Shown here one piece after another: positions 1 through 64,000 of a stretch of 64,000 nucleotides of DNA (positions are counted from its first letter, which is position 1; every line of letters begins with the position of its first letter). The position numbers were made by a program, and so were the translations under genes. Origin of the DNA: Negativicutes bacterium (lineage in GTDB: Bacteria > Bacillota > Negativicutes > UBA1444); the NCBI GenBank assembly GCA_963665275.2, contig CAXXIN010000007.1, positions 384,001-448,000 on the forward strand. Reading direction: 5' to 3'. The notes beneath the pieces were generated by a model that was given only the letters and a program-made list of their open reading frames with translations, did no database searches and was not told the DNA's origin.

Positions 1-179
1 GTATCCAGTGCAGTCAATGCAAAATTTTCCATTTTCAAACACTCCTTGCAACTTCTTTATCGTACTTTGACAAGCAACATATTCTCTATTACGATTATAG
101 CAAGGAAAGTTTGATATTAATAATATCTATTTGCACTGAGTTGCATATGAAATTCGAATGTATAAGGAGGAGCTTTTCC

Positions 180-1040
180 ATGGAAATTCGTCAACTCAAA
201 TATTTTCTCGCCGTCGCCGAAGAGGGTCAGATTACCAAAGCAGCAGAAAAACTTCACATTACACAACCGCCGCTCAGCCAGCAAATTATATTGTTGGAAA
301 ATGAACTGGGAGTAAAACTATTTCAGCGTACCAAGAAACAGATCCGCCTCACCGAAGCAGGACGCTCATTGCAAAATCGCGCTGAACAAATGATAGAATT
401 GTTGAAAACCACAGTCGAAGAAGTTCAAAAAACGGCTGAAGGGTTGGGCGGAAAATTGACGCTCGGCACCATCACATCCTCCGGCAGATCCTTGATCCCA
501 GAATCCATTCAAAAATTCCACGCTTTATATCCTGACGTCACCTTTGATTTGCGGCAGGGCGACTCCCGGCGGATCCAGGAACTGCTTGACGCCGGCTTGA
601 TCGAAATAGGGATCGTCCGGCTTCCTGTCGATGATTCTCAATATAACTCCATCGCACTACCCCGTGAAAACATGGTTGTTGTTTCGTCTCCCGGAGCATT
701 TCTGCCGCAAGATCTGCAAGAGCTGGACCTCAGTCAGCTGGAAAACATTCCGCTGCTGATCCATCGCCGTTATGCTTCCAAGGTAACGGATTACTGCCGG
801 AACATCCTTTGTATCAGTGATGATGTCACTCCCTTATTGCTCTGGACAAGATATGGGCTAGGAGTCGCGATCGTACCGGAATCGGCAGTCAAGCTAATGC
901 AAGGGTCCCCACTGTTGGTACATAAAATAACCAGGCCCACCCTCGTGACTACCGGCGCAGTAATCTGGCGAAAAAAGCATACGCTCTCTTCAGCCGCTTC
1001 CCATTTTATTGAACTTTTTCAGTCACTCCCTGTAGAGTAA
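180..1040 (+). CDS. LysR-family transcriptional regulator
   Basis: N-terminal LysR HTH (MEIRQLKYFLAVAEEGQITKAAEKLHITQPPLSQQI); AAGGAGG RBS before ATG at 180. Confidence 0.95.
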   Translation: MEIRQLKYFLAVAEEGQITKAAEKLHITQPPLSQQIILLENELGVKLFQRTKKQIRLTEAGRSLQNRAEQMIELLKTTVEEVQKTAEGLGGKLTLGTITSSGRSLIPESIQKFHALYPDVTFDLRQGDSRRIQELLDAGLIEIGIVRLPVDDSQYNSIALPRENMVVVSSPGAFLPQDLQELDLSQLENIPLLIHRRYASKVTDYCRNILCISDDVTPLLLWTRYGLGVAIVPESAVKLMQGSPLLVHKITRPTLVTTGAVIWRKKHTLSSAASHFIELFQSLPVE

Positions 1041-1156
1041 AGAGCCTCTTCAATCAAAGCAATAACCATTGTCCCTGCGACCGCAGAGATTTCAAATCCA
1101 TGATAGAATATAAAAATATTCCCCCGAATAAGTTTTTTCGCACAGGCGGTGACTCA

Positions 1157-2062
1157 TTGCATACAGCAAAAAGCAACAATTTCATCTTTGCATTACTTAT
1201 ATTTGTAGTCTTGCTCTGGGGTATTAATGTTGTAATGATAAAATATCTCACGAATTTTTACCCGCCCCTGGCCTTGGCGCCAATCCGCCTCTCCCTGGCG
1301 ACAGCCCTGCTCTTACCGGTCGTATTATGGAAGCAGGGATATGCGAAGCCTCCCATTTCCGCCCTCTTTTCAATCGTGGGCGTCGCAACTTTCTCGATTT
1401 TCCTGCATCAACTTTCATTATCCTGGGGTATCGCCATGACCAGCAGCACCCATGCATCACTCATTCTGGGATTAAACCCGCTCCTAACAACCGTGCTGGC
1501 CAGCTTCCTCATGAAAGAACCCTTCACTCGCGCCAAAATTCTCGGCATCCTGTTGGGATTCACTGGTGTTGCCCTGGTGGTTTCCGGTGTGTCAAAGGGA
1601 TCGTCATCGTTCATTGGCGATCTCATGATGTTCGTTGCAACAATCACTTTTGTTGTTGGTTCGTTATTCGTAAAAAAGAGCACGACTGTCTTGTCTCCGC
1701 TTATCGTGACAGCCTACAGTCACATGCTTGCCTCGATTGGCCTTTTGGTCACAGGCTGGTTCGTCAACCCGGTTTGGAGCTACCCCGGGGCCTTCGCTCC
1801 CCTCCCGCTGACTGTGCTTTTGTTTTCCAGTCTGGTCAATACAGCTCTGGGGGCCCTGTGGTGGAATATGGGAATCCAGCGCATCGGCGCTGCCACTGCG
1901 TCTTTGTTCTTGAATGGAACGCCTGTAACAGGAGTCTTTGCCGCAGCATTATTTTTAGGCGAAGAACTTTACTGGGCACATTACGTCGCGCTTATTCTGG
2001 TCATTTTGGGCGTCAGTCTGGGAACTGGCGTCATCGGTCGCCGGGAAGGCGTCAAGTGTTGA
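1157..2062 (+). CDS. DMT/EamA-family transporter
   Basis: Two EamA repeats, ~10 TM segments (LLWGIN..., LILGLNP, FLGE). TTG start at 1157 after GGCGGTGA; ORF track starts at 1100. Confidence 0.88.
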   Translation: MHTAKSNNFIFALLIFVVLLWGINVVMIKYLTNFYPPLALAPIRLSLATALLLPVVLWKQGYAKPPISALFSIVGVATFSIFLHQLSLSWGIAMTSSTHASLILGLNPLLTTVLASFLMKEPFTRAKILGILLGFTGVALVVSGVSKGSSSFIGDLMMFVATITFVVGSLFVKKSTTVLSPLIVTAYSHMLASIGLLVTGWFVNPVWSYPGAFAPLPLTVLLFSSLVNTALGALWWNMGIQRIGAATASLFLNGTPVTGVFAAALFLGEELYWAHYVALILVILGVSLGTGVIGRREGVKC

Positions 2063-2140
2063 TCAGATTTGAAGGGAAATCGTCACATTATCTAGAACTA
2101 TTATTTGATAATGCTATTTTCGTAACTGCTGGAGGCCTCA

Positions 2141-3220
2141 ATGTTTGACAAATTCACTGAAATCGAAGTCTTGATTCGAGAAGCCAATTTCATTATGCGT
2201 ATCGCCTTTCTTCTTGTAAGCATGGCGGCTGGCGTTGCATTGAGCCAGTTGATCTTTGCCAGACTGCGCAAGGTGGTCGCCCGGGTTACCGACGGCTCTT
2301 ATCCTCTGGTGCAACGCGCTTTAAGAGGAATTCCCACGGTGTGGGGAATTCTCCTGGGGGGATACGTTGCAATCGAAATTCTCCCCCTCCATCCAAAGAT
2401 GCTGCAGTTCCTGGAAACATTATTTAACGCGATTGGCATCTTGTCCCTGACGATCATGGGCGCGCGACTGTTATCTGGTTTGCTCACCCAAAAGGTTCAA
2501 AAAACAGCCGGGACTTTTGCTTCCACTTCTATCCTGGTCACAACCATTGAATTGATTGTTTATATCACAGGCTCATTATTTTTGCTCCAGACCTTCGGGG
2601 TCTCGATCACGCCGTTGCTCACAGCTCTAGGCGTTGGTGGTTTGGCGGTAGCGCTCGCGCTGCAGGATACTCTGTCGAATTTATTTTCCGGCATCAATAT
2701 TCTGCTGTCCAAGCAAATCAAGATCAGCGACTATGTCAAACTGTCGACTGGTGAAGAAGGAACCGTTGTAGACATGAACTGGCGCAACACCACCATCAAA
2801 CTGCCGTCTGACAACATGGTTGTCGTTCCCAATCAAAAAATCGCGAGTTCCATCCTCACCAACTTTGCATTGCCTTATGCAGAGTGCTCCATCGTCATTC
2901 CGGTGGGAGTCAGTTATGACAGCGACCTGGAACAGGTCGAAAAAACCACCTCTGCTGTTGCCAAAGAAGTGCTTCAGGACACTGAGGGCGGTGTCGGCAG
3001 CTTTGAGCCGTTCATCCGCTATGGCAGTTTTGCTCCATCCAGCATCACCTTTAACGTCATCCTGCGTGTTAAAAGCGTGACGAATCAAGCCCTGATCCAA
3101 CACGAATTTATCAAGCGGCTTCACCTACGATATCGGCAGGAAGGAATCGAAATTCCCTTCCCCACAACTTCTGTGAGGCTTCAACAAACGACCCTTACAG
3201 ATGAAACAACCCCAAAATAA
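2141..3220 (+). CDS. mscS: Small-conductance mechanosensitive channel (MscS family)
   Basis: LGVGGLAVALALQDTLSNLFSG, GTVVDMNWRNT, VPN and GIEIPFP motifs. Confidence 0.92.
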   Translation: MFDKFTEIEVLIREANFIMRIAFLLVSMAAGVALSQLIFARLRKVVARVTDGSYPLVQRALRGIPTVWGILLGGYVAIEILPLHPKMLQFLETLFNAIGILSLTIMGARLLSGLLTQKVQKTAGTFASTSILVTTIELIVYITGSLFLLQTFGVSITPLLTALGVGGLAVALALQDTLSNLFSGINILLSKQIKISDYVKLSTGEEGTVVDMNWRNTTIKLPSDNMVVVPNQKIASSILTNFALPYAECSIVIPVGVSYDSDLEQVEKTTSAVAKEVLQDTEGGVGSFEPFIRYGSFAPSSITFNVILRVKSVTNQALIQHEFIKRLHLRYRQEGIEIPFPTTSVRLQQTTLTDETTPK

Positions 3221-3230
3221 AATTATGGCG

Positions 3231-3272
3231 AAAAAAAACGAAGGGGAAGATTTTCATCTTCCCCTTTTTTAA
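3231..3272. terminator. Bidirectional intrinsic terminator
   Basis: AAGGGGAAGAT-TTTC-ATCTTCCCCTT hairpin with an A-run on the left and a T-run on the right. Confidence 0.85.
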
Positions 3273-3536
3273 AGCGACCACCCTTACAGCTGAGGCTGGA
3301 TATCTTCACTTGCTATTCTGATAGGTCTTTAACCTCCATGGGAATTGCTTGGCTTTTGCTTCGTCCAGGTTTTGGGTATTAGGTTGTAGGTTTCGTGTCT
3401 TGCGGTTTGATCTCGGGGTATAGGGAAAACACTCTCCTTGATGGACTGGTTTCGACGTGTACAAACTCGGAAAGATTGATCTTTCGTGGGTTTGTCTTTT
3501 CGCTGGAACCTTAAGTCGCTGTAAGGATGGTGCTTG
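3231..3536 (-). ncRNA. Candidate independently transcribed structured ncRNA of unknown family
   Basis: Minus-strand TTGCAA-17-TACAAT promoter (3570-3542); 5' end 3535-3518 pairs with 3290-3272 (18 bp); internal hairpins; ends at a U-tailed terminator. Confidence 0.6.
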
Positions 3537-3541
3537 ACTAT

Positions 3542-3570
3542 ATTGTAGCACAGTAATCAGAATTTTGCAA
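3542..3570 (-). promoter_or_regulatory. Sigma-A-type promoter for the ncRNA candidate
   Basis: TTGCAA-N17-TACAAT with TG extended -10 (TGTGCTACAAT). Confidence 0.7.
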
Positions 3571-3601
3571 TAACTATTCAAGATATTTTCAATCGGCTTT
3601 A

Positions 3602-5809
3602 TTAGCCGTTCGGTCCACGGAAACGGACACGCAAATCTTGCGGCTGCAAGGTCTTGCCTGTCAGAACATTGAGTATCGTATTGGCCGTTGCGTTGGGCGT
3701 AATGATGAGATGAACCATTTCCCCTTCGGTCTCGCCTGTGCCTGACGCCAGTCCTCCCAACATGTTGAACTTCAGATTGGTGAATTCCGTCTGGCGTCCT
3801 CGTTTGGTAAAGTTTCCTGTCAAGCCGCTGAAAGCGATTCCCTTGACGCTGCCGGCATTCATCTTGAAGTTTCCATCACCGCTGGCTTTGTCCCAGTCGC
3901 CGACGCCAGCGATGGTCGCCGCAAAATCAGCACGCCCCTGCACATCACGATCCGTCAGTTGCGCCGCATCAATGTTCTGTCCAGTGAGCTGCTGCCGATA
4001 CTCCATCGTCTTCGGAACGACCGTCCCGTTCAGATTGATCGTGCCGCCGAGGCACTGAGCCCGCCCGCCCGCCAACGTAAGTAGCCCATCAACATAGCTG
4101 AATCCGGCGCTCGCACCGGAAAAAGCCAGTTGGCCCAATGCACCGGACGCGATCTGGAAGTTGCCGCGGGCCTGATTTTTTTCTGGAGTTCCTGTCACCG
4201 TTGCCTGAAAAGCAATCACTCCTTTTAACGCACTATTCGGATTGAATGCCGTTGCGTTGAGTCCAGAGGAGGATATGTTCAGGCTGACCTGGGGCGAAGC
4301 CCCACCTGCGGCCAAAGTGATCACCCCGTTGACCGAAAGACGTTGCCCTGACAAAGTTACGCCGACATTGGACAAATCCACACGGTTTCCTTGTTTATGA
4401 AAGCTGCCTGTTGCATTGGCAATGGTATAGTCGGAAATCGTTCCGGCCGGTACGGAAAAAGCACCACTCGCTGCCATAGTATCCGCACTTCCCTGCCCAG
4501 TAACGGTCGCATTGAAATCCATCCGGCCAGACAAGCCTTTATTCGTCAAAATCGATCCGTCAACATTCTGGCCGGATACATTCAGATTATAGGCTGAAGA
4601 TTTGGGCACTATGGTTCCGGTAATACCAACGGATCCGCCCAACGCTTTTGCATTTGAGTTGGATAACGTGAGTTTGCCGTCGGCATAGCCGAAAGAGCCC
4701 TCGGCGTCGGTTATTGGATTGGCGTCGAACTGACCGCTGGCCATATTGAAAGTCCCCTGCGCCGTCGGTTTGTCGAGCGTCCCGCCCACATCCGCGTGAA
4801 AGGAAGCAGCCCCGTTAAGCGACGCTTTCGGTCCTGCCAGTGAGGCTACATTCATCCCTGCGGAACTGATCTGCAACGCCAGAACTGGTGATGCCGGCGT
4901 GAAATCGATAGAGCCGGCCACGGAAAGTTTATTTCCGTCGACCACGGCAGCGGCATCCTGCAGGATAACCTTTTGTCCCTGCAGTTTCAGTATGGCGGTT
5001 CCCTCTTTGAGAGCCATTCCCTGCAAATCCATGCCTAAGCCGGACAGCATAGCCTCGCCTGTCATTTGGACACCAGACTTTTCCTGGGTCACATTCCCCT
5101 TAATATCCTTAAGCGTTCCGGCCAGCAACTTGGGGTTACCGGCTGCTACAGGCAACAATGCCTGCACTTCGCTGAGTTCTATCGCATCGATTTTCAAAGC
5201 CAATTGAGTTTTCCCCTCGGAAATCCAGTTTCCTTGGACTGAGATTGTGCTGTTCCCCATTTTCCCTTTCAAATCGACCGCTACGGCAGGTGGCGCTGCA
5301 TAATCCAGCTCGCCCGAAATTCCAGAGAATTCGCGTTTCCAGTTCGGTGTAGAGACAGCAACCGCTGCATCTTTCAGAACGACACTCCCACGAAACAGCG
5401 AGGGGCGCTCCGCCTGAGGTTTCACCATCTCCTGAAGGTTCCATTTGCCGGCTTTATCGATATTCAATACCAGGTTTAGTTTTTCAACAGTAATCTGCTT
5501 CACACTATCGATCCCAAAACGGCCCCCGAGGAGGTCACTGAACTTGTAACTGACACTGATCTCATCACTTTCGGCAATTTTCACGTTCTTCGAATCGAAT
5601 AGCACAACTTTTTTCAGCACCGCTGATCCCAAAGCGGAAAAATCAAAATTACCAATTTCAATGCGCCCATTAATGGAAGCGTTAACCTGCGATAGCAAGA
5701 GTCCCTGCACACCGGCGAGAACACGGGGAGCCACCATCTTCCAGGCAACACCCGCCGCAATCAGTAAAGCAACAGCACTTGCCAGTATGATTTTTTGTGT
5801 TTTGGACAT
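3602..5809 (-). CDS. AsmA/TamB-like beta-rich envelope bridge protein
   Basis: Single N-terminal TM anchor followed by ~700 aa of Gly-rich beta-strand repeats; AsmA-like 'GKWNLQ' motif; GGAGG RBS before MSKTQ. Confidence 0.75.
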   Translation of the reverse strand: MSKTQKIILASAVALLIAAGVAWKMVAPRVLAGVQGLLLSQVNASINGRIEIGNFDFSALGSAVLKKVVLFDSKNVKIAESDEISVSYKFSDLLGGRFGIDSVKQITVEKLNLVLNIDKAGKWNLQEMVKPQAERPSLFRGSVVLKDAAVAVSTPNWKREFSGISGELDYAAPPAVAVDLKGKMGNSTISVQGNWISEGKTQLALKIDAIELSEVQALLPVAAGNPKLLAGTLKDIKGNVTQEKSGVQMTGEAMLSGLGMDLQGMALKEGTAILKLQGQKVILQDAAAVVDGNKLSVAGSIDFTPASPVLALQISSAGMNVASLAGPKASLNGAASFHADVGGTLDKPTAQGTFNMASGQFDANPITDAEGSFGYADGKLTLSNSNAKALGGSVGITGTIVPKSSAYNLNVSGQNVDGSILTNKGLSGRMDFNATVTGQGSADTMAASGAFSVPAGTISDYTIANATGSFHKQGNRVDLSNVGVTLSGQRLSVNGVITLAAGGASPQVSLNISSSGLNATAFNPNSALKGVIAFQATVTGTPEKNQARGNFQIASGALGQLAFSGASAGFSYVDGLLTLAGGRAQCLGGTINLNGTVVPKTMEYRQQLTGQNIDAAQLTDRDVQGRADFAATIAGVGDWDKASGDGNFKMNAGSVKGIAFSGLTGNFTKRGRQTEFTNLKFNMLGGLASGTGETEGEMVHLIITPNATANTILNVLTGKTLQPQDLRVRFRGPNG

Positions 5810-5971
5810 ATGAAACACCTCCATTTGTTCATTTCGTGGTTACCGCTTCAAAATCCTCGCTGCATAACTCATATTGGCAATCTACCTGCAGATTCTCACG
5901 GGCTATATTAATGCTGCATTTCATTTCTATTGACCCTCCTGCTTCAATTTGATAGAATTATTTCAAATAAG

Positions 5972-6050
5972 ATAACTACAGGATCAGGCCGTCGGTAATA
6001 CCGGCGCGTCGGGCTAACAAGCAGCAGGTTATGCCTGTGGGACCTTTTAA
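5972..6050 (+). promoter_or_regulatory. NiCo (czcD-motif) Ni/Co/Fe-sensing riboswitch
   Basis: GAUCAGGC-[CGUCGGU/ACCGGCG stem]-GUCGGGCU..AGCAG-[CAGG/CCUG]-UGGGAC four-way-junction pattern directly upstream of a CDF exporter; TTGACC..TAGAAT promoter upstream. Confidence 0.85.
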
Positions 6051-6132
6051 AAGGTTTCGCGGGCATATTTTATGTGTTGCAGGGGTTCTTTGACCGATAT
6101 CCACCCAAATTCAGTATATGAGGAGCATGGCA

Positions 6133-7035
6133 ATGCCGGATTCAACGCTGCAAAAAATCAAATGGGTATTGTGGGTCATCTTATTTGCCAATCTGGCGGT
6201 CGCGGGAGTAAAGATCGTCGTCGGGCAACTGATCCAAAGCGCCAGTCTCACGGCAGATGGCTTTCACTCTTTGACTGACGGAATCTCCAACATCGTCGGT
6301 CTTATCGGCATTCAATTTGCATCCCAACCAATTGACGAAAAACATCCCTATGGTCATCGCAAATATGAGTTTGTCACCGGCCTGTTCATCGGATTCATGC
6401 TGCTAATTATCGCCGCTCTTGTTCTTTACGAAGCCATTGATAAATTTGCGCATCCTGTTTCCCCTGACATTACGATCGTCAGCCTCATCGCATTGATTGC
6501 CACTCTCATCATTAATATTTTCGTTTGCCTCTACGAATATCGCCAGGGGCAGAAGCTGGGCAGCGCCATTTTGATTTCTGATTCCCTCCATACCCGCAGC
6601 GACGTCTTCGTTTCAATCAGCGTCTTATTCACCCTGTTAGGCATCAAATTCGGTCTGCCGCCAATCATCGATCCTATCGCCTCCCTGGTTGTCGCCGCTT
6701 TCATCATTCGCGCAGCCGTTGAAATCATTCGTTCCACCAGTGAAGTGCTCGTCGACAAGGCCGTCGCAGATACAGATACAATCCGTAATATTGCTCTCAC
6801 TTTTCCGGAGGTGCACGGCGTTCATGATATTCGAAGCCGTGGCACTGAACAGGATCTCTATATCGATATGCACGTTCTGATCGATCCCAATATGGAGGTC
6901 GGTGAGTCTCACAAACTTTGTCACGAGGTGGAGCAAAAAATCTGTCAGGAACTGCAAGTAAAAGCGCGTGTCATGATCCACATGGAGCCTTTTCGCAAAC
7001 ACACTCCTGCTCACCATGGAAACCCGCAGACATAA
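6133..7035 (+). CDS. Cation diffusion facilitator (CDF, FieF/CzcD-like) metal exporter
   Basis: ADGFHSLTD, HPYGHRKYE, DSLHTRSD motifs and C-terminal HMEP. Confidence 0.93.
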   Translation: MPDSTLQKIKWVLWVILFANLAVAGVKIVVGQLIQSASLTADGFHSLTDGISNIVGLIGIQFASQPIDEKHPYGHRKYEFVTGLFIGFMLLIIAALVLYEAIDKFAHPVSPDITIVSLIALIATLIINIFVCLYEYRQGQKLGSAILISDSLHTRSDVFVSISVLFTLLGIKFGLPPIIDPIASLVVAAFIIRAAVEIIRSTSEVLVDKAVADTDTIRNIALTFPEVHGVHDIRSRGTEQDLYIDMHVLIDPNMEVGESHKLCHEVEQKICQELQVKARVMIHMEPFRKHTPAHHGNPQT

Positions 7036-7088
7036 TTCAAAGTTTGACAGCAGGGAAAAAATTTGTTATTCTTTTTTCAATCGAATAG

Positions 7089-7195
7089 CACGATATGGAA
7101 CTGACGGATAAGTGGAATTAACCACATGAACTGTATCGGAAGGATAGTCGACCGTCTGGGCAACATTTTTGTTTGCGCAGACGGTTTTTTGTTTG
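7089..7195 (+). promoter_or_regulatory. ZMP/ZTP (pfl) riboswitch 1 with intrinsic terminator
   Basis: CGAUAUGG-AACUGACGG..GUGG..CCAC..CUGUAUCG, then GUCGACCGUCUGGGCA, then a terminator (CCGUCUG..CAGACGG UUUUUU). Confidence 0.9.
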
Positions 7196-7210
7196 CCAAA
7201 ATTAAATCAG

Positions 7211-7315
7211 TACGATACAGAACTGGCGGATAAAGTGGATCAAACCACGTGGGACTGTATCGGGGAACAAGCCGACCGCCTGGGCAACATGCGTTTGTTC
7301 AGGCGGCTATTTTTA
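7211..7315 (+). promoter_or_regulatory. ZMP/ZTP (pfl) riboswitch 2 with intrinsic terminator
   Basis: CGAUACAG-AACUGGCGG..GUGG..CCAC..CUGUAUCG, then GCCGACCGCCUGGGCA, then a terminator (CCGCCUG..CAGGCGG CUAUUUUU). Confidence 0.9.
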
Positions 7316-7359
7316 TGCTGCCGGGTAACGCAAAAAACGAAAAGGGAGCGTGCTCGACA

Positions 7360-8583
7360 ATGAAAAACAGGTGGCTCATCGCATCTTCCGCAGTCGGAAT
7401 CCATATCTGCATCGGCAGCGTATACGCCTGGAGCGTACTGACCAAACCGATCATGTTGCACCTCGGGATCAGTCTCAAGGAAACCCAGTGGACATTTTCG
7501 CTGGCAATTTTGTTTCTGGGCCTTTCTGCTGCATTCTTGGGTGGGTGGGTCGAAAAATACGGCCCCCGAAAATCCGGTCTTGCTGCCACAATGTTCTTCT
7601 GCGCCGGCATGTTCGGAACTGCCCTGGCAGTCTATATGAAGAGTTTGCCGTTGCTATATCTTTTTTATGGCGCCATTGGCGGCATTGGTCTCGGTATTGG
7701 TTACATCACGCCGGTATCCACGCTGGTGAAGTGGTTCCCGGAAAAACGGGGATTTGCGACCGGCATTGCCATCATGGGCTTCGGCTTGGCCAGTCTCGTT
7801 GCCGGCCCGCTCATTCAATTCCTGTTGCAACAATATGGTCTGATCACAACCTTCGTGACTCTTGGCTTGCTTTATATGATGATCATGATTCCTTCCTCCC
7901 TGTATCTGGCCCCACCCCTGAAAACATGCATTATTGAAACTGAGGCCTCACTGCGGCACTCTCTCGCCGGAGTAACGCAGGTTACGGCCACTGCTGCCAT
8001 GAAAACCTGGCAATTTTGGACCTTGTGGTGGATGTTATTCACGAACATCACCTGTGGAATTGGCCTGCTCAGTGTTGCCTCCCCCATGGCCCAGGAAACG
8101 GTTGGCATGTCGCCGCTGATGGCCGCGACGATGGTTGGAGTCATCGGGTTCGTCAACGGGGCCGGGCGTCTTTTTTGGGCATCCATTTCTGATTACCTTG
8201 GCCGGGCAAATACCTATATCGCTTTTTTCATCATTCAGGGTTTCGCCTTCCTGCTACTGGCCAAAACGACAGATGGCATGTTGTTTCAGTTTTTGGTCTA
8301 CCTGATCATCTCCTGTTATGGCGGAGGTTTTTCCACAATCCCCGCTTTTTTGAGCGACCTATTTGGCACTAAAGAGCTGAGTGCCATTCATGGGAAAATA
8401 TTAACCGCCTGGGCGGCCGCGGGAGTCGTTGGTCCCTTGTTTGTTGCCTGGATCAAAGATACGACGAATAGTTACAATGCCACGCTGCTAGTTTTTTCCC
8501 TGTGCTTTGTAATTTCGCTGGTAGTCGCCACGGTTCTGAGATTAAAACAGCCTGCAACAACAGCCAGCGAGCTCTCTCTTTAG
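7360..8583 (+). CDS. OFA-family MFS transporter (oxalate/formate antiporter-like)
   Basis: GSVYAWS, GYITPVSTLVKWFPEKRG and YGGGF motifs; 12 TM; AAGGGAG RBS before ATG at 7360. Confidence 0.92.
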   Translation: MKNRWLIASSAVGIHICIGSVYAWSVLTKPIMLHLGISLKETQWTFSLAILFLGLSAAFLGGWVEKYGPRKSGLAATMFFCAGMFGTALAVYMKSLPLLYLFYGAIGGIGLGIGYITPVSTLVKWFPEKRGFATGIAIMGFGLASLVAGPLIQFLLQQYGLITTFVTLGLLYMMIMIPSSLYLAPPLKTCIIETEASLRHSLAGVTQVTATAAMKTWQFWTLWWMLFTNITCGIGLLSVASPMAQETVGMSPLMAATMVGVIGFVNGAGRLFWASISDYLGRANTYIAFFIIQGFAFLLLAKTTDGMLFQFLVYLIISCYGGGFSTIPAFLSDLFGTKELSAIHGKILTAWAAAGVVGPLFVAWIKDTTNSYNATLLVFSLCFVISLVVATVLRLKQPATTASELSL

Positions 8584-8686
8584 AAGATATGTTCAATAAT
8601 CCATACGAATTGGCAGGATAATCCACCGGTTTCTCCGAAATAATCTGTAAGACTGAAATTGTTTGGGAGAAAGAAGGTGTTCCACA

Positions 8687-9313
8687 ATGGAAACTCGCGA
8701 TAATTTGGCCCTTTTGCAAGCGACGATGGCTGATTATTTCCACGACCTGAGTCGGATTATGGTGGCTGTTGATCAGCGCCTGAAACAAGAATCGTTTGTG
8801 GCGATTGGGGACTCCGCCGTTTTTCAGGATATTTCCGCAGCCTTGGACCGAAGTTCACGCTGGCTCCCCAGATACCTGGCCCGCGCCTATGTGAAAGGGA
8901 AAAAAGCGAATCGCGCCATCGGCTACTGCATCCATCTTGGCCCCTATTCAGATCCGACAACCGTCGCTTATCTGAGCAAGTCCCAGCTGCAATTGCCTTT
9001 TGTCTCCCTGGCCTGCCTCCGAGACATGCAGCCAGGGCCGCTGGAAATCGATAGACGCCAACTATGGGATCGTCTTTGGGACAGCGGTTGGTGGGCCACC
9101 TATGAAGATCAGGTTTCCGGACCCTTGCGTACATACAATACCACGAAAGAAATCAGTGGGTTTCAGGCAAAAATCGTTGGAGCCTTGACGGATATTTTTC
9201 CGTTGGAAGACACGGCGGTCATTGCCCAGAAGATTGTCGCACCGCTGTTACTATTATATGAAGACCGCGATGCAGAATTGAACCAACCCGACTACCTGCT
9301 TAAACGTCCGTAG
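8687..9313 (+). CDS. Hypothetical protein
   Basis: 208-aa ORF with AAGAAGGTG RBS and a downstream terminator; no recognisable motif. Confidence 0.7.
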   Translation: METRDNLALLQATMADYFHDLSRIMVAVDQRLKQESFVAIGDSAVFQDISAALDRSSRWLPRYLARAYVKGKKANRAIGYCIHLGPYSDPTTVAYLSKSQLQLPFVSLACLRDMQPGPLEIDRRQLWDRLWDSGWWATYEDQVSGPLRTYNTTKEISGFQAKIVGALTDIFPLEDTAVIAQKIVAPLLLLYEDRDAELNQPDYLLKRP

Positions 9314-9338
9314 TCCATTCGCACCGATTTTGATAACG

Positions 9339-9378
9339 AACGACTTGAATCACTTTGTGTGCTGCAAGTCGTTTTTTT
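9339..9378 (+). terminator. Intrinsic terminator
   Basis: AACGACTTG...CAAGTCGTT followed by a T-run. Confidence 0.7.
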
Positions 9379-9479
9379 CGTCTATTTCAAAGGTTTTTCA
9401 AATAGTTTAGTTCGATAAAGAATATAGATGAAAAATGCAATTTTCCTTGCCGCACATTGAACATAAGGGGGACGTAAAA

Positions 9480-9821
9480 ATGGGAGTATCGGCAGTATCC
9501 GGCGCCACAACGGTTTCATCCTCGCAAAATGACAGCAGCAGTGCCATCAAAACGTTAGAAAACCAAAAACAGCAGCTGCAAAATCAAATTACCACAATAA
9601 ACAAAGACAAAACTGCTTCCACGGAAGAGAAAGAAAAAAAGATCCAGGCATTGCAGGTACGAATTCAGGCAATTGACCTTCAAATTCAACAACTGCAGGA
9701 TAAGACAGAGGAAAAGCAAAAAGCCCAGACCCAACAATCGACTGCCACCACAGTTGCCGACGCCCAATCCGCCTCATCGAAGCAACAGCTCATTCAACAA
9801 AAAATTGATTTGGAAGCATAA
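9480..9821 (+). CDS. FlxA-like coiled-coil protein
   Basis: Ser-rich N-terminus, 'IKTLENQKQQLQNQI...KIQALQVRIQAIDLQIQQLQ' and C-terminal 'IDLEA'; AAGGGGG RBS. Confidence 0.7.
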   Translation: MGVSAVSGATTVSSSQNDSSSAIKTLENQKQQLQNQITTINKDKTASTEEKEKKIQALQVRIQAIDLQIQQLQDKTEEKQKAQTQQSTATTVADAQSASSKQQLIQQKIDLEA

Positions 9822-9831
9822 TTGTTTTGGT

Positions 9832-9861
9832 AAAAGCTCGCCACCCGGCGGGCTTTTTTTC
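9832..9861 (+). terminator. Intrinsic terminator
   Basis: AAAGCTCGCC-ACCC-GGCGGGCTTT followed by a T-run. Confidence 0.8.
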
Positions 9862-9969
9862 GTTTCAACCATTATTTATTTTTATTGTTGGGAGTAGGAA
9901 TTTTCTCCGCCTATAGGGAATTAAATGAAACAATGAATATGCTGCAAAATTTCTGGGAGGTGCGCCTTT

Positions 9970-11622
9970 ATGCCGATCCATCCATTCGCAGACAAGAAAG
10001 CCCCCGAGTCAATACTAGTGAACATTCCTCGTCTCATCTCCTCTTACTATGCCAATCATGCCGATGCCAGGGAAATATCCCAGCGAGTTTCATTCGGCAC
10101 TTCCGGCCATCGGGGAAGTTCTTTCCTGAACAGTTTTAATGAAGACCATATTCTCTGTATCACACAAGCCATCTGTAATTATCGGAAAACCAACGGTATC
10201 AGCGGTCCTTTGTTCATGGGCTTCGACACCCATGCATTATCGGAACCGGCTTTTATTTCCGCCCTTGAAGTACTAGCCGCCAATGGTGTGGAGACGATGA
10301 TTTCCCGGGAAATGAATTACACGCCGACGCCCGCCATTTCGCATGCAATTCTGGCTTATAATAAAGGCCGCTCATCCGCTCTCGCAGATGGAATCGTCAT
10401 TACCCCTTCGCACAACCCGCCGGACAATGGCGGCATCAAGTATAATCCTCCCAATGGGGGCCCGGCGGATACGAATATCACAGCGTGGATCGCAGATAGC
10501 GCCAATGAATTTTTGGCAAATGGGAACCGGGGCGTGCTGAGAATGTCTTATGAAAAGGCGCGCCATGCAAGCAATGTTCACGAATATGATTTCATCGGCC
10601 CTTATGTCAATGATCTGCAAAACATCATCGACATGGACGCCATCAAAGCGGCGGGGCTTCACCTCGGAGCCGATGCGATGGGCGGCGCAGGACTCGGTTA
10701 TTGGCAGCCGATCGCGGATGCGTACGGACTCAACATCGACGTGCTGAACGCACATCCGGACCCGACTTTCAGCTTCATGACCGTGGATGGTGATGGCAAA
10801 ATCCGCATGGATTGTTCTTCACCGCATGCCATGGCGAGCTTGATTGGATTGAAAGAAAAATATGATATTTCATTTGGCAATGATGCGGATTTTGATCGTC
10901 ATGGAATTGTAACCAAAAGTGTTGGCTTGATGAATCCGAACCATTATCTCGCCGTAGCGATCAATTATCTGTTTGCCAACCGTCAAGGCTGGCGCTCGGA
11001 TGCCGCCGTTGGAAAAACGTTGGTCAGTTCATCCATGATTGACCGGATCGCTGCCGGACTGGGCCGCAGGCTTGCTGAAGTCCCGGTCGGCTTTAAATGG
11101 TTTGTAGACGGGCTGGTTGACGGTTCTCTGGGTTTCGGCGGAGAAGAAAGCGCCGGTGCGTCTTTTCTGAGAAAAGACGGCACGGTATGGACCACCGACA
11201 AAGACGGGATCATCCTATGTTTATTGGCAGCGGAAATCACCGCCAAGACCGGCAAAGACCCCGGACAGCATTATTTGGCTCTGACCGAGAAGTATGGGGC
11301 GCCTGTTTATGAACGAATTGACGCCGCGGCAACCTCACCGCAGAAAGCTGTGTTGGCCCGCTTATCGCCTGAACAGGTTACTGCGAATGAGCTGGCCGGT
11401 GAAAAAATCACCGCCAAACTTACGCGGGCGCCCGCCAACAATGCTGCCATCGGCGGACTAAAAGTCTGCACTGAAAACGGCTGGTTCGCCGCCCGTCCCT
11501 CCGGCACCGAAGACGTTTACAAAATATATGCCGAAAGTTTCAAGGGAACCACACACCTACAACAAATTCAATCCGAGGCTAAGCAGATTGTCAGTACCGC
11601 TTTTGCCTCGGCCGGCGTCTAA
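9970..11622 (+). CDS. pgm: Phosphoglucomutase (alpha-D-glucose-1,6-bisphosphate-dependent)
   Basis: [27 protein letters not shown] and RPSGTE motifs. Confidence 0.97.
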
Positions 11623-11658
11623 AAATAATTTTCGGGATGATGTCGAAAAGGTGTAATT

Positions 11659-13026
11659 ATGATGAAACTCCCCCCCTTGCGAATATGGCGCACTCTCGTT
11701 CCTGTCTGCGCATTTGCGGCGACTGTGTTTTTGCTGTCCAAGCTCACTTACCCCTTGCCAGCATATACAGAAGTATTGCTTTGGTATTCGCGCCTTGATC
11801 CCCTGCTCCTGCTGAATCAGATGCGTACCGGCAGTATGCCTGGCTGGATCTGGCTTCCGCTACTTACCATTGTAGCAACGCTTTTATTGGGGCGTGTCTT
11901 CTGCGGCTGGTTCTGCCCGCTCGGTGGGCTGCTGACGCTTCTGCACAGTCTCAAACTATATGGCGCCAAGCTCCTGGGACGTCCGAATTTTCGCGGAGTT
12001 CCTCCTTTGTGGGTAACTCAACTCCTCCCCTGGCGTTACCCGTGGCTTTTGTTTTTGCTGACCCTGTTGGCTTTGGGCAGCAGCTGGCCCATGTTCCTGA
12101 GTCCGTTTCATCTTTTGACAGAAGAGCTGTCCCGGCTATGGTTGCAACAAATCCCCTGGTTGCTCGCCGGCATCCTTTTGCTGGGGCTGATCATTTTCCC
12201 GCGTTTCTGGTGTGTTTATCTGTGCCCCACCGGCCTGATTCTAGCCTGGCTCGCCAAATGGCGTCGCTTTGCTCCCAAACCACCGTCAACATGCATTCAT
12301 TGTGGCGCCTGCGAAAAGATCTGCCCTACCGGGGCCGCCAACCCCAGCCTGGCGACGACCACTGCCGACTGCCTCCTCTGTGGACGATGCAGTGAAATAT
12401 GTCCGGTCGGCAATTTTTCGTTTAACAACATTTCCCTTCCCGGGCAGGAGGAATCCTCCACCGGCAGCCATTTTACCCGCCGCGAGATCTTGCGGTCCGG
12501 AACAGCACTTGCTGCCGCCGGAGCGATCAGTCCCTTGCTTGCCCGCCCCGCAGACGCCAATCCGCTCAGGCCGCCTGGAGCCTTGGAGGAAGCGGACTTC
12601 CTGTCTACTTGCAGTCGCTGCGGTCGTTGTATCAAAGCCTGTCCCAGCAAATGCATCCGCTCCATGCCGCTCTCCAGCGGGCCGGTAATGTTCATGACAC
12701 CTTATATTATTGCCCGTGAGGCTCGCTGCGAATTGACGCAGCATTGCCAGCAGGTCTGCCCCACTGGTGCAATTGCCCGCGTCCCCATTGATAAGGTACT
12801 GATGGGGTTGGCTGAAATCGATCATTCACAGTGCCTGGGTTGGGCCCACGGGAAATTGTGCCTGCTTTGTCAGGAGCAGTGCCCGCAGCATGCCATCGAT
12901 TCCGATGATAAAGACCGTCCCTCCGTTCACGCCGAACTTTGCGTCGGCTGCGGCGCCTGTGAAAACGGCTGCCCTGTCGAACCAGCGGCGATTGTTGTCA
13001 AACCGCAACGACATCGGCGTCGATAG
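11659..13026 (+). CDS. Membrane polyferredoxin; NapH/MauN-like domain fused to NapG/MauM-like domain
   Basis: GRVFCGWFCPLG and RFWCVYLCP motifs, 2x[4Fe-4S], internal TRREIL, LRPPGALEEADFLSTCSRCGRC and further Cys clusters. Confidence 0.85.
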   Translation: MMKLPPLRIWRTLVPVCAFAATVFLLSKLTYPLPAYTEVLLWYSRLDPLLLLNQMRTGSMPGWIWLPLLTIVATLLLGRVFCGWFCPLGGLLTLLHSLKLYGAKLLGRPNFRGVPPLWVTQLLPWRYPWLLFLLTLLALGSSWPMFLSPFHLLTEELSRLWLQQIPWLLAGILLLGLIIFPRFWCVYLCPTGLILAWLAKWRRFAPKPPSTCIHCGACEKICPTGAANPSLATTTADCLLCGRCSEICPVGNFSFNNISLPGQEESSTGSHFTRREILRSGTALAAAGAISPLLARPADANPLRPPGALEEADFLSTCSRCGRCIKACPSKCIRSMPLSSGPVMFMTPYIIAREARCELTQHCQQVCPTGAIARVPIDKVLMGLAEIDHSQCLGWAHGKLCLLCQEQCPQHAIDSDDKDRPSVHAELCVGCGACENGCPVEPAAIVVKPQRHRRR

Positions 13027-13271
13027 TTGGTCGGAATCATAGTTTCTTAAAATCAGCGCTTGACAAATTTCTCTATTAACGATATTATAATAAAGATTGT
13101 TTCCCATTACTTTAATCAAAATCAACGATGTGAAAGAGCAAAGCCTGTTGCCCCAGATTTCTCTTGCGTTTCGTAGTCACAGATAGTATTTGGTAACAGT
13201 CGGATGGTAATTGCGGCTGATGACGTGCTGGCACGTCAAAATTACCAATTTCTGAATTACGGAGGAAGAAA

Positions 13272-13445
13272 ATGATGGAACAACGACTTCAGCATCTGGT
13301 GCAGCGCCTTAGCCTTATCGGCTACCGCTCGCACGAGATCAAGAATATCGTCAAATCTTCAGCGGGCGGCGACGCCGAGCTGATAGGACAACTTGAACGA
13401 TATGAAAAACTCGGCTTGCAATATCTGCACAATTACAGCCAGTGA
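13272..13445 (+). CDS. Small hypothetical protein (57 aa, MMEQRLQHLVQRLSLIGYRSHE...YSQ)
   Basis: GGAGG RBS, own TTGACA promoter (13061) and terminator; below the ORF-track size cutoff. Confidence 0.75.
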   Translation: MMEQRLQHLVQRLSLIGYRSHEIKNIVKSSAGGDAELIGQLERYEKLGLQYLHNYSQ

Positions 13446-13452
13446 CGCTGTT

Positions 13453-13495
13453 AAACCGGAAGCATAACAAACTATGCTTCCGGTTTATTTTTTGC
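13453..13495 (+). terminator. Intrinsic terminator
   Basis: AAACCGGAAGCATA...TATGCTTCCGGTTT followed by ATTTTTT. Confidence 0.85.
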
Positions 13496-13659
13496 AATAT
13501 CAGGAACGCATGTTCCTTGGAAAAAAACAATGTACTTGAGTCTCACTTTCGTAGTAGAATATGAATTGTTTACGATCCATTTCAAGCGTAGGGCTCAAGA
13601 ATTTTTATTAATCTGTAGTCTTATCGTTATTAAGAATATAGAAAGGAACGATTACTATA

Positions 13660-15153
13660 ATGCTAGTTCATCAACTGATTTCCCAGGGACAGCCTTCAAC
13701 CATAGCTTTCCATAGCCCCAGGGAAATCTCTTATGCACAATTACAAAAAGAATGCTTCGAATATCGTAATTTTTTCTATCATCAGGGAATTCGCGCCGGT
13801 GAGAACGTCGGTCTGTTTTCACGCAACTCCGCTGAATTTGTTTACAGTTACATGGCCCTTTCAAGTTTGGGCGCGATCATAGTCCCGTTGAATTTTCAGC
13901 TGACTGCCCGAGAAATTGCTTATATTGTAAAAGATGCTCAGATGAAATGTCTTGTCACCATGGAGGCCTTGGACATCAACGCCGAACTGAATCAGCAGGA
14001 CTATTCTGTCGACGTAACTCAACTGATCCTTCCCGAGTTCAGCGGAATTTTCGCAGCAAACCGTTTTGACCAGGCGCCTTCATTTGAAGATATTATTGAA
14101 GAAAACTCCCCCTGCGTTATCATCTATACTTCCGGCACGACCGGCAATCCCAAGGGTGCAATCCTCACACACAAGAACCTGATCAGCAACGCATACGCCT
14201 TCGGATCCGTCTTACCCCCGGGTTCTAGTCTTGACAACATTTTGTGTGTGTTGCCCATGTATCATTCCTTTGCCTGGACCTGCTCCGTTCTGTATCCCCT
14301 CACCCTGGGCGCCTCCATCAGCATTCTGGACGGTTTTACACCCAAGGATACTCTTGCCACGATCAAAGAAAAGTCGGTCACCATCGTTTTTGGTGTGCCA
14401 CCCATATACAACTATCTCACCCGAATCGGGACGCCCGAAGATTTGGAGAGCGTCCGGACCTTCGTATCCGGTGGCGCAGCCTTGCCGCAAAAGGTGGCAG
14501 AGCAGTTCCTGCAGAAATATGGAACTCCCATTCTCGAAGGCTATGGGCTGTCAGAAGCCTCACCGGTGGTATCGCTGAATCCGGTGGATAAAGCCAAGTT
14601 TCGCTCCATCGGCAAGCCTTTACCTGGTGTCACAGTCCGGATCGTCAATACAAAGGGCGAAACGATGCCTGTGGATGCCGTCGGAGAACTCGTTGTACAG
14701 GGCCCTAACGTGATGCAGGGTTATTATAACCTGCCGGTAGAAACTTCACGAGCGCTCCGCAACAATTGGCTGCATACCGGAGATATCGCCTACCAGGATG
14801 CAGACGGCTATTTATTCATCGTAGATCGTCTCAAAGATATGATCATTATCAATGGTGAAAATGTCTATCCGCGAGAAATCGAAGAAATCCTCTATGCTTT
14901 TCCAGGAGTCGTTGAGGCCGCCGTTATCGGCGTTCCTGATACACTTCGCGGCGAAGCGGTCCGTGCCTATATCGTAATGGAAGAGGGCTGTTCCATGGAC
15001 CGAAAGGCGATCCGGAACTATCTCCAGCCATTACTGGCCGCATACAAAGTCCCCCGCGATATTCTACTCATGGATACTCTGCCCAAAAACAAAACTGGCA
15101 AGATCATGAAACGTCTACTGCGTGAACAGCTTGAGATCGATAATGCGCGATAA
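13660..15153 (+). CDS. Long-chain-fatty-acid--CoA ligase (AMP-binding family)
   Basis: YTSGTTGNPKG, EGYGLSE, HTGD, DRLKDMII and GKI motifs. Confidence 0.92.
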   Translation: MLVHQLISQGQPSTIAFHSPREISYAQLQKECFEYRNFFYHQGIRAGENVGLFSRNSAEFVYSYMALSSLGAIIVPLNFQLTAREIAYIVKDAQMKCLVTMEALDINAELNQQDYSVDVTQLILPEFSGIFAANRFDQAPSFEDIIEENSPCVIIYTSGTTGNPKGAILTHKNLISNAYAFGSVLPPGSSLDNILCVLPMYHSFAWTCSVLYPLTLGASISILDGFTPKDTLATIKEKSVTIVFGVPPIYNYLTRIGTPEDLESVRTFVSGGAALPQKVAEQFLQKYGTPILEGYGLSEASPVVSLNPVDKAKFRSIGKPLPGVTVRIVNTKGETMPVDAVGELVVQGPNVMQGYYNLPVETSRALRNNWLHTGDIAYQDADGYLFIVDRLKDMIIINGENVYPREIEEILYAFPGVVEAAVIGVPDTLRGEAVRAYIVMEEGCSMDRKAIRNYLQPLLAAYKVPRDILLMDTLPKNKTGKIMKRLLREQLEIDNAR

Positions 15154-15191
15154 ATGTTTCATTACCAATATTATAAGGGAGAGGATTCAAA

Positions 15192-16037
15192 ATGGCAGAG
15201 CTTAGAGGATCCGAGATTGTGGATTATTTTGCCCAAATTGCGCCATATGTGAACGAGATCATCCCCGGAGACATTGGTGTCACGATTGCCAAGGATTACA
15301 AGTATACCCTGTATGTTCCTGCCGACGGTCTGAATCTCGGTACCAAGCCCGGTGAGGAAGTTCGTCCCGGCGGCACTCGACAGGCTTTTGAAACCGGCAA
15401 ACAAGTAGTCCGGGTAATTCCCAAAGAAAAATCTGCCTACGGGGTAGGTTATATTGTATGCGCCACACCGTTTTTCGATGAGGGCAAAGTTGCCGGCGTC
15501 ATTACTATTACACAAGGCACTGCCCAATTTGAAAAAATCAACGGCGCCGCTACCGATCTGGCAGCCTCCTCCGAAGAATTGTCCGCCAGCATTCAGGAAT
15601 TGGCCAGCCGGGCCGCACAATTGGCTTCAACCAGCAACGAGCTTGAAAAACTCAGCCGCGATCTGCAGGACAATGCCAAGAAAACCGATGAAATCGTCGC
15701 TTTTATTAAACAAGTTGCCGGGCAAACCAACTTGCTGGGCCTGAATGCCGCCATCGAAGCGGCCCGCGTCGGCGAAGCCGGGCGCGGGTTTGGCGTCGTA
15801 GCCGAAGAGGTCAGAAAACTGGCGGCAGCCAGCGCGGAGTCCGTCAAGACCATTTCTGCGGCTTTGGGAAACATCGCCGCTTCTGTGGCTACCCTTTCAA
15901 AGAAAGTCCAGGAAATCGACGCCAATGCTGCCGGACAGACGGCCGCCCTGCACGAAATGGCCAAGGCCAGCCAAGACTTGGCGGTTCTCGCGGGCGGGCT
16001 CTCCGAAGCTTCCAAGGAACTATTCGAACTCGAATAA
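15192..16037 (+). CDS. Soluble methyl-accepting chemotaxis protein
   Basis: [34 protein letters not shown] signalling hairpin; no TM segments. Confidence 0.93.
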
Positions 16038-16298
16038 GCCGCATTAGCAAAGTCCTGCCGGCTTATTCCATACCATACACCTCAAGCTTATAAAACCAAT
16101 TATCGTGTCAGGCGATGATTGGTTTTGTTCTTATGGTTTGTTTTTGTTCGAAGCAGGAATTTTCAATCAATAACCGAATAGTAATGGTGAGCAAATTAAT
16201 AAAACGGTTTTGTATGACGCGAGGGACTTCATCCGCTGTCCGGCCGTGGATCCGGCGCCGATGGAGTCCCTGAAATTTTCTCTGGAGGCGAAGAATCG

Positions 16299-17318
16299 AT
16301 GAAATCAGTTGTTTTGACGAAAGCCAGGTCTTTGGAAATTCAGGAACATTCCATGCCGGAAATACAGAATACAGATGCCATTCTCATTCGCGTAAAAGCC
16401 GTTGGAATCTGCGGTTCGGATGTCCATGCCTACGATGGTTCCCTGACCACAATCAAATACCCGCGCACTATCGGTCATGAAGTTGTCGGGGAAGTGATGG
16501 CTGTCGGTGAAGCCGTGACACACGTGCAGCCGGGCGATCATGTCGCCATGGACCCCGTTGTGAGTTGCGGCAAATGTCTTCCTTGCCGCAATGGACGCCG
16601 CAACGTATGCCGCGATGTCAAGTGCATGGGAGTCGCCGCCGAAGGCGGCGCCGCGGAATACATCATCCTGCCGGCCATTAATGTTGTCAAAATGCCGACG
16701 GATATTCCCTGGCGTGATGCAGTCTTGGCCGAGCCCTTCACCATCGGCGCAAACTCTACCGCCCAGGCGCGAGTGGCGCCGGGAGATATAGCGCTCATTA
16801 TGGGAGCTGGAACCATCGGACTCGTGGCTATGCAGGCAGCGAAGCTGCGGGGCGCCCGCGTGATGATCGCCGATATCGTGGACAATCGTCTGGAACTAGC
16901 CAAAACATTGGGTGCGGACCGAATCATCAATACCAGGAAGGAAGATCTAGCTGCCGCTGTTGCCGAATTTACCGACGGTGAAGGTGTCACCGTCTTCATC
17001 GATGCGGTTGGGGTTCCCGCCCTGCTGCTTCTGGGTTTGGAATTAACAGCTCCAACCGGTCGCGTGGTGGCGCTGGGTTTGACTGGCGACATCCTGACAT
17101 TTCCTCAGGCCGCCATATCAAAAAAAGAACTCGAATTGATTGGCTCACGGATGCATTCCAATCGTTTCCCTGAAGTCATTCGCTGGATCAGTGAAAAGAA
17201 AGTTCAGCCCGGTCCAATGGTTTCGCACGCGTTCCCTTTCTCTCAAGCGCAAGCCGCCTTCGATCTCATCGAAAAAAGTCCTGCAACTACCTGCAAAGTA
17301 ATCCTGACATTTGATTGA
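16299..17318 (+). CDS. Zn-dependent sugar-acid/polyol dehydrogenase (RspB/YjjN-like MDR family)
   Basis: GICGSD, GHE, DPVVSCGKCLPC...C, EPFTI and GAGTIG motifs. Confidence 0.88.
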   Translation: MKSVVLTKARSLEIQEHSMPEIQNTDAILIRVKAVGICGSDVHAYDGSLTTIKYPRTIGHEVVGEVMAVGEAVTHVQPGDHVAMDPVVSCGKCLPCRNGRRNVCRDVKCMGVAAEGGAAEYIILPAINVVKMPTDIPWRDAVLAEPFTIGANSTAQARVAPGDIALIMGAGTIGLVAMQAAKLRGARVMIADIVDNRLELAKTLGADRIINTRKEDLAAAVAEFTDGEGVTVFIDAVGVPALLLLGLELTAPTGRVVALGLTGDILTFPQAAISKKELELIGSRMHSNRFPEVIRWISEKKVQPGPMVSHAFPFSQAQAAFDLIEKSPATTCKVILTFD

Positions 17319-17440
17319 TTTTCCCCAAAGTGCTTGATATAATGCCGATATAGCGTGAGGTGTTCTTCGAGCGGAGGCATCTCACATTTTTTCTGTAGAG
17401 CAACTACTGTTCTCGCGCAACATGACAGGAGGAAGAAATT

Positions 17441-18784
17441 TTGCGTATCATTATCATCGGCGCCGGCAAAGTCGGTTTCAAGCTGGCAGAAAAATTATCG
17501 CATGAAAAACATGAGGTCTTGGTCATTGAGCAAAATGAAGATCGTCGCAAAATACTGCAGGAACATTTGGACGTCCTGGTCTCTGGCGGTAATGGAGCCA
17601 GTCCCCTTGTTCTGTCGGATGTCGGTATCACGAATACGGATCTCTTGATTGCCGTGACCGACCAGGATGAAGTAAATATGCTGGCCTGCATGGTCGGCAA
17701 ACGGGCCGGCGTCGCTCGTACAATCGCCCGGGTCCGCAGCCCTGAATACGTTCAAAAAGATCAGGCGCTGTTTCGGGAATGGATGGGAATCGACCTGTTA
17801 ATCAACCCGGAAATGGTAACAGCACTCGAAATTCTTCAAATACTAAAGACACCTGCCGCTTTGGACGTGGAAGAATTTGCCGAAGGGCTGGTTCGCTTAC
17901 TGGAGGTGAATTTGCGTGTGAATTCACCTTTTGCCAACATCCAGTTAAAAAATCTAACCCTGCCCCCCAACATTTTGGTCGTCGGAATCCTGCGGCAAGA
18001 TAAAATGATCATTCCTAACGGCAGTGACATGCTCTTGCCTGATGATCATGTTTTTTTCATCGGTGAACATGATGCTATCATCGAGTTTGAAAGCAATTTT
18101 ACGCAAAAACTTTCGAAAGTTGAAAGGGTATTGATCATCGGCGCCGGACGTGTGGGTCGCAACCTGGCGGTTCTGTTGGAACAGAGTGGAATTTCGGTAA
18201 AAATAATCGACCGCGACCCGGAACGCTGCGAAGCTACAGCCTGCCTATTAAACAAAGGTATCGTACTGAACGGAGACGGCACTGACATCGATCTCTTGAC
18301 GCAGGAGGGAGCGGGCGAAGCTGATGCGATTGTCTGTCTCACCAATGATGACAAACTGAACCTTCTGGTAGCTCTACTGGCCAAGCGCCTCGGCGCCAAG
18401 AAAACGTTTGTCCGCGTAGGTCGTACGGAGTACGTTTCGATCATGCAGCAAGTCGGCGTTGATGTCGCGCTTTCACCGCAAATCATTACTGCCGGAGCCA
18501 TCTTGCGCTTCATACGTGAGGGAGATATGGTCTCTTTCATGCTGTTCGAAGGCGCAAAAGCAGAAGCAATGGAAATCATTGTTCCCAGCAATGCCAAAAT
18601 CACAAGAACTCCCTTGCACGAAGTTCAATTTCCGGATCAGGCACTGATCGGCATGGTGGTTCGTGGCGCTACCGCTATGATTCCAGATGGAAATACGATT
18701 CTGCAGTCGGGCGACCGTGCGGTTATCTTCACTGTACCCGAGCAAGCGGATATTATCTTCTCTCTCTTCCAGGCTAAGAGGTAG
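17441..18784 (+). CDS. trkA: Trk potassium uptake NAD-binding subunit
   Basis: Two RCK_N domains (GAGKVG, GAGRVG) plus RCK_C domains. Confidence 0.95.
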   Translation: MRIIIIGAGKVGFKLAEKLSHEKHEVLVIEQNEDRRKILQEHLDVLVSGGNGASPLVLSDVGITNTDLLIAVTDQDEVNMLACMVGKRAGVARTIARVRSPEYVQKDQALFREWMGIDLLINPEMVTALEILQILKTPAALDVEEFAEGLVRLLEVNLRVNSPFANIQLKNLTLPPNILVVGILRQDKMIIPNGSDMLLPDDHVFFIGEHDAIIEFESNFTQKLSKVERVLIIGAGRVGRNLAVLLEQSGISVKIIDRDPERCEATACLLNKGIVLNGDGTDIDLLTQEGAGEADAIVCLTNDDKLNLLVALLAKRLGAKKTFVRVGRTEYVSIMQQVGVDVALSPQIITAGAILRFIREGDMVSFMLFEGAKAEAMEIIVPSNAKITRTPLHEVQFPDQALIGMVVRGATAMIPDGNTILQSGDRAVIFTVPEQADIIFSLFQAKR

Positions 18785-18790
18785 CAGCTC

Positions 18791-20245
18791 ATGGATTATC
18801 GTTCGACAATCTCAATCTTGGGCCGTTTGACTTTTGGTTATGGACTCTGTATTTTAATGCCGGCACTTTTTTCTCTGTTTGAAGGGGACTTCGCTTGGAA
18901 ACCCCTGTTTTATGCTTCCCTGATCGCTCAACTTCTCGGGGTTGGTATGGCTATGATCCGACGCGAAACTCACCATATCGGAATCCGGGAAGGCTTCGCG
19001 ATCGTCGGGTTTGGCTGGATTATCGCCTCGCTCCTCGGAGCTCTGCCCTATACATTTTCAGGAATCCTGCCCAACTATGTGGATGCGGTATTTGAAACAG
19101 TTTCGGGGCTCACAACCACAGGAGCTTCTGTCATCTCCGACTTGGAGATCGTTCCCCGCGGAATCCTGCTCTGGCGAAGCCTCACCCACTGGCTGGGCGG
19201 CATGGGAATCATCGTTCTGTTCATCGCTTTCCTGCCAGAAATCGGCGCTGGCGCGATCCACATGTTCCGGGCCGAAGTCCCCGGGCCGAACGCCGATCGG
19301 GTAGTTCCGCGTCTTCGCGATACAGCAGTCGCATTATGGGGGATCTATACGGTTCTCACTGTAGCACAGACTTTATTACTGCTGCTTGCCGGAATGTCTT
19401 TTTTCGAATCCGTCAACCATACATTTGCAACGATGGCAACAGGTGGATTTTCGACCAAGAACAATAGTATTCTTTATTTTGACAACCTAGCGGCCGAATT
19501 GATCATTGTCCTGTTCATGACCATTGCCGGCGGGAACTTCGGACTATACTTTCTCGTATGGAAAAAGGGCATCCGCGTGCTCTTCCATGATCTGGAATTC
19601 AAAGCATATCTGGCCATCATGGGTTTTTCCACCCTGGTCATGTCCGCCAACCTCATCCTGGCAGCTGGACAACCAACTGGCCAAGCGCTACGAGATTCTC
19701 TGTTTGCGGCGTCTTCCATTATGACCACCACGGGGTTTGTTACGGCGGATTTTGACCGCTGGCCTGCTTTTTCCAAATTCGTCCTTTTGCTTCTAATGTT
19801 TGTCGGCGGATGCGCCGGATCAACAGCCGGCGCCATCAAGGTTGTTCGCCTGCTTTTACTTGGCAAACAATCCTGGACGGAGTTAAAAAGAGAGCTCCAC
19901 CCTAGAATGGTGTTTACGGTAAAAATAGACGGAAAGCCAGTCGCTCAGAGTATCCTCCAAGTAACTGGCCAGTTTTTTTTCGTGTATATCTCCACTTTTG
20001 TCTTGTCGGTGCTGCTGGTCACCGCCGCCGGGATGGAAGCCTGGGACGGCATAGGCGCTGTCGCTGCGACACTTGGCAATGTCGGCCCCGGATTCGGAGT
20101 GGTGGGTCCCACTACCACCTACAGCCTGCTGTCGGACTTCATCAAAATTGTTTTATCCGCCTGTATGCTGCTGGGTCGTTTAGAGTTGTTCACGTTGCTG
20201 ATTTTCCTGCGCCCTGAATTTTGGCGCGCCCATCGCAATTGGTAA
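18791..20245 (+). CDS. trkH: Trk potassium uptake membrane subunit
   Basis: SGLTTTGA, WLGGMG, TGGFS, TTTGF, GNVGPG and GRLE motifs. Confidence 0.95.
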   Translation: MDYRSTISILGRLTFGYGLCILMPALFSLFEGDFAWKPLFYASLIAQLLGVGMAMIRRETHHIGIREGFAIVGFGWIIASLLGALPYTFSGILPNYVDAVFETVSGLTTTGASVISDLEIVPRGILLWRSLTHWLGGMGIIVLFIAFLPEIGAGAIHMFRAEVPGPNADRVVPRLRDTAVALWGIYTVLTVAQTLLLLLAGMSFFESVNHTFATMATGGFSTKNNSILYFDNLAAELIIVLFMTIAGGNFGLYFLVWKKGIRVLFHDLEFKAYLAIMGFSTLVMSANLILAAGQPTGQALRDSLFAASSIMTTTGFVTADFDRWPAFSKFVLLLLMFVGGCAGSTAGAIKVVRLLLLGKQSWTELKRELHPRMVFTVKIDGKPVAQSILQVTGQFFFVYISTFVLSVLLVTAAGMEAWDGIGAVAATLGNVGPGFGVVGPTTTYSLLSDFIKIVLSACMLLGRLELFTLLIFLRPEFWRAHRNW

Positions 20246-20251
20246 CGTTTT

Positions 20252-21236
20252 TTAGCGATAGTTAACCTCCTGATTCACGCATGTCTTCAAGGGCTTTTTT
20301 TCCAAACCCAAAACCAGATTCTCCGCAGCCAACATGGCCATCCGGTTGCGGGTTTCGATCGTGCCGCTGCCGATATGTGGTGTAATCAGCACATTAGGCA
20401 GTTTCAGCAGTGGGTGATCGGACGGAATAGGCTCCGGATCAGTGACATCCAGTGCGCAGCCTGCAATCACTCCATCCCTAACAGCCTCGTAGAGAGCTGC
20501 AGTCTCCACAATTCCCCCTCGGGCCGCGTTAATGAAATACGCGGTCTTTTTCATGTGCGCAAAACTGTTCTCGCCTGAACATCAACTGGGATTCACTGCT
20601 GAGTGGAATCAGAACCACAATGAAATCAGAGCGATGCAGCAATTCTTCAAAAGAAACATATTCCGCTCCGCCTTCTTCCTCCGGACTGCGGCCGTCGGCG
20701 ATTATGATAAATGATTTTCAGCCCGCAAGCCATCCCCCGCCGGGCTACTGCCGATCTCGATCTGCCCCATTCCGACAATCCCCAAAGTTTTGCCATATAA
20801 ATCCACTCCCAGAGGGATATCAGCCGCCGGGGTCCACGCCCCCGAATCAACGATCGCAACGCTTTCCTTGATGCGCCGCGCTGCACACATTAGCAGCAGA
20901 AAAGCTAAATCCGCAGTTGCCTCCGTCAGCACGCCCGGTGTATTGCCAAAGGGAATTCCGTGCCGGGTGCAGGCTGCAACGTCAATATTATCATAGCCCA
21001 CAGAGCTTTGCGCGATCACTCGCAGGCTTGGGTGCATGCGCAAGCAATTCTTCATCAACTTTGGCAGCTTTTGCCCCAACTGACATCAGCCCTTCGGCAT
21101 CCGCCAGCCATTCAAAAAGCACTTCCCGCGGTATATTCCCCGGTTGGTCCCAAGACCTGACTTCGCAACGTTCCCGAATCCATTGATCAGCCTCAGGCAT
21201 CGGCTGGCCGGTCATCACTATTTTCCCCAGTTTCAT
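20252..21236 (-). CDS. D-glycerate dehydrogenase/glyoxylate reductase (2-hydroxyacid DH), split by frameshifts
   Basis: Fragments in successive frames: VGYDNID, NTPGVL, GIVGMGQI, INAARG, LDVTDPEP, PHIGS; at least 3 indels. Confidence 0.85.
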
Positions 21237-21289
21237 CAAGACCCTCCCCATAATTTGCTGTCACTAGTCCGTTAGCGAATATTAAATTA

Positions 21290-23558
21290 TCATATTCGCG
21301 ACCGTCGATCCACTTCCTCCATGCCCAACAACTTTTTTATCAGCCCGATTACTTCTCGTTGCTCACTCACCAGATACTGCGCGACCGTCGAGCGGACCCC
21401 CTATCTTGATCGTCACCGTTTCTTCCGGCAAAGCCTGAAACATATCTTCATCGGTCCAGTCATCCCCGCAGGCAAGAATGAAGTCATAAGGAGTTTCACT
21501 CAGTGCCGCCAGCGCCGCGACTCCTTTATTGGCGGCTTTGGCACGGACTTCCACAACCTTGTTGCCATCCAGGACTTCCATATTGGGTCCGGGAAAGCAA
21601 TTTGTTCAATTCAAATTTAAGTTCCTGCGCCATAAAATCGGCGGATTCCGCATCAGACAGACGATAATGCCAGGCAATCGAGCACTCTTTCTCTTCCAGA
21701 AAGGAAGCGGGCAAACGCTCGACAAAAAGTTCAAGCAGGGGAAGGATTCGCTGTTTCCAGCGGTTGTCAGGGAAAACCCGCTTGCGCCATATTCCGCCGT
21801 ACCGCTTCATCCAGGCGCCATGTTCAGCAACCAGACTCATACGCAAATTGCCAAACTGCGATTGGAGAAACTCCCGCGGCCTTCCGCTAACGATAGTGAT
21901 ATCATTGCGCGCATCAGCCGCCAACTCTAGCAACACATCCAAGATCCCAGCATCAGGAAGAGCCTGATCGGGCGTTCGCGCGATCGGCACCAGAGTCCCA
22001 TCATAGTCAAAGAACAAAGCCCGACGATTCGCCTGGGCATATTTTCGGCCGATCAGATCCGTCTTGGCGGCAGTCAGCATTTTGTCAGCGGTTTCTTGAT
22101 TCGCAGCAGACGTATCCATCAATTCATGCAAAAAAAATCCGTCCCCAACGGTGGACATCATGCCTTTTTACACTATCCTTCATTGCAGACATTCGGGATG
22201 CCTGCTCTTCGATTGGCATGATCAGCGCTTGTTGGATCGCGTCGGACATTTTCTTCACGACTGTTTAGGATTTATGACCAGTGCTTCCGGCAATTCACGC
22301 GCCGCTCCTGCCATTTTCGCTGAGAATCAGAACTCCAGTATCGTCGATCCGTGACGCAACGAACTCTTTGGCAACCAGATTCATCCCGTCACGCAGCGGT
22401 GTGACCAAGGCGACGTCCGCCGCCGCATAAAGAGAGCTCAACGCCTGCAAGCCAAGATTTTTGTACAGATAGGCGATAGGCGCCCAACCAATATCGCCAA
22501 AGCGCCCATTGATATGTCCGACCAACTCATCAATTTCCCGGCGCATATCCTGATAACGGTCCACGCCAATCCGCGACGGAACTACCAACAAGAGCATGAC
22601 GACCTTGTTATGCCACTCCGGGTGACGTTCAAGAAACAGTTCATAGGCCAAAAGACGTTTTGCGATCCCCTTGGTATAGTCTAAACGGTCAACGGACAGG
22701 ATCGCCATCTGCCTGACTAGTTTACGGCGAATTACGTCTGCTTCTCGACGAACTTTGAGCGATCGGGCCGTATCATGATAGCGGTCAAAATCTATCCCTA
22801 TGGGAAATGCGTCCACCCGAATCTCCCGGTTTTGATGCATTATGCGGCCGATGTGGTTCTGATAACCAGCCAGACGCAACGAAGACGTCAAAAAATGCCG
22901 CACATAATCGATGGTATGAAAGCCTATTACATCAGCGCCCAGAAGCCCGTCCACCAACGCCGTCGCCCATTTTCGCGGCAACATCCGAAAAACTTCATAG
23001 GCCGGAAACGGGATGTGCAGAAAAAACCCTATTGAATTGCCGGGGCAGCGTTCCCGTAGCATGGCGGGCAACAACATAAAGTGATAATCGTGAATCCATA
23101 CCACATCACCAGGTCGTAACAGGTTCGCGACGACATCGCAGAAACGCCGGTTCACTTCTTCATATATTTGCCACATCGGCTCTTCATAAACGGTAAGCGT
23201 GGGAAAATAGTGAAACAATGGCCAAATTGTCTTATTGCAAAAACCCAGATAAAACTGATCCATCACGTCCTGTTCCAAAAATACCGGATCGCAACCATGC
23301 TGTTCTATCAACTGTTGGCGAACCATCGGCTGATATTCGTTCGCAATTGTATTTCCGGGCCAGCCCACCCATAAGAACTCTGACAGTTCAACAGGATTTT
23401 CCATTTTTCGCCGATCCAGGAACGCACCGAGCGCGCTAACCAATCCGCCCGCACTTGGCCCCCATCGTCATTTCTCCATTTTCGATGCCGACGGTCATCG
23501 GCAACCGATTGGAAACAATAATCAGACGGCCTTCATGTGCACCTGCTGATTCAGTCAT
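21290..23558 (-). CDS. Bifunctional trehalose-6-phosphate synthase/phosphatase (OtsA-OtsB fusion), split by frameshifts
   Basis: N-terminal [40 protein letters not shown]; the linker reads across indels into a HAD domain ([18 protein letters not shown]). Confidence 0.88.
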
Positions 23559-23710
23559 GATAGCCACCTCCAGTCAATGAACTGTTCGCCCCATAAAGCT
23601 GCGTGCAGGAAACAGTGAAACAATGAAGAATTCTAACCCACATGTGAATATAGCGATTTTGCAGAATTGTTATTTTATTATACCATAAACACCCATAAGG
23701 GAGGTTCGAC

Positions 23711-26700
23711 ATGAACGCATCGACATGGTACAAAGACGCAGTGATCTATCAGGTACATGTCCGATCCTTTGCCGATTCCAACCTCGACGGCATCGGTGAC
23801 TTTCCCGGATTGACGGAGAAACTCGACTATATCGTCAATCTGGGAGTCACGGCACTTTGGTTGTTGCCCTTCTACCCATCGCCGCTGAAAGATGACGGGT
23901 ATGATATTGCCGATTACCGCGCCATCCATCCTGACTATGGGACAATCAGCGACTTCAAACGTTTTTTGAAAGCGGCCCACTCAAAAGGATTGAAAGTCAT
24001 CACCGAATTAGTCCTCAATCACACTTCAGACCAACACAGTTGGTTTCCAGCGTTCCAGGAAGGCAAAACCAGGCTCCCGATACCACAACTACTACGTATG
24101 GAATGATAGCGACAAAAAATATGCCGAAGCCCGGATTATTTTCAAAGATTTTGAAGAATCCAACTGGAATTGGGATTCTACAGCGCAAGCGTACTATTGG
24201 CATAGATTTTATCGGCACCAGCCGGACCTGAACTTCGAAGAACCTGCCGTAAAAAAAGAAATGCTAAGAATCGTAGACTACTGGCTTTCCATGGGAGTTG
24301 ATGGGTTGCGGCTGGACGCTGTACCATATCTCTATGAAAGGGAAGGGACTGACTGCGAAAATCTTCCTGCAACACACGCTTTTCTTAAAGAGTTACGCCA
24401 CCATGTCGATAGCCGCTATCCCAATCGGATGCTCCTGGCCGAAGCCAATGGCTGGCCCGAAGATGTCGTGCAGTATTTCGGCGATGATGACGAATGTCAC
24501 ATGGCCTTTAATTTTCCATTAATGCCGCGTATTTATCTTTCTGTAGGAATGGAAACCGCCTGGCCGGTTATCGATGCGATTTCAAAAACGCCGGCAACCT
24601 CAGAAAAAAGCCAATGGGCACTCTTTCTTCGCAATCATGATGAACTGACCATGGAAATGCTGACCGAAGAAGAACGCGATTTTTTCGTGAAACTTTATGC
24701 ACCTGATCCCCGTTCGCGCATCAATCTCGGCATTCGTCGCCGCCTCGCGCCTTTATTGAACGGCAACCGACGCAAGCTCGAACTGCTGAATGCACTGTTG
24801 TTGAGTCTTCCGGTTCGCCTGTCATTTACTACGGCGACGAAATAGGCATGGGCGACAACATTTATCTCGGCGACCGAAATGGAGTCCGCACCCCGATGCA
24901 ATGGTCCGCCGATCGAAATGCCGGATTTTCCCAGGCCAATCCGCAAAAACTGACTCTTCCTGTCATTACGAGCCCCAATATCATTATGAAAGCGTTAATG
25001 TCGAAGCCCAGGAACAGAATCCATCCTCTTTTCTCTGGTGGCTGCGTCGTCTGATATCGCTGCGAAACCGTTACCCGGCTTTCGGGCGGGGCTCAACCAT
25101 TTTTCCGGCATCCGACAATGACAAGGTATTGGCTTTCATACGTATCTCCAGCGATGAAATCATTCTGATTGCCGCCAACATGTCCCGGTTCGTCCAGCAT
25201 GTCAACCTCGACCTTTCAACCTGGACCGGCATGGTTCTCCGGGAAATCATGGGGGGCATGATTTTTCCGCCCATTGTTCCCGGTCGTTACGGGCTAAGCC
25301 TTGGACCTCATACTTTCTACTGGTTCCGGCTTGAAAAGAAACAGCTGCGCGGACGCCCGCTGTGCGACACGCTGGAAATGACAGCTGGAGAGCTCGCAAC
25401 GCAGGAATTATCCGCAATGGAAGATCTGTTATCACCAGCGCTCTGGCAAAAAATCAATTTGAGACTGCCGGCGTTCCTTGAAGCGTTGCCATTGCAACCG
25501 GTGGGTTGCAGCGTCCGCGCGGCCACCATCATCGACGGCTTCATTCTCCCCCAGCGGTCGCCACGTGTTGTATATCGTCCGGGCCGAAACGCCGGCGATT
25601 TCATCCATTCGGGTCGCAGTGGCTCTTGCTTTATATCATCGCGCCTCGGACAAACCGGATCGACTGCTGGCCAGGCTCCGTATTGCTGACATCGTTTACG
25701 AATTGGCTGACGCGACTTTGGACAGCGCATGGCAAGCCTGGCTTTATGATTTTTCCAACACGCAGCGCCGCCTTCATGGAAGCTTTGGAACTTTGGCCAC
25801 CTCCCGTTTTTTCAGCCTATACCAAGCCACCGGAAGTGTGTCGGCCGGAAAATGGTGAATGCAGATCACAATCACCTTTCGCTATTCTTCCGCCCCCTAT
25901 CATGTGTTGAAAATTTTTCGTCAACTGGACGAAGGCGCCCATCCAGAAAAAGAATTGGCCCGCTTCTTGCAAGAACAAACTGAGTTCAAAAAAGCACCGG
26001 CCATACAGACTTCCATTGAGTATGTCGGCAACAATGGCCTCCCCAGTACTTTTGCTGTCCTGCATGCTTATATTCCTCATCGCAGCGACGGTCTACAGTA
26101 CACGCGCGACAGCCTCATGCCTTTCTTTGAAAGCGCGCTGACGTCTGCCTCCGAACTGGAAAAACTGCTGCCGCCCAGCCTCTCTCCCCTTCGGCTTGCT
26201 TTGAATCCTCCCAATGATGCGGTTCGATTATCCATTGGGCCCATGATTGAGACAGCCGGCCGTATCGGCGCCCTAACCCATGAATTGCATGTCGCACTAT
26301 CATCAGCTCCTGCCGATATTGTCTTTGCTCCAGAACGTTACACAATTCACTACCAAAAGCAGCTTTCACACGCCATGGCGCGACTGCTGGACTTTTCGCT
26401 GTTGCAACTCATGGAGCTTCAACCCTTGTTAGAACCCTCGCTTCAGCGGAGCTTTGAATCCATCCAGCGCCGCAGGCCTCAAATGGAATCGCTGTTCAAG
26501 CAAGTGGCTATTAAACCGATCTCAACCTATCGAATTCGCGAGCATGGCGACTATCATTTGGGCCAGTTGCTGGTCGGAGAACACGGCGAACTTTGGATAA
26601 TCGACTTTGAAGGCCAACCGGCTCGTCCCCTGACGGAACGTCGCATCAAACGTTCTCCGCTGCGAGATGTCGCCAGTATGTTATGGTCTTTTTACACCTG

Positions 26701-27037
26701 TGTTCACAAGATGGCACGTAGCCATGCCGCCAGCAGTTTTCCCGGATCCGACCCTTTACAGATCACCAAGGTGGCTGATAGCTGGTGCCGTTGGGTTTCG
26801 TCCGCCTTTCTCAGAGCTTATTTTGACGCTGCCCGCGCATTACCTTCGGACCATCCCGCAGGCATTCATCGAATCCATGACGCGGCGCTGCTGTTGGATA
26901 GTTTCTGCCTGGAACACGGCCTGGAACAGCTAGGCCGGGACGTTATCCGTACCGGACGTCCGGATGAGCTCAACCTCTCAGGATTGCTATTCTGGTTGGA
27001 AAGCCTATCCGCCGGCGCATCGCACGCTAAGCACTGA
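23711..27037 (+). CDS. treS: Trehalose synthase TreS fused to maltokinase (Pep2/Mak), split by frameshifts
   Basis: [49 protein letters not shown]; C-terminal [21 protein letters not shown]; at least 5 indels. Confidence 0.9.
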
Positions 27038-27061
27038 ACCGGCAATCCTCTGCATCCATCC

Positions 27062-27091
27062 GAAACGAGCATTCATGCTCGTTTCTTTTTT
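27062..27091 (+). terminator. Intrinsic terminator
   Basis: GAAACGAGCA-TTCA-TGCTCGTTTC followed by TTTTTT. Confidence 0.85.
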
Positions 27092-27186
27092 CACCCTATC
27101 CTTCAGGGATAGGACCCAATGAAAAATCCATCCCTGCACGCTACATTAAATTGTCAGAAAATGAATTATAATTTAATTATCAGACA

Positions 27187-27204
27187 ATGTGCATATTTTC
27201 ACAT
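27187..27204. promoter_or_regulatory. Possible Rex-type operator
   Basis: ATGTGCA-TATT-TTCACAT resembles TTGTGAA-N4-TTCACAA; lies just before the RBS of the reductase operon. Confidence 0.45.
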
Positions 27205-27224
27205 GCACCCAAGGAGGAATACAA

Positions 27225-28271
27225 GTGCGGCTACTCAGAAATTTGCTTCTCCTCGCCGTCCCGTTACTGTTATTGGCAGGCTGCGGAGCGCAACCGGCGG
27301 CCCAGGCGCCGGGTCTGCAGAAGACGTCAGCGACTGCGGCGGCTCTTTCCGCCTCCCCTTTTTCCCTGCTTCGACAAAACAGCGACAGCTATCTGAAAGC
27401 CAATCATCCGCTGTATATCGAGGCTGGTGAAATCTATGAAAAAGTGGTGGTCAAGGCCGATCCATCGTATTATCTTGTAGATGTCCGCTCGGATGAACAT
27501 TTCGCCAAACACCATATCCCCGGCTCAATTCATATTGCTTACGCCGATACTTGGCGTTCCAGTAAAACGGAGTTCCTGCCCCGTGATAAAAAAATCATCG
27601 TCATCGATTATTCGGGCCACACTTCCAGTCAGGTTGCCGCACTTTGGTCCATGATGGGTTTTGATGCGGTCGCCATGAAACATGGCATGGCAGGCTGGTC
27701 CAAAGATAAAGAGGTCATCGGCGGTTCTCCCATTCCCTGCGAACCCAAAAACTTCGCTGTAGTAAAAGATTCCACTCCCAACCAAACGTACGACTTTCCA
27801 TCCGTGGAAACGAAAGCTTCCAGCTTCCCGGAACTACTGCAACAAAGAGCGGAGGCCGCCACCGGCAAACCCGTCGTAATGCAGGCGGATGAGGTGCTTG
27901 CCAAAGTCTCTGCCAAAACAATTTTTGTACTTGATGTACGAGCACCGGAACATTTTGCCGCCGGTCATATCGCCGGCGCCGTCAATATCCCTTTTCGCAG
28001 CTTGATGGACGAGGCTAACCTGAAAAAGCTGCCGCCCAATCAGCAGGTCGTGGTTGTATGTTATGACGGGCATGCCGCGAGTCAGGCAGTCCGGGTCCTC
28101 AACCAGTTGGGCTACGATTCCGTCTCGATGCGCGATGGAATGAGCCTCTGGACCGGAGACGTCAATGTCATCGGCGCCCCATCGATAGCCTGCACTATTC
28201 CTGAACGCATCACAGCCGCTCTGAATGCCCCGCTCAATCCGGGCCCCAGCACGGCCGCCACCTGAGGGTAA
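27225..28271 (+). CDS. Double-rhodanese lipoprotein, probable selenoprotein with C-terminal Sec-Gly (SrrE-like)
   Basis: GTG start after AAGGAGG; lipobox LLLAGC; two rhodanese domains (DVR..HIPG, DVR..GHIAG); in-frame TGA 28263-28265 then GGG TAA and a SECIS-like hairpin. Confidence 0.85.
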
Positions 28272-28300
28272 CCATATTGGCAGCCGGTCGGCTGCTGTAA
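28263..28300 (+). promoter_or_regulatory. Bacterial SECIS-like element
   Basis: UGA followed by hairpin UGGCAGCC-GGUC-GGCUGCUG; apical loop ~20 nt after UGA and begins with G. Confidence 0.7.
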
Positions 28301-28357
28301 CGGGTATCGCGGGTAAGAGATAAACTGAAATATTCTTGACCGAAAAGAGGATTTTGG

Positions 28358-30603
28358 ATGCGAAACATTAGCAGGAGAGCCTTTCTGCAAGTAGCGGCCG
28401 GCGCCGCCACAGTAGGTGTTGCCGTCCCCCAACTCATGGATATGAAGGCCTTCGGCGCTTCTGTCGCCGATGCGCCTGTGACCAAGGTTCCCACCTATTG
28501 CAATGGCTGCTCTACTGGTTGCCCGATGTTCGCGTATGTCAAGAATGGGCGACTGTGGAAACTCGAGGGCCATCCGGTAGCGATGAAGAATTACGGGACC
28601 CTCTGCGCCAGGGCCTATGGCGTAGCTTCCGACCTATACAATAAGGACCGGGTTCGCCAGCCGATGAAACGCGGCGCCGACGGGAAGTTCCAGCCGATCT
28701 CTTGGGATCAGGCATTCAAGGAAATTGCCGAAAAGCTGACCGGCATCATCGATAAGAATACCGGCAACTCAGTCGTGTGGATGGCCCACGGCGGCAAAGA
28801 TACCTATGGAAGCATGTTTCTGGATGAAATCGGTTCTCCGAATTTCATTACCCACTATTCAACCTGCTTCACCTCCAAAACCAACGCTTGGGACAAAATG
28901 GTGTCCAACCAGCTGACTGTTGATATCCGCCGGTCCAAGTATATGCTGTTCGCCGGCAGGAACTACGGCGGCGCCATTATTCCTGCGGCCATGAAACAAT
29001 TGACAGCGGCCAAAGGCCAGGGACGCAAAATTGTCGTAGTAGACCCGCGTCTTTGTGAACTTGCCAAAATAGCGGATGAGTGGATTCCCATTCGTCCGGG
29101 AACAGACTTGGCATTTTTTCTCGGAATTGCCCATACGCTCATCAGTGAGAATCTCTACAATAAAACTTTTGTACAAAAATATGTTTTCGGGTTTGAAGAA
29201 TTTTGGGCTGCCAACCGTGATTTCTCTGCGGAAAAAGCTGCTACCATCTGCGATATCCCGGCAGAGAAGATTCGGGATATTGCCCGCGATATGGCCAAAA
29301 ACGCGCCGGCGGCTTTCCTCGATCCCGGTTATCACGGTCTGCACAATCACTATGTGAACAGCACCCAGATCGCTCAGGCCAATGTCATTGTCAACGCCCT
29401 GCTCGGCAACTTCTATCAGCAGGGCGGCCTGATGCCGTCGGCCCGGCCCACGCTCGGGCAGCCTCAAATTCAGCCAAAGCGGCTACAGCCGGAAAAAGGG
29501 CCCGCGGGTCGATGGCGCCGGCGTTCCCAACGAATATCCGACAGTCGGAGCCTGGCCGGGGTATTGCCCAGCATATGCCCGACCTGATCGCCAAAGGCAA
29601 AGTCAAAGCTATTTTTATGTATCACTTCAATCCGCTGCGCACGGCTCCCGATCCGGAATACCAGAAGAATATCGCCAAGGCGGACCTGGTCGTCACCATC
29701 CCCGATCGACTGGAACGAGTCATCCTACTACGCCGCCCACTATATTTTGCCGGAGCACTATTTTCTGGAGCGGATGGAAGCGCCAAAACCGGTTTCCGGC
29801 AATATCAGCCATGACTTATCCGCAAATTGCCATGCGGATGCCGGCGGTCAAGCCATTGCATGACACCAGGCCTCTGCTGGAAATCATGCAGGGCCTCACC
29901 AAAGCGATGAAAATCGACGATCTGTATCCTTTCACGAGTGGAAGACGAGATCAACGCGGCAATCGCCCCGCTGGGAATTGACAAGGCCCGGATCTCCAGA
30001 CGGAAGGCTGCATCGAACTGCCGACTGGCGCATCAAACCGGGTTTTCCTGAAAAGGATGGCAAACCGGCCTGTGGCACTTTTACCGGTAAAATAGAGTTC
30101 AGCATCGGCGCGTTCAAACTTCACGGACGTCCTTGGCGTTCCCACCTGGATCCCGCCGCTCGTCAGCCCCAAGGGTGACGACGAGTTTCGGCTCATCCAC
30201 GGCAAGCAGCCCTGGCACTCCCACTCTCAGACCAACAACACGCCGTACCTGCTGGAAATGACTAAGAGCTACCATGGGACCTGGATGTGGATGAACCGCA
30301 AGCGGGCAGAAAAGCTTGGACATCCGGAACGGTGACAAGGCCACCGTCGAATCCCGGATCGAATATCCGGGCCAGAGCGCCCCGCATCGTCCGAAGAAAC
30401 CTATGCAGGTCAAAGTCACGGATATGCTGTATCCGGAATGTGTCTGGATCCCCTCGGCCCATGGGTGCTTCTCACCCAACATGACCTATGGCTATGGCAA
30501 AGGCGCCAACTATAACGATTTCGCGGCTTCCCGCGTTGAGCCGCTGTCCGGCGGCTGCATGGTTCAGGAAGTTATCGTCAAAGTCCGGAAGGGGGCCCTC
30601 TGA
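28358..30603 (+). CDS. Tat-exported Mo-bisPGD oxidoreductase catalytic subunit (PsrA/PhsA/SrrA clade), split by frameshifts
   Basis: SRRAFLQ Tat motif, CNGCSTGC...C Fe-S, HYSTCF putative Cys ligand, VVDPR, PIRPGTD, C-terminal HSHSQT / WMN / EPLSGG; ~6 indels after 29500. Confidence 0.88.
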
Positions 30604-31142
30604 TGCCCAGTTACGCCATGTTGATCGATGCGTCGAAATGCACCGGCTGCGGAGCCTGCCGCGTCGCCTGCCAGATGCAATGGCAGCTGCCGCCGGATCG
30701 TTTCTACAACCGCCTGGAGTTCCGCGAAAAAGGACAATATCCCAAAGTCAAACAGGAAATCTTTCCTGTCCAGTGCATGCACTGTGACAATCCCCCCTGT
30801 GCGACGGTGTGCCCCACGAAAGCAACTTACAAAACCGCCGACGGCATCGTGCACGTCGACCCCAAGAAATGTATCGGCTGCAAAATGTGCATGATGGCCT
30901 GCCCTTATGACGTGCGCCAGCCCAACGAAAAAGGGATCGTCGAAAAATGCCGTTTCTGTGATGATTATATCGCCCGAGGCGAACAGCCTCCCTGTGTCAC
31001 TACCTGCATGAATACGGTTCGCGTATTTGGCGACCTGGATGATCCCAAGAGCGAAATTCGCGCCTTACTGGAAGAAAAGCAGGTCTACACACTATTGCCG
31101 CATATGGGCACCAAGCCCCGAGTATTCTATGTCCGAAAATAA
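30603..31142 (+). CDS. 4x[4Fe-4S] electron-transfer subunit (PsrB/NrfC-like)
   Basis: CTGCGACRVAC, CMHCDNPPCATVCP, CIGCKMCMMACP, KCRFC...PPCVTTC and GTKP. Confidence 0.93.
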   Translation: MPSYAMLIDASKCTGCGACRVACQMQWQLPPDRFYNRLEFREKGQYPKVKQEIFPVQCMHCDNPPCATVCPTKATYKTADGIVHVDPKKCIGCKMCMMACPYDVRQPNEKGIVEKCRFCDDYIARGEQPPCVTTCMNTVRVFGDLDDPKSEIRALLEEKQVYTLLPHMGTKPRVFYVRK

Positions 31143-31782
31143 CATTGCCGCAGCCGATCTGTTCCTTGAATTGGCAAACTTCTGGCAGCCGCCTGATCAG
31201 GAATTTTGGCAGGAGCTGTCGGTCGGTCTGGTTGACAGGGAGATTGCCGAACTGGCAAAACACGCCGGTTATTTACCCCAGTTGCAGTTGCCTGGTCTTT
31301 TTGCCGATTGCCTGCCAACCCTTGCCTCGCTGCAGTCCTTTTTCATTCGCTGTTTTATCGGCATCGGCCAAAAGTCAGCCATTCCCGTCGAATCCATCTA
31401 CAAAAAATGGACGGAAGATCAGACAACGCGCCTGCCGATCGCTGGAAGCACTGGCTATCTGATGGGAGATCCTGCTCTCCATGCCCAATATTTACTTACC
31501 CATTACGGACTCACTATCCCACCTGATTACCGGATGATGCCGGACCACCTGTCCCTGTTGCTGGAACTTGCCGCATTTTTGCTGCGAAACCGCACAGATG
31601 AAGAAGCCCAGCTCTTTTTAGCCCAACATCTTGACTGGATCGGCAAGTTCGAAGAGGCGCTCATTGACTTGGAACCTGAAAACGCAGCAGATCATGGGGC
31701 CCAACGATTTTACCAGCTGGCACTCCAAACAATCAAACAAACTGTCGATTGCCAGCTGATGAAATATTTCCTCGTTCAGTAA
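31129..31782 (+). CDS. TorD/DmsD-family maturation chaperone
   Basis: PVESIY, PDHLSLLLE and FLAQHLDW motifs. Confidence 0.9.
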   Translation: MSENNIAAADLFLELANFWQPPDQEFWQELSVGLVDREIAELAKHAGYLPQLQLPGLFADCLPTLASLQSFFIRCFIGIGQKSAIPVESIYKKWTEDQTTRLPIAGSTGYLMGDPALHAQYLLTHYGLTIPPDYRMMPDHLSLLLELAAFLLRNRTDEEAQLFLAQHLDWIGKFEEALIDLEPENAADHGAQRFYQLALQTIKQTVDCQLMKYFLVQ

Positions 31783-31813
31783 AATAGACACAAAATAAAG
31801 GAGGATTTTTTCA

Positions 31814-32761
31814 ATGTTTCAATTCATGAACAAGAAACTCGTGACCTATGTAGCCCTGCTCGTTTTGGTGGTATTCGCCGCAGGCTGCGGCTCATCTCCC
31901 GCGCCTGCTCCGACGCCTGCGGCTCCCGCAGCCTCTGCTCCCGCCATTGACAAAGCTGCGCTAACCAAAGAAGCTGCCTGGGATGGGTACAAAAAAGTCC
32001 TGACCGATGTCAGCGGCAAAACGTTCCCGCTCGACCCTGCTAAAGCCAAAGAGCTGCTCACCGGCAACGAGAGCAAGTATCTGGTCGTCGACCTGCGCAG
32101 CGCCGAAGACTATGCCAAAGGCCATGTCAAAGGCGCAGTGAACATTCCTCTCGCACAATTGCCGCAAACCCTGGACAAACTGCCGATGGACAAAACCCTG
32201 ATGCTGTACTGTTATACGGGACAAACTTCATCAATGACCATGGTTCCGCTGAAGTATTATGGCTATAAAGTGGTATCCATCTCCCGCGGTTTCCCTTCTG
32301 TTGAAAAAGCCGGCTTCGCCGTTGATACCACTGCTGTCGCCTTTGCCCCTGTCGCCGCCAAAGCTCCGACCGACCCCAAAGCGGTTGCCGCCCTGGAAGG
32401 CCTGAAAGAGGCACTGGACTCACTGGTCAAGCAATTTGCCGCGAAAACCCTCATCGTTCCTGGCAAGGACGTCAAAACGCTGGTTGATGCCGGTGCTGAC
32501 AAATACTACATCGTCGACCTCCGCGCTGCCGATGACTTCGCCAAAGGATATGTTAAAGGCGCGGTGAACGTTCCGCTTGCCAACCTGGCTACTGCAATGA
32601 AATCGTTCCCGAAAGATAAAACCATCGTTCTCTACTGCTACAGTGGCCAGACTGCCGCCATGGCCACCGTCCCCCTGAAAGCGGAGGGCTTCAAGCTGAT
32701 TTCCATCTCCACCGGATTCCCTGGCGCCGAGGCTGGCGGATTCGCCATCGAGAAAAAATAA
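31814..32761 (+). CDS. Double-rhodanese lipoprotein (SrrF-like)
   Basis: Lipobox FAAGC, Pro/Ala linker, two near-duplicate rhodanese domains (CYTGQT, CYSGQT). Confidence 0.9.
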   Translation: MFQFMNKKLVTYVALLVLVVFAAGCGSSPAPAPTPAAPAASAPAIDKAALTKEAAWDGYKKVLTDVSGKTFPLDPAKAKELLTGNESKYLVVDLRSAEDYAKGHVKGAVNIPLAQLPQTLDKLPMDKTLMLYCYTGQTSSMTMVPLKYYGYKVVSISRGFPSVEKAGFAVDTTAVAFAPVAAKAPTDPKAVAALEGLKEALDSLVKQFAAKTLIVPGKDVKTLVDAGADKYYIVDLRAADDFAKGYVKGAVNVPLANLATAMKSFPKDKTIVLYCYSGQTAAMATVPLKAEGFKLISISTGFPGAEAGGFAIEKK

Positions 32762-32850
32762 CTGAGCAAAACCCTGCATGAGAAAACGAGGGGGTGTAAA
32801 GAAAAACACCCCCTCCAGGCTGAAAATTACAGCTTGGGGAGGATTACGTG

Positions 32851-33998
32851 ATGAACCAGAGAACCGGTCTCGCCATATCTGCCGCATTAACCGCAATTGG
32901 CATAGTTGGAGCGCTGATGTTGCTCATTAAAGGTCATGGAGTGATGGGTACTTCCCATCAATTCCCTTGGGGAATATTTATCTCCACTTATCTCTATTTT
33001 GCACTGATTGGCTCGGGACTCTGCCTGATCTCCTCTCTCGGTTGCGTGTTCGGCATCGAGCCCTTCACCGCCATTACAAGACGTTCAGTGGTCCTGGCAA
33101 TGATCACCTTGTCGGCCGCCTTTCTCATTATGGGGCTGGAAACGCCACAACCGCTGAACATGATCTATATGCTATTCAGTCCCAATTTTTCGGCCGCTAT
33201 TTTTTGGATGGGCAGTCTCTACGGAGTGTATCTGTTTTTTCTCGTGGGCGAGTTCTGGTATTTGATCGTTAAGGCTTCCCCCTCCCGCGGCCACTTTTTC
33301 GGAGTGTTGGCATTCTTTGCAGCTTTGGCTGCTTCTTCCAACCTGGGCGCTGTGTTCGGTTTTCTCCACGCACGGCCTTATTGGGAGGGCGCCTATATGC
33401 CGGTCTATTTCATCTTGACCGCTCTCCCTGTCGGGTTCGGCAGTGCTGGTCATTTTCTATTATCTGTTGGAAGGCCGAGAGTCCGACTCGCCGATAGTGC
33501 CTGCCACCGCCAAATTAATGGCCCTGTTTCTCTCCATCACGTTGTTCTTTTCGATCTGGAAGCTGCTCACTGGCCTTTATGGTGACATTCCCGGCAAGGT
33601 CGAGGCCTCCGCAGCCTTGCTCAAAGGACCCTACGCCCTCAATTTTTGGGGTCTGGAAATTGTGATCGGCATGATCGTTCCTTTATTCCTGTTGCTGGTC
33701 AAGCGGACGCGCAGAGCTTCGTTCGTTGCTGCGATTAATGTCAATGGTTGGGCTCTTCTTCATGCGTTATGATTTAGTAATCGCGGGTCAGGTAGTGCCG
33801 CTGGATGTTATCGACCAAACTCCGCTGCCTGTAACCTACCTGACCTATTTTCCCACTTGGGTTGAATTAGCAGTTGTCTGCCTGGGATTCGGTTTCGTTG
33901 GACTCGCCTACTTGTTCGCTGAAAAGAAACTGGACCTGGATGTGCGAACTCCAGCTCCTGTTCCAGAAAAGAACAACTCTGCAGAATTTGCGGGGTAA
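32851..33998 (+). CDS. NrfD/PsrC-family membrane anchor, split by frameshifts
   Basis: PWGIFISTYLYF, ARPYW, MRYDLVIAGQ and YFPTWVE motifs; 2 indels (~33430, ~33730). Confidence 0.88.
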
Positions 33999-34024
33999 GA
34001 TCCCGCTGATACCCTATTGTTCAA

Positions 34025-34088
34025 ACAGAAGACGGGGAAGATACGAAGCCGATACCGGCCTCATATCTTCCCCGTCTTCTGTTTCTTC
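34025..34088. terminator. Terminator between convergent genes
   Basis: AGAAGACGGGGAAGATA...TATCTTCCCGTCTTCT inverted repeat. Confidence 0.7.
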
Positions 34089-34098
34089 TCTCGACTAC

Positions 34099-37000
34099 TC
34101 AACCGTTTGCATTCATCAGTTCCAAATTCCAGGACAACAGCACTTCTGTTCCCTCACTATTATAAGCCATTCGATGAGTCGTAGACAGCATAATAGGAAT
34201 TCCCCGCCCCATCCCTGCATCTTCGCCGAAGCTGAACAGTTCCTCCTGATTCGATCGCAAGCGCCGCAGAATAGCGTTACCAGCAAATCCCATGCGCGAA
34301 GTTTTCACTCTTACATTCAGCCAATTTCCGATCCGACTGAACCTGACTCTGGCCCGGTGTTGACGCGGCACTCCATCTCTGCATTCCAGCGCGTTGGCGA
34401 TCGCCTCATTAACCGCTACTTCCTGGATTGAATGGGGTAGCCCCGTAACTTCGGCCAAGATCTTCGCAATTACATCTTTGAAGCGCTGATAGTCTCCATA
34501 TCCATTGAACCGCAGTATTCGCGGCCAACCGTTTTGGGGAACCAATTGCTGCGGTAGAGAGAGCACGTGAATACAAATAGCTGTCGCATCATCCCGGCAT
34601 GCCTCATCTTCGGCCAACGATTTCAGGAATTGGACCATTTCAGGATAACGAGCAATTGGGGCCTCTGATCGACACACCAGCAATTCAGACAATCCATCCG
34701 TCAAAAAATAGTACGAATCGCCAACATCAACCTGTACCGTATGCACATCGAAGGTTTCCTCTGCGCTCACCCCCAGATACATACCGGGCTTGGCAACGAC
34801 TCCCTGGTAGTTCTTCGTAGCGATCCATATCTCGGGAATCCCGGCGCAAACCCACTGCAGTTGTCGGGTCTGGAGATCCAGCTCGAAGCCCAGTGCTCCA
34901 GCAAACGTCCCCTCATCAAAATATTGTCCGGCACGCCGGTTAAGCCACTTCATCTGTTCGGCCAATGGCAGATCAAGCTCATTGACTTCCCTGAGCAGCA
35001 CATGCATCGATGCGGTGTGCAGCGCCGTTCCCAATCCATGCCCTGTTGCATCGGCAATAAAGCCGCGCAACACCTGGCCGTTATATCGCCAATCCATGAA
35101 GTAAAGATCGCCACCGACATAGCTGTAAGGTCGATATACGGTTTTCAGTTCCAGATATTCTGTCGGTTTCGGCATTGTCAATAACGCATTCTGCACACGT
35201 GTCGCCAACTGCGCATCGCGGTGGATTTCCTGTTCGCGCCGTATTTCATCTGAAACATCCCTGATTGTTAAAACCACCAGACTGCAATCCCGATATTGAA
35301 TTAACGTTGCTGACCTTTCCACCTGAATAAGGGTTCCGTTGCGATGGCGCAATACTCGGCGTTGCAATGGTAAAAAGCGGTCATTTTTTACCTGGTCCAA
35401 AAAGCTCCTGATATTTTCAGGGGTATCCGCAGTAATGTGAAAAACCTGCAGCGGATTATCCTTAAGCAAATCGTAACCAAATCTCTCTGTAAAACGCGTA
35501 TTAGCCTTAATGATATCTCCAGTATCTGGATTGAAGATGACCACGGCCTCCGGAGCCTGTTCCATAACGGCCCGATATCGGGATTCACTCTCTTCCAGTT
35601 CTTCTTCCATGCGCTTTCGATCCGTTATGTCGCGGGAGATCCCCAGAATGCCGATGAAAGCTCCGTCCGAATCCAACATCGGAACCTTTACCGTTTCCAC
35701 CAAAACCCGCTGCCCGCCGTCCGAAAAGTTCAGCCATTCCTCGTTTACACAGGGTCCGCCTGCCATCATTGACTTGCGGTCATTTTCCCGAAAGAAATCC
35801 GCCAAGTCCTTGTCGACGAAATCGTAGTCTGTCTTCCCGACAATCGCCATTTCATTGGCGCCAAAAAAACGTTCAAACATTTGATTGCATGATAAATAAA
35901 CGCCCTCGGCATCCTTCACCCAAACCAGATCGGGAATGGTATTGATCAACGTGCGCAAACGAGTTTCCTGATCCGCCAGGGTGCGGGTCAGGCGTCTGCG
36001 CTCGGTAATATCAATCCCGATTCCGGCAAAGTAAGTTCTCCCATCCATCTTCACAGGCACCGCTGTCAAATACATGGGGATTGTTTCGCCGTCCTTCTTT
36101 CGCAAATCGGCTTCCGCACTGGCGAACCCTTTCTCAAACGCTCTTGCCACTTCGTTGGTGATCATGGCACAGGTTTCCTCATCTCCTTTGTACCAGTCCA
36201 GAAGCATCATATGGGATAATTCCGACGCCGAATAGCCGGTCATTATTTCATGCTGCTTATTCCAGCGCACCAGATTCCCCAGATCATCATACAGATACAG
36301 CATGCCGGGAACACTATCAAACAATGCATCTGTCATAGCCCTTTCCTGTTGCAGGTTATGCTGAGATTCTCTGATTTCTTCATATTGTACTGTGAGTTCT
36401 TGGTTGGCAGCCTTGATTTCAGCCGTGCGTTCCGCAACCTGATGTTCCAGGCCCTCATTGGTTGTCGCGAGAATTTGATTCAGCGATTCGATTTCGGTAT
36501 TTTGAGCGACTATCTCTTCGTTTTGCGCGGTCAGTTCCTCGTTCATCGCTGTGATTTCTTCATTCTGCGCACTTAAATTCTCATTCGCGGCAAACAGCGC
36601 TTCGGTGCGTTCCCTCACTTGAAATTCCAGCCCTGCGTTCATTGAATGCAAGTCCGATTCAATTTTCACGGCTCTTCTCGCAATGAAACCTGTCAAAATC
36701 AAAGCAGCTCCAAGGCCGAGGATAACAACCCAAAGAGTGTTCGTCCGAGTATCCCTGGCGTCGATGAGAAAAGTTTGCGCTCTGCGTTGCGCGAAATCAC
36801 GCAGCAGAGCGATTTTCCCGTCAATTTCCTCCGTCTGCCTGAGCCCCGAAGCTTGGGTAATCAGCGCAGCTTCCCGCATCCTGCCGTCCAAACTCAATTG
36901 AATGACCTCATCACGAATCGGGCGCCAGGCCAAAAAACTTTGCAACGCATCCTGAACCAAAGCAGAATCCCCTTCGAACCGGTCCCTGACTAGTGCGAAA

Positions 37001-37278
37001 TCAGATATTGCCTTCACCTCCGCCTCGTCCACCAGAACCATATGTTTGGCGATTTCCGCGTCCGATGCAGACAATGCCACATCCTTCATTGACCGATGCA
37101 TAGCGACAATATTAGCATCAATGCGCAATACTGCCGTCCACACGGCAACGGGATGCTCATACAGTTCTTCCGTCAGTCCGGCTACCCTAGCAACTGATGT
37201 ATAGCCGATCCAGCCCATCCCCACAACGATCAGGGCCAGAAAACCTATCAGATAGGGCATCCTCCGTTGTCTTGCCAT
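34099..37278 (-). CDS. Membrane sensor phosphatase: 4-helix periplasmic sensor, coiled coil, 3 PAS domains, SpoIIE/PP2C domain, HATPase-like domain
   Basis: 2 TM segments, ELTAQNEE heptads, PAS motifs (DITERR, DITDRK), VGGD, DATGHG, TDGL, DDAT, NEAIANA and GRGI. Confidence 0.85.
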   Translation of the reverse strand: MARQRRMPYLIGFLALIVVGMGWIGYTSVARVAGLTEELYEHPVAVWTAVLRIDANIVAMHRSMKDVALSASDAEIAKHMVLVDEAEVKAISDFALVRDRFEGDSALVQDALQSFLAWRPIRDEVIQLSLDGRMREAALITQASGLRQTEEIDGKIALLRDFAQRRAQTFLIDARDTRTNTLWVVILGLGAALILTGFIARRAVKIESDLHSMNAGLEFQVRERTEALFAANENLSAQNEEITAMNEELTAQNEEIVAQNTEIESLNQILATTNEGLEHQVAERTAEIKAANQELTVQYEEIRESQHNLQQERAMTDALFDSVPGMLYLYDDLGNLVRWNKQHEIMTGYSASELSHMMLLDWYKGDEETCAMITNEVARAFEKGFASAEADLRKKDGETIPMYLTAVPVKMDGRTYFAGIGIDITERRRLTRTLADQETRLRTLINTIPDLVWVKDAEGVYLSCNQMFERFFGANEMAIVGKTDYDFVDKDLADFFRENDRKSMMAGGPCVNEEWLNFSDGGQRVLVETVKVPMLDSDGAFIGILGISRDITDRKRMEEELEESESRYRAVMEQAPEAVVIFNPDTGDIIKANTRFTERFGYDLLKDNPLQVFHITADTPENIRSFLDQVKNDRFLPLQRRVLRHRNGTLIQVERSATLIQYRDCSLVVLTIRDVSDEIRREQEIHRDAQLATRVQNALLTMPKPTEYLELKTVYRPYSYVGGDLYFMDWRYNGQVLRGFIADATGHGLGTALHTASMHVLLREVNELDLPLAEQMKWLNRRAGQYFDEGTFAGALGFELDLQTRQLQWVCAGIPEIWIATKNYQGVVAKPGMYLGVSAEETFDVHTVQVDVGDSYYFLTDGLSELLVCRSEAPIARYPEMVQFLKSLAEDEACRDDATAICIHVLSLPQQLVPQNGWPRILRFNGYGDYQRFKDVIAKILAEVTGLPHSIQEVAVNEAIANALECRDGVPRQHRARVRFSRIGNWLNVRVKTSRMGFAGNAILRRLRSNQEELFSFGEDAGMGRGIPIMLSTTHRMAYNSEGTEVLLSWNLELMNANG

Positions 37279-37345
37279 AGTTACCTAATCCCGCCTTGCT
37301 TTTCCATATTTTCGGGGTGTTCCAATCTCACTTAAAACAGTTTAA

Positions 37346-38419
37346 CTACGTCAGCAATACGCCGATTCCTGCCGCCAACATCAACAGCCCAACCGCCAGA
37401 TGCAGTCGTTTCGCATTTTGGGCCTGCCAGTCGGATGCTCTTTCCACCGTTACCTTTCCCATGTAGACCAATATAGCAATCAGAATCAGCGGCGAAACAA
37501 AAATCAAATTATATACAATGAGATACCCAAAAAAAGCTGAATTCATCCCCCATTTAGCCATGATCCCCAAGGCAAAAAAATAGGGTCCGCCTGTACATGG
37601 AAGCTCGATGAGTGTTACCACGCCGCCCATCGCAAACGCTGCCCAGGGAGTTGTCGCCTTGCGCAACAACGAAAATAAAAAAGGCCGCCAGGCCTGCGGA
37701 ATCTCAGCGGCAAAACCACCGGCCCCATAGGCAAAATAGTCCTTGAGGTTGAGGACCCCCACGAGGATGGCCAGCGCTCCTACAAAATTTCGCACGATAT
37801 CCGATATGCCCAAAAAAGTAAGAGCCTTTACAATCCCGATCCCAACCAGAATATACGTGATAAAGACCGACAAAATAAAGGAAGCGGCTGAAAAAATCAG
37901 TCGCTTTTTGCTCTCATGATACAGGCTGATGAAACTGAGCAGAATGACCAATACCAATATCGCGCAAGGATTGATGGAATCTGCCAACGCGGCTCCCATG
38001 ATACCCATCAGCCCCATAGGGTCCGACGCGGTTGTGAGCGATCCCGCGCCACCGGAGTCTATGGCGGTTTGCAATTCCTTCTCGAGGTCCAGGATCCGTG
38101 GCCCCCCCATATACATCTGCCCATTATAAAATGCGACTGGAATGGCCCAATCCTGTTCCGGAATTCCATACATTTTGAAAGACATCACCATGCGATCAGC
38201 ATTTTCCCTGTTGTCATACACTTCATACTTCTCTACCGGAACCCCTTTGGAAATGATGCGCTCCATGACAGGCGCCACCTCTTTGCAGGCAGGACAGGTA
38301 TTACCATAGAAATACATGACGGTTTTCACGGGCGCAGCCTGCGCCGGAATTGTCATCATAACTGCTAATACGAACAGCCCTGCAAGAATGAGGGCAAACT
38401 TTTTCTTCACTTTAACCAT
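37346..38419 (-). CDS. Thioredoxin-fold (CPAC) + CcdA/DsbD-like membrane thiol transporter
   Basis: Signal peptide, FYGNTCPAC, then DSINPCA and ELPCTGGPY in a multi-TM region. Confidence 0.82.
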   Translation of the reverse strand: MVKVKKKFALILAGLFVLAVMMTIPAQAAPVKTVMYFYGNTCPACKEVAPVMERIISKGVPVEKYEVYDNRENADRMVMSFKMYGIPEQDWAIPVAFYNGQMYMGGPRILDLEKELQTAIDSGGAGSLTTASDPMGLMGIMGAALADSINPCAILVLVILLSFISLYHESKKRLIFSAASFILSVFITYILVGIGIVKALTFLGISDIVRNFVGALAILVGVLNLKDYFAYGAGGFAAEIPQAWRPFLFSLLRKATTPWAAFAMGGVVTLIELPCTGGPYFFALGIMAKWGMNSAFFGYLIVYNLIFVSPLILIAILVYMGKVTVERASDWQAQNAKRLHLAVGLLMLAAGIGVLLT

Positions 38420-38716
38420 CCCTTTGCTTTTCACTTGCCAAAATATCGAATCGCACTTCAGCTTTCTACACACGTGATTAATTGTACTCACATTTTGCGA
38501 TATCGGCAAGAATCATTCCCGGATAACCGAAATTCCGCAGAATATCACCTAGAAAACCGTGACACCACTTAGCAGATCCGATACAAAATGTATAATGCGA
38601 CTTTTTATGTCTCATTATACATTTTGGGTTATATACATGATTACCCAGCCAGTATTTTGCCAAACACTGCTACAGTTCGCCCTGAAGTTTTTGAACAACG
38701 CATCCCCTTCACACCT

Positions 38717-39922
38717 TTACTTCCGCAACAATCTGAGGATCTTCATGGCCGTCGACAACGTCAGACGCGTTTCCATATCGTCGATCGAAACACCCAGGAT
38801 CGATTCGATGCGATTTTTGCGGGCCAGTACCGTCTTGTGATGAACGAAACTTCGTTCCGCAGCCTCTTTTAAATTGGCTGCAGACAAAATGTCCTCCAAT
38901 GTCGCGACCAATTGGGTCCCCTTGGTCGCATCCTGTTGGATCAACTTCCCGAGAGAGCGGTCAACAAAAGAGTGCAGTTGCTCGGAATCCTGAAACTGCG
39001 TCAACAGCTGACAGATTCCCAGATCTGCATAATGGTAGACGCCGTTTTCTCCCCACACCCTACGCCCCACATTGGCCGCCTCTTTCGCTTCGCGATAACA
39101 ACGCTTCATATCCAATACATCAGTATAACTGGAACTGACGCCGATCGTCAGTTTAACACCCGGCATTTGACGGATGACTCTTTCTTTGCCTGACTTGGCA
39201 CGTGCCAGGGCATGCTCCTTGGAATCAATACTAGGGCCCGGCAACGGGCATAGAACGGCAAAGCCATCATAGCGCGTCCAGACAATTTTATCCTGTTCTG
39301 CGGAGCAAATATGTGTCACATGGCGCAAAAGATCCTTCATACCGCGCTGATCCTTCTGCAATTCGCCGTAGGATTTCCCGCAGTAGTCATCGATGCTGAT
39401 AGCGAACAACGCATAACGCACCGACAAATCCATCCCCAGGGAGCGTCCCCGTTCGATCGCCACTTCACTGTCGGCAATCTCGCCATCGGCAATCGCATTC
39501 AGCAGATCCGTCCGCTGCTGGGCTTCGTCGTTCTTGCGCAAAGTCTCCGCTTCGCGGGCTCCGTAGCCAGCACGCGCTACGTATAGCACCGTCTCATCTT
39601 GTTCGGACTGCCCCGGCAATGCCGCAGACACGATACGAACCGGGAAAGCTTCGCCATCAGGCATCAGGCCGGTTCCGGTGAATTCAGCACTGCCCTCTGC
39701 CCCGGCAATTTCCGCCCAAGTTCGGGGACCGTTATTTTCCTCCGAAACAAGAAAATCCGTTACCGTACGTCCTTTGGCGTCTTGTGGCAGCACACCAAAC
39801 AAATGGAAGGCCGCGTTGTTCCATTCCGTCACTCGAAGTTTTGCGTCAAAAGTCAATATCGCGATCGGTGCTTGCACAACGATTGTATGCAGGCGCCGGT
39901 CCAATGTTTTTCCATTCCCCAC
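38717..39922 (-). CDS. PAS + CdaR/PucR-family transcriptional regulator
   Basis: N-terminal PAS (WNNAAFHLFG), GGDEF-like IGVSS..YREA, C-terminal HTH (AAERSFVHHKTV..R..RIESILG). Confidence 0.88.
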   Translation of the reverse strand: MGNGKTLDRRLHTIVVQAPIAILTFDAKLRVTEWNNAAFHLFGVLPQDAKGRTVTDFLVSEENNGPRTWAEIAGAEGSAEFTGTGLMPDGEAFPVRIVSAALPGQSEQDETVLYVARAGYGAREAETLRKNDEAQQRTDLLNAIADGEIADSEVAIERGRSLGMDLSVRYALFAISIDDYCGKSYGELQKDQRGMKDLLRHVTHICSAEQDKIVWTRYDGFAVLCPLPGPSIDSKEHALARAKSGKERVIRQMPGVKLTIGVSSSYTDVLDMKRCYREAKEAANVGRRVWGENGVYHYADLGICQLLTQFQDSEQLHSFVDRSLGKLIQQDATKGTQLVATLEDILSAANLKEAAERSFVHHKTVLARKNRIESILGVSIDDMETRLTLSTAMKILRLLRK

Positions 39923-39940
39923 AAAATCAGCCTCCCGTGC

Positions 39941-40396
39941 TTAGTCCAGCGGACGGATCATAGCGATTTCATCGCAATTGGGAAACTTACTGCAGTTGAT
40001 GCAGTCCTTCCAAACCTTCTGCGACAAACGCTCCTTCGGCACTTCGTGAAAATTAGCCTTGGCAAAAAATCCGGGTTGGTACGTCAGCGTGAACAAGGTT
40101 TTCACTCCTAATTCACGAGCGTCTTCCGCCAACCGCTCAACGATGGACATACCGATTCCTTTGCCAGCATATTCCGGCGCGATAGCCATCGCCCGAATTT
40201 CGGCCAATTCATCCCAGACGAGATGCAACCCGCCGACCCCCACCACTTTTCCATCATCTTCGGCGAGAATGAAATCCCGGAGTGACTCATAAATGGAATT
40301 CCGCGACCGGGCCAGCATCAGCCCCTGCTCCGCGTAATAGTTGACGATTTGGTGGATACTCTCCGTATCACTGAATTTTGCCCTGCGATATTTCAT
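39941..40396 (-). CDS. GNAT N-acetyltransferase (short ArgA-like amino-acid acetyltransferase)
   Basis: GLMLAR, LAEIRAMA, FTLTY, KVWKDCINCSKFPNCDE. Confidence 0.85.
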   Translation of the reverse strand: MKYRRAKFSDTESIHQIVNYYAEQGLMLARSRNSIYESLRDFILAEDDGKVVGVGGLHLVWDELAEIRAMAIAPEYAGKGIGMSIVERLAEDARELGVKTLFTLTYQPGFFAKANFHEVPKERLSQKVWKDCINCSKFPNCDEIAMIRPLD

Positions 40397-41055
40397 GATG
40401 AAACCTCCTGAATTAAAGTAAGCTTGGCGGTGCTTGACGGACAGATGTCACCTAGGCAGCACTGGGCGCAAATCGGGTTTCGCGCCCGACAAACTCTGCG
40501 ACCATGCCAGATGAGCCAATGATGGGATTCCGACCACTGCGGCCGTGGAATGAGCTTCATCAGACCTTGTTCCACTTCTTCGGGACTCTTCCCTTTCGCC
40601 AGGCCGGTCCGGTTGGCAACACGAAAAACATGCGTATCTACGGCGATAGCCGGCACACCGAACTGGTGGCTCAAAATCACATTGGCTGTTTTTCGTCCGA
40701 CTCCAGGCAAGCGTATTAACGCTTCCATTGTTCCGGGAACTTCTCCACTGAATTCGTCGACCAACATGCGGCAGGCAGCCAGAATGTTCTTCGCTTTCGC
40801 CCGGAACAGGCCGCAATCGTGAATTAGTTCTTCCATTTTTTCAACGCTGAGAGTCAGCATTTTTTCGGGTGAATCCCACAAGGGAAACAGGCGACGGGTA
40901 ATGATGTTCACACGGACGTCCGTGCACTGCGCCGATAATACAACGGCAACCAATAATTCGAAGGAGGATTGGAAAACCAGTCCAGTAGTTGCGCCATGAT
41001 AGGTTTTTGCAAGCCGCTGCAACATTTCACGGCGAAGTGCAAGTGTCAGTCGCAT
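40393..41055 (-). CDS. nth: Endonuclease III
   Basis: LSAQCTD, LPGVGRKTAN, VDTHVFRV and CRARNPICAQC..C Fe-S motif. Confidence 0.96.
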   Translation of the reverse strand: MRLTLALRREMLQRLAKTYHGATTGLVFQSSFELLVAVVLSAQCTDVRVNIITRRLFPLWDSPEKMLTLSVEKMEELIHDCGLFRAKAKNILAACRMLVDEFSGEVPGTMEALIRLPGVGRKTANVILSHQFGVPAIAVDTHVFRVANRTGLAKGKSPEEVEQGLMKLIPRPQWSESHHWLIWHGRRVCRARNPICAQCCLGDICPSSTAKLTLIQEVSS

Positions 41056-41202
41056 GGAAACCTCCTGTGGTTGAATTCTTCTATTAGGTGCTTCCACATA
41101 ACCCGCTTTCTTTCCTCCATCCTGCGAAGAGGTTTTTTTTGTATAGGGCTTGAATTAGTGGTAAAATAGGTAGGAAATATTAGTTTAGGAGGCTTTTAAT
41201 AA

Positions 41203-41439
41203 ATGTTTGGTCTTGGGATGCCTGAACTCATTTTAATACTTATTATTGCACTGGTCATTTTCGGACCGTCCAAGCTGCCGGAAATGGGTGCTTCCGTTGG
41301 CAAAGCAATCCGTGAATTCCGTAATGCAACCAAGGAACCGGACCCCGAACCGGACCGCAAAGTCATCGTAGCCGAGTATCACGAAGCTCCGAAACAGATT
41401 CTAAACGAAAAAAAACCAGAAGTGAAGGATAAGGAATGA
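41203..41439 (+). CDS. tatA: Twin-arginine translocase TatA/TatE
   Basis: [35 protein letters not shown]. Confidence 0.95.
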
Positions 41440-42113
41440 TTCGTCTCAAGTTCAGTCGCCGCGATTTTATGATCGGCGCCCTGGTTGGAGCCGCGGCCGG
41501 CGCCGGAGTATTGGGCGCATTGCAGCGAAAGTCAGCTTCTGACCCGTCCGGTAACTCGGGCGGGTCGGTTTTTCATACAGATCGGGCGGCCCGCATCACT
41601 ACTCTAAGTTTTATCAGCGTAGATCATGCCCGCTGCACGGGCTGCGGAATTTGCGAGGCTGAATGCGCCCTTGTCAGGGAAAAGACTTACGACACTTGGC
41701 GAAGCCGCATCCGCGTCCATCATTTTGAACCGTCACTTGATATCGCCTCAATTTGCGCATCCTGCAACGATGCCCCTTGCGTAAAAGCCTGCCCGCCAGA
41801 AGCTAACGCGCTGACGCGGGATCCATTGACCGGTGCGGTCCTTCTCAACGAAGCCAAATGCATTGGTTGCCGCGCCTGTCTGATGGCCTGCGCCAAAGAC
41901 CGTTCCGACGTTATCAGAATGAGCCGTGACGGGGAAAAAGCGCTCGGCATCTGTGATCTTTGCGGCGGCGATCCCGCCTGCGTCAAGGTCTGCCCCGAGC
42001 AATGCCTGTCCCTCGTTCCCGCCAATCAAGATGGCCGTGGCCTGGCCGCCAATCCGCTGACTATTGCCCGCAGCCTGGCCCACAATATCTATCGTTCAGG
42101 GAGGGATAGCTGA
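41436..42113 (+). CDS. Tat-signal-bearing 4x[4Fe-4S] ferredoxin subunit
   Basis: FSRRDFM plus a hydrophobic stretch; [36 protein letters not shown] and [15 protein letters not shown]. Confidence 0.9.
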
Positions 42114-43921
42114 TGAGTGGCGGATTCACAGGGCGCACCCTGGAAATTGACCTCAACCGACAGCGGCACTTCGTCAGCGATACCGATATGAAGGCCGCTG
42201 CCTTGTATCTCGGGGGCCGGGGAATGGGCATCAAGACACTGTGGGATCGTATCCCGACGGCTGGCCTGGATCCCCTGTCACCGGAGAATCCTTTGATGTT
42301 TTGGCCGGGTCCGCTGTCCGGTCTTCCTTTGGCAGGCGCCTCCCGCGTCTCAGTGGTTACCAAAGCAGCCAATACTTCTCCTTTGGACGGCAGTTTGGAA
42401 AATGCTTCGACCGTTACCTATTCCTCGATTGGCGGGCACTTCGGTCCAGCTTTGAAAATGGCGGGATTTGACGGCCTGATCCTGTCCGGCCGCTCTGATC
42501 GGCCGGTTGTGTTGATCATTGACGAAAACAAGATTTCATTCCGGGATGCTGCCGATCTCTGGGGGCAAACTACATCGATAACGCTCGAAACGCTGGGCCG
42601 TGAACTGGGACCTGATTTCCGGCTGCTGGCGATCGGACCGGCCGGGGAAAAAGGTGTCCGCTTCGCCGGCATTGTCAGCGATGTCCGGCGCACCACTGCT
42701 CGTGGCGGTTCCGGCGCTGTGATGGGATCAAAAAACATAAAGGCGATTGCCGTACGGGGTACGATCCCTATCCCCATGAACAAGGCTGAGGGACTAATGG
42801 CTTTGCGCCGCGAAACAGCCACTCTTTTGTCCTCTTGGAGCAATTATACCCACTGGCGACGTTGGGGCCCAACTCCACTGTTATTGTCGTCGGCCCAGGC
42901 CGGCATGCTGACCACGAAAAACTTCCGGGAAGGTTCCTGGCAGAATATCGCCAATCTGTCAATTCCCACCACCGAACGCGAGTTTTGGGTCCACCACACA
43001 GCCTGTGCCCACTGCACCCTGAAATGCGTCAAAATCGGCCAGATATCCCAGGGTCCCTGGAAAGGCGTGATTGCAGAAGGCCCCGGCTATAGCGCCGGCG
43101 CAATGTTGGGCTCCAATTGCGGCGTTTCCGATCTGGGCGGTCTGATGAAACTGATCTCCCGGGCCGATGACCTGGGAATGGATCCGATCGCGGCCGGCAA
43201 TGTGCTAGGATTTGTTATGGATTTATACCACAACGGTGTGCTTGGCAGCGCAGAGCTGGGCGGATTGTCTCCCGAGTGGGGCAAGGTTCCCGTGATGTTG
43301 GAATTGCTCGACCAAATTGCCTTCAGGCAAGGAATCGGAGAAGTTCTGTCACTCGGCGTGAAAAAAGCTGCCGCTGCCTTCGGTGCAAAATCTGTTCCTT
43401 TTGCCATGCATGTCAAAGGACAAGAACTAGCCGGCTGGAATGTACCTGCCAGTCATGATTTTGCGCTTGTCTACGGAACTGCCAACCGAGGCGGCAGCCA
43501 TCAGGAAGGCGCCACGATTCAGGAACAGCATCGCCGTACGTTTTTGGATGCGTTGTGCGTCTGCCGATTTGTTTATGGTGCAGTCGGCTTGGCTCCATAT
43601 CAGAGAGCTCTCTCGCTGGCAACCGGATGGCAAAGTGACGACGCTTCCATGCTGGCAGCCGGCGAACGCATCTGGACGCTGGAAAAAATGTTCAATGCGC
43701 GGGAAGGATTCCGTCGCGCAGATGATCGGCTTCCCCCCAGCATGACTTCCATCGTTTTCACCACCGGACCGAAAAAGGGAGCCAGCTTTCCTGCGGAAAA
43801 ACAGGAATCTCTGTTGGACAAATATTACGGGGATCGCGGTTGGGAGGTAAAAACCAGCCTGCCGACACCCGCAAAACTCAAATCGCTCGGGATCGACAAG
43901 CTGGTTGAAAAACAGTCCTGA
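42113..43921 (+). CDS. Aldehyde:ferredoxin oxidoreductase-family (AOR/WOR) protein
   Basis: YLGGRG, LKMAGFD, IGPAGE, RGGSGAVMGSKNIKAI, CAHCTLKC, VKGQE, FNAREG..DDRLP and YY..RGW. Confidence 0.92.
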   Translation: MSGGFTGRTLEIDLNRQRHFVSDTDMKAAALYLGGRGMGIKTLWDRIPTAGLDPLSPENPLMFWPGPLSGLPLAGASRVSVVTKAANTSPLDGSLENASTVTYSSIGGHFGPALKMAGFDGLILSGRSDRPVVLIIDENKISFRDAADLWGQTTSITLETLGRELGPDFRLLAIGPAGEKGVRFAGIVSDVRRTTARGGSGAVMGSKNIKAIAVRGTIPIPMNKAEGLMALRRETATLLSSWSNYTHWRRWGPTPLLLSSAQAGMLTTKNFREGSWQNIANLSIPTTEREFWVHHTACAHCTLKCVKIGQISQGPWKGVIAEGPGYSAGAMLGSNCGVSDLGGLMKLISRADDLGMDPIAAGNVLGFVMDLYHNGVLGSAELGGLSPEWGKVPVMLELLDQIAFRQGIGEVLSLGVKKAAAAFGAKSVPFAMHVKGQELAGWNVPASHDFALVYGTANRGGSHQEGATIQEQHRRTFLDALCVCRFVYGAVGLAPYQRALSLATGWQSDDASMLAAGERIWTLEKMFNAREGFRRADDRLPPSMTSIVFTTGPKKGASFPAEKQESLLDKYYGDRGWEVKTSLPTPAKLKSLGIDKLVEKQS

Positions 43922-43930
43922 TTGCTTAGG

Positions 43931-45289
43931 TTAGTTGGTCAGGCTGCGAATCGGCGCCGGGATGCGGCCGCCGCGAGCAATGAACACATCTGGTCGGAAC
44001 CGGTTGACGGCCATAACTGGCGCATGCCCCAGCAAACCGCCGAAAACGACCGAATCCCCCACAGTTTTACCTGGAACGGGAATAATCCTGACTGCGGTGG
44101 TTTTGTTGTTGATAACTCCGATCGCCGCTTCGTCGGCGATGATGGCCGAAATGGTCGCTGCGGAAGTATCGCCGGGAACTGCGATCATGTCGAGTCCCAC
44201 AGAGCAGACGCAGGTCATGGCTTCCAGTTTCTCAAGCGTCAGGGCGCCTCTTTCCACCGCAGCGATCATGCCTGCATCTTCGCTGACAGGAATGAATGCG
44301 CCGGAGAGTCCGCCAACATGGGAAGAAGCCATCAAGCCGCCCTTTTTCACTGCATCATTCAGCAGCGCCAGCGCCGCAGTGGTGCCAGGAGCGCCGGTGC
44401 TCTCCAGACCCATCTCTTCGAGAATGGCGGCCACACTGTCTCCGATGGCCGGAGTTGGCGCCAATGAAAGATCTACGATGCCGAAGGGAACGTTCAGCCT
44501 GCGTGAGGCTTCCTGCGCCACCAACTGCCCCACACGGGTAATCTTGAAGGCGGTTTTTTTGATTGTTTCCGCAACCACGCCCAGGTCCGCGCCCCGAACT
44601 TGTTCGATAGCACGCATAACCACACCCGGCCCACTGACACCAACACTGATGCAGGCTTCCGCTTCTCCCACTCCATGAAAAGCCCCGGCCATGAAGGGAT
44701 TGTCCTCCACCGCATTGGCAAATACGACGAGTTTGGCGCAGCCAATGGCATCCCGATCTTGTGTGAGATGAGCCGTTTGCTTGATGATTTCACCCATGCG
44801 GGCCACACAGTCCATGTTGATTCCACTGGAGGTCGAGGCCAAATTGACGGAGGAGCAAACGCGGTCGGTGACTGACAGTGCTTCCGGAATGGATTCCAAT
44901 AGCACCAAATCGCCCTTAGTGAAACCCTTCTGCACCAAGGCGGAAAATCCGCCTATGAAATTCACGCCGACAGTTTTCGCTGCCCGATCCAGCGCTTCGG
45001 CCACAGCGACATAACTATCGGTATGACAGGCCTCAGCCGCGATGGCAATCGGGGTCACCGAAATCCTTTTATTGATGATGGGAACGCCGTATTCGGCTTC
45101 AATATCTTCGCCTACTCTGACGAGATGTTCGGCTTTGTGTGTAATTTTTTCATAAATATTCTGGCAAAACACAGTCAGATCAGGGTGGGCGCAGTCACGC
45201 AAACTGATTCCCATCGTGATGGTTCTGACATCCAGATTCTGTTCCTTGATCATTCGGTTCGTTTCGAGTATATCCTGCAGTTCAATCAT
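43931..45289 (-). CDS. PFL-family protein (DUF711/UPF0210)
   Basis: [38 protein letters not shown] and GRIPAP. Confidence 0.92.
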
Positions 45290-45302
45290 TCAAGCACCCC
45301 CC

Positions 45303-45572
45303 TCATACCCGGTGCATGACTTGAAAAATATCGGCGTGCTGCGCCCGAATTTCGAGTCCAATGGCTTCGCCTTTGTTCTTCAGGATCTCCTGCAGTTCTT
45401 TGAGGCTGATTTTGGCCTCAGCCATATCGGCCGTCATGATCATGTTGAAAAATCCATCCAGTATGGTCTGATCAAGATTGAGGATATTGACGCCGTTTTC
45501 AGCCAGCACGGTGGCAACCATTGCGATGATGCCAACCCGGTCGCGTCCAAGAACGCTGATGACGATTTTCAT
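45303..45572 (-). CDS. ACT-domain protein (UPF0237)
   Basis: VLGRDRVGIIA, NILN..QT, IFQVMHRV; canonical partner of DUF711. Confidence 0.92.
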   Translation of the reverse strand: MKIVISVLGRDRVGIIAMVATVLAENGVNILNLDQTILDGFFNMIMTADMAEAKISLKELQEILKNKGEAIGLEIRAQHADIFQVMHRV

Positions 45573-45687
45573 GATACCGCTCCTTTATCTAATGGTTTCA
45601 TTGATTGGGTTAACTATTATTGTATTTTCCACAGCCAAATAAAGCAAGCACACAGCCGCTAAAATCTGACAAGGGGGTAACAAAGCC

Positions 45688-46356
45688 ATGAATCTGTTCG
45701 ATGTCATTGGCCCCATCATGATTGGCCCTTCCAGTTCTCACACCGCCGGCGCGGTTCGCTTGGGTAAACTGGCTCTGGCCTTGCTGGGAGAACCAGTTCG
45801 CGAAGCCTACATCGGCCTCCACGGCTCATTCGCCAGCACTGGCAGGGGACACGGAACGGACAGGGCTCTGGTTGCCGGCCTGATGGGCTGGAATACCGAT
45901 GATTCCCGTATTCCCAAGTCATTCGAAGCGGCTGCCGCCGAAGCCCTGTCTTTTCACTTTGAAACCGTTTGCCTGGGCGACGGCGCACATCCCAATACCG
46001 TCCTGTTTGCCCTGAAAGGAAAAGGAGAAGGCGTACTGCGCCTTACAGGTTGTTCTGTAGGAGCCGGTCGCATAAAAATGACTGAGCTCAATGGGTTCCC
46101 TTTGGAATTAACAGGTGAGTTCGCCTCCCTGATCACTTTGCATCATGATCGACCGGGCGTTATCCATAGCGTAACCGGCGTTCTCGCGTCAAGGTCTGTT
46201 AATGTGGCTGAAATGCGGGTATCACGAAGGAAACGGGGAAGCACAGCCGTCATGGTCATCGATGTGGACGGAACGGTTCCACAGGATGTCGTAGAAGCTG
46301 TCGCCGGACTCCCCGAGATCATAGCCGCACGGCGTTTAACCCCTGTTATGTCATAG
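45688..46356 (+). CDS. sdaAB: Fe-S L-serine dehydratase, beta subunit
   Basis: GPIMIGPSSSHTAGA, GHGTD, HPNT and C-terminal ACT domain. Confidence 0.96.
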   Translation: MNLFDVIGPIMIGPSSSHTAGAVRLGKLALALLGEPVREAYIGLHGSFASTGRGHGTDRALVAGLMGWNTDDSRIPKSFEAAAAEALSFHFETVCLGDGAHPNTVLFALKGKGEGVLRLTGCSVGAGRIKMTELNGFPLELTGEFASLITLHHDRPGVIHSVTGVLASRSVNVAEMRVSRRKRGSTAVMVIDVDGTVPQDVVEAVAGLPEIIAARRLTPVMS

Positions 46357-46372
46357 AGGAGGGACCCTTTAT

Positions 46373-47269
46373 ATGGAGAAATTATCCTTATTATCCTTGA
46401 TTGAGGACGCAGCTGCCAACGAATCCTCTTTTTCCCACTACTGTCTGCAGTTGCAGGCAACAGAAATGGAACTGGATGAAGATCTGCTGCTGCAAAAAAT
46501 GCAGGAATCCCTCCTCGTCATGCGAAATGCGATCGACTATGGACTCACCGGAGTCCGATCCACCGGCGGCCTGGCCGGAGGAGACGGATTGCGCCTCCAA
46601 ACGCGGCACGCGGCAGCCAATAATGGTCTGATATTGGGACCTTTAGCTGCAAAGGCCTCGTCGTATGCCTTGGCAGCCAACGAGGCGAATGCCGCCATGG
46701 GAAGGATTTGCGCCGCCCCCACTGCCGGGTCCAGTGGCGTGCTGCCGGCTGTGCTGTTCTCCATCGCCGAAGAACGGGGCCTGAAGCAAAACGATCTCGC
46801 GCTGGCGCTTGTATCCGCAGGCGTCATCGGCATGGTGATTGCTTCCCGTGCTTCGCTTTCCGGCGCCGAAGGAGGCTGCCAGGCTGAATGCGGCAGCGCC
46901 GCCGCAATGGCTGCCGGAGCCGCCGTTGAACTAGTCGGGGGTACGCCGCATCAGGTGGGGCATGCCGTTGCCTTTGCTTTGAAAAACTTATTGGGCCTGG
47001 TGTGTGATCCTGTCGCTGGGCTGGTCGAAGTTCCCTGTGTCAAACGCAACGCCGGTGCGGCCATGATTGCGCTCCTGTCTGCCGATATGGCCTTATCTGG
47101 AATTGAAAGTATCATTCCTGTCGATGAAGTGATGGATGCGATGGCCGCCGTTGGCCGTTCAATGCCAGCCGCTTTGCGGGAAACTGGCCAGGGAGGCCTG
47201 GCTGCAACCCCGACGGGTTTGCAGTGCGCCGAACGAATCTTCGGAGCCCGAAGTCACCTGAGCGAATAA
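46373..47269 (+). CDS. sdaAA: Fe-S L-serine dehydratase, alpha subunit
   Basis: AAPTAGSSG, GGCQAE, GLVCDPVAGLVEVPCVKRN and LRET..GGLA. Confidence 0.96.
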   Translation: MEKLSLLSLIEDAAANESSFSHYCLQLQATEMELDEDLLLQKMQESLLVMRNAIDYGLTGVRSTGGLAGGDGLRLQTRHAAANNGLILGPLAAKASSYALAANEANAAMGRICAAPTAGSSGVLPAVLFSIAEERGLKQNDLALALVSAGVIGMVIASRASLSGAEGGCQAECGSAAAMAAGAAVELVGGTPHQVGHAVAFALKNLLGLVCDPVAGLVEVPCVKRNAGAAMIALLSADMALSGIESIIPVDEVMDAMAAVGRSMPAALRETGQGGLAATPTGLQCAERIFGARSHLSE

Positions 47270-47271
47270 CA

Positions 47272-47311
47272 AAGGAGCCGTGCTGAAACTTAACTTTCGG
47301 CGCGGCTCCTT
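47272..47311. terminator. Hairpin between convergent sdaAA and uraA
   Basis: AAGGAGCCGTGCTGAAA...TTTCGGCGCGGCTCCTT. Confidence 0.7.
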
Positions 47312-47331
47312 CGCAACTGACAGCAAGAGAA

Positions 47332-48621
47332 TTATGCTTCCGGACCCCCATCATTGGCCAGATTAAACTTGTCAAGCATGTAAAACAGCAGACTGACAAA
47401 AATAGAAACGATGGTTCCGAGCGCCATCCCTTTCAGTTCAATCGCACCGACCTTGATGGCCGCACCGCTGATGCCGGAAATCAAAACAACGGAAGTCAAA
47501 ATCAGGTTGCGTGATTTGGTATAATCGACTTTCTTTTCAATCAACATGCGGATACCAGCTGCTGCGATGACGCCGAACAGCAGAATACAGACGCCGCCCA
47601 TGACCGGCACTGGGATGCTGCGGATGATGGCGGCAAATTTGCCGACGAAGGAAATGGCGATCGCGATACAAGCTGCGCCGCCGATCACCCATACGCTGAA
47701 CACTTTTGTAATCGCCATAACGCCTATATTTTCACCATACGTGGTATTCGGTGTAGCACCCACCAAGCCGGACAAGATATTGGAAATGCCGTCGCCCAGC
47801 AAAGACCGGTCCAACCCGGGGTCTTTCACCAGATCCTTGCCCACGATATTGCCTGTCACCACCAAATGGCCGATATGCTCCGCCAGCACCACGAAAGCCG
47901 CTGGCAGAATCATCAGCATGGCCCCCGCGTTGAAGGTCGGGGCATAAAGTGTCGGCACTTCAAACCAGGGCGCCGCTGCTATACTGGCAAAATCCACGAT
48001 GCCCATCGCTATCGAGAACAGATAGCCAGCCACGACCCCGATGAGAACCGGAATCGCCGCGAGAAAGCCCCGCAGCAGGATGGATCCGAGAATCGTCACC
48101 GCCAGCGTGAACATTGAAACGGTTATTGCGGTAACATAAGGAATTTTGAGCTGTTCAATCAGTTTGCCTGTGAGGCCTGCCATATCTGTCGCCACCGGCG
48201 CCAACTCCAAGCCGATGATCGCAACGATGGCCCCCATGGCGGCCGGCGGGAAAATAACGTCGATCCAGCGGGTACCGGCCACACGGACCAGCTGCGATAT
48301 CAAAACAAAGAACAGGCCGAACATGATAAATCCACCTTGGGCGGCTGCATATCCCCCCAAACTGGGGTCGGCCATAATTGCAAAAACTGGCGAAATGAAA
48401 GCGAAACTTGAGCCGAGATAGGCCGGGATGCGACCTCGGGCTATCACCAGATAGATGATGGTTCCAATCCCGTTCATCAGCAGCGACGTCGCGGGATTGA
48501 CCTTGAACAGGAACGGTACGAGAACCGTGGCGCCGAACATTGCGAACAGATGCTGCAAACTCAGGGGGAAAGTTTGTCCCAGTGGCAATTTTTCTTGAAC
48601 CTGAATAATTCTTCTCTCCAT
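47332..48621 (-). CDS. uraA: Uracil permease (NCS2 family)
   Basis: QHLFAMFGATVLVP, YLGSSFAF, EHIGH and PNTTYGENIG. Confidence 0.93.
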   Translation of the reverse strand: MERRIIQVQEKLPLGQTFPLSLQHLFAMFGATVLVPFLFKVNPATSLLMNGIGTIIYLVIARGRIPAYLGSSFAFISPVFAIMADPSLGGYAAAQGGFIMFGLFFVLISQLVRVAGTRWIDVIFPPAAMGAIVAIIGLELAPVATDMAGLTGKLIEQLKIPYVTAITVSMFTLAVTILGSILLRGFLAAIPVLIGVVAGYLFSIAMGIVDFASIAAAPWFEVPTLYAPTFNAGAMLMILPAAFVVLAEHIGHLVVTGNIVGKDLVKDPGLDRSLLGDGISNILSGLVGATPNTTYGENIGVMAITKVFSVWVIGGAACIAIAISFVGKFAAIIRSIPVPVMGGVCILLFGVIAAAGIRMLIEKKVDYTKSRNLILTSVVLISGISGAAIKVGAIELKGMALGTIVSIFVSLLFYMLDKFNLANDGGPEA

Positions 48622-48663
48622 AAATTCATCTCCTATCCTTTAAAAATATAAGACCGACTGCAG

Positions 48664-48713
48664 GAAAAAAGACGCCCACAATTCGTAGAGCCTACAAATC
48701 ATGTCACGTCTTT
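48664..48713 (-). terminator. Terminator/attenuator in the uraA leader
   Basis: Minus strand AAAGACGU...GUAG-GCU-CUAC...GCGUCUUUUUU, ~45 nt before the start codon. Confidence 0.65.
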
Positions 48714-48811
48714 GCGCATGAGGACCTCCGCTTGAGCATTCTTGCCCTTTACATAAAATTCGGAGTTCGTTGAAAAAAACCCTTTCGCAAATCAATATTT
48801 ATTTTTACAGT

Positions 48812-49579
48812 TCATTTTTTCCTTTTATTCTCTCGGAAATATTCATATGTCAGTGCCGTGCGATCGGCTACTACCATCCCGGCAGTCACGTCCGCAACAA
48901 ACAAGTTATGGGTTCCAACGTCCAGAATCTTGTCAGGGATCACGCGCGCCTCCAAATAAGCCATGCAGTTGCACAGAATCGGGCAACCATTTTCCCCCAG
49001 CACATAAGAAACTTCGGCGAACTTATCCGCAACACGGCCTGAGCGATATCCGAAGTTCCGCACCATATCGAACTGCTCCTGTCCCAGCAGCGAAACCGTA
49101 AAACAACCAGCTTGCGAGATGAATTCATGGGTCAGGTTGTTCTTGTTCAGGCAAACTGCGATTCGCAGCGGCGGATCAGTCAGTTGAAAGACGGTGTTGG
49201 AAATCTGGCCGTTCAGTTTTCCATCTTTAATAGAAGATACAACATACAGTCCATAGCTGATTTTATCAAGCGCCGCGCGCGCAGTTCCTTCCGTCGAGTT
49301 CAAAACGCTCGCAGCTGTAAGTTGCTGAATCACATCCTCCAACAGAACGAACATCTCACGCCCCACGCCGCATACCGGGCAAACCTCAGGGGGCTCGTCT
49401 CCTTCATGGATATAGTCGCATACTGTACATTTCCACCGTTTCGGTTTGGCTCCCGACGGGGCAACTTCATCGGTATAAGGCACAAACTCTTCCGGTCCCA
49501 CGCCACACACCGGACAGACTTCCGGCGGTGTTTCTCCTTCATGAATATAGCCGCAAACCTTGCAACGCCACTTCTTCAT
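48812..49579 (-). CDS. Tandem rubredoxin-like domains + flavin reductase domain protein
   Basis: Two copies of WxCxVCxYIHEG..PPEVCPVCG; [14 protein letters not shown] and LTYEY. Confidence 0.9.
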
Positions 49580-49753
49580 CCTTTACTCCTCCGCTTGCTG
49601 CATATTTTCGCAATTCCTGACTATTTTGATTCGCTCTCCTCCGCCCGCATTCCTGCCAACCTGCACAAATTGACAGGAAAGATTGAAATTGTTAGTATGA
49701 AATCAGGCTATAGCCTCGCAAATCCTGACTACAAAAGGATGGGATAATTTATT

Positions 49754-49972
49754 ATGCTTACAAAAGAATTGATCGAACGCATCAATGCACTGTCCCAAAA
49801 ACAACGGCAGGATGGCCTGAATGAGGAAGAAAAATCCGAACAGGCCCTGCTCAGACGACAATATCTTGACAGCGTCAAGGAGCAGGTTCGCGGTCAGTTG
49901 GCTGCGGCCCAAATTCCTGAAAAACATGAAGTTTCGTGCACTTGCGGTTGCCATGGCGGGCATAAACATTGA
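49754..49972 (+). CDS. DUF896 (YnzC-like) small protein
   Basis: LIERINAL..K...GLNEEEK.EQ..LRRQYL. Confidence 0.88.
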   Translation: MLTKELIERINALSQKQRQDGLNEEEKSEQALLRRQYLDSVKEQVRGQLAAAQIPEKHEVSCTCGCHGGHKH

Positions 49973-50463
49973 TTCCGGTGATCTCCTTCATCGGGCGTTC
50001 CGGTGTCGGCAAAACGACCTATCTGGAAAAAATGATCGCTGAGCTGAAACGGCGTGGCTATCGGATCGGCGTTATCAAGCATGATATCCACGGATTTGAA
50101 ATGGACCACCCAGGCAAAGATACTTGGCGCCACGCGCAGGCAGGCGCCGATGTGGTCTGTATTTCATCCTCTGAAAAATTCGCCATGATCAAAAAAACTC
50201 ACTGCGACATGCCTCTTGATGAAATCGTTGCCAAAATAGATGATGTCGACATCATCCTGGTGGAGGGCTACAAAAACCACAGCGCCCGTCGGGTGGAAAT
50301 ATTCCGGCAGGCCGCCGGACGTGAACCACTTGGCCGACCCGCTGACATTTTCGCCGTGATTTCCGACATCCCGTTATATCAAGGCCTGCCCCACTTTGGG
50401 CTGGAGGAACCGGTATCCTTTGCCGATTACCTCATAGAGCGCATCCAGGATGACTGGCGATGA
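49969..50463 (+). CDS. mobB: Molybdopterin-guanine dinucleotide biosynthesis protein B
   Basis: GRSGVGKTT, IKHD, GKDTWRH and VEGYK. Confidence 0.93.
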   Translation: MIPVISFIGRSGVGKTTYLEKMIAELKRRGYRIGVIKHDIHGFEMDHPGKDTWRHAQAGADVVCISSSEKFAMIKKTHCDMPLDEIVAKIDDVDIILVEGYKNHSARRVEIFRQAAGREPLGRPADIFAVISDIPLYQGLPHFGLEEPVSFADYLIERIQDDWR

Positions 50464-51053
50464 CGGGGATTGTACTCGCGGGAGGGCGCAACCTCCGAAT
50501 GGGGCGGGACAAAGCGACCCTGCCCTGGCAAGGCGCCGATTTTCTGCATACGATCCTGCAAAGACTCTCCTCCGTCTGCAGTGAACTGATTGTCGTAACC
50601 AACAATCCGGCGCCCGGCATCATCGATGGCGTTCGATATGTCTCGGACATCATCCCGGGTTGCGGTCCCCTGTCAGGCATTCATGCCGGATTGCATTATG
50701 CGTCCTCCCCATTCTCCTTCGTCACCGCCTGCGACATGCCTTTTGTCAATTCAGCAGCGGTTTCCTGGTTGTTTTCCCAGGCGCAGGGCTGGGACGCTGT
50801 CATTCCCATTGAGGCTACCTTCACGGAACCTCTGTTTGCCTGCTACGCCAAGACCTGTATTCCGCATATCGAACTCCTGCTGCGTCAGGACATTCGCAAA
50901 ACCCAGAGGCTGATTCAGCTCATCCGATGTCGAAGCATTTCGCTCAACGACTTGCGCCTCTTCGATCCCGATCTGAAATTCCTGAGAAATATCAATTCAC
51001 CGGCGGATTACCAGGCAGCGCTGTCTGAAATAGGACAGCCGCCTGTGCTATAA
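50460..51053 (+). CDS. mobA: Molybdenum cofactor guanylyltransferase
   Basis: LAGG..RMGRDKA, GPLSGI, CDMPF, EPL and NIN. Confidence 0.93.
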   Translation: MTGIVLAGGRNLRMGRDKATLPWQGADFLHTILQRLSSVCSELIVVTNNPAPGIIDGVRYVSDIIPGCGPLSGIHAGLHYASSPFSFVTACDMPFVNSAAVSWLFSQAQGWDAVIPIEATFTEPLFACYAKTCIPHIELLLRQDIRKTQRLIQLIRCRSISLNDLRLFDPDLKFLRNINSPADYQAALSEIGQPPVL

Positions 51054-51096
51054 TATTATTTAAACTGCAAAGCAAAATTGCGACGGGGGAATTAAA

Positions 51097-51726
51097 ATGG
51101 CATTCACTCTGAAACCCAAAGAGGAAAAATTTTTCAGCACCTTGTTCGAACACGCTATGCTCGTCAGGGAAGCAACAGAGATTCTTCATGAAGCGATCTC
51201 GGACCGAGCCAAGATTCCTGAATTGATGGTGCGAATTACCGAAACAGAAAAAACAGCAGATGAAATTGTCGACCGGATTATGGTAAAACTCCATAAAACA
51301 TTTATCGCTCCCATGGATCGCGAAGATATCTTCACACTGGCCAAAAAGTTGGACGACATCATCGATTGTATCAAAGCTGCGATTGAACGAATGGATTTGT
51401 ATAATATCGGCGAACCATCAGAAAACATCAGGAGTATGTCGGAATTGATTTTAAAGTGCGGCAAACAGGTGGAAAAAGCACTGTTTAGCCTGCAAGACCT
51501 AAAGAAAGAACGACTTCGACTGCAGGCCCGCTGTGAGAGAATCATTGACATCGAGGCGGCAGGCGACGATCTGTACCGACAGGAAATGGGCAAACTTTTC
51601 CGGGAATGCACGGATGCCATAGAAATTATCAAATGGAAAGAAATATTAGTCAATCTGGAAGAGGTTCTGGATTTGTCCGAAGATGTCGCCACATCCTTGA
51701 AGCGGGTCGTCATTAAATATGCCTGA
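51097..51726 (+). CDS. DUF47 phosphate transport regulator (Pit accessory)
   Basis: LHKTFIAPMDREDI and IIKWKEI; overlaps the pit start. Confidence 0.9.
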   Translation: MAFTLKPKEEKFFSTLFEHAMLVREATEILHEAISDRAKIPELMVRITETEKTADEIVDRIMVKLHKTFIAPMDREDIFTLAKKLDDIIDCIKAAIERMDLYNIGEPSENIRSMSELILKCGKQVEKALFSLQDLKKERLRLQARCERIIDIEAAGDDLYRQEMGKLFRECTDAIEIIKWKEILVNLEEVLDLSEDVATSLKRVVIKYA

Positions 51727-52714
51727 TTTATCAATGGCGTTATTTGGGGTCATCTTCCTGGCGCTGGCTTTTGACTATATCAACGGATTTCACGATACGG
51801 CAAATGCCATCGCCACCTCAGTTTCCACCAGGGCGCTTTCACCTACGCAGGCGATCTGGATGGCTGCCGCATTGAATTTTTTGGGGGCCTTGTTTAGTAC
51901 GGGCGTTGCCAAAACGATTGGCGGCGATATCGTCAAATCAGCCTCGATGGTTGATCAAAACATTATCACTGCCGCCCTGGTCGGCGCCATCATCTGGAAT
52001 TTGGCCACCTGGTGGTTCGGCATTCCCAGCAGCTCTTCCCACGCCCTAGTCGGCGGAATCATCGGCGCTGTTGTCGTCGCTCGCGGTTGGGATCCCTTGA
52101 ATCTCGCCGGAATAGAAAAAATATTTTTGTCGCTGGTCATATCGCCGCTTATTGCCCTGGTAATCGGTTATCTATTGTTGATCCTGATGATGTGGCTGTT
52201 TCGGGGATTTCCTCCCCATACTTTGAGTACCGGTTTTGCCAGAGCTCAGATTGGCACCGCTGCTCTGATCGCTTTTTCACACGGGTCAAACGATGCACAG
52301 AAAGCGATGGGAATCATAACACTGGCTTTGCTCAGCGCCGGTGAAATTACCACGCTGGATGTACCCCTGTGGGTCAAAATGGCCTGCGCACTCTCCATGA
52401 GTCTGGGAACGGCAGCCGGCGGTTGGAAAATCATCAAAACAATGGGCACCGGCATTGCCCGTTTGGAACCTTTCAGCGGTTGCGCTGTTGAATTGACTTC
52501 ATCACTGGTTATCTTTTCCGCCACGCTTCTGCACTTGCCTGTCAGCACGACTCATGTCGTTTCCGGCTCTATCATGGGCATTGGCGCTTCCAACCGGATT
52601 CGTTCGGTCCGTTGGGGAGTTGCCCGCCAAATGCTGATGGCCTGGGTTTTGACGATTCCGCTGAGCGCATTTACCAGCGGTTTGTTTTACGTTATAGCAC
52701 GAAAACTTTTCTAA
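51719..52714 (+). CDS. pit: Inorganic phosphate transporter (Pit family)
   Basis: NGFHDTANAIAT, PSSSSHA, HGSNDAQK and PVSTTH. Confidence 0.93.
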   Translation: MPDLSMALFGVIFLALAFDYINGFHDTANAIATSVSTRALSPTQAIWMAAALNFLGALFSTGVAKTIGGDIVKSASMVDQNIITAALVGAIIWNLATWWFGIPSSSSHALVGGIIGAVVVARGWDPLNLAGIEKIFLSLVISPLIALVIGYLLLILMMWLFRGFPPHTLSTGFARAQIGTAALIAFSHGSNDAQKAMGIITLALLSAGEITTLDVPLWVKMACALSMSLGTAAGGWKIIKTMGTGIARLEPFSGCAVELTSSLVIFSATLLHLPVSTTHVVSGSIMGIGASNRIRSVRWGVARQMLMAWVLTIPLSAFTSGLFYVIARKLF

Positions 52715-52748
52715 CAAATTCATAATTTAGCTCAATCATCTAAAGAAA

Positions 52749-52791
52749 TAAGCCTCCGTTGCGATGCCATTGGCGCCGAACGGGGGCTTTG
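52749..52791. terminator. Hairpin between convergent genes
   Basis: AAGCCTCCGTT...AACGGGGGCTT. Confidence 0.65.
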
Positions 52792-52810
52792 ACGTTACTG
52801 AAAAGGACTA

Positions 52811-54562
52811 TTATTTCGCCCGGAATTCACGCCACATTTCACTGACGGCCACCTGAACCCCACGAACAAAGTTGATCTTCCACAGTCCAGAAATCTGCGC
52901 TTCCAACTCACGTTTATCGCAAACTGTCGAGATATTGGCACTATCAACCTGCCCTTTGATAGCAATCAACAGTTCATTCCGCATATTTTCATCCGGTTCG
53001 GCAAGAATCTCATCGATTCGGTTCATCAGTCGAATCGCCCGGCGAATCCGTTCCTCGGTCGCCGCGGCCTGTTTTTCGCCAACCAGACCATACTTTACTT
53101 TTAACTGGTTGAAACGAAGACCCGCTTCATAAGTGGCATTGGCGATTTCATCCCGATTCATCCAGCGGGTTTCATAGTTCAGCACCAGTTTCCAGCTGGG
53201 TTGCACCAGTGCCTGACGATGTTCTTCCAGCGTGTTGTGCAAGAGCTTGTATCCATAACGTTCTGGGTCGTTGAACACTTCACTTCCAGGATCCAAGAAA
53301 GGTGCAAACGGTGAGATGAACGGAAACAGCCGGGGCTGTCCGCCGGTGTTGAATCGCTCCATTAGCCGTCCGCAATATTCTACGGTCTCCATCACCGAAT
53401 CATAAGTCTGCTCAGGCAACCCGATCATGAAAAACAGGTCGAATCGTTTGCATCCGGCATCCAGCGCTGCCGCAATCGTATCTTCCAACTCAGCGTTGCT
53501 GTAGGTCCGTCCAAATGCCGCCCGCACTTTTTCGTCATGAGATTCAGGTGACATCTGCAGGATAAAGTCCGGCGCCGCTTCAGCCAGTTTTTGAAAGAAA
53601 GACCGCGATGCAGGCGTCAATACTTCCAGAATCAGCTGATCAGTCGCACCTTTTACCAGTGAGAGGAATTTATCGGCATAGTTTTCCCCGCCGAAACGAA
53701 TGTCGCCGAGGACAAATACCGGACCGCGGCTCCACCGGGACATGCTCCAGATATCTGCCGCCAGATCCTCCGGACTCCGGTATGCCGGAGCTTCGCGCAT
53801 ACACATCGAGCTCATGGCCATCGAGGACCCGCCGCAGGTACGGCAACGGCACGAACAACCCCTGCAACTGAGCGCCGCCATGATGGGATACCGCAGCCAA
53901 TCGATGAAGGGGAGCGCGCCGATCAAATCCCGGCTCCGGACCACCGAACGGACAACCTGTGAATAATCCAGCCGCACATGATCCAATGTTTTCGGCACAT
54001 ATTCCAGCGGATTGACATGGACATTCCCGTCAGTATCCTTCCACGTCAGGTTGGGTATGGTTTCAAGCGCGGGAACTTGCGGTCCCTTTCCTGTGATGTG
54101 CCGCATCAACAAGAGCATTGGTTCCTCTGTTGAATCACCACGCAGCACAAAATCAGTTTCCGGCCGTGCTGCCAGCTCTTCGTGAAAGAAGGTCGACGAA
54201 AATCCGCCGAACATCAGTGGAATCGACGGATGCAGTTTTTTCAACAGGCTCCCCACAGCTAGCGCGCCATGCGCGTGCGGCAGCCAATGCAGGTCAATCC
54301 CGAAAGCTTTGGGGTTTAGTTTGGCCAGAAATTTTTCGGCATCGAAGTCACGGTCTCGCATCATGAGTACTGCGAGGTTCACGATCCGCACCCGGAAGCC
54401 ATCGCGTTCCAGGTATTCCGCCAGCGTAGTGAATCCGATCGGATACATTTCAAACACCGGCGTAGATGGAACCAGGTCGCTCACCGGGCCATAAAGAATC
54501 GACTCCTTGCGAAAGTCATATACACTCGGGGCATGGATCAAAATCAGGTCATCTTGTTTCAT
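52811..54562 (-). CDS. B12-binding domain/radical SAM protein (TIGR04190, Ta0216-like)
   Basis: LIHAPSVYDFR..GPVSD..PSTPVFEMYPIGF, IDLHWLPHAHG, RGCSCRCRTCGGS, SPESHDE and PFLDPGS. Confidence 0.8.
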   Translation of the reverse strand: MKQDDLILIHAPSVYDFRKESILYGPVSDLVPSTPVFEMYPIGFTTLAEYLERDGFRVRIVNLAVLMMRDRDFDAEKFLAKLNPKAFGIDLHWLPHAHGALAVGSLLKKLHPSIPLMFGGFSSTFFHEELAARPETDFVLRGDSTEEPMLLLMRHITGKGPQVPALETIPNLTWKDTDGNVHVNPLEYVPKTLDHVRLDYSQVVRSVVRSRDLIGALPFIDWLRYPIMAALSCRGCSCRCRTCGGSSMAMSSMCMREAPAYRSPEDLAADIWSMSRWSRGPVFVLGDIRFGGENYADKFLSLVKGATDQLILEVLTPASRSFFQKLAEAAPDFILQMSPESHDEKVRAAFGRTYSNAELEDTIAAALDAGCKRFDLFFMIGLPEQTYDSVMETVEYCGRLMERFNTGGQPRLFPFISPFAPFLDPGSEVFNDPERYGYKLLHNTLEEHRQALVQPSWKLVLNYETRWMNRDEIANATYEAGLRFNQLKVKYGLVGEKQAAATEERIRRAIRLMNRIDEILAEPDENMRNELLIAIKGQVDSANISTVCDKRELEAQISGLWKINFVRGVQVAVSEMWREFRAK

Positions 54563-54574
54563 ATTGGCTCCATC

Positions 54575-55495
54575 CTATAATTTGCCTAGCAAACGGAATC
54601 CATAATCGAGTAACAGCGTAGAATCCTGAAAACGAGTCTCACCGCCATTGAGGACAACAGCGATCAGCTGTACGTCGCCACGTCGGGCCGACGACACGAG
54701 ACACTTCCCTGCCGCACGAGTTTCGCCGGTCTTGACGCCAATCGCCCCTTGATAGGTCATGAGCAGCTTATTGGTGTTTACCAGTGAAGTTCCTTTGGCC
54801 CTATTCTGAAACATGACGGTATGATAAGGCGTTGAAACGAACTCCTCGAATCCTCTGACTTTATAACCGGCATCAGCAATCAAGGCCAGATCATATGCTG
54901 AAGTAAAATGATTCACCGGATCGGGCAGGCCATGCGGATTCGAAAAATGAGTACGTAGCGCGCCAATTCTCTCCGCATCTTCATTCATCCAGTTGATGAA
55001 TTTTCGGGACGACCCTCCGCCGACATTTTCAGCCACCGCTTCCGCAGCATCATTGCCTGACACCAACATGAGCCCATATAGCAATTCGCGCAAGGACAAA
55101 CGATCCAAAAGCCGCAGTTCCAGACTGGAACCTTCGGTTCCTACCGGGCCTGGCCCGACTACTACCGTATCGTTCAGATTTCCATGCTTAAGCGCCGTGA
55201 TCAGCGTCATCATTTTGGTCGTACTGGCCGGATACATGATTTTGTGGGCATCCTTCTCAAACAAAACCTGCTTGCTGCCTGCAATCATGAGAATAGCCGT
55301 TTCGCTCTTCACTACCGGCGCAGGAAGGCTCGGTGCTTTCACTTCAACCCGGGCAACCGCAGAGGGCGCTCTTGTGTCAGGAGCCGAAGTCGCCGCGACA
55401 GTGACTGCGTTATCAAGCAAAGCGGCAATCAGTACTACCCCAAGAAAAACTCCAACAATCAATTGATTTCGGTTTTTAATATATACCACTCCCAT
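54575..55495 (-). CDS. D-alanyl-D-alanine carboxypeptidase (peptidase S11)
   Basis: PASTTK, SGNDA, NPHGL and KTG motifs; N-terminal signal; exact start uncertain. Confidence 0.9.
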   Translation of the reverse strand: MGVVYIKNRNQLIVGVFLGVVLIAALLDNAVTVAATSAPDTRAPSAVARVEVKAPSLPAPVVKSETAILMIAGSKQVLFEKDAHKIMYPASTTKMMTLITALKHGNLNDTVVVGPGPVGTEGSSLELRLLDRLSLRELLYGLMLVSGNDAAEAVAENVGGGSSRKFINWMNEDAERIGALRTHFSNPHGLPDPVNHFTSAYDLALIADAGYKVRGFEEFVSTPYHTVMFQNRAKGTSLVNTNKLLMTYQGAIGVKTGETRAAGKCLVSSARRGDVQLIAVVLNGGETRFQDSTLLLDYGFRLLGKL

Positions 55496-55512
55496 TCTTC
55501 GCCATGAAAGCA

Positions 55513-55544
55513 AACAGAAGGAGGTTGTCAAAACCCCCTTCTGC
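55513..55544 (-). terminator. Terminator-like hairpin downstream of the small basic ORF
   Basis: Minus strand CAGAAGGGGGTT-TTGAC-AACCTCCTTCTG followed by TTTGCTTT. Confidence 0.6.
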
Positions 55545-55582
55545 ATGCGATGAAAAAGTGCGCGGGTTACTTCAAAGCATTT

Positions 55583-55672
55583 TCAACCGTAAGTTTTCTT
55601 CTCTTTTTTCACCTTGGTATCACTGGGTTTTTTCTTGTCGGTCTTTTTCGAAGCCTGCTCTTTGTTTGCCAT
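55583..55672 (-). CDS. Small Lys-rich peptide (29 aa, MANKEQASKKTDKKKPSDTKVKKEKKTYG)
   Basis: Perfect AAGGAGG RBS ~10 nt before ATG; downstream hairpin. Confidence 0.65.
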   Translation of the reverse strand: MANKEQASKKTDKKKPSDTKVKKEKKTYG

Positions 55673-55865
55673 AATACAAAATCCTCCTTGTAGATTGGGT
55701 TAATTTAAGATAAAGTTTTTCTTTGATACTTATTAATTTGACATCGGTTCAAAAACTCCTACCGGGTGAAACGAAAATCATCAGAGGAAATTTTCATCTA
55801 CGGGTCGAATTGTTTTTTGATAAGCAAAATGCACTTGTCAAAATTTCCGAATAGGAGTGATCATT

Positions 55866-57469
55866 TTGACCCCGAAAAAAACTTGCCGCGCTCTTGGTTA
55901 TTCTATTAATAACCATTTCCATGTTGTCGGTCACTGGTTGCGGCGGCAAATCCGGCCCGAAATATCTGCGCTATTCGGTTGGCACAGAACCGGAAACGCT
56001 CGATCCCCGCAAATCGACAGGAATTCCTGAAGCCACCGTGGAAGCCCAGCTGTTCGAAGGCCTGACCACTTTGGATGCGAAGAATGCTCCGGTTCCAGCG
56101 ATGGCCGAAAAATGGGAAATCAGCGCGGACGGCCTAAAGTATAAATTCATCTTGCGCCCGGGCATCAAATGGTCCAATGGCGACCCCGTGACCGCCTATG
56201 ACTTCGAATACGGCTGGAAAACGGCTTTATCGCCGGAGCTTGGCAGCAAATACGCTTACCAGTTATTTTATGTAAAGAATGGTGAAGCCTATAACAAAGG
56301 GCTAACCACTGCAGATAATGTCGGAATCAAAGCACTCGACGACAAGACGCTGGAAGTGATACTAGAAAAACCGACAGCCTATTTTTTATCGTTGACCGCC
56401 TTTCACACCCTTTATCCGGTTCCACGCCGGATCGTCGAAGCCAATCCCAAATGGGCCGCCGATCCCAAGACGCTTGTCGGCAACGGCCCTTTTAAAATCG
56501 CCGCCTGGGTCCATAACTCGCGCATTGAGCTCGTAAAGAACGATCAATACTGGGATGCCGGCAAAGTCAAGATGCCCAAACTGGATTTCATCCTGACCGA
56601 GTCAGGCAGCACAGAACTGGCAATGTTCGACAACAACCAGATTGATATGGGAGACAACGCCCCTCCGGCTGAATATCCACGACTCAAAAAAAGAAGGCCG
56701 GTTGCAGATTTCTCCGTACCTTGGCACCTATTTCTTCTCGTACAATGTAACCAAGGCGCCCCTGGACAACGTGAAAGTCCGCCAGGCGCTCACCCTGGCC
56801 CTGGACCGCCAGGCAATCATCGACAACGTGACCAAGGGTGAACAAAAAGCCGCGTTCGCCTGGGTGCCGCCTGGAATGGCAGATGCAGCGCCAACTGCTG
56901 ATTTTCGCACCGTGGGCGGCGATTATTTCAAAGACCGGAATATTGAAGCCGCCAAAAAACTACTTGCCGAGGCGGGCTATCCTGATGGGAAAGGCCTGCC
57001 CCCCATCGAGCTGATCTACAACACCAGTGACGTGCATAAAGCCATCGCCGAAGCCGTCCAGGAAATGTGGCGGAAAAACCTTGGCGTCAATGTCACGATT
57101 AATAACCAGGAATGGAAAGTTTTCATCAATACACGCAGCAAGGGCGATTATCAGATCGCACGTCACGGCTGGATAGGGGATTACGCCGACCCCATGACTT
57201 TCATCGATATGTTCGACTCCGCCAGCGGAAACAATGATTCCCACTATAAGAATCCCCAATTTGATGCTCTGGTCCGGCTGGCGAAATCCACCGGCAATCA
57301 GGAAATCCGAATGAAAGCGATGCATGAGGCGGAAAAACTGTTGATGGATGATGCCGTGATTGCTCCGGTGTACTATTATACCCGTGTTATGATGGTCAAA
57401 CCCAATATCAAAGGTTACCAACGCTCGGTACTCGGACACGTTTATTTCAAGGAGGCCTATGTGGAGTGA
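55866..57469 (+). CDS. oppA: Oligopeptide ABC transporter substrate-binding lipoprotein, two homopolymer frameshifts
   Basis: Lipobox SVTGC, EPETLDP, WSNGDPVTAYDF, NGPF and GWIGDYADP; an extra A in each A7 run at ~55875 and ~56686. Confidence 0.92.
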
Positions 57470-57475
57470 TGCCCT

Positions 57476-58408
57476 GTGTTTAAACTGATTATTGGTCGCT
57501 TTATTTCCATGACGCTGGTCCTGTGGGTCATCGTCACTGCCACGTTTGTGCTGATGCATGCCATCCCCGGTGGTCCCTTCACTGCCGAAAAAGCATTGCC
57601 GGAAGCCGTTCTGAAAAATATCGAATCCCGCTATCACCTCAACGATCCCCTGTCCAAACAGTATCTGGATTATTGGGCGAATTTACTGCAGGGCGATCTT
57701 GGTCCTTCCTTCAAATATGAATCCCGCACCGTCAATGAAATCATTGCGGAGAGTTTTCCCGTTTCTGCCGAGCTCGGCATGGTGGCGGTTTCCCTGTCCG
57801 TTCTGATCGGCATTCCTGCCGGCATGGCCGGCGCCTTGTACCACAACCGCTGGCCGGATCATCTGGTCATGTTGTTCGCGACCTTTGGAATCTCGGTCCC
57901 CAGTTTTATTTTGGCCACTGTCCTCATTTATATTTTTGCACTCTGGCTCAATCTGCTCCCTGCCGCCATGTGGGGAGGACCTGAATTCACGATTCTCCCT
58001 GCCCTTGCTCTGGCCGGCATGCCCACCGCATTCATCGCCCGTTTGACCCGTTCGAGCATGCTCGAGGTGCTGTCGCAGGACTATATCCGAACAGCCCGGG
58101 CCAAAGGACTGACCCCATTTCACATCATGTGGCAGCACGCGTTGAAAAATGCGTTATTACCTGTTGTCACCTATCTGGGCCCGATGATCGCCGCCATTTT
58201 CACCGGCAGTTTCGTTATCGAATCCATCTTTGCGATTCCCGGTCTGGGCCGACATTTCGTCACTAGTATCTACAACCGCGATTACACTGTGATTTTGGGC
58301 ATCACTATTTTTTACAGTGTCATCCTGGTATTTATGAATTTCCTGGTAGACCTCGCTTATCTCTGGCTTGATCCACGAATCAAAATCGGCGGGGAGGAGA
58401 ATCAATGA
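57476..58408 (+). CDS. oppB: Oligopeptide ABC transporter permease
   Basis: PGGPF, GDLGPSF, DYIRTARAKG and LDPRI. Confidence 0.94.
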   Translation: MFKLIIGRFISMTLVLWVIVTATFVLMHAIPGGPFTAEKALPEAVLKNIESRYHLNDPLSKQYLDYWANLLQGDLGPSFKYESRTVNEIIAESFPVSAELGMVAVSLSVLIGIPAGMAGALYHNRWPDHLVMLFATFGISVPSFILATVLIYIFALWLNLLPAAMWGGPEFTILPALALAGMPTAFIARLTRSSMLEVLSQDYIRTARAKGLTPFHIMWQHALKNALLPVVTYLGPMIAAIFTGSFVIESIFAIPGLGRHFVTSIYNRDYTVILGITIFYSVILVFMNFLVDLAYLWLDPRIKIGGEENQ

Positions 58409-59307
58409 TGGACTTCTCACCGCTTAAACCCGAATCGGCAATCGCTGCGAAGACACTGCGCCCTCACATTGGCTTCCGTCAGGATGCCTGGCTCCGGTTA
58501 AAAAAGAACAAAGCAGCCATGGCCGGCTTGGGAATCATCATTTTCATCGGCTTGCTGGCCATTTTTGGCCCCATGTTTTCCCCCTATTCATACTCGGACC
58601 AGTCTCTCACCGATGCCAACCAGCCCCCGTCCGGCGCCCATTGGTTCGGCACCGACAACTTGGGCCGCGACCTGGCGACCCGTGTCTGTTATGGCGCAAG
58701 GATCTCCTTGTCGATCGGCATTGTAGCCAGCCTGATCAATTTAGGTATTGGAGTTCTATACGGAGGGATCTCCGGATATTTCGGCGGCAAGATCGACAGC
58801 GTCATGATGCGGATCGTTGATATACTGTATGGTATCCCGTTACTTTTATATGTCATCTTGCTGATGGTTGTTCTTAAGCCCGGTCTGATGAATGTGTTTA
58901 TCGCGCTCGGCCTGGTCTATTGGCTGCGGATGGCACGCATCGTCCGCGCTCAGGTGCTGGGTCTGAAAGAGCTGGAATACGTTCTGGCTGCCCGCATTCT
59001 CGGCGCCAGTCATCAACGTCTCATTTTCGGGCATCTTCTTCCCAACAGCTTGGGACCGATTATCGTGACGCTGACGCTTTCGATCCCGGAAGCAATATTC
59101 ACAGAAGCTTTCCTCAGCTTTATCGGTCTCGGCGTATCCGCTCCTATGGCCAGTTGGGGCGTGTTGGCTTCAGAGGGAGTTGTCACCCTGCGTTCCTATC
59201 CCTTTCAGCTCTTTGCGCCAGCTGTTGCCATCAGTCTGACCATGCTGGGTTTTAATTTTTTCGGGGATGGATTGCGAGACGCTCTGGATCCGCGAATGCG
59301 CCGCTAA
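58405..59307 (+). CDS. oppC: Oligopeptide ABC transporter permease
   Basis: HWFGTDNLGRD, EAFLSFIGLG and GDGLRDALDPR. Confidence 0.94.
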   Translation: MMDFSPLKPESAIAAKTLRPHIGFRQDAWLRLKKNKAAMAGLGIIIFIGLLAIFGPMFSPYSYSDQSLTDANQPPSGAHWFGTDNLGRDLATRVCYGARISLSIGIVASLINLGIGVLYGGISGYFGGKIDSVMMRIVDILYGIPLLLYVILLMVVLKPGLMNVFIALGLVYWLRMARIVRAQVLGLKELEYVLAARILGASHQRLIFGHLLPNSLGPIIVTLTLSIPEAIFTEAFLSFIGLGVSAPMASWGVLASEGVVTLRSYPFQLFAPAVAISLTMLGFNFFGDGLRDALDPRMRR

Positions 59308-59351
59308 CGTCGAGCTCACATCTGATTTCAATTTGGGAAGGATAGATTTTA

Positions 59352-60365
59352 TTGGCTTCTCTACTGTCCGTAAAAAATCTGCACGTCCAGTTCAGGACAT
59401 ATGCCGGCATAGTAAAGGCCCTGCGGGGAGTCGACTTTGAGCTTGATGCCGGCGATATCATAGGAATCGTGGGCGAATCCGGTTGTGGCAAAACCGTCAC
59501 AGCTAGTGCCATCATGGGAATCATCCCTTCACCGCCCGGTGAAATCACTGAAGGGGAAGTCTGGTTCGAAGGCCGCGACCTTTTAAAACTTAGTGAATCT
59601 GAAGCCCGCGTTCTGCGCGGATGCGCACTGAGCATGATCTTTCAGGATCCGATGACATCGCTGAATCCAGTCCTCACGATTGGCACCCAACTCATGGAGC
59701 CTTTTACGGAACACCTTTCCCTCCCCCGCTCAGAAGCACGTGATCGGGCCGAAGAATTGCTCCGCCTTGTCGGCATCTCCGATCCCGCTTCCCGGCTTCG
59801 CCAGTATCCGCACCAGCTGAGCGGCGGCATGCGTCAGCGTGTGATGATTGCCATGGCCCTCGCCTGCAATCCCAAGCTGCTGTTTGCCGATGAACCGACA
59901 ACCGCTCTTGACGTTACAGTTCAGGCTCAAATCCTGGACCTGCTGAAAAAACTCAATCGGGAATTGAATACAACCATCGTTCTGATCACGCATGACTTGG
60001 GAGTGGTGGCGGGTCTATGCCGCAAGGTTCTGGTCATGTATGCCGGTGAGATTGTAGAATCTGCTTCAGTCAATGACCTGTATGCAACGCCGCGTCATCC
60101 TTATACTCTGGGGCTCTTGCAGTCAGTTCCCCGTCCAGATTCCTCCGGCCAAAAACTGCTTACTATCGACGGGCAGCCGCCTGACCTTATCGTGCCGCCA
60201 TCTGGCTGCGCCTTCCTGCCACGTTGCCGTTTTGCGATGCAGGCCTGTCTGAATGCGCCTCCCCTGTTTGCCGTGACAGCTGATCATCATGCACGTTGCT
60301 GGCTGAATCACCCGGATTCACCTAACAGCCCGCATGAAGTTTTGGTATTGGGGGCAAGGCCATGA
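59352..60365 (+). CDS. oppD: Oligopeptide ABC transporter ATPase
   Basis: GESGCGKT, FQDPMTSLNP, LSGGMRQR and HPYT. Confidence 0.94.
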   Translation: MASLLSVKNLHVQFRTYAGIVKALRGVDFELDAGDIIGIVGESGCGKTVTASAIMGIIPSPPGEITEGEVWFEGRDLLKLSESEARVLRGCALSMIFQDPMTSLNPVLTIGTQLMEPFTEHLSLPRSEARDRAEELLRLVGISDPASRLRQYPHQLSGGMRQRVMIAMALACNPKLLFADEPTTALDVTVQAQILDLLKKLNRELNTTIVLITHDLGVVAGLCRKVLVMYAGEIVESASVNDLYATPRHPYTLGLLQSVPRPDSSGQKLLTIDGQPPDLIVPPSGCAFLPRCRFAMQACLNAPPLFAVTADHHARCWLNHPDSPNSPHEVLVLGARP

Positions 60366-61345
60366 CGCGCCCGCTTATTGAAGTACGAAACCTCTCCAAG
60401 CATTTTGTCCTCAATCGGACCTGGAACGGCCGTCCGCTCACAGTCGTTCAGGCTGTCGAGGACGTCAGTTTTTCCATCCTGCCGGGCGAAACACTAGGCC
60501 TGGTCGGCGAAACAGGCTGCGGCAAGTCCACCGTCGGGCGGACCCTGGTGGGTCTCTATGAGCCTTCCTCCGGCACCGCGCATCTGGAAGGAATCGATAT
60601 TCACGCAGCGTTGCGTTCCCCTGATCACAGAGTTTTTCGCCGCAGACTGCAGATGATATTTCAGGATCCGTATGCGTCACTCGACCCGCGAATGACCGTC
60701 GGTGATATCGTCGGTGAGCCTTTGGATATACACCATCTGGCAATAGGCAATGAACGTCGCGACCGAATTGATGAACTGTTGATGCAGGTAGGGCTGGACC
60801 CGGAACATGCCGGACGGTTTCCGCATGAATTTTCCGGCGGACAGCGGCAACGGGTGGGAATTGCCCGTTCATTGGCCGCTCAGCCTGAAGTCATTGTGTG
60901 CGATGAACCTATTTCGGCGCTGGACGTATCGATTCAGGCGCAGGTCATCAATCTGATGCAGGACATCCAGGAGAAACTAGGACTCACTTACCTTTTTATC
61001 GCACATGATCTTTCCATGGTCCGGCACATCAGTCACCGGATTGCCGTGATGTATCTCGGATCCCTCGTTGAAATCGCCACCAGCGCCGAGCTTTTCCGGG
61101 AACCGCGCCATCCCTACACGCAGGCGCTGCTCTCTGCCATCCCCCTGCCTGACCCACAGCTAGAGGCCGCGCGCGAAAGAATATTCATGCCCGGGGAAGT
61201 ACCGAGCCCGATCAATCCGCCTTCCGGCTGCCGTTTCCGAACCCGCTGCCAGTATGCGATGCCGGTCTGCGCCGAAAAGAAACCGGTCCTGACCAAGGAC
61301 GGAACCGAACATCAGACTGCCTGCCATCGAGTTCACCCGTTATAA
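60362..61345 (+). CDS. oppF: Oligopeptide ABC transporter ATPase
   Basis: GETGCGKST, FQDPYASL, FSGGQRQR and PSPINPPSGC. Confidence 0.94.
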   Translation: MTRPLIEVRNLSKHFVLNRTWNGRPLTVVQAVEDVSFSILPGETLGLVGETGCGKSTVGRTLVGLYEPSSGTAHLEGIDIHAALRSPDHRVFRRRLQMIFQDPYASLDPRMTVGDIVGEPLDIHHLAIGNERRDRIDELLMQVGLDPEHAGRFPHEFSGGQRQRVGIARSLAAQPEVIVCDEPISALDVSIQAQVINLMQDIQEKLGLTYLFIAHDLSMVRHISHRIAVMYLGSLVEIATSAELFREPRHPYTQALLSAIPLPDPQLEAARERIFMPGEVPSPINPPSGCRFRTRCQYAMPVCAEKKPVLTKDGTEHQTACHRVHPL

Positions 61346-61368
61346 ATCAATTTCAGGAGGACTATGAT

Positions 61369-62767
61369 ATGAATCAGCCAGTCACTACTGAAGAGCTTAA
61401 GCCGCGAATCCTTTATGAAGTCGCCCGCGCTGCCTGGGATGGCACCCTGTCCGAGCGCCGCGAAGAAATTTGCCGGTTGGTATGCGAAGAGTTTGGTGAT
61501 CGAGTCACAAGGCACCGCGTGGCAAACCAGATTCGTGTTGCCATGGGCCTGTCCCCTCATGAACTGCCCAGCGTCGAGGGAGAAAACGACGCCGCTGCTT
61601 TGATGGGTCTGATGGACGGCCCCTTTATCGTCAACGACCCAACGGTCTGCAAACAGTGTCCCGAAGCAGGAACCTGCTGCGGTCCCGACTGCCCCCTGCA
61701 TGCTCTATCAAAACAACCGGACGACGCCGTCAACATTGATCATACAAAATGTCTCGGCGAAGGAAACTGTCTTACCCACTGCTCGTTCGGCGGTCTTACC
61801 GAAAAATCGCAATTTGTTCCGCTTATTGCAATGCTGAGGAATCAGAAGGGGCCGGTGTATGCCTCCGTCGCCCCCGCCTTTACCGGCCAATTCGGTCCGG
61901 ACGTCACGCCAGGAAAACTCCGTTCGGCTTTGCTGCAGCTAGGATTCGCAGAAATGGTGGAAACAGCCCTTTATGCTGATCTCATCACCTTGAAGGAAGC
62001 TTTCGAATTTGACGAGCACGTCCGCGAGGTCGGCGACTTTCTGATCACCAGTTGCTGTTGCCCGGTATGGATCAAGTTGATTGAAGGACGTTACACTGAT
62101 CTGGCATCCCACATTTCCCCCTCTGTCTCGCCGATGATTGCTTCAGGGCGCATCTTGAAAGCAATTGAGCCTGATGCCAAGGTGGTCTTCATCGGACCCT
62201 GCATCGCCAAAAAAACAGAGGCGACGCTGCCAGACGTGGCCGGTGCCATCGATTTTGTGCTGACTTTTCAGGAACTATCTGCGATTTTTCAGGCCACAGG
62301 CGTTGATCCTGCCACCTTGCCGGATGAAGAGAATCCCATTGCCTCCCGCGCCGGGCGCATCTACGCCCGAACCGGTGGTGTCAGCGAGGCCGTGAGCGAT
62401 ACCCTCACCCGAATACTTCCCGGTCGGGTGGGCGATCTGCAGGCCCTGAAAGTTCATAGGGATCCCCAACTGCCAAAAAGTGCTGGAACAGGCAGCGGGC
62501 GGCGCTCTTGACGCCAACTTCATCGAAGGAATGGCCTGCGTCGGCGGCTGTGTGGGAGGCCCTGGAAGGATTGTCTCTGTCGACATTGCCACGCCGGAAG
62601 TCAATGCCTATGGAGCTGCCGCCAGCGCGACCACACCGGTGGAAAACCCACAAGTATACCAAATTCTTACTCGTTTGGGCCTTGAAATGTCTGCCGCTGT
62701 TACTTCGAAGGAGAGTCCTGTCGCCACGCTGTTATCCCGTCATCTCCACCAACCCGCTGCAAAGTAG
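61369..62767 (+). CDS. Monomeric [FeFe] hydrogenase (group B-like), one frameshift near 62457
   Basis: H-cluster motifs ITSCCCPVW, FIGPCIAKKTEA and EGMACVGGCVGGP; N-terminal ferredoxin-like Cys motifs. Confidence 0.85.
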
Positions 62768-62807
62768 GGGCCCCAATGACAAACGGTAAAGGGAGACAAA
62801 ATAACGA

Positions 62808-64000
62808 ATGAGAAAGATAGGCGTTGTTGGGCCGGAACAATCGGTGGGACGAATTCTGGAAGTCGCGAAGACCATCGATATCAACATTGAGCTCGTTCCT
62901 TTCCCGTATACCGATGCTCATGAAACCGTAGACATCATGAAGATAAAATTTTCATAAAGTGAAGGGCTGGTTATTTTCCGGATCCCTTCCATACATGTTG
63001 GCCAAAGAAGCTTTCGGCACGGATGAAAATTTTGCGTATTGCGCATTCGATGGAACGGGGCCTGTATAAATGTTTCCTACAAGTGGCCTATTCGCAGAAG
63101 AAAATTCTGGAACGAATCTCCATCGACATCCCGGAAATGGAGAACCTGGCGCAGGCAATCCAGGAACTGGACATCCCGAACTGCGAAATCTACGTGAATC
63201 GTTACGGCACACAATTCGACACCCACGCAATCATCCAGTTCCATCGCGACTTATGGAACGATGGAAAAACCGATGCAGCAATCACCAGCCTCGGCGCCGC
63301 CTACGTAACATTGAAGAAGGAAGGAGCGGTTCCGGTTTACCACAACACAGTTACCGGTTCTTCAATACGAGATGCCATAAAGGTGATAACCGAAAAAACC
63401 ACTGCCTCGTTTTTTCGGAGTACGCAGGTTGGGCTGGAAGTCATAGAAATCGAAAAGTTTGACGAAGTTACAGAAAAACTTTCATCCTCTTATAACATTA
63501 AACGCCTGGAACTTAACATTTCAAAAGAGCTGATCACTCTTTCGGAAAAATTGAATGGCTGCCTCTTGGAACGTGGACGCGGCCGTTATGAAATCTCCAG
63601 CTCGCGGGGAGCCATTGACAGAGAGATGGGGTTACTAAAAGACGTTGTCAGGCAACTGTCACTGGAATTGCATGTCCCTGTCGCAGTCGGGATTGGATTC
63701 GGCGAATCTGTGTCCTCAGCTGAAATGAACGCCCGCAGAGCCCTCTTGCACGCGAAAAAACGCAAGAAAGAAAAATTGGTGATCATTCAGGAAGATGGCG
63801 TTCTGGTAGAATCAGTCGGTCAGCCAGAGGAATTAACTTATGCATACTATTCGAATGATCAGGAATTACTGGATAAACTCCATGAAGCGGACGTTGGCAT
63901 AAAAAACTTCAAAAGAATCGAAGCCACCATTCGCCGGATGGGCTGGAACACATTCACCTCATCGCAGGTCGCAGAGGAACTTGCCGTGACGGAACGTAAT
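62808..64000 (+). CDS. Putative transcriptional regulator (GGDEF-like + C-terminal HTH), frameshifted and running off the window
   Basis: MRKIGVVGP start after GGGAG; fragments GWLFSG.LPY, AVGIGFG..AEMNARRAL and FTSSQVAEELAVTERN. Confidence 0.65.

Follow-up and report, generated by a model that had tools for sequence, protein, structure and literature searches.

Introduction

6S RNA (SsrS, RF00013) is a stable and abundant RNA of about 200 nt with paired ends and its own strong promoter, features that it shares with the RNA described here, but in 6S RNA a closing and a terminal helix flank a large central bubble that mimics an open promoter, and the molecule binds the RNA polymerase holoenzyme and templates product RNAs. 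In the present RNA, a single 5′ hairpin takes the place of this bubble, and a long stretch with no structure comes after it. Ms1 of mycobacteria, which folds like 6S and associates with the core of RNA polymerase, is likewise very abundant at ~300 nt and occurs alongside other stable RNAs; it differs in that fold and in belonging to another phylum, and its relation to the present RNA was compared through Rfam only. Y RNAs (Ro60/Rsr, YrlA type) offer a second architectural parallel, in which the two ends build a stem interrupted by a bulge or internal loop and the interior is variable and mostly single-stranded. Unlike these, the new RNA has no tRNA-like module, is much longer and is far more abundant.

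Sponge RNAs such as CsrB/RsmZ (CsrA) and CrcZ (Hfq/Crc) display short repeated single-stranded words whose number drifts by duplication, a behavior also seen here, although the repeated word in the present RNA is not GGA and varies by clade, and the sponges have no large invariant structured core. Finally, OLE, raiA, ROOL and GOLLD were found as widespread, highly expressed RNAs of anaerobic Bacillota with no known function at discovery; the present RNA is far simpler than these ornate molecules and has just two conserved helices.

Here, a 64,000-nt stretch of a Negativicutes genome (the window) is shown to contain, at positions 3535–3272 of the minus strand, a stand-alone structured non-coding RNA gene with its own extended −10, sigma-A-type promoter and an intrinsic terminator. 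Its homologues occur in many Negativicutes and in at least one other small class of Bacillota, and the orthologue of Sporomusa ovata is extremely abundant. What is new is the RNA family itself.

Results

The RNA gene occupies a gap between two convergent genes

The RNA-bearing gap spans 381 nt and contains a complete transcription unit on the minus strand, arranged as follows.

3602–5824, minus strand: DUF748-like open reading frame of 740 codons, with a weak DUF748 match below the Pfam cut-off
3570–3565, minus strand: −35 hexamer TTGCAA, located by consensus scan
3550–3549, minus strand: TG within the 17-nt spacer that separates the −35 and −10 elements
3550–3542, minus strand: extended −10 element (TG, C, TACAAT, with TACAAT at 3547–3542), located by consensus scan
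~3535, minus strand: predicted transcription start, placed by its spacing to the −10 element
3535–3272, minus strand: RNA gene, ~260 nt
3266–3231, minus strand: intrinsic terminator with an 11-bp stem (3266–3241), a 4-nt loop and the U-rich tail CGUUUUUUUU
2141–3220, plus strand: MscS-type channel gene

The promoter agrees with the consensus at 9 of 12 positions, and the scan returns 3 promoter-like sites against 1.0 expected in shuffles. Conservation of these signals was assessed in the 82 homologous loci with enough flanking sequence. A TAnnnT element lies 4–10 nt 5′ of the RNA in every one of them (82/82), the TG extension is retained in 76, and a −35 element agreeing with TTGACA at four or more of six positions at 17-nt spacing is present in 51. 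Downstream, a terminator-like hairpin with a T run follows the closing stem in 79 of the 82. The gene order with the DUF748-like gene is kept in 11 of 12 same-genus loci examined, and synteny is confined to the genus, with no conserved neighbor genes found across clades. One cross-clade neighbor cluster was rejected, its members being unrelated histidine kinases. The RNA gene adjoins a 6S gene in one genome (L018) and a tRNA and the SRP RNA gene in another (L228). No reverse transcriptase of the kind that accompanies retron-type ncRNAs lies beside the RNA in the window, the neighbors being the DUF748-like and MscS channel genes.

This arrangement bears directly on whether the RNA is an independent gene at all. 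It could be read as the 3′ UTR of the DUF748-like gene or as a tail processed from its transcript, since that gene lies on the same strand with the RNA 67 nt downstream and in a gene order largely kept within the genus, or as the mRNA of a small protein encoded by a 91-codon open reading frame (3306–3581) that overlaps it. Against the first reading stand the conserved promoter of the RNA itself in all 82 loci, the loss of synteny outside the genus, and an upstream read depth in S. ovata that reaches at most ~0.2% of the depth over the orthologue; against the second, the start of the open reading frame precedes the −10 element, Pfam gives no match to the frame, and it is not conserved. Across 83 homologues, no conserved open reading frame is found and the median longest frame is 29 codons, in line with the judgment, made earlier from the letters of this sequence, that the RNA has no convincing open reading frame. 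Either form of this reading is scarcely credible.

A covarying closing stem and 5′ hairpin form the structured core

Folding and comparative analysis divide the RNA into a structured 5′ part, a variable linker and a 3′ strand that returns to pair with the 5′ end.

3535–3518, minus strand: 5′ strand of the closing stem P1, AAGCACCAUCCUUACAGC, pairing with GCUGUAAGGGUGGUCGCUU
3517–3444, minus strand: P2, a long irregular hairpin with a GACU...AGUC base, GGUU/AACC and AAAC/GUUU pairings and an apical GAAAGA-UCAA-UCUUUC
3439–3426, minus strand: conserved single-stranded motif AAGGAGAGUGUUUU, family consensus RGGNUAGUGUUUUUUGUUU
3425–3338, minus strand: variable low-complexity linker, A/C-rich, with ACCC, AACC and AUCCA words
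3337–3333, minus strand: GGAGG word in the 3′ part of the RNA
3290–3272, minus strand: 3′ strand of P1, GCUGUAAGGGUGGUCGCUU, with C3276 bulged

P1 comprises 18 bp, including a U3527–G3281 wobble, and forms the outer helix of the minimum-free-energy fold (−83.8 kcal/mol, z = −6.1, with 0 of 100 shuffles as good). The plus strand folds with z = −4.7, and the covariance model scores 180.9 bits on the minus strand versus 27.2 on the plus strand; the wobble and the model scores thus both favor the minus-strand orientation.

Covariation was counted in an alignment to covariance model R2 of 69 matches, representing 67 distinct sequences, over the 38 base pairs of the model. Standard pairs occupy 89.3% of cells, compared with 31–48% when the 3′ partners are slid by 1–3 columns, and 27 of the 38 pairs change on both sides among the 67 distinct homologues. 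The covariation score is 0.273 versus 0.147 in shuffled alignments, and none of 500 shuffles reaches the observed value. Fitting the alignment to R2 favors the structure somewhat; even so, the two-sided changes can be read directly from the raw sequences. In P2 (helices 2–6), 62–92% of cells are paired and both partners have changed in 19 of the 20 pairs; inspection shows its middle helix to be a palindromic UUGCAA duplex in many members. P1 is paired in 95.7% of cells over the 67 sequences and has 8 of 18 pairs changed on both sides, for example C-G in 38 sequences versus U-A in 29 at one position, with CAGCGUCC/GGACGCUC variants. Three P1 pairs are invariant and several others are kept in 63–66 of the 67 sequences, so that the sequence of P1 is preserved to a degree that pairing by itself would by no means require. 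Either a bulged pyrimidine or a 1×2 internal loop, opposite A5 and four pairs from the end of the stem, recurs across the family.

A scan of all column pairs of the 67-row alignment for further helices or pseudoknots returned only G-U noise and no covarying partner for the conserved motif. The family core consists of the near-invariant P1, the long 5′ hairpin P2 and the single-stranded motif RGGNUAGUGUUUUUU.

These results retain most of the structural outline given in a preliminary description of the stretch, which had been drawn from the sequence alone. The minus-strand TTGCAA-17-TACAAT promoter proposed there is recovered by the scan and conserved in homologues, the pairing of 3535–3518 with 3290–3272 emerges as the covarying outer helix, and the U-tailed terminator is found as an 11-bp stem with a U-rich tail. 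The U-G wobble was correctly used as an argument for orientation, with which the model scores agree, and the hairpin GAAAGA-UCAA-UCUUUC, together with part of ACAAAC/GUUUGU, proves to be the tip of P2. Two smaller hairpins do not survive comparison. The supposed GGAGA-GUGU-UUUCC hairpin consists mostly of G-U pairs against a U run and across the family is a sequence motif rather than a helix, the only both-sided change with the pair kept being a single cell in G012 (pair 5, CG for AU); AGGU..ACCU is not kept in genus relatives upon inspection of the alignment.

A conserved unpaired motif precedes a linker that changes between clades

The 19-nt consensus motif is the most conserved unpaired element of the RNA and follows P2. 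It was matched by regular expression in 68 of 83 homologues, mostly 84–105 nt from the 5′ end (range 70–111). The linker beyond it behaves in the opposite manner: it ranges from 75 to 271 nt across homologues and does not align between clades. In the window it contains 0.40 A and 0.30 C, within the range of the linkers of f1, the taxonomic family of the window (A 0.31–0.40, C 0.20–0.35), while the linkers of most other clades are C-poor (0.02–0.20) and U-rich (up to 0.49). The A/C-rich stretch that had caught attention at the outset is thus real in the window, although it is peculiar to the genus and does not describe the RNA family at large.

The over-represented words differ accordingly, being ACCC (31 observed versus 9.8 expected), AACC and AUCCA in f1 and AAGU (133 observed, 43 expected), GUUU and CAAG in other clades. 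Tandem repeats are frequent in the linkers of those other clades, including heptamers in L226, a ~46-nt unit in L017, GUUA in L014 and 9-mers in L168. Length, composition and repeats of the linker are therefore tolerated or selected, and its sequence is not. The word GGAGG is fixed in f1, where it occurs in 10 of 10 non-redundant linkers against 0.3 expected, and RGAGG-like words appear in several other clades. A CsrA sponge would be expected to carry many GGA triplets; the window RNA contains only 3, AGGA is not among the enriched linker words, and the top enriched words contain no GGA outside the fixed GGAGG.

The purine-rich words raise the question of a link to translation, in which AAGGAG and GGAGG, as Shine-Dalgarno-like sequences, would act as decoys for the 30S subunit or a ribosome-associated factor. 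The invariable GGAGG of f1 linkers, the motif segment AAGGAGAG at 3439–3432, the near-invariant sequence of P1 and an abundance on the scale of ribosome-associated RNAs (see below) all speak for it, and the pairing of CACCAUCCUUA with UAAGGAUGGUG in P1 resembles a Shine-Dalgarno/anti-Shine-Dalgarno duplex by comparison with the 3′ tail of 16S rRNA. However, GGAGG is missing from Sporomusa-type members, the GGA of the motif is not invariant (GGGUAG, GGUAGAG), the Shine-Dalgarno-like strand of P1 is base-paired, and the RNA has neither a tRNA-like part nor a conserved open reading frame. We regard this decoy role as distinctly unlikely.

The RNA matches no catalogued family

At gathering score, Rfam 15 places no family on the RNA in a search of the whole window. 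Elsewhere in the window, the same search identifies two ZTP aptamers and one NiCo aptamer. Relaxing the threshold to E ≤ 10 over positions 3100–3750 yields only six sub-threshold matches at chance level, all terminator-like, on or beside the terminator and far below gathering score, and at E ≤ 0.1 no family falls on the RNA itself in 10 homologous loci. Specifically, the Rfam models of OLE, ROOL, GOLLD, raiA and HEARO match neither the window RNA nor any of those 10 loci, and ARAGORN finds no tRNA-like part in 3100–3700. The earlier exclusion of tmRNA, RNase P and SRP on the basis of missing hallmark motifs is borne out by the presence of all three at other places in the same genome, with tmRNA at 187.7 bits, RNase P RNA at 281.7 bits and large SRP RNA at 99.9 bits.

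A 6S-type RNA was among the identities first considered, and a long polymerase-binding RNA of the 6S type, present in addition to the canonical one, would share the closing stem built from the two ends and the high abundance; the adjacency to a 6S gene in L018 could also be cited in its favor. Yet the 6S model (RF00013) has no match in 3100–3750 even at E ≤ 10, a canonical 6S RNA of 111.4 bits lies on another contig of the genome (C4:124778–124959), and the fold shows no central bubble between two long helices. This assignment is now very unlikely.

Full-text searches of the openly readable literature returned no description of the RNA, and the passages matched in three discovery papers (PMC6429828, PMC8632094, PMC11109978) contain none either. 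Together, these comparisons, made at the level of sequence and covariance models, support the RNA as a probable new family that matches no catalogued family in any membership test run.

The family is widespread but patchy in Negativicutes

BLAST with the 340-nt stretch detects the RNA in all 12 of the other genomes that belong to the taxonomic family of the window, and short matches to both ends of the RNA in 22 of 61 genomes from other families of the class. Covariance model R1 was built from 13 family sequences and R2 from 22 diverse matches. With R2, the RNA is found in 64 of 151 sampled genomes of the class, representing 16 of 29 families. The figure is 49 of 125 when only good-quality genomes are counted, and 31 of 67 at the level of genera. 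The RNA is thus conserved across many Negativicutes, a point that the preliminary description had proposed to examine. Carriers are distributed over the families as follows (carriers/genomes).

f1 12/12, f3 1/2, f7 12/15, f9 2/2, f11 4/4, f14 2/2
f15 1/1, f16 3/3, f18 2/2, f20 1/1, f21 1/1, f23 4/4
f25 7/8, f26 3/3, f27 6/7, f29 2/2

The remaining 13 families gave no R2 match (f13 0/22, f17 0/21, f4 0/10, f24 0/9, f12 0/4, f6 0/3, f28 0/3, f2, f8 and f10 0/2 each, f5, f19 and f22 0/1 each), a result that does not equate to absence because strict Infernal filters were used. The four large non-carrier families have small genomes (1.6–3.4 Mb).

In a phylum-wide sample, R2 matches 6 of 150 other genomes. 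One of these six, G236, belongs to a separate Bacillota class of 4 species, 2 of which carry the RNA. Ten genomes of the 151-genome sample hold a second copy elsewhere in the genome, the copies standing in tandem in G121, and S. ovata DSM 2662 has two copies. Public carriers among the matches listed include S. ovata DSM 2662, S. aerivorans and metagenome-assembled genomes labeled Sporomusaceae, Selenomonadales, Negativicutes and Veillonellaceae, and these named records place the RNA family in the Negativicutes. A 15-nt pattern scan of genome contigs returned at least 115 stretches, most of them chance matches in unrelated phyla; the members among them also include metagenome-assembled genomes labeled Bacillota and 'Pelotomaculum sp.'. 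Searches of plasmid and phage collections for a mobile origin gave no match.

The S. ovata orthologue is extremely abundant and trimmed into P1

S. ovata was chosen for expression analysis because public RNA runs exist for this species, and the better-scoring of its two copies (L179:1501–1743, minus strand) was used. Three raw RNA-seq runs from one study were mapped on 1,051 nt around the orthologue, which captured 1,314,449 of 11,970,025, 2,836,484 of 11,431,336 and 3,598,136 of 12,418,657 reads; the resulting 11%, 25% and 29% are shares of sampled reads and not cellular shares, as the libraries may or may not have been rRNA-depleted. Bin depths inside the RNA reach 0.18–1.28, 0.40–2.77 and 0.48–3.48 million in the three runs, while depth outside falls to 35–131 downstream and 93–1,979 upstream. 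The first mate maps to the plus strand in more than 99% of reads, which under the usual stranded protocol indicates transcription from the minus strand, in agreement with the covariance model, the promoter and the terminator. Contigs from a run of a second study show the same peak, with a word depth of ~630,000 versus 99 and 493. The RNA-seq test suggested for the preliminary reading thus finds a transcript of the predicted strand in the orthologue.

The main 3′ end of these molecules lies at L179:1505, supported by 194,528 to 513,595 molecules per run. This nucleotide is the C in the internal loop of P1 and the equivalent of the C3276 bulge in the window RNA; it precedes the terminator and is four nucleotides away from where the stem ends. 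Minor 3′ ends at L179:1485–1489 fall inside the terminator. Most S. ovata molecules thus end inside P1 and have lost the terminator by trimming. Coverage of the 5′ side reaches only to L179:1726–1737 and so misses a few nucleotides next to the predicted start (1743), although libraries of this kind usually lose some 5′ coverage. A circular form was rejected, since very few S. ovata reads span a back-joint against a depth of millions. In S. ovata, then, the RNA is extremely abundant, derives from the predicted strand and has its 3′ end trimmed into P1, and by homology the window RNA may be expected to share this abundance and trimming.

Candidate partners and targets

Several candidate proteins and antisense targets were examined. 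A search for Ro/TROVE (PF05731), whose gene usually neighbors that of a Y RNA, found matches in control genomes but none in the five RNA-bearing genomes searched, which disfavors a Ro/Y-RNA reading. An RRM-protein partner was rejected, such proteins occurring in only 2 of 5 RNA-bearing genomes and not in that of the window. All five RNA-bearing genomes that were tested encode Hfq, as do 124 of 151 genomes of the class, but it does not discriminate because families without the RNA also have it (f13 21/22, f17 19/21). CsrA (PF02599) is found in 5 of 5 RNA-bearing genomes, a search that covered carriers only, so that specificity cannot be read from it. Antisense targets within the genome of the window stay at chance level, the best being 17 nt at E 0.05 and the rest at E ≥ 0.8.

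These data also weigh on a trans-acting base-pairing sRNA, whose linker or U-rich motif would pair with mRNAs, for example at Shine-Dalgarno regions. The window RNA has C-rich, ACCU-like words in its linker and a conserved single-stranded motif, and the presence of Hfq in the five carriers tested would suit such a role. By contrast, conservation is lacking in the linker, whose C content is low in most clades, own-genome complementarity does not rise above chance, and the main S. ovata 3′ end is devoid of the terminator hairpin and U tail retained by classical Hfq sRNAs; the abundance, far above that of flanking transcripts, also seems more than such an sRNA needs. Overall, we consider a base-pairing sRNA unlikely. 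The anti-Shine-Dalgarno sRNA proposed at first is likewise unlikely, because the C-rich linker is confined to the genus of the window.

A structural, self-assembling or catalytic RNA that operates with no dedicated protein might instead be envisaged by analogy with ROOL, GOLLD and OLE, the orphan large RNAs. Very high abundance would agree with this, as would the partner search, which identified no protein, and the palindromic UUGCAA duplex of P2 could allow dimer contacts. The architecture argues otherwise, since only two helices are conserved and more than half of the molecule has no conserved structure, that part varying from 75 to 271 nt, unlike the ornate RNAs. On this balance, a protein-independent role appears quite improbable.

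Discussion

The RNA at 3535–3272 emerges as an orphan, independently transcribed non-coding RNA of a probable new family, as the preliminary description had proposed, a view to which the Rfam result, covariation, promoter and terminator, and S. ovata expression each contribute. We tentatively favor, at rather less than an even chance, that it forms the RNA part of an abundant ribonucleoprotein in which it serves as scaffold or sponge. This reading draws on the near-invariant end stem with its internal loop, the U-rich motif, the trimming, the high level, the paralogues and the repeat-prone arm, a combination known from RNA subunits of abundant ribonucleoproteins and from protein sponges. The invariant P1/P2/motif core would provide a specific docking and end-protection site for some protein, while the unstructured linker words (ACCC/AUCCA here, AAGU/GUUU elsewhere) would offer numerous sites of low specificity at which a protein that binds single-stranded RNA is held or titrated. 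The pairing of the ends and the trimming may be likened to those of other stable ribonucleoprotein RNAs, and a linker that keeps its composition and repeats but not its sequence counts in favor of a scaffold or sponge. The protein sponge, already a guess in the preliminary description, is the leading candidate.

Some observations count against a scaffold or sponge. No partner protein was identified among the Ro, RRM, Hfq and CsrA candidates, and a single ligand that recognizes a specific sequence is hard to reconcile with linkers that are C-poor and U-rich in some clades and A/C-rich in others. The switch in composition fits better with a ligand that needs only unstructured RNA, or with clade-specific ligands.

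Placed among the stable RNAs of the cell, the RNA looks like an undescribed housekeeping-type RNA. It is conceivable, though we stop short of calling it probable, that it represents a fifth stable RNA of housekeeping level, together with 6S, SRP, tmRNA and RNase P RNA, as a subunit of a very abundant undescribed ribonucleoprotein. Such an RNA would operate in environmental Negativicutes and some deep-branching Bacillota, with its end-processed closing stem binding a dedicated protein and its repeat-prone arm forming the working surface.

To our knowledge, it is rare to find a new bacterial RNA whose expression matches that of tmRNA or 6S, and earlier RNAs of this kind (6S, OLE, raiA, ROOL/GOLLD) each opened a line of work. 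The present family offers a clean gene structure, covariation-backed helices and a wide but patchy distribution. Because S. ovata is a cultivable, genetically studied acetogen for which expression evidence is now in hand, pull-down, knock-down and structure probing are feasible now. For routine transcriptome work on these organisms, the finding means that between a tenth and a quarter of the reads can come from one unannotated RNA.

Lineage-specific tandem repeats in the RNA linker

Tandem repeats occupy the linker of the new RNA, the variable stretch between the conserved motif and the 3' strand of the closing stem P1, and they are of a different kind in each of the lineages represented by the four homologous loci L226, L017, L014 and L168.

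Linker repeats at loci carrying RNA homologues
L226:1501-1856, minus strand: runs of the heptamers GUUUCAA, GUUUUAA and GUUAGAA
L017:1129-1524, minus strand: a unit of about 46 nt in about five copies
L014:1516-1803, plus strand: GUUA repeats
L168:1501-1790, minus strand: a 9-nt unit, CUUCAAAUG

The RNA itself is also found in direct tandem, with two copies in genome G121 lying about 140 nt apart on the minus strand of contig C37 (4807-5098 and 5237-5528).

A read mismatch in P1 and Hfq-family matches in Sporomusa ovata

Mapping of three RNA-seq runs to the Sporomusa ovata locus L179 reveals a plus-strand A in place of G at L179:1733 in 5-11% of reads (980/21,069, 3,214/36,116 and 4,427/40,752). 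At the RNA level, this corresponds to a C-to-U change in the 5' strand of P1, which converts a C-G pair into U-G. The mismatch, seen in RNA reads, could reflect strain heterogeneity, a reverse-transcription artefact or a modification. The S. ovata genome (G154) contains five Hfq-family matches at five places on contig C1, of which one carries an internal TAA, compared with one match in each of the other four genomes tested.

Genes and riboswitches neighbouring the RNA

Besides the RNA, the window carries the following protein gene and three riboswitch aptamers.

Other features of the window
3602-5824, minus strand: gene for a 740-residue protein that matches DUF748 only weakly, below threshold (33.7 bits, cut-off 50)
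5970-6047, plus strand: NiCo riboswitch aptamer (37.1 bits, right at the gathering score of 37)
7087-7168 and 7209-7292, plus strand: tandem pair of ZTP (ZMP/ZTP) riboswitch aptamers (54.5 and 65 bits)

Among 12 loci examined from the same genus, 11 have the 740-residue protein gene immediately upstream of the RNA, an arrangement not seen in other families. Other RNA genes are found beside single homologues: a divergently transcribed 6S RNA gene adjoins the new RNA in one genome (L018:1090-1263, minus strand), and a tRNA gene and a large SRP RNA gene follow it downstream on the same strand in another (L228:747-1179, minus strand).

Downstream of the NiCo aptamer, at 6118-7035, is a cation-efflux gene of the CDF family, a textbook arrangement. 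The tandem ZTP aptamers are positioned directly upstream of an MFS transporter ORF (7249-8583), overlapping its listed start, and at L013:1740-1944, in a same-family genome, a tandem ZTP pair likewise adjoins the new RNA.

Follow-up and report, generated by a model that had tools for sequence, protein, structure and literature searches.

A probable selenocysteine-tailed rhodanese lipoprotein encoded next to a Psr/Phs/Srr-type molybdoenzyme in a Negativicutes bacterium

Does the TGA at 28263 terminate a gene for a tandem-rhodanese lipoprotein, or is it read as selenocysteine (Sec), and what would a Sec residue do so close to a C-terminus? The window (the whole stretch of 64,000 nucleotides analyzed here) contains a called ORF of 346 amino acids at 27225-28262, which starts with GTG at 27225, has aaggagg at 27212-27218, 6 nt upstream, and meets its first in-frame stop at TGA 28263-28265, so that gene callers place the end of the gene at 28265. 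A preliminary description of this locus had pointed out that the TGA is followed by GGG and TAA, and direct reading confirms GGG at 28266-28268 and TAA at 28269-28271. If the TGA is read as Sec, the C-terminus becomes ...GPSTAAT-U-G* and the proposed full coding sequence covers 27225..28271 on the + strand (as do all features given here), with 348 codons, TGA 28263-28265 encoding Sec347 and GGG encoding Gly348. Standard annotation misses such a residue, as had been anticipated: WP_413782617.1 in RefSeq, a protein of Anaeroselena agilis, and 83/83 database homologs of the Sec type terminate at the TGA. A non-standard genetic code was ruled out, since TGA terminates 1846 long ORFs in this genome. 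Sequence comparisons make it very probable that UGA 28263 would be decoded as Sec by SelB and tRNA-Sec, directed by a hairpin 20 nt downstream. That the product is a real Sec-tailed accessory protein of the neighboring reductase, which is our core claim, is also probable, with slightly lower confidence.

The N-terminus MRLLRNLLLLAVPLLLLAGC (signal peptide, 27225..27284) finishes in a lipobox-like L-A-G-C (LLLLAGC), whose Cys20 (codon 27282-27284) is conserved at 90% or more in homolog alignments. Going by the lipobox pattern, we take Cys20 to be the lipid-anchor site, and the protein is, as judged from this N-terminus, lipid-anchored and exported. Pfam PF00581 matches two stretches (115.1 bits against a cut-off of 22.2). 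Rhodanese domain 1 lies at 27420..27704, with limits that are approximate and based on Pfam and the fold model, and domain 2 at 27885..28154 (residues 221-310, the best Pfam stretch). The preliminary description had read Asp in the first catalytic loop and Cys in the second, and the motifs are indeed VIDYSGH with Asp128 (27606-27608) and VVCYDGH with catalytic Cys279 (28059-28061); with Asp128 in its loop, domain 1 cannot hold a persulfide. Across 84 aligned Sec-type sequences, the domain 1 loop has Asp in 82, while the domain 2 loop has Cys in 67-68 and Asp in 15, and 15/84 have Asp at both catalytic positions. Cys172 and Cys323, the latter 24 residues ahead of Sec347, occur together in 84/84 of these sequences and are absent from 8/14 homologs with a Cys tail.

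The conserved C-terminal arm, LNAPLNPGPSTAAT-U-G (residues 333-348, 28221..28268), was delimited using the homolog alignment, the fold model and a predicted complex of an ortholog. The fold model has a pLDDT of 90.3 and a pTM of 0.84, and tail residues 341-348 fall below a pLDDT of 50. Foldseek searches against the PDB returned only generic tandem rhodaneses (E down to 3e-13, TM only 0.26-0.29) and no informative analogue for the domain arrangement or the arm. No NCBIfam model claims the protein at curated cut-offs: NF041203 rhodanese_LYCAU reaches 35.5 bits (cut-off 115), NF045694 for TsoB, a rhodanese/DsbD fusion selenoprotein, 29 bits (cut-off 805), and the GlpE/PspE thiosulfate sulfurtransferase models NF001195 and NF007627 reach 66.5 and 58.3 bits (cut-off 102).

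Orthologs provide the strongest clues to the reading of the TGA. Among the best 120 homologs and the window sequence, 84 end at the called stop in ...[ST]xAAT or a near variant, and 14 of the best 120 homologs have a Cys 1-3 residues from the end, aligned to the TGA. At the DNA level, TGA GGG and a stop were found in 9/9 family loci, in 13/13 '..AAT' loci (of 54 loci examined) and in 2 further loci. Removal of duplicates left 17 distinct Negativicutes-type sequences and 2 Halobacteroidaceae loci, 19 in all, which are related and hence not independent counts. In 19/19, the first in-frame stop is TGA, followed by one Gly/Ser codon and a second stop; the codon is GGG in 17, and the Halobacteroidaceae loci read TGA AGC TAA and TGA GGT TAA. 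The second stop (14 sequences) is TAA in 5, TAG in 8 and TGA in 1, and seven Cys-tail genes end in TGA (2), TAG (3) or TAA (2), showing that stop identity drifts at this divergence although the first stop is always TGA. At the position aligned to 28263..28265, Cys-tail loci use TGT/TGC (7/7), and the tails of distant homologs (..ATCSG, ..ASCG) have no hairpin and are followed by varying stops. The preliminary description had predicted a conserved TGA-GGN-stop or a Cys at the UGA position in orthologs, and both were found, the latter as Cys-Gly or Cys-Ser-Gly tails; TAA or TAG at the same position without a Cys/Sec-Gly tail, which it had regarded as contrary evidence, was looked for and does not occur in the 19 sequences. 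The codon after the TGA is GGG in 14/14 Negativicutes sequences, while 0/12 invariant Gly columns use a single codon, which suggests a constraint at the nucleotide level; a codon that is translated would be expected to drift among its synonyms. It is the Halobacteroidaceae codons GGT and AGC and the Cys forms that speak for translation of the position after the UGA.

The putative bSECIS is a hairpin in the 3' UTR, UGGCAGCC-GGUC-GGCUGCUG (28278..28297), delimited by comparative folding. It has an 8-bp stem without a T-tail, a conserved 6-bp core (28280-28285 / 28290-28295) and its loop at 28286-28289, 20 nt past the UGA, just where the GGUC loop had been described. The hairpin alone has a dG of -11.5 to -12.6 kcal/mol, and the 66-nt fold around it is unremarkable (z = -1.35). 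With a rough bSECIS rule applied to ORFs of at least 150 aa in the same genome, hairpins followed 66/1846 TGA-ended (3.6%), 84/1722 TAA-ended and 29/1014 TAG-ended ORFs, which is not above chance. Because the frequency in a single genome equals background, the significance of the hairpin rests on comparison across genomes. When 27000-31000 was scanned with Rfam (E up to 10), no SECIS family matched, and the few miRNA/snoRNA matches were at the level of chance. A transcription terminator was rejected as an identity for this hairpin, which has no T-run and is not called by a terminator scan.

The comparison across genomes bears out the conservation and covariation of the hairpin on which the preliminary description had made its proposal depend. 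In 17/17 ortholog sequences there is a stem of 6-9 bp with a loop of 3-4 nt beginning with G (GGUC 7, GUU 7, GUC 1, GGA 2), 18-22 nt past the UGA. Sequences L038-L042 are one column out of register in the MAFFT DNA alignment, and L039, L056 and L065 remain so after covariance-model realignment; since such misplaced rows make formal counts understate pairing, a register-corrected count was made. It has 102/102 core cells paired in the 17 sequences, with double-sided, compensatory changes in 5/6 core pairs. The model-fitted alignment has 89.2% of cells paired against 82.1% after shuffling (0/500 shuffles as high) and six cells with double changes (1/500 shuffles), and sliding the pairing partner gives at most 50.5% of cells paired. 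By formal measures, the fitted alignment shows modest covariation. The published bSECIS model specifies a loop of 3-9 nt, a stem of 4-16 bp, G in loop positions 1-2, a spacing of 16-37 nt and an MFE of -7.5 or below (PMC13188914). Our sequences lie within this model, with 48-nt MFEs of -9.0 to -17.6, while the dG of the hairpin alone is above -7.5 in 3/17 (-6.4, -7.2 and -7.4). The SECIS elements of two known selenoprotein genes in this genome are similar: that of fdhA ('CART-U-HSPT') is GUGGCC[GGUCU]GGUCAC, 18 nt past the UGA, and in that of selD the spacing is 16 nt and the loop CGGGU. A covariance model of the hairpin matches all 17 Sec-type sources, 0/7 Cys-type loci and nothing else in the window's own genome.

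A complete set of selenocysteine genes is present in the genome, whose lack had been named as a ground for dropping the proposal. We found tRNA-Sec (63.8 bits, ARAGORN anticodon tca), adjacent selB (354 bits) and selA (531 bits) genes, and a selD with one in-frame TGA, thus itself Sec-containing. Homologs of selA were identified in 15/15 genomes with the TGA form (14 above the cut-off and one in pieces) and above the cut-off in 2/7 Cys-form genomes; the latter are MAGs, and a missing selA may reflect incompleteness. A search of the window's genome for GrdB (PF07355) gave no match, and control genomes were equally silent.

These observations can be set against the simplest alternative, in which the TGA acts as a normal stop codon, Thr346 is the last residue, and the hairpin is a regulatory or RNA-stability element before psrA, such as a processing site, an attenuator or a translational-coupling element. 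RefSeq and all gene callers terminate the protein in this way, the region has no match to any Rfam family, and 3-5% of ORFs, with any of the three stop codons, are followed by a hairpin that passes a loose bSECIS rule. An invariant GGG would also be expected of an RNA motif. Yet the first stop would then be TGA in 19/19 sequences for no evident reason while second and Cys-form stops vary, and a Cys would stand by coincidence at exactly the TGA position, followed by Gly/Ser and a stop. The fixed spacing of 18-22 nt, the G-first loop resembling those of fdhA and selD, the lack of the hairpin in 7/7 Cys-form loci and the co-occurrence of selA with the TGA form in 15/15 genomes are likewise left unexplained, and a hairpin with no T-tail is not called terminator-like. 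We consider an ordinary stop very improbable.

The adjacent molybdoenzyme of the preliminary description is the next gene, a TAT-signal molybdopterin oxidoreductase of PsrA/PhsA/SrrA type (28358..30600; profile and structure matches). It is followed by a four-cluster 4Fe-4S subunit similar to PsrB/TtrB/DsrO (30603..31142; profile matches, Fer4_11) and a TorD/NarJ-type chaperone (Pfam PF02613), for which 31027..31782 is the longest ORF and the real start is probably at ~31130. A second tandem-rhodanese lipoprotein (31814..32761; sequence and profiles) has Cys loops LYCYTGQ and LYCYSGQ and no Sec tail, and an NrfD/PsrC-type membrane anchor (32809..33983) was identified by profile matches. A TAT molybdoenzyme with FeS and NrfD subunits is the make-up of Psr/Phs/Srr-type operons. 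Both the molybdoenzyme and the NrfD-type gene are frame-broken in the window, which may mean a defective operon at this locus or an error-prone assembly; the reading frame of treS is broken as well. The molybdoenzyme is intact (733-745 aa) in 17 related loci, and an intact TAT-signal PsrA-like ORF lies directly 3' in 17/20 tail-bearing loci, the remaining 3 contigs ending early. Among solved structures it is closest to 2vpw, the polysulfide reductase of Thermus thermophilus (E 1.8e-91 over the full length). A score of 378 against the PhsA equivalog cut-off of 694 indicates that it is not PhsA proper.

Could the arm interact with this enzyme? Complex prediction for the Cys-tail pair of one locus, L045, whose rhodanese protein is 39% identical to that of the window, gave a score of 0.70, compared with at most 0.01 in 3 controls; 58/80 solved complexes and 2/110 mismatched pairs reached the 0.70 mark, counts that are only rough as our own alignments were used. 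At least 95% of contacts agree between runs, and the partner has a pLDDT of at least 86. The interface in this ortholog pair comprises domain 1 and tail residues 344-349 (LNYIPK, equivalent to LNAPLN in the window protein), and the Cys, like the rest of the last ten residues of the tail, lies outside the confident interface. We know of no solved complex of a Psr enzyme with a rhodanese. By this model it is rather likely that the arm base LNAPLN and domain 1 would dock on the neighboring PsrA/PhsA/SrrA-type molybdoenzyme. The preliminary description had pictured Sec on a swinging arm that would carry S/Se back and forth between the rhodanese Cys and the adjacent molybdoenzyme. The arm itself agrees with the predicted docking of the Cys-tail ortholog and with the low-confidence, flexible tail, but an obligatory relay through the rhodanese Cys has to be given up, since 15/84 Sec-type sequences have Asp in both loops.

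We infer a carrier-arm mechanism with sulfur or selenium as its substrate. The mature protein would end in ...STAAT-Sec-Gly, and the conserved C-terminal arm would carry its reactive chalcogen. The selenolate could take sulfane sulfur from polysulfide, S8 or thiosulfate, with or without Cys279 of domain 2 as an intermediary, and present it to the reductase as a Se-S adduct, from which the reductase would free sulfide and regenerate the selenolate. Overall, the protein would be a tethered substrate carrier, comparable to Sud with polysulfide reductase. The distribution of loop residues may record how this arose: tail-less relatives have Cys in both rhodanese loops and Cys-tail forms only in domain 1, and in Sec-tail forms the domain 1 loop has Asp and the domain 2 loop either Cys or Asp, as if the loop cysteines were lost when the tail nucleophile appeared. 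Sulfur is the slightly favored substrate, with selenium as the alternative.

A Sec tail can also be accommodated in two other functions. In one, the operon encodes an Srr-type respiratory selenite reductase, the protein is the counterpart of SrrE and the arm handles selenium: it would either form a Se-Se/Se-S adduct with captured Se(0) or selenide, or deliver selenite. The gene set is the same and the sizes are similar to those of the srr operon, a likeness by gene content, and SrrA is a member of the PsrA/PhsA/SrrA lineage, in which Mo has a Cys ligand (PMC7331816). Anaeroselena agilis is one carrier of the Sec form, and Cys-tail homologs occur in Bacillales-type MAGs, as would suit such a function. 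The sulfur carrier that we prefer is better matched by the molybdoenzyme, which by family and by structure comes closest to thiosulfate and polysulfide reductases, and by the Sec-form host Natroniella sulfidigena, a sulfur reducer named after sulfide production. Within the PsrA/PhsA/SrrA lineage the substrate cannot be deduced from sequence, and we regard selenite reduction as possible though the less probable choice. In the other function, which we think unlikely, the arm acts within its own protein without entering the molybdoenzyme, as in the Gly-Cys-Sec-Gly of mammalian thioredoxin reductase. It would be joined to Cys279, Cys323 or Cys172 as a selenenylsulfide and would serve to resolve persulfides or disulfides. 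Candidate partners are well kept (Cys172 and Cys323 in 84/84 Sec-type sequences, Cys279 in 67-68/84), Cys323 is only 24 residues from Sec347, and the last ten tail residues are outside the confident predicted interface. None of these cysteines is a universal partner, however, as 8/14 Cys-tail forms are without Cys172/Cys323 and 15/84 Sec forms without Cys279. Synteny with PsrA in 17/20 loci and the predicted docking of the tail base favor an intermolecular role, and an extracytoplasmic lipoprotein has no obvious reductant besides the respiratory complex.

Rhodaneses that give polysulfide sulfur to a Psr/Sre-type molybdoenzyme are known, namely Sud, the periplasmic polysulfide-sulfur transferase of Wolinella succinogenes, and SbdP of Aquifex aeolicus. 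Like the window protein as proposed, they are extracytoplasmic and tied to such an enzyme. They are soluble single-domain proteins carrying sulfur on a loop Cys, whereas the window protein is a two-domain lipoprotein with a putative Sec tail nucleophile. C-terminal redox arms are known from mammalian thioredoxin reductase (...Gly-Cys-Sec-Gly) and DsrC (...Cys-x-COOH), which share with our protein a flexible arm whose penultimate chalcogen shuttles between sites; Sec-Gly-stop is common to thioredoxin reductase and the window protein. These proteins have other folds and belong to other domains of life, and Thr-Sec-Gly here lacks a vicinal Cys. The nearest likeness in gene set is to the srr operon of Bacillus selenitireducens, described in the available excerpt as a TAT molybdoenzyme, FeS protein, NrfD-type anchor, TorD-type chaperone and 38-kDa rhodanese protein (PMC12481199). 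Compared by gene set alone, it has the same make-up with two rhodanese proteins, SrrE and SrrF, for which that excerpt mentions no Sec or tail Cys. Excerpts on Geobacter sulfurreducens place MccSep (ExtKL), a multihaem polysulfide-reductase selenoprotein, near the rhodanese-like lipoprotein ExtH (PMC13510729, PMC5877670). As at our locus, Sec is involved in polysulfide reduction and a rhodanese-like lipoprotein stands beside the reductase, but there the Sec is in the reductase itself, a haem enzyme, and these excerpts do not describe ExtH as a selenoprotein.

A Sec-tailed rhodanese lipoprotein is absent from Table 1 of a 2026 catalogue that covers 119 families of prokaryotic selenoproteins, and the rhodanese-like forms 1-5 listed there have the motifs UxxS, UxxG, CxU (NF041203), UxxG and UxxxxU (NF045694 TsoB) (PMC13188914). 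These forms likewise combine a rhodanese fold with Sec and were predicted by the same logic of Sec/Cys homologs and bSECIS elements. Their listed motifs are internal, which we take to mean the catalytic loop, whereas the Sec of the window protein would be penultimate on a C-terminal arm. The 'star' selenoproteins UXX-star (NF041114/NF041211) and KCU-star (NF033934), and SaoC (NF040734, Cys-Sec-COOH), also have Sec near the end. With Sec within the last few residues, as in these and in the window protein, the bSECIS must be in the 3' UTR and a gene cut at the UGA looks complete. Judged by the catalogue table, folds and contexts are unrelated, and none of these models is among the profile matches of the window protein. 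The chances are about even that we are dealing with a sixth distinct rhodanese selenoprotein family, 'TUG-star', in which the chalcogen moved from the loop to a penultimate Sec on a conserved arm while the loop Cys disappeared in parallel. Docked on a PsrA/SrrA-type molybdoenzyme, the arm would deliver the respiratory substrate as a tethered Se-S/Se-Se adduct, and there would have been two or more changes between Cys and Sec, one in Negativicutes and one in Halobacteroidaceae. If true, 'TUG-star' would be a bacterial extracytoplasmic counterpart of the swinging arms of thioredoxin reductase and DsrC.

At least 83 database clusters, including the RefSeq protein of a cultured species, would be two residues short, and the absent residues probably include the only reactive residue of these proteins. 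A profile combined with a TGA-GGN-stop rule would correct such records. The family points to a selenolate arm on a partner protein as a possible source of substrate for Psr/Phs/Srr-type respiratory reductases, and provides a clear natural case of a bacterial SECIS wholly in the 3' UTR. Its natural series of Cys in both loops, Cys tail and Sec tail may help to explain what makes selenium the choice when a chalcogen is transferred in an extracytoplasmic setting that offers no thiol reductant. Anaeroselena agilis, Natroniella sulfidigena AHT3 and Fuchsiella alkaliacetigena Z-7100 are cultured hosts in which this could be tested.

Upstream, a terminator-like hairpin with a T-run (27062..27085; consensus scan, inverted repeat) marks the end of a treS-like unit, which suggests that the rhodanese gene starts a new transcription unit. 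A weak promoter-like site, possibly a promoter/operator, was identified by consensus matches at 27150..27188, where TTGTCA-18-AATTAT (27151-27180) overlaps a 16-nt imperfect inverted repeat.

The rhodanese lipoprotein gene (proposed extent 27225-28271, forward strand) starts with GTG at 27225, 6 nt past aaggagg, and runs for 346 codons to its first stop, TGA 28263-28265, which is followed by GGG and then by TAA 28269-28271. Its product carries a lipobox-type signal at the N-terminus (…LLLLAGC) and two rhodanese domains, seen as two stretches that match Pfam PF00581 (115 bits), with Asp128 (VIDYSGH) and Cys279 (VVCYDGH) at the catalytic positions of domains 1 and 2, respectively. A hairpin, UGGCAGCC-GGUC-GGCUGCUG, occupies 28278-28297, and its loop follows the UGA by 20 nt. 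Direct reading confirmed the preliminary description, which took the TGA to encode selenocysteine, followed by a terminal Gly; these would be residues 347 and 348. An AlphaFold2 model on a 68-row alignment (pLDDT 90.3, pTM 0.84, residues 341-348 below 50) predicts that both domains are well folded and that the end is unstructured.

A word-indexed protein search gave 167 matches, and the best 120 of these were sorted by C-terminus together with the window protein. In 84 of the sequences so sorted the called stop is preceded by …LNAPLxPGPS[TA]AAT or a near variant. Another 14, more distant homologs among the best 120, end in …PATCSG, …PATCGG, …ASCG, …ASCS, …GCG or …GPGCS; in the protein alignment this Cys aligns exactly with the TGA position and is followed by one or two small residues. 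The remaining 23 have no such tail, although one of them, cluster P0077 (…SAPAT), was probably mis-sorted by the C-terminus pattern, as it sits inside the Sec clade of our tree. This split is the classic pattern of Sec/Cys homologs, and the Cys-Gly that the preliminary description proposed to look for in orthologs was found in distant homologs, alongside Cys-Ser endings.

Nine family-level loci cover the C-terminus, and all nine have ACC TGA GGG and then TAA or TAG there. A scan of species-representative genomes produced 58 loci, of which all but the four most distant were examined (54 loci, L031-L084, two of which ran off contigs). TGA GGG and a further stop were present in all 13 loci ending in …AAT, while two Halobacteroidaceae loci have …DGG TGA AGC TAA (Natroniella sulfidigena) and …EAG TGA GGT TAA (Fuchsiella alkaliacetigena). 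Seven Cys-tail loci have TGT or TGC at the tail position and stops of all three kinds (TGA 2, TAG 3, TAA 2); no hairpin follows, and the next gene's ribosome-binding site comes directly after the stop. Removal of 7 duplicates left 17 distinct Sec-type sequences, and a class-wide search, which covered 401 genomes and located the gene in 16 of them, contributed two more, both with TGA GGG TAG and the hairpin. The TGA-GGN-stop arrangement expected from the preliminary description is therefore conserved in its TGA (19/19), with GGG next in every Negativicutes-type sequence and GGT or AGC in the two Halobacteroidaceae loci.

Taken alone, the window hairpin proves little. A 66-nt fold has z = -1.35. 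When our rough version of the bSECIS rule was applied to ORFs of >=150 aa in the same genome, such a hairpin followed 66 of 1846 that end in TGA, 84 of 1722 that end in TAA and 29 of 1014 that end in TAG. Rfam returned nothing relevant. A terminator reading was rejected, since the hairpin has no T-tail and was not called terminator-like. Comparison is more informative: a stem of 6-9 bp is present in all 17 sequences analysed, with a loop 18-22 nt after the UGA that always begins with G (GGUC 7, GUU 7, GUC 1, GGA 2). With the register anchored on this conserved G, 102 of 102 core cells in the 17 sequences are paired. The proposed check for covariation revealed compensatory two-sided changes in five of the six core pairs (C-G/U-A, A-U/C-G, G-C/A-U/C-G, C-G/U-A and C-G/A-U), and a seventh stem pair is G-C or A-U. 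The two Halobacteroidaceae stems have the same geometry and almost no sequence in common with the others. The formal count on the hairpin alignment fitted to a covariance model, in which three rows are still mis-registered, is more modest: 89.2% of cells are paired versus 82.1% in shuffles (0/500 as high), six cells show double changes (1/500 shuffles), and partners slid by 1-3 columns pair in at most 50.5%. The hairpin satisfies the published bSECIS model (PMC13188914, section 5), with 48-nt MFEs of -9.0 to -17.6 kcal/mol and hairpin-only energies of -6.4 to -11.5, three of them weaker than -7.5. The covariance model matched 17/17 Sec-type sources and 0/7 Cys-type loci, and in the host genome it matched the rhodanese-gene hairpin and nothing else.

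In the host genome (3.97 Mb, 20 contigs) a tRNA-Sec scores 63.8 bits, and ARAGORN gives it the anticodon tca; selA (531 bits) and selB (354 bits) lie side by side, and selD contains a single in-frame TGA (G000:C14:37616-38536). The fdhA gene, on the window's own contig about 20 kb past the end of the window (G000:C7:468716-470347), likewise contains one in-frame TGA, with the surrounding residues CART-U-HSPT. These findings remove the first objection foreseen in the preliminary description, a lack of sel genes. Both selD and fdhA are genuine selenoprotein genes and useful internal SECIS references; their G-rich apical loops (CGGGU, 16 nt after the UGA, in selD, and the bracketed loop of GUGGCC[GGUCU]GGUCAC, 18 nt after it, in fdhA) are of the same type as that of the rhodanese gene. 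Among genomes with homologs, selA was detected in all 15 TGA-form genomes (14 above the curated cut-off, one in three pieces) and above the cut-off in two of seven Cys-form genomes, the other five giving nothing or chance-level matches of 18-23 bits. We treat this co-occurrence as supportive and attach no statistic to it, since the genomes are mostly MAGs and related to one another.

An alternative is that TGA 28263 is an ordinary stop. The second stop varies among 14 Negativicutes-type sequences (TAA 5, TAG 8, TGA 1), so stop identity is free to drift at this divergence, yet the first stop is constant. The codon that follows the UGA, at 28266-28268 and at the equivalent position in loci L022-L043, L089 and L090, is GGG in 14/14 of these sequences, though the rest of the gene uses GGG for only a minority of its Gly residues. 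Single-codon use occurs in none of the gene's 12 invariant Gly columns and in 1 of 48 invariant four-fold-degenerate columns. The nucleotides after the UGA are thus constrained as RNA, which fits a recoding context. The same invariance means that this codon alone shows no synonymous drift of a translated position. In favour of translation there are the GGT (Gly) and AGC (Ser) of the two Halobacteroidaceae loci and the Cys-Gly and Cys-Ser endings of the Cys forms. We consider an ordinary stop very improbable, and a Sec-decoding signal at TGA 28263, as indicated by comparison, highly likely.

The tail goes along with a shift of the reactive residue. Among the best 120 of 167 matches, most relatives without a tail carry a Cys in each rhodanese loop, and Cys-tail forms have Cys in domain 1 (13/14) and Gly in domain 2 (13/14). 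Sec-tail forms (window plus the best 120) have Asp in domain 1 (82/84) and Cys (68), Asp (15) or Gly (1) in domain 2. In the 15 sequences without any loop Cys, no candidate nucleophile is left except the tail residue and a co-occurring pair, Cys172/Cys323. A quick maximum-likelihood tree of 44 rows (41 chosen from the best 120 of 167, the window and two loci) placed 35 rows in a tail-bearing clade (support 100), with one Negativicutes Sec clade of 18 rows (support 100). The Halobacteroidaceae Sec pair is nested with Cys forms (support 98), so that on this tree the Sec/Cys state changed at least twice.

The rhodanese gene is the first of an operon. A consensus scan placed a terminator-like site closing the upstream unit at 27062-27085, and an imperfect 16-nt inverted repeat (ATTGTCAGAAAATGAA / TTAATTATCAGACAAT) at 27150-27188 overlaps the one promoter-like site that precedes the operon and is a possible operator for a regulator. 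The other members are a TAT-signal molybdoenzyme (28358-30600), a four-cluster FeS subunit (30603-31142), a TorD-type chaperone, an NrfD-type anchor (32809-33983) and a second tandem-rhodanese lipoprotein (31814-32761) with Cys in both loops (LYCYTGQ, LYCYSGQ) and no Sec tail. This last protein scores below threshold against NF041203, the LYCAU rhodanese (seleno)protein model (61 bits, cut-off 115), and may be an SrrF-like partner. Unlike its split neighbours, the Sec-tail gene is intact in this assembly. Compared with intact orthologs at locus L035, the psrA-like molybdoenzyme gene, the nrfD-like anchor gene and the upstream treS-like gene (23669-27031) are each spread over two or three frames, which we attribute to indels in the assembly or to decay. 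Since the three broken genes are unrelated, assembly errors seem a better account than three separate pseudogenes. ORFs 21526-22161 and 22295-23443 likewise resemble fragments of a single trehalose-phosphate gene.

An intact 733-745-aa TAT-signal ortholog of the molybdoenzyme lies directly downstream in 17 of 20 tail-bearing loci; in the other three the contigs end early. We predicted a complex for the Cys-tail pair of locus L045 (PsrA 43-733, rhodanese protein 52-359). It scored 0.70, and the best of three controls 0.01; the score mark was reached by 58/80 solved complexes and 2/110 mismatched pairs, counts that hold only roughly because our own alignments were used. At least 95% of contacts agree between runs, with partner pLDDT of at least 86. 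Domain 1 and tail residues 344-349 (LNYIPK) make up the confident interface, and these tail residues correspond to LNAPLN 333-338 in the protein of the window; the ten C-terminal residues, with the Cys among them, have no confident placement. The model supports, but does not show, rhodanese-PsrA binding, and the L045 rhodanese protein is only 39% identical to that of the window. We consider it fairly probable that the tail arm is a chalcogen-carrying element and that the protein docks on the reductase; Cys279 or Cys323 could relay the chalcogen to Sec. Regarding the substrate, the solved structure closest to the molybdoenzyme is 2vpw, the polysulfide reductase of Thermus thermophilus (E 1.8e-91 over the full length). 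Among NCBIfam models the molybdoenzyme matches thiosulfate reductase PhsA best, with a score of 378 that stays under the equivalog cut-off of 694. The srrABCDEF operon for respiratory selenite reductase (Srr) of Bacillus selenitireducens is described as including 38- and 45-kDa rhodanese proteins (PMC12481199), and SrrA is placed within the PsrA/PhsA/SrrA lineage (PMC7331816), as is the window molybdoenzyme by its type. By the published description, the window operon has the gene set of srrABCDEF (PMC12481199). We lean slightly toward sulfane sulfur as the substrate, and selenium in an Srr-type system is less likely.

Among the 119 prokaryotic selenoprotein families catalogued in a 2026 review, five rhodanese forms appear (UxxS, UxxG, CxU, UxxG and UxxxxU), none of which, within Table 1, ends in U-G-stop (PMC13188914). 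C-terminal Sec is already known from UXX-star, KCU-star and SaoC forms in the same catalogue, so a bSECIS in the 3'-UTR is not unprecedented (PMC13188914). Full-text literature searches returned no description of a Sec-tailed rhodanese family, and supplementary tables of surveys, which lie outside such searches, may list a candidate. No model of NCBIfam release 20 claims the protein, which falls far short of the cut-offs of the two models there for rhodanese selenoproteins. The RefSeq entry of the Anaeroselena agilis ortholog is a 342-aa 'rhodanese-like domain-containing protein'. An exhaustive search of representatives yielded further Cys tails and further clusters ending in …DGG or …GGG like the Halobacteroidaceae type; tandem-rhodanese clusters P0146, P0148, P0158, P0163, P0096 and P0102 have ...DGG, ...GGG, ...GAG or ...TAG just before the called stop and may also be Sec-tail proteins that were cut short. 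A Negativicutes-type Sec-tail gene with 56% identity (L043) lies on a 3.8-kb contig of a MAG labelled Paludibaculum sp. (acidobacterial), likely as a result of mis-binning rather than transfer.
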